Shown: positions 1 through 5,201 of the stretch, in pieces | How positions within the stretch are numbered: position 1 is the stretch's first letter | Layout of the letters: every line of letters begins with the position of its first letter | Origin: an archaeon | Lineage (GTDB): Archaea; Iainarchaeota; Iainarchaeia; Iainarchaeales; CSSED10-239 | Assembly (NCBI GenBank): GCA_037147375.1 | Contig: JBAWVI010000067.1 | Coordinates: 1 to 5,201, forward strand | Length of the DNA stretch: 5,201 bases | Direction: 5' to 3' | Program-made: the position numbers and the translations under genes | Notes under the pieces: model-generated | Database searches by the model: none | What the model saw: the letters and a program-made list of their open reading frames with translations, nothing else | What the model was told of the DNA's origin: nothing

Positions 1-60
1 CTTTTAAAGATTTTTAAATATTTGAAAAATCAATCTCTTTCTTTTAAAGATTTTTCAATA
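1..60. repeat. 20-nt direct repeat (19/20 identical), copies at 1-20 and 41-60, bracketing the stop codon of the 342-aa ORF
   Basis: cttttaaagatttttAaata (1-20) versus cttttaaagatttttCaata (41-60). The offset is 40 nt, so the copies are not in the same frame. The first copy touches the window edge. Confidence 0.5.
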
Positions 61-1058
61 TCTTTAAATACATCATTTATTTCAGAAACAGAGTGTGTCT
101 TTGGTTTCTTTTTTGAAAATAGTACTTTAAATGCTTCTATAATTCCACCCTTCTTTCTAATAGTTATTGTACTCTTTGTTTCATCTTTTGATAAAGTAAC
201 TATAGGATTACTTACTGGCGCGGTTATTGGTTTATCATCTTTAGATTGAACTGCTTCACGTACATCAATAACCACATATTTTTCATCCTTAATAATAGCT
301 TGCTTCTTTGAAAGATTCTTCCAATACTCATCCATATTTTTCTTATTGGATGCAATTATTTCGTGATCAATATCAATATTTTGCGTTTTAGATGCAAATA
401 AAGTATTTACAAAGTCTGCAATTCTGTTTGATTTAAGTTCAACCTCAGAACCAAATACAACTCCTGATTCTTTTATTTTTTGAATAACCCCAATAATAAT
501 ATCCCTACTAAAACCTTCATCTCTAATTGCAAGTTTAATTTCATCTTCTGAAAAATACTTTGCTCTAGGTAATAATAAATTATATAAATAATCAACTTTG
601 CTTTGTTTGTTTTTTTCTTCAGCAGTTAATTGTTTTTCATCATTTGTTGCATTAATTATTTCCTTATAAGAAGTAGAAACTAAATTATAACTTTTTAGTT
701 TTTGTTTATATGCAGGAAATTTTGATAGTAAAAGTATTAAACGCTCATACTCTTTTGCAGATTCCCATTGCAAGGATACATATTCATCATAAGATAATTT
801 TTTAGTATTATATAATTCATCTACATCTTCAATACTCTTTCTAACCTCTTGATATTCTTTAAATAGTTTTTCAGGATCTTCTTTTGAAGAGGGGAGTATA
901 AACGTAAATAGTACATAAAGTAGAAAAATAAATATAAAACCAATTATTAAATAAATCCAAGTATTTTGTGGAATTGTATCAATTAAACTTTTTTTAAGAG
1001 TATCATTAATTAAAGATTCTCCAGTATATATCGTAAGTAATATTTGATACATATTCAC
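30..1058 (-). CDS. Hypothetical membrane-anchored protein: one N-terminal TM helix followed by a long K/E-rich helical region
   Basis: A 342-aa ORF, which is long for such AT-rich DNA. The track start is GTG at 1056-1058, and an ATG lies two codons in at 1050-1052, so the true start is ambiguous. The TM helix is WIYLIIGFIFIFLLYVLFTFILP (aa 34-56, nt 891-959). The remainder is a charged helical region with a SHOCT-like stretch, DELYNTKKLSYDEYVSLQWE. An internal amphipathic peptide, GGIIEAFKVLFSKKK (aa 304-318, nt 105-149), is also present. I do not recognise a family. Confidence 0.6.
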   Translation of the reverse strand: MNMYQILLTIYTGESLINDTLKKSLIDTIPQNTWIYLIIGFIFIFLLYVLFTFILPSSKEDPEKLFKEYQEVRKSIEDVDELYNTKKLSYDEYVSLQWESAKEYERLILLLSKFPAYKQKLKSYNLVSTSYKEIINATNDEKQLTAEEKNKQSKVDYLYNLLLPRAKYFSEDEIKLAIRDEGFSRDIIIGVIQKIKESGVVFGSEVELKSNRIADFVNTLFASKTQNIDIDHEIIASNKKNMDEYWKNLSKKQAIIKDEKYVVIDVREAVQSKDDKPITAPVSNPIVTLSKDETKSTITIRKKGGIIEAFKVLFSKKKPKTHSVSEINDVFKDIEKSLKERD

Positions 1059-1080
1059 ACATAATCTTTACATATTTAAC

Positions 1081-1317
1081 TTAAATTGAAACCCAAACTA
1101 AATTGTCTCCTCTAACTAGAGTTTCAACATACTTAGTTTTTGATTTACCATCTTTAAGTTCTTCTGCGTCTTCAAGAACTATATTCATATGAACATCGAA
1201 TGCTTTAAGTTTACCTCTTACTTGAACATTGTCCTTAAGAAGTATTAATACTTGTTTGTTGATCGCATTGTTTAGCATATCAAATGGTCTTGTTATTTTT
1301 GAGTTAATGTCTGTCAT
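1081..1317 (-). CDS. lsm: Archaeal Sm-like (LSm/SmAP) RNA-binding protein
   Basis: A 78-aa single-domain protein. It has an Sm1-like segment, VLILLKDNVQVRGKLKAFDVHMNIVLEDAEE, and an Sm2-like segment, LVRGDNLVWVS. The size and layout are typical of archaeal SmAP1. A strong SD lies just upstream. Confidence 0.9.
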   Translation of the reverse strand: MTDINSKITRPFDMLNNAINKQVLILLKDNVQVRGKLKAFDVHMNIVLEDAEELKDGKSKTKYVETLVRGDNLVWVSI

Positions 1318-1320
1318 AAA

Positions 1321-1327
1321 ATCACCT
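1321..1327 (-). promoter_or_regulatory. Shine-Dalgarno site for lsm
   Basis: Plus-strand atcacct equals AGGTGAT on the minus strand. It is complementary to the conserved 16S 3' end and lies 3 nt upstream of the ATG at 1317. Confidence 0.6.
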
Positions 1328-1332
1328 TTTTT

Positions 1333-1339
1333 AAAAAAA
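1333..1339 (-). terminator. T7 tract on the minus strand in the 72-nt minD-lsm spacer (possible archaeal oligo-T terminator or attenuator)
   Basis: Plus-strand A7 (1333-1339) equals TTTTTTT on the coding strand, embedded in gagtTTaTTTaTTTTTTTaa. Archaeal RNAP terminates at oligo-T. However, the tract lies only about 6 nt upstream of the lsm SD, so its role is ambiguous. Confidence 0.25.
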
Positions 1340-1389
1340 TAAATAAACTCTATAATATTGTGTTGCTATCATTTAAATACTTTTCTTTT

Positions 1390-2175
1390 TTACTTTTTCC
1401 TTGAAAATAATCTTTTTAAGAAAGCAAATAAGCCTCCACTCGATTTCTTAGTTGTTTCTCCTTCTTTTCCTGTTATTTTTTTTGCTATTGCCCTAAATGA
1501 ATTTGCAGATGGTCCATTTGGAGAATGAATTAATAATGGTTTGATTTTTTTAAGTAAGAATGATTCTCTAATATCCTCTGCATATGGAATTCTACCATAA
1601 CAAGGGAGTTCAAGCATTTTCATTATTTCTTTTTCTGAAATTTCACCAGAAATATTACTTACTTTATTAATTACAATTCCTAAAACCTTAAGATTTAATC
1701 TTTCTGCAACAATCTTAACTTTAAAAACATCTGCAACTGATGGAGATGTTGGTTCTGTGATTAATAAAATTTGAGTGGATGATGACATTGCAGCAATTAC
1801 GTTTTTATCTATTCCTGCTGGAGCATCAATTAAAATATAATCATATTGATTATATAAACTTTTAACAACAGAAACTAATCTTTCAACATCTACTCTTTGG
1901 TAAGTTGAAATAGAAAGACCTGAGGGTATGATTTTTAGTTTACCTGGTCCATCGTAAGTTGCATCTCCAACAGATGAGGATCCTAATAAAACATCATGTA
2001 AGGTTATTGGAGGATTATCAACACCAATGAGTAAGCTTAAGTTTGACATTGCAATATCTGCATCTATTAAAAGAACAGAATAACCTTGTTCTGTTAATGC
2101 AAGTCCTAAGTTTGCGGTTAATGTTGTTTTACCAACTCCACCTTTTCCTGAGACAATCGTAATTATTTCGCCCAT
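1390..2175 (-). CDS. minD: MinD/ParA-family (SIMIBI class) P-loop ATPase with a C-terminal amphipathic membrane-targeting tail
   Basis: The deviant Walker A SGKGGVGKTT (aa 9-18, nt 2122-2151) carries signature lysine K11. A switch I-like LLIDADIAMSNL and a Walker B-like YDYILIDAPAG are present. The C-terminal GGLFAFLKRLFSRKK (nt 1393-1437) resembles the E. coli MinD tail KGFLKRLFGG. Confidence 0.9.
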   Translation of the reverse strand: MGEIITIVSGKGGVGKTTLTANLGLALTEQGYSVLLIDADIAMSNLSLLIGVDNPPITLHDVLLGSSSVGDATYDGPGKLKIIPSGLSISTYQRVDVERLVSVVKSLYNQYDYILIDAPAGIDKNVIAAMSSSTQILLITEPTSPSVADVFKVKIVAERLNLKVLGIVINKVSNISGEISEKEIMKMLELPCYGRIPYAEDIRESFLLKKIKPLLIHSPNGPSANSFRAIAKKITGKEGETTKKSSGGLFAFLKRLFSRKK

Positions 2176-2190
2176 ATATTTTCACATTTA

Positions 2191-2637
2191 TTAAATTATT
2201 TGAGACATAATTTTTAAATAATTTTCAAGATCATTTACAAGAGCTTGAACTTCTATTCTTGATAAACTATCATTTGCTTTAATAAAATATACTTTATCAT
2301 TAAGTTTAAAAATAATCTGCCAACCTTTTGATTCAATTAATATTATTGAAAGATTATTAAATTCACTATTAATATAGTTGTACATAGCTGCACTTTTAAA
2401 ACCTTCTTTTAAATCTTTTTCTGTGCTTCCAATAACTATTCCAGTTACGTCTGTAACTACAATATGATTAACTAAGTGCTTTTGTCTTAGCTTTAATAAA
2501 AAGTCATCTAAATCTCTTGAACTTAGGTTTACTTTTCTATATTCAAGTAAAGAAGATAAACTTGCAGTGTCTGATGTGTCTTCTATATGTAAGACCTTGT
2601 TTGATAATCTTGTTAACATTCTGGTTATTGCTTGCAT
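2191..2637 (-). CDS. Roadblock/LC7 (MglB-like) domain protein, tentative, with an N-terminal extension of about 45 aa
   Basis: A 148-aa ORF, 15 nt upstream of minD. The core FLLKLRQKHLVNHIVVTDVTGIVIGST...LSIILIESKGWQIIFKLNDKVYFIKAN...VQALVNDLENYL follows the helix, paired-strand, helix pattern that I associate with Robl_LC7 (typical motif: v.dGl.ias). This is a motif-level call only. Confidence 0.5.
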   Translation of the reverse strand: MQAITRMLTRLSNKVLHIEDTSDTASLSSLLEYRKVNLSSRDLDDFLLKLRQKHLVNHIVVTDVTGIVIGSTEKDLKEGFKSAAMYNYINSEFNNLSIILIESKGWQIIFKLNDKVYFIKANDSLSRIEVQALVNDLENYLKIMSQII

Positions 2638-2654
2638 AATAAATCATTTTAATT

Positions 2655-3149
2655 TTAATCATTTAATAATTCAGATAAGTTTAGTTTATTAAATATATCT
2701 GTTTTTGATTCTTTAATCTCAATTTTATTACTTAATAGTTTATCTAATAAGATTTCATTATATTTTATATTTAATTTAGATAAGGACCCATTATCAACCT
2801 TGTAATCGAATTTAACCTTGTCGTTAAAAATTAGTATTAATTTAATTTGATCATCATTAAGATTATAGATGTTTAATAATCCATCTTTATTTCCAAATGC
2901 ATTTATTCCAAAATTAAAAGCATCAAGTCCAAATAACTCAATTTCATAAGAATCAATTAAAAAAATAGAACCAACAACATTTCCCTTAGTAAAAATGATT
3001 ATGCTTTCTTCAAAACCATACTTTCCATTTACTGCTAAGTAAGTATACCCAGAAAATTTCTTATTTGCTAAATCTAAAAATAATTTATCTGGCATTAATT
3101 GTTCTAAAAAAACATTCTCAACCAAAGGAACGTTTATTGGTATATTCAT
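2655..3149 (-). CDS. DUF4388/PATAN-like domain protein, tentative
   Basis: A 164-aa ORF. LEQLMPDKLFLDLANKKFSGYTYLAVNGKYGFEESIIIFTKGNVVGSIF...ELFGLDAFNFGINAF..DGLLNIYNL fits the remembered DUF4388 consensus (l.dll..l....tG.L.v....g.i.f.dG.iv.A....l.G.eAl..ll....g.f.f). The C-terminal part, about 60 aa, is helical and charged. Confidence 0.45.
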   Translation of the reverse strand: MNIPINVPLVENVFLEQLMPDKLFLDLANKKFSGYTYLAVNGKYGFEESIIIFTKGNVVGSIFLIDSYEIELFGLDAFNFGINAFGNKDGLLNIYNLNDDQIKLILIFNDKVKFDYKVDNGSLSKLNIKYNEILLDKLLSNKIEIKESKTDIFNKLNLSELLND

Positions 3150-3170
3150 AATCTAATTCAACCTTTTAAT

Positions 3171-3644
3171 TTATCTTAATTTATCTATAAAGATAACTTG
3201 ATCAACTGTATTTTTAAGAGCTGTTGCAGAACCTTCTTCAACTAAAAATACCATTGTTTTCTTACCATGTGTTTTTGCTTTTAAGATTGCTGGTAAATAA
3301 TCTGAATCACGTGTTACAAAAACAATTGTATCAATCTCTTTATTGTGAACAATGTCTGTTGCATCAACTGCCATTGCAACATCAACATCACCAACAGTTA
3401 TAACGGTTTCAAATCCAATATTTACAACTGCTTCTATAAGTTTATCTGTTGCATACTGATCAAGAAATACCTTTGCAACTTTAATAGATCCTTGTACTTT
3501 TAAATAATTTTTAATCTTTGAAAGATCAATATTAAATTCTTTTCTTAAAATATTTGGACCATCAACAAATACTGCAATATTGTTTCTTCTTGAAACTTTT
3601 GGTGCACTATCTTTATTGATAAATAAACGTAATAACTTATTCAT
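3171..3644 (-). CDS. NYN-domain (LabA/DUF88-like, archaeal TIGR00288-type) predicted ribonuclease
   Basis: A 157-aa ORF with NYN/PIN-like acidic motifs: IAVFVDGPNI (D28), GDVDVAMAVDA and FVTRDSDYLPAI. The size matches the stand-alone archaeal NYN family. Confidence 0.8.
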   Translation of the reverse strand: MNKLLRLFINKDSAPKVSRRNNIAVFVDGPNILRKEFNIDLSKIKNYLKVQGSIKVAKVFLDQYATDKLIEAVVNIGFETVITVGDVDVAMAVDATDIVHNKEIDTIVFVTRDSDYLPAILKAKTHGKKTMVFLVEEGSATALKNTVDQVIFIDKLR

Positions 3645-3650
3645 AAATAA

Positions 3651-3656
3651 TCCTCT
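3651..3656 (-). promoter_or_regulatory. Shine-Dalgarno site for the NYN gene (first gene of the minus-strand cluster)
   Basis: Plus-strand tcctct equals AGAGGA on the minus strand. The GAGG core lies 7 nt upstream of the ATG at 3644. Confidence 0.5.
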
Positions 3657-3709
3657 TTATTCAATATATACAGCCTAATGAACTGCTATAAAACTTATAA
3701 CTTGTTCTC

Positions 3710-3726
3710 TAAAGAATATTTCTTTA
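3710..3726. repeat. Inverted repeat TAAAGAA-N3-TTCTTTA in the divergent intergenic region (candidate operator)
   Basis: Perfect 7-bp arms at 3710-3716 and 3720-3726 with a 3-nt centre. Composed almost entirely of A/T, so chance occurrence is plausible. Confidence 0.3.
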
Positions 3727-3742
3727 AGGTTTTTGCAAGTTT

Positions 3743-3763
3743 TGATTTCTACAATCGAAATCA
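3743..3763. repeat. Inverted repeat TGATTTC-N7-GAAATCA in the divergent intergenic region (candidate operator or hairpin)
   Basis: Perfect 7-bp arms at 3743-3749 and 3757-3763 with the 7-nt spacer tacaatc. It lies about 35 nt upstream of the TATA box assigned to the Nre gene. Confidence 0.4.
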
Positions 3764-3797
3764 TAAGTAAAATATATATTATATTTAATTAAAATGA

Positions 3798-3805
3798 TTT
3801 ATAAA
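3798..3805 (+). promoter_or_regulatory. Archaeal TATA box (TTTATAAA) with a purine-rich BRE-like stretch just upstream; implies a leaderless Nre mRNA
   Basis: TTTATAAA lies at 3798-3805, preceded by aaaatga. The box centre is about 27 nt upstream of the ATG at 3829. No SD-like sequence occurs in the 20 nt before the ATG. Confidence 0.5.
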
Positions 3806-3828
3806 GGTATCTTAATTTATATAATATT

Positions 3829-4908
3829 ATGGGTACAAAACAAGTATTTTCTAGACCTTTTAATCTAGTTTGTGAAAAAGATTTTCCAAATGTACTACTA
3901 GGCCCTGGAATATACGCAGATTACATTAATGCTAAGTGCTCTTCACCTAAAGATTGGGTGAAAACAGATATTAAGAAGATTGATGAAAATAGGAGTAAGC
4001 AAATATTTTCTTTTGAAAAGTATGAAAAGGATGATGCACTTTATCCAACTAAGGAATTATCTGAGATTCAATTAATTACTCAGAGCATAAAAACAACTGA
4101 GCTTGAAATATCTCTCGGGGTCGGAGAAAGAAAAGTAATTGATAACGTTTCTGGAATAAATAATTCTTTCTTTGATATTGAAAATCTTAAGATTGTTGAA
4201 AATATACAAGTTCCTAAAGCAATTGATAAGGTTGTTTCTGACCCATCTCTTCCAGCAACAACTGGGATGATCTCACTTTATAAAAAATTAGATGATGTTT
4301 ATAAGATTGAACAACTTCTTTCTGTTGGATTGCTTGGGAATAAGAATAAAAGATCTCTTGTTCCTACAAAATGGGCAATAACTGCAGTTGATGATACTGT
4401 TTCTAAAGATATTATTGAGGATATTAAACATAATCAAACTATTGATAAATATGAGTTATATACATTTGAGTTTTATAAAAATAAGTTTTATATAATAATT
4501 ATGCCTCTTCCTTGGTCATTTGAAATGATTGAATCAAAGGGAGAGGGTGAATTTTCAATAGACTTTGAGCATTATGAAGGGAGAAGAGATTATGCATCTT
4601 CAGTTACTGGAGCTTACTATGCTGCAAGACTTGAGATAACTAAGCAACTAAGTGAAAGAAAAAGAAGCGGAAGGGTGCTTATATTAAGAGATATTGATGT
4701 TACTTATCAATCTAAAGGAGTATGGGTAATAAGAGAAGCTGTGTCTGAAGCTATGAAAAATAAACCTCTTATTTTTGAAACTATTGATTTGCTTTTAAAA
4801 TATGTAGATGAAGAATTAAAGATTAAAGGACACATCAAATATTGGACTGATAACTCAACTATTTTAAAAGAAAATAAAATGCAAAGAAGATTATTTGAGT
4901 TTATTTGA
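3829..4908 (+). CDS. nreA: Nre-family DNA repair protein (archaeal NreA-like) with a C-terminal PCNA-interacting (PIP) motif
   Basis: A 359-aa ORF. LVPTKWAITAVDD (around nt 4363-4395) and GAYYAARLEITKQL...VLILRDIDVTYQSKGVWVIREAV match my recollection of the conserved Nre_N/Nre_C blocks. The extreme C-terminus, QRRLFEFI (nt 4882-4905), fits the PIP box Qxx[LIM]xxF[FYI]. Confidence 0.7.
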   Translation: MGTKQVFSRPFNLVCEKDFPNVLLGPGIYADYINAKCSSPKDWVKTDIKKIDENRSKQIFSFEKYEKDDALYPTKELSEIQLITQSIKTTELEISLGVGERKVIDNVSGINNSFFDIENLKIVENIQVPKAIDKVVSDPSLPATTGMISLYKKLDDVYKIEQLLSVGLLGNKNKRSLVPTKWAITAVDDTVSKDIIEDIKHNQTIDKYELYTFEFYKNKFYIIIMPLPWSFEMIESKGEGEFSIDFEHYEGRRDYASSVTGAYYAARLEITKQLSERKRSGRVLILRDIDVTYQSKGVWVIREAVSEAMKNKPLIFETIDLLLKYVDEELKIKGHIKYWTDNSTILKENKMQRRLFEFI

Positions 4909-4910
4909 TT

Positions 4911-5189
4911 TTAAACAAATAAACTAAAATGTAATCTCAAATAGAATAAGATTGTAATTATTGATATAATTATCTGAATTATGTAAAATGTCCAAACTAA
5001 TTTTCTTTCTGTAAATCTTCCAGTTCTTAGGACCACGTGTGTTAATGATCCACCTTTTGGATTTGGTTTGATGGTTCCATTCTTTTGTGGAATACCAAAA
5101 CACTCTGTTTTTAAAGAATGTGCGATCTTGATAAAAAATTCAATAACATATAATAAAACTAAAAAACCTATTAAAAATTCCATGTGCAA
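4911..5189 (-). CDS. Small hypothetical membrane protein (two predicted TM helices), possibly 5'-truncated by the window edge
   Basis: The track start is TTG at 5187-5189, and an ATG lies at 5181-5183. The frame has no stop between 5190 and 5201, so the gene could begin outside the window. The TM helices are FLIGFLVLLYVIEFFIKI and LVWTFYIIQIIISIITILFYL, separated by a basic loop, GIPQKNGTIKPNPKGGSLTHVVLRTGRFTERK. An open frame of over 90 codons is unlikely by chance in DNA this AT-rich. Confidence 0.4.
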   Translation of the reverse strand: MHMEFLIGFLVLLYVIEFFIKIAHSLKTECFGIPQKNGTIKPNPKGGSLTHVVLRTGRFTERKLVWTFYIIQIIISIITILFYLRLHFSLFV

Positions 5190-5201
5190 AACAATTGCTG
5201 A

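What the first reader, a model, noticed from the sequence alone, without database searches (positions are those of the whole stretch)
1390..3149. PATAN-like + Roadblock/LC7-like + MinD-type ATPase module: a polarity-type cassette with the small GTPase replaced by a SIMIBI ATPase
Seen in sequence: three consecutive minus-strand ORFs (2655-3149, 2191-2637, 1390-2175) are separated by only 17 and 15 nt, so they are almost certainly co-transcribed. The first fits a DUF4388/PATAN pattern. The second fits a Roadblock/LC7 pattern. The third is an unambiguous MinD/ParA deviant-Walker-A ATPase. Established knowledge: Roadblock/LC7 proteins (MglB, LAMTOR/Ragulator) are regulators of Ras-like GTPases (Koonin and Aravind 2000). 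PATAN domains were tied by genome context to motility and polarity control (Makarova et al. 2006). As far as I recall, they partner with MglA-type GTPases. Archaea encode MinD homologues but no recognisable MinE or MinC. Inference: here the NTPase slot is filled by a MinD-class ATPase. The Roadblock-like and PATAN-like proteins are therefore candidates for the missing archaeal MinD activator or localiser, a functional MinE analogue. The basic amphipathic N-terminal extension of the Roadblock-like protein (MQAITRMLTRLSNKVL) could be a contact or membrane helix, but that is speculation. I am not aware of a characterised MinD-Roadblock-PATAN system.
Basis: partly seen in the sequence, partly recalled or inferred. 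Interest (0 to 1): 0.75.

Follow-up and report, generated by a model that had tools for sequence, protein, structure and literature searches.

The report
MinD ATPase with Roadblock and PATAN-like partners
In tiny DPANN archaea, a membrane-binding MinD positioning ATPase is always encoded next to a PATAN-related protein and usually a Roadblock-fold protein, which makes these two the first concrete candidates for the unknown partners of an archaeal MinD.

Summary
Three tightly spaced minus-strand genes encode the following.

- **p1 (164 aa):** its family is Pfam DUF2226. I show DUF2226 is homologous to PATAN (DUF4388/PatA_N).
- **p2 (148 aa):** the AlphaFold model matches only Roadblock/LC7 structures. 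No Pfam Roadblock model reaches threshold.
- **MinD:** a bona fide archaeal MinD with a deviant Walker A and a conserved C-terminal amphipathic tail.

The window comes from an Iainarchaeota (Diapherotrites, DPANN) genome.

**Synteny.**
- All 44 close loci keep NYN–p1–p2–MinD wherever the contig reaches, and LSM follows.
- The order recurs in Micrarchaeota and other MAGs (27–58% GC, p1 only about 20–25% identical), with 1–4-nt gene overlaps and otherwise rearranged flanks.
- Two lineages keep DUF2226–MinD but lack p2.
- One of those also lacks NYN and LSM, so DUF2226–MinD is the core pair.
- No small GTPase lies nearby.

**Interpretation.** The reading as a PATAN/Roadblock polarity cassette built on a MinD ATPase holds at the level of domains and synteny. 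The proposed MinE-like activity is untested. Related caveats:
- The conserved block is larger than the trio.
- I could not examine the context of euryarchaeal DUF2226.
- Divisome positioning in Euryarchaeota is now attributed to the unrelated Dip/Arco GTPase system.

I found no description of this module in the searched literature.

The parts
2655..3149 (-). p1, 164 aa: single-domain DUF2226-family protein of the PATAN superfamily, acidic (pI 4.7)
   Evidence: Pfam DUF2226 at E=0.019 for this protein; 13/20 close homologs hit, best 1.5e-6. 114/124 family representatives hit DUF2226 and 10 hit DUF4388/PatA_N. AF2 model pLDDT 83, with no PDB fold match.
2802..3149 (-). PATAN-like core of p1 (about residues 1-116), with the F-x-G-Y ... 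G-x-I-x-F-x-x-G ... G-x-x-A pattern
   Evidence: hhalign of the p1 family against DUF4388-only proteins P0234 and P0241: probability 86% and 89%, E 4.9e-6 and 2.1e-6, over p1 residues 1-106. Near-invariant G34, Y35, G56, A77, N83 across 124 representatives.
2191..2637 (-). p2, 148 aa: Roadblock/LC7-fold protein from a family not covered by Pfam
   Evidence: AF2 topology alpha-beta-beta-alpha-beta-beta-beta-alpha. Foldseek PDB: 81 hits at E<=1e-3, including LAMTOR2, MP1/p14, MglB 6h5b_B and Asgard Roadblock. PDB sequence-profile top hits are dynein Roadblock, E 0.03-0.4.
2590..2637 (-). Conserved basic amphipathic N-terminal extension of p2 (residues 1-16, MQAITRMLTRLSNKVL)
   Evidence: Highest hydrophobic moment in the protein (0.79), charge +3, no acidic residues. 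The pattern is conserved across Iainarchaeota and kept as a basic helix in Micrarchaeota homologs. AF2 confidence here is low (pLDDT <50).
2197..2520 (-). Roadblock core of p2 (residues 40-147)
   Evidence: Secondary-structure elements H40-54, E56-63, E68-71, H76-92, E99-102, E106-112, E115-121, H127-147; Foldseek alignments.
1390..2175 (-). Archaeal MinD-type ATPase, 261 aa
   Evidence: TIGR01969 minD_arch 257.3 bits (cutoff 201.75). Pfam ParA/CbiA/AAA_31. Best PDB match A. fulgidus MinD-1, 1HYQ, 3.2e-58.
2125..2148 (-). Deviant Walker A of MinD (G10-K11-G-G-V-G-K16-T17, signature lysine K11)
   Evidence: Read from the translation; invariant in all orthologs.
1393..1437 (-). C-terminal amphipathic tail of MinD (GGLFAFLKRLFSRKK), a likely membrane-targeting sequence
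   Evidence: Conserved in Iainarchaeota orthologs and in the distant loci except L047. The role of such tails in MinD-like ATPases is described in PMC11407121 and 10.1101/2020.04.03.021790.
3171..3644 (-). Upstream NYN-domain gene (TIGR00288), first gene of the conserved co-linear block; relation to the module unknown
   Evidence: Pfam NYN 1.5e-26; TIGR00288 183 bits, cutoff 178. Present immediately upstream of DUF2226 in every locus except L050.
1081..1317 (-). Downstream Sm-like (LSM) gene, conserved after MinD; has its own Shine-Dalgarno-like site and a 72-nt AT-rich spacer with a TATA-like TTTAAAT
   Evidence: Pfam LSM 2e-21; spacer sequence; synteny.
3645..3828 (.). 184-nt divergent intergenic region between NYN and Nre; the likely promoter region for the NYN-p1-p2-MinD unit (inferred)
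   Evidence: It is the only long non-coding gap upstream of the block. No promoter was tested.

Best explanation
This is a dedicated MinD module of DPANN archaea (Iainarchaeota, Micrarchaeota and relatives). The parts are a membrane-binding MinD-type ATPase, co-expressed with a PATAN-superfamily protein (DUF2226, the constant partner) and usually a Roadblock-fold protein. Shown: the three identities, the conserved gene order, and overlapping stop/start codons across very divergent genomes. Inferred mechanism: (1) MinD-ATP dimerises and binds the membrane through its C-terminal amphipathic tail. (2) The Roadblock-fold protein, presumably a dimer like other Roadblock proteins, presents its conserved basic N-terminal helices to the MinD dimer and tunes ATP hydrolysis or membrane release, as MinE, ParB or PomX N-terminal peptides do. 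(3) The PATAN-like protein acts as the adaptor or output that ties the MinD pattern to a cargo or site, as PATAN domains do for the type IV pilus motor and divisome proteins in cyanobacteria. In architecture it parallels the bacterial PATAN/MglB(Roadblock)/MglA neighbourhoods, with a SIMIBI-class ATPase in the place of the Ras-like GTPase.
For: - Identities: MinD; Roadblock fold (with weak sequence echoes); DUF2226 and its PATAN homology.
- Close synteny: all 19 species-representative genomes and all 25 metagenome loci keep NYN-p1-p2-MinD, with LSM following, wherever the contig reaches.
- Distant synteny: loci at 29-58% GC, with p1 about 20-35% identical, keep DUF2226-p2-MinD, mostly with 1-4-nt overlaps (L048, L049, L051, L052, L054). 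L047 keeps the genes but has one inserted opposite-strand gene.
- The small ORFs in those loci are p2 homologs by HMM, E from 7e-21 to 1.5e-5. L052 and L054, which were not used to build the broad profile, hit it at 5e-14 and 1e-20.
- L050 keeps a full-length DUF2226 overlapping the minD start without NYN, LSM or p2.
- Flanks outside the block differ between lineages.
- The MinD amphipathic tail and the p2 basic N-terminal helix are conserved across phyla.
- PATAN genes neighbour MglA/MglB genes (PMC4316618). PATAN is a membrane-localised output domain for protein-protein interaction (PMC11181946).
- No small GTPase appears in any neighbourhood table.
Against: - No interaction was predicted or measured.
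- The conserved block also contains NYN and LSM (RNA-related genes), so synteny alone does not single out the trio.
- p2 is absent next to DUF2226-MinD in L050 and L053, so it is not obligatory.
- In L047 an opposite-strand gene separates p2 from MinD.
- The three-domain DUF2226/PATAN paralogs of Theionarchaea and Methanofastidiosia are not next to MinD.
- The p2 model has only moderate confidence (mean pLDDT 64), and its N-terminal helix is below pLDDT 50.
- The p1 fold has no solved counterpart.
- All documented cases are DPANN-type MAGs, which may simply have slow genome rearrangement.
Confidence: 0.55

Rival explanations
1. Passive synteny. NYN, DUF2226, the Roadblock-like gene, MinD and LSM are a conserved housekeeping gene string in small, slowly rearranging DPANN genomes. 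They are co-transcribed for convenience, with no physical or regulatory link between MinD and the two small proteins.
For: The conserved block is larger than the trio and mixes RNA-related genes (NYN, LSM; also TatD and aIF5A nearby) with MinD. All cases are from related DPANN lineages. p2 can be lost (L050, L053), and MinD can be separated by an insertion (L047).
Against: Order is kept from 27% to 58% GC and down to about 20% p1 identity, while genes beyond the block are shuffled. Stop/start overlaps occur specifically at the DUF2226-p2-MinD junctions. L050 keeps DUF2226 overlapping minD after losing NYN and LSM. PATAN and Roadblock are both families with a record of partnering NTPases.
Confidence: 0.2
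2. The PATAN-like and Roadblock-like proteins regulate a different, unlinked machine. This could be an MglA/Arf-like small GTPase encoded elsewhere, or a type IV pilus or archaellum ATPase. MinD is only a co-expressed neighbour, or acts in parallel on the same cargo.
For: Every characterised Roadblock regulator acts on a small GTPase (structures; PMC4316618). Characterised PATAN domains bind PilB1 and PilC. Roadblock arCOG02603 genes occur in archaeal T4P loci (PMC4858521).
Against: No GTPase or T4P gene lies within about 5 kb in any of the loci examined. The only NTPase that is constantly adjacent is MinD.
Confidence: 0.15
3. p1 and p2 work with the flanking NYN nuclease and Sm-like protein in RNA processing, and MinD is the odd one out.
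For: NYN directly precedes p1 (21-nt gap here, overlaps elsewhere) in all loci but one, and LSM follows MinD.
Against: As far as I know, neither PATAN nor Roadblock domains have any known RNA role. L050 retains DUF2226-MinD without NYN or LSM. LSM has its own ribosome-binding site and a possible own promoter.
Confidence: 0.05

Closest known systems
Bacterial MglA/MglB polarity module with neighbouring PATAN-domain proteins (Myxococcus and others; Makarova et al. 2006 as cited in PMC4316618)
   Same: A Roadblock-fold protein and a PATAN-superfamily protein are encoded beside a P-loop NTPase that acts at the membrane or poles.
   Different: The NTPase here is a MinD/ParA-class (SIMIBI) ATPase with a deviant Walker A, not a Ras-like TRAFAC GTPase. 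The PATAN relative is the archaeal DUF2226 family, stand-alone with no REC domain. The Roadblock protein carries a basic N-terminal extension that I did not see described for MglB.
Bacterial MinCDE system
   Same: MinD-type ATPase with a C-terminal amphipathic membrane tail, encoded with two small accessory proteins in one tight cluster. One partner has a basic amphipathic N-terminus, as MinE does.
   Different: No MinC or MinE homolog. The accessory proteins have unrelated folds. No evidence for oscillation or FtsZ inhibition.
Other ParA/MinD positioning systems with dedicated partners (ParB, McdB, PomXY, FlhF/FlhG; PMC11407121)
   Same: The general logic of an A/D ATPase plus cognate partner(s) encoded next door. 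The partner contacts the ATPase through an N-terminal peptide.
   Different: I found no described partner with a Roadblock or PATAN fold in the searched literature.
Haloferax volcanii MinD2/MinD4 (PMC11588486; 10.1101/2020.04.03.021790)
   Same: [quoted passage not shown] MinD2 has a conserved downstream gene, HVO_0596.
   Different: Those act on the motility and chemotaxis machinery of haloarchaea. Deleting HVO_0596 gave no phenotype, and the paper calls it only a protein of unknown function.
Dip/Arco oscillator of Euryarchaeota (PMC13228585; 10.64898/2026.07.23.738820)
   Same: A three-gene archaeal operon encoding a membrane-binding NTPase, a small regulator and a third factor, functionally analogous to Min.
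   Different: Entirely different proteins (Ras-superfamily GTPase, SepF-like DUF2073, Zn-ribbon protein). Among DPANN it is reported only in Nanohaloarchaeota.

Membership tests
Archaeal MinD (TIGR01969, ParA/MinD family) | Score above the curated family cutoff | tested here: met
   257.3 bits against a cutoff of 201.75. Bacterial MinD model TIGR01968 scores 134.8, below its 212.9 cutoff.
Archaeal MinD (TIGR01969, ParA/MinD family) | Deviant Walker A KGGxGK[ST] with signature lysine | tested here: met
   SGKGGVGKTT, residues 9-18; invariant in orthologs.
Archaeal MinD (TIGR01969, ParA/MinD family) | C-terminal amphipathic membrane-targeting helix | tested here: met
   GGLFAFLKRLFSRKK, conserved across lineages. 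Membrane binding itself was not tested.
Archaeal MinD (TIGR01969, ParA/MinD family) | ATP-dependent dimerisation and partner-stimulated ATPase | not testable with these tools
   Needs biochemistry.
Roadblock/LC7 (Pfam PF03259; MglB/LAMTOR fold) | alpha-beta-beta-alpha-beta-beta-beta fold | tested here: met
   AF2 topology. 81 Foldseek PDB hits at E<=1e-3; the 50 listed are Roadblock-type. Model confidence is moderate (pLDDT 64).
Roadblock/LC7 (Pfam PF03259; MglB/LAMTOR fold) | Sequence match to the Pfam model at the gathering threshold | tested here: not met
   Only 6/39 members give sub-threshold Robl_LC7 hits, best E 0.069. Distant homologs give none. PDB profile best E 0.032.
Roadblock/LC7 (Pfam PF03259; MglB/LAMTOR fold) | Partner small Ras-like GTPase encoded nearby | tested here: not met
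   No GTPase in the window or in any related locus.
Roadblock/LC7 (Pfam PF03259; MglB/LAMTOR fold) | Homo- or heterodimer platform | not testable with these tools
   No multimer prediction was available.
DUF2226 (Pfam PF09987) | Match to the Pfam model | tested here: inconclusive
   The window protein scores 14.9 bits, below the 22-bit cutoff (E 0.019), and covers only profile positions 31-124 of 252. However, 13/20 close homologs and 114/124 family representatives match, best 1.5e-19. It is a short-form member at family level.
PATAN / DUF4388 / PatA_N (Pfam PF14332) | Direct match to the Pfam model | tested here: not met
   None of the 20 close homologs hit, even at E<=10.
PATAN / DUF4388 / PatA_N (Pfam PF14332) | Homology by profile or transitive search | tested here: met
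   The p1 profile retrieves DUF4388-only proteins P0234 and P0241 at 2.8e-5 and 1.2e-4. Some proteins pass both models' cutoffs on the same residues (P0226). hhalign probability 86-89%, E 2-5e-6.
PATAN / DUF4388 / PatA_N (Pfam PF14332) | Fusion to a REC domain (PatA-type) or the alpha-helical insertion | tested here: not met
   Stand-alone 164-aa protein with no REC domain. The insertion was not assessed.
Bacterial Min system (MinCDE) | MinE and MinC homologs next to MinD | tested here: not met
   No MinC or MinE Pfam or NCBIfam hit for any window protein.

The most novel reading that the evidence does not exclude
A Roadblock-fold dimer and a PATAN-superfamily protein are the cognate regulator and adaptor of a MinD-class ATPase. 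This would be the first case of the Roadblock/PATAN regulatory toolkit, so far tied to Ras-like GTPases, driving a SIMIBI ATPase. It would form a self-organising membrane positioning system in DPANN archaea, and possibly in other archaea that carry canonical DUF2226 next to minD. It would also supply the long-missing MinE-like partner for an archaeal MinD.
Probability: 0.25. Interest if true: 0.8.

Novelty: new variant of a known kind. Interest (0 to 1): 0.6.

Why it matters
Archaeal MinD homologs are widespread, but their partner proteins are unknown. The only studied cases, in Haloferax, position motility machinery through unidentified partners, and divisome placement there is handled by the unrelated Dip/Arco GTPase system.

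This conserved cassette gives two specific, small, soluble candidate partners that can be tested by in vitro reconstitution (ATPase assays, liposome binding, patterning on supported bilayers), even though the host organisms are uncultured.

It also assigns a context and a superfamily (PATAN) to the uncharacterised Pfam family DUF2226. It defines a Roadblock-fold family that current sequence models miss.

If the link is functional, it would show that the Roadblock/PATAN regulatory pair is not restricted to Ras-like GTPases. That bears on how NTPase-based polarity systems evolved.

Tried and rejected
1. **Direct Pfam/NCBIfam assignment of the two small proteins.** Only sub-threshold hits.
2. **Fold search of p1 against the PDB.** No significant match (best E 0.057, TM about 0.2). 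PATAN status therefore had to come from sequence profiles.
3. **Are p1 and p2 paralogs of each other?** hhalign probability 0.4%; rejected.
4. **Are long DUF2226 proteins (227-342 aa) fusions of p1 and p2?** This looked likely where a 342-aa or 291-aa gene fills the slot before MinD (L053, L050). Rejected: the p2 HMMs do not hit their C-termini. The Micrarchaeota tails are Pro/Ala/Lys/Glu-rich low-complexity repeats. P0223 is simply a full-length canonical DUF2226.
5. **Broadening the p2 profile with Micrarchaeota members to reach Roadblock by sequence.** Still E 0.032.
6. **Indexed homology search with the broad DUF2226 alignment.** Swamped by the three-domain Theionarchaea paralogs. Their loci have no MinD.
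7. **tblastn of a canonical DUF2226 against plasmids, to find annotated archaeal replicons.** No match.
8. **Literature.** No paper mentions DUF2226. PF09987 appears only in an alignment-benchmark paper. No paper combining Roadblock and MinD as a module was found. The original PATAN paper is not held.
9. **Dip/Arco preprints.** Checked as possible prior descriptions; the proteins are unrelated.
10. **RNA genes in the window.** No tRNA and no Rfam hit.
Full report
**Observation.** The window (27% GC) carries a minus-strand gene string:
- NYN, 3171-3644
- p1, 2655-3149 (164 aa)
- p2, 2191-2637 (148 aa)
- MinD, 1390-2175 (261 aa)
- LSM, 1081-1317
- a 342-aa protein, 30-1058

A divergent Nre gene lies at 3829-4908. 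The gaps are 21, 17, 15, 72 and 22 nt. Exact copies of p1 and p2 are deposited as adjacent hypothetical proteins of an uncultured archaeon (WCF78_04170 and WCF78_04165). Their relatives are named Candidatus Iainarchaeum or Diapherotrites, so the source is a DPANN archaeon.

**MinD.** The 261-aa protein scores 257 bits on TIGR01969 (archaeal MinD, cutoff 201.75). It hits ParA/CbiA/AAA_31 in Pfam. It is most similar to the solved A. fulgidus MinD-1 (1HYQ, E=3e-58). It has the deviant Walker A (GKGGVGKT). Its tail, GGLFAFLKRLFSRKK, is conserved among orthologs and in distant lineages. This looks like the amphipathic membrane-targeting sequence of MinD-like ATPases, as described in PMC11407121 and by Nussbaum et al.. 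Membrane binding is inferred, not shown.

**The 148-aa protein (p2).**
- No Pfam or NCBIfam model reaches threshold. The sub-threshold hits lean to Roadblock-type families: Robl_LC7, MAPKK1_Int/LAMTOR3, LAMTOR5 and Fuz_longin_1.
- A family profile searched against PDB sequences brings up dynein light chain Roadblock as the top hits, but only at E 0.03-0.4.
- The AlphaFold2 model (mean pLDDT 64; roughly 60-84 in 10-residue blocks across the core) has the Roadblock topology alpha-beta-beta-alpha-beta-beta-beta plus a C-terminal helix.
- Foldseek finds 81 PDB chains at E<=1e-3. The 50 listed are LAMTOR/MP1-p14, MglB, bacterial and Asgard Roadblock proteins, dynein Roadblock or Rag C-terminal domains.
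- I accept the Roadblock fold. Membership of Pfam PF03259 by sequence is not met.
- Residues 1-16 form a basic amphipathic segment. It has the highest hydrophobic moment in the protein (0.79) and a charge of +3. The pattern is conserved through Iainarchaeota and survives as a basic N-terminal helix in Micrarchaeota homologs. The model is unreliable there (pLDDT <50).

**The 164-aa protein (p1).**
- Alone it gives only a weak DUF2226 hit (E=0.019).
- 13 of 20 close homologs hit DUF2226, best 1.5e-6. None hits DUF4388/PATAN even at E<=10.
- An exhaustive profile search of 1.84 billion representatives found a small family of 147 clusters at E<=1e-3.
- Of 124 of these scanned against Pfam, 114 match DUF2226 and 10 match DUF4388. 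Newer Pfam names DUF4388 PatA_N, and the literature equates it with PATAN.
- Some proteins pass both curated cutoffs on the same residues (P0226).
- Two proteins that match only DUF4388 (P0234, P0241) are retrieved by the p1 profile at 2.8e-5 and 1.2e-4.
- hhalign of the p1 family against those two gives 86% and 89% probability over p1 residues 1-106.
- So p1 is a short, stand-alone DUF2226 protein, and DUF2226 is a branch of the PATAN superfamily.
- The p1 model is confident (pLDDT 83) but has no counterpart in the PDB.

**Synteny within the clade.** A scan of one genome per species found 19 genomes with p2 homologs. Every named one is Iainarchaeota/Diapherotrites, including the complete Ca. 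Forterrea multitransposorum chromosome. Twenty metagenome loci were found with p1, and five contigs by exact look-up. All keep the order NYN-p1-p2-MinD-LSM-342-aa protein wherever the contig extends far enough. The upstream neighbour varies between Nre and aIF5A. Within this clade the conserved unit is therefore six genes, not three. That alone cannot tie the small proteins to MinD.

**Synteny outside the clade.** I looked up the genomic context of eight divergent DUF2226 representatives.

| Locus | Lineage / GC | Arrangement |
|---|---|---|
| L048, L049, L051, L052, L054 | includes NCBI-named Micrarchaeota; 38-58% GC | TatD-NYN-DUF2226-(139-156 aa)-MinD-LSM; mostly 1-4-nt overlaps at the DUF2226/small gene/MinD junctions (short gaps in L048, L049) |
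| L047 | distant Diapherotrites | p2 and MinD separated by one opposite-strand gene |
| L053 | Micrarchaeota | a 342-aa DUF2226 protein directly precedes MinD; no p2-like ORF nearby |
| L050 | labelled 'bacterium' but with archaeal genes | a full-length canonical DUF2226 (291 aa) overlaps the minD start; no NYN, LSM or p2 |

The small proteins are p2 homologs, with HMM E-values from 7e-21 to 1.5e-5. The L052 and L054 proteins were not used to build the broad profile, and they hit it at 5e-14 and 1e-20. Genes beyond the block differ from lineage to lineage.

The constant feature is DUF2226 next to MinD: 8 of 8 distant single-domain loci, counting L047 with its inserted gene. p2 is a frequent third member (6 of 8). 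The three-domain DUF2226/PATAN paralogs of Theionarchaea and Methanofastidiosia are not near MinD. No small GTPase appears in any neighbourhood.

**A tempting idea that failed.** Where one long gene replaces p1 and p2, I suspected a fusion. The p2 HMMs do not match the C-terminal halves of any long DUF2226 protein. The Micrarchaeota extensions are Pro/Ala/Lys/Glu-rich repeats that end in a short conserved helix-like motif. The fusion hypothesis is rejected. p1 and p2 are also not related to each other.

**Most likely mechanism.**
- *Shown:* the domain identities, and a deeply conserved, tightly coupled gene cluster.
- *Established for the families:* ParA/MinD ATPases dimerise on ATP, bind the membrane through a C-terminal amphipathic helix, and are switched by a cognate partner that usually contacts them with an N-terminal peptide (PMC11407121). 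Roadblock proteins are dimeric platforms that regulate P-loop GTPases. PATAN domains are protein-protein interaction output modules at the membrane, and their genes neighbour MglA/MglB genes in bacteria (PMC11181946, PMC4316618).
- *Inferred:* MinD is the NTPase of this module. The Roadblock-fold protein modulates its ATPase or membrane cycle through its basic N-terminal helix. The PATAN-like DUF2226 protein is the core adaptor that couples MinD to a cargo or site.

I put 0.55 on the statement that the three form a functional module, and about 0.25 on the specific MinE-like activator role.

**Rivals.**
- Passive synteny in slowly rearranging DPANN genomes: 0.2.
- The small proteins serve an unlinked GTPase or pilus ATPase: 0.15.
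- An RNA-processing role together with NYN and LSM: 0.05.

**Comparison with known systems and novelty.** The cassette resembles the bacterial PATAN/MglB/MglA neighbourhoods with the GTPase replaced by a MinD-class ATPase. It resembles MinCDE only in logic, since there is no MinC or MinE. It is unrelated to the Dip/Arco oscillator reported in 2026 as the archaeal Min analogue (PMC13228585; 10.64898/2026.07.23.738820). Both of those papers note that archaeal MinD proteins have roles other than cell division, and their partners are still unidentified. [quoted passage not shown] I found no description of a MinD-Roadblock-PATAN/DUF2226 module. I rate it a new variant of a known kind.

**Limits.**
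- No complex prediction or biochemistry was possible.
- The taxonomy of several distant loci is unknown.
- The context of euryarchaeal canonical DUF2226 genes could not be examined, because the look-up and scan quotas were exhausted.
- The p2 model is of moderate confidence.

Noticed in passing
window 30-1058 (minus strand): A 342-aa protein with a hydrophobic N-terminal segment (about residues 25-55) and a Lys/Glu-rich remainder, with no family hit. It follows LSM in all Iainarchaeota loci but evolves fast (25-62% identity). Unrelated genes replace it in Micrarchaeota. It could be a lineage-specific membrane partner or simply a neighbour.
   Followed up: partly
window 3171-3644 and 1081-1317 (minus strand): An NYN-domain protein (TIGR00288) and an Sm-like protein bracket the DUF2226-Roadblock-MinD genes in two DPANN phyla. 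TatD sits upstream of NYN in Micrarchaeota, and aIF5A is often divergent upstream. Why RNA-related genes are kept with a MinD module is unexplained.
   Followed up: partly
L053 2964-3992 (P0288); also P0159, P0188, P0202: Long DUF2226 variants (314-342 aa) carry Pro/Ala/Lys/Glu-rich repeat tails (for example repeated AEPTQAKPEAKATQPKP). The tails end in a short conserved motif (EKLKRLMLKEK, KKLRELMLKER, AKLRKLIFEEE). In L053 this form occurs where the Roadblock-like gene is absent, so the tail might substitute for it.
   Followed up: partly
L045 6001-7251 and L046 6001-7251: Theionarchaea and Methanofastidiosia encode proteins of about 415 aa with tandem DUF2226/PatA_N-type domains plus DUF8572. 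They sit next to an M48 peptidase and a Na/H exchanger, not MinD. This is a separate paralogous use of the domain.
   Followed up: partly
L050 5001-5876 (P0223): Canonical full-length DUF2226 has a C-terminal half (Pfam profile positions about 125-235) that the window protein lacks. By eye it looks like an alpha/beta domain of beta-alpha-beta-beta-alpha-beta type, and it does not match the p2 profile. Its fold is unknown.
   Followed up: partly
L047 6129-7127: In a distant Diapherotrites genome, a PP-loop ATPase gene (ATP_bind_3/NAD_synthase-like) on the opposite strand is inserted between the Roadblock-like gene and MinD. MinD can therefore be transcribed separately there.
   Followed up: no
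window 4909-5201: The stretch after the Nre gene has only low-quality TTG/GTG ORFs (92 and 59 aa, hydrophobic or low-complexity), and no tRNA or Rfam hit. It is probably intergenic, or the start of a gene that runs off the window.
   Followed up: partly
window 1318-1389: The 72-nt MinD-LSM spacer contains a TATA-like TTTAAAT about 45 nt upstream of the LSM start, and a strong GGTGA ribosome-binding site. LSM and the 342-aa gene may therefore form their own transcription unit. In a 27% GC genome this match is weak evidence.
   Followed up: no
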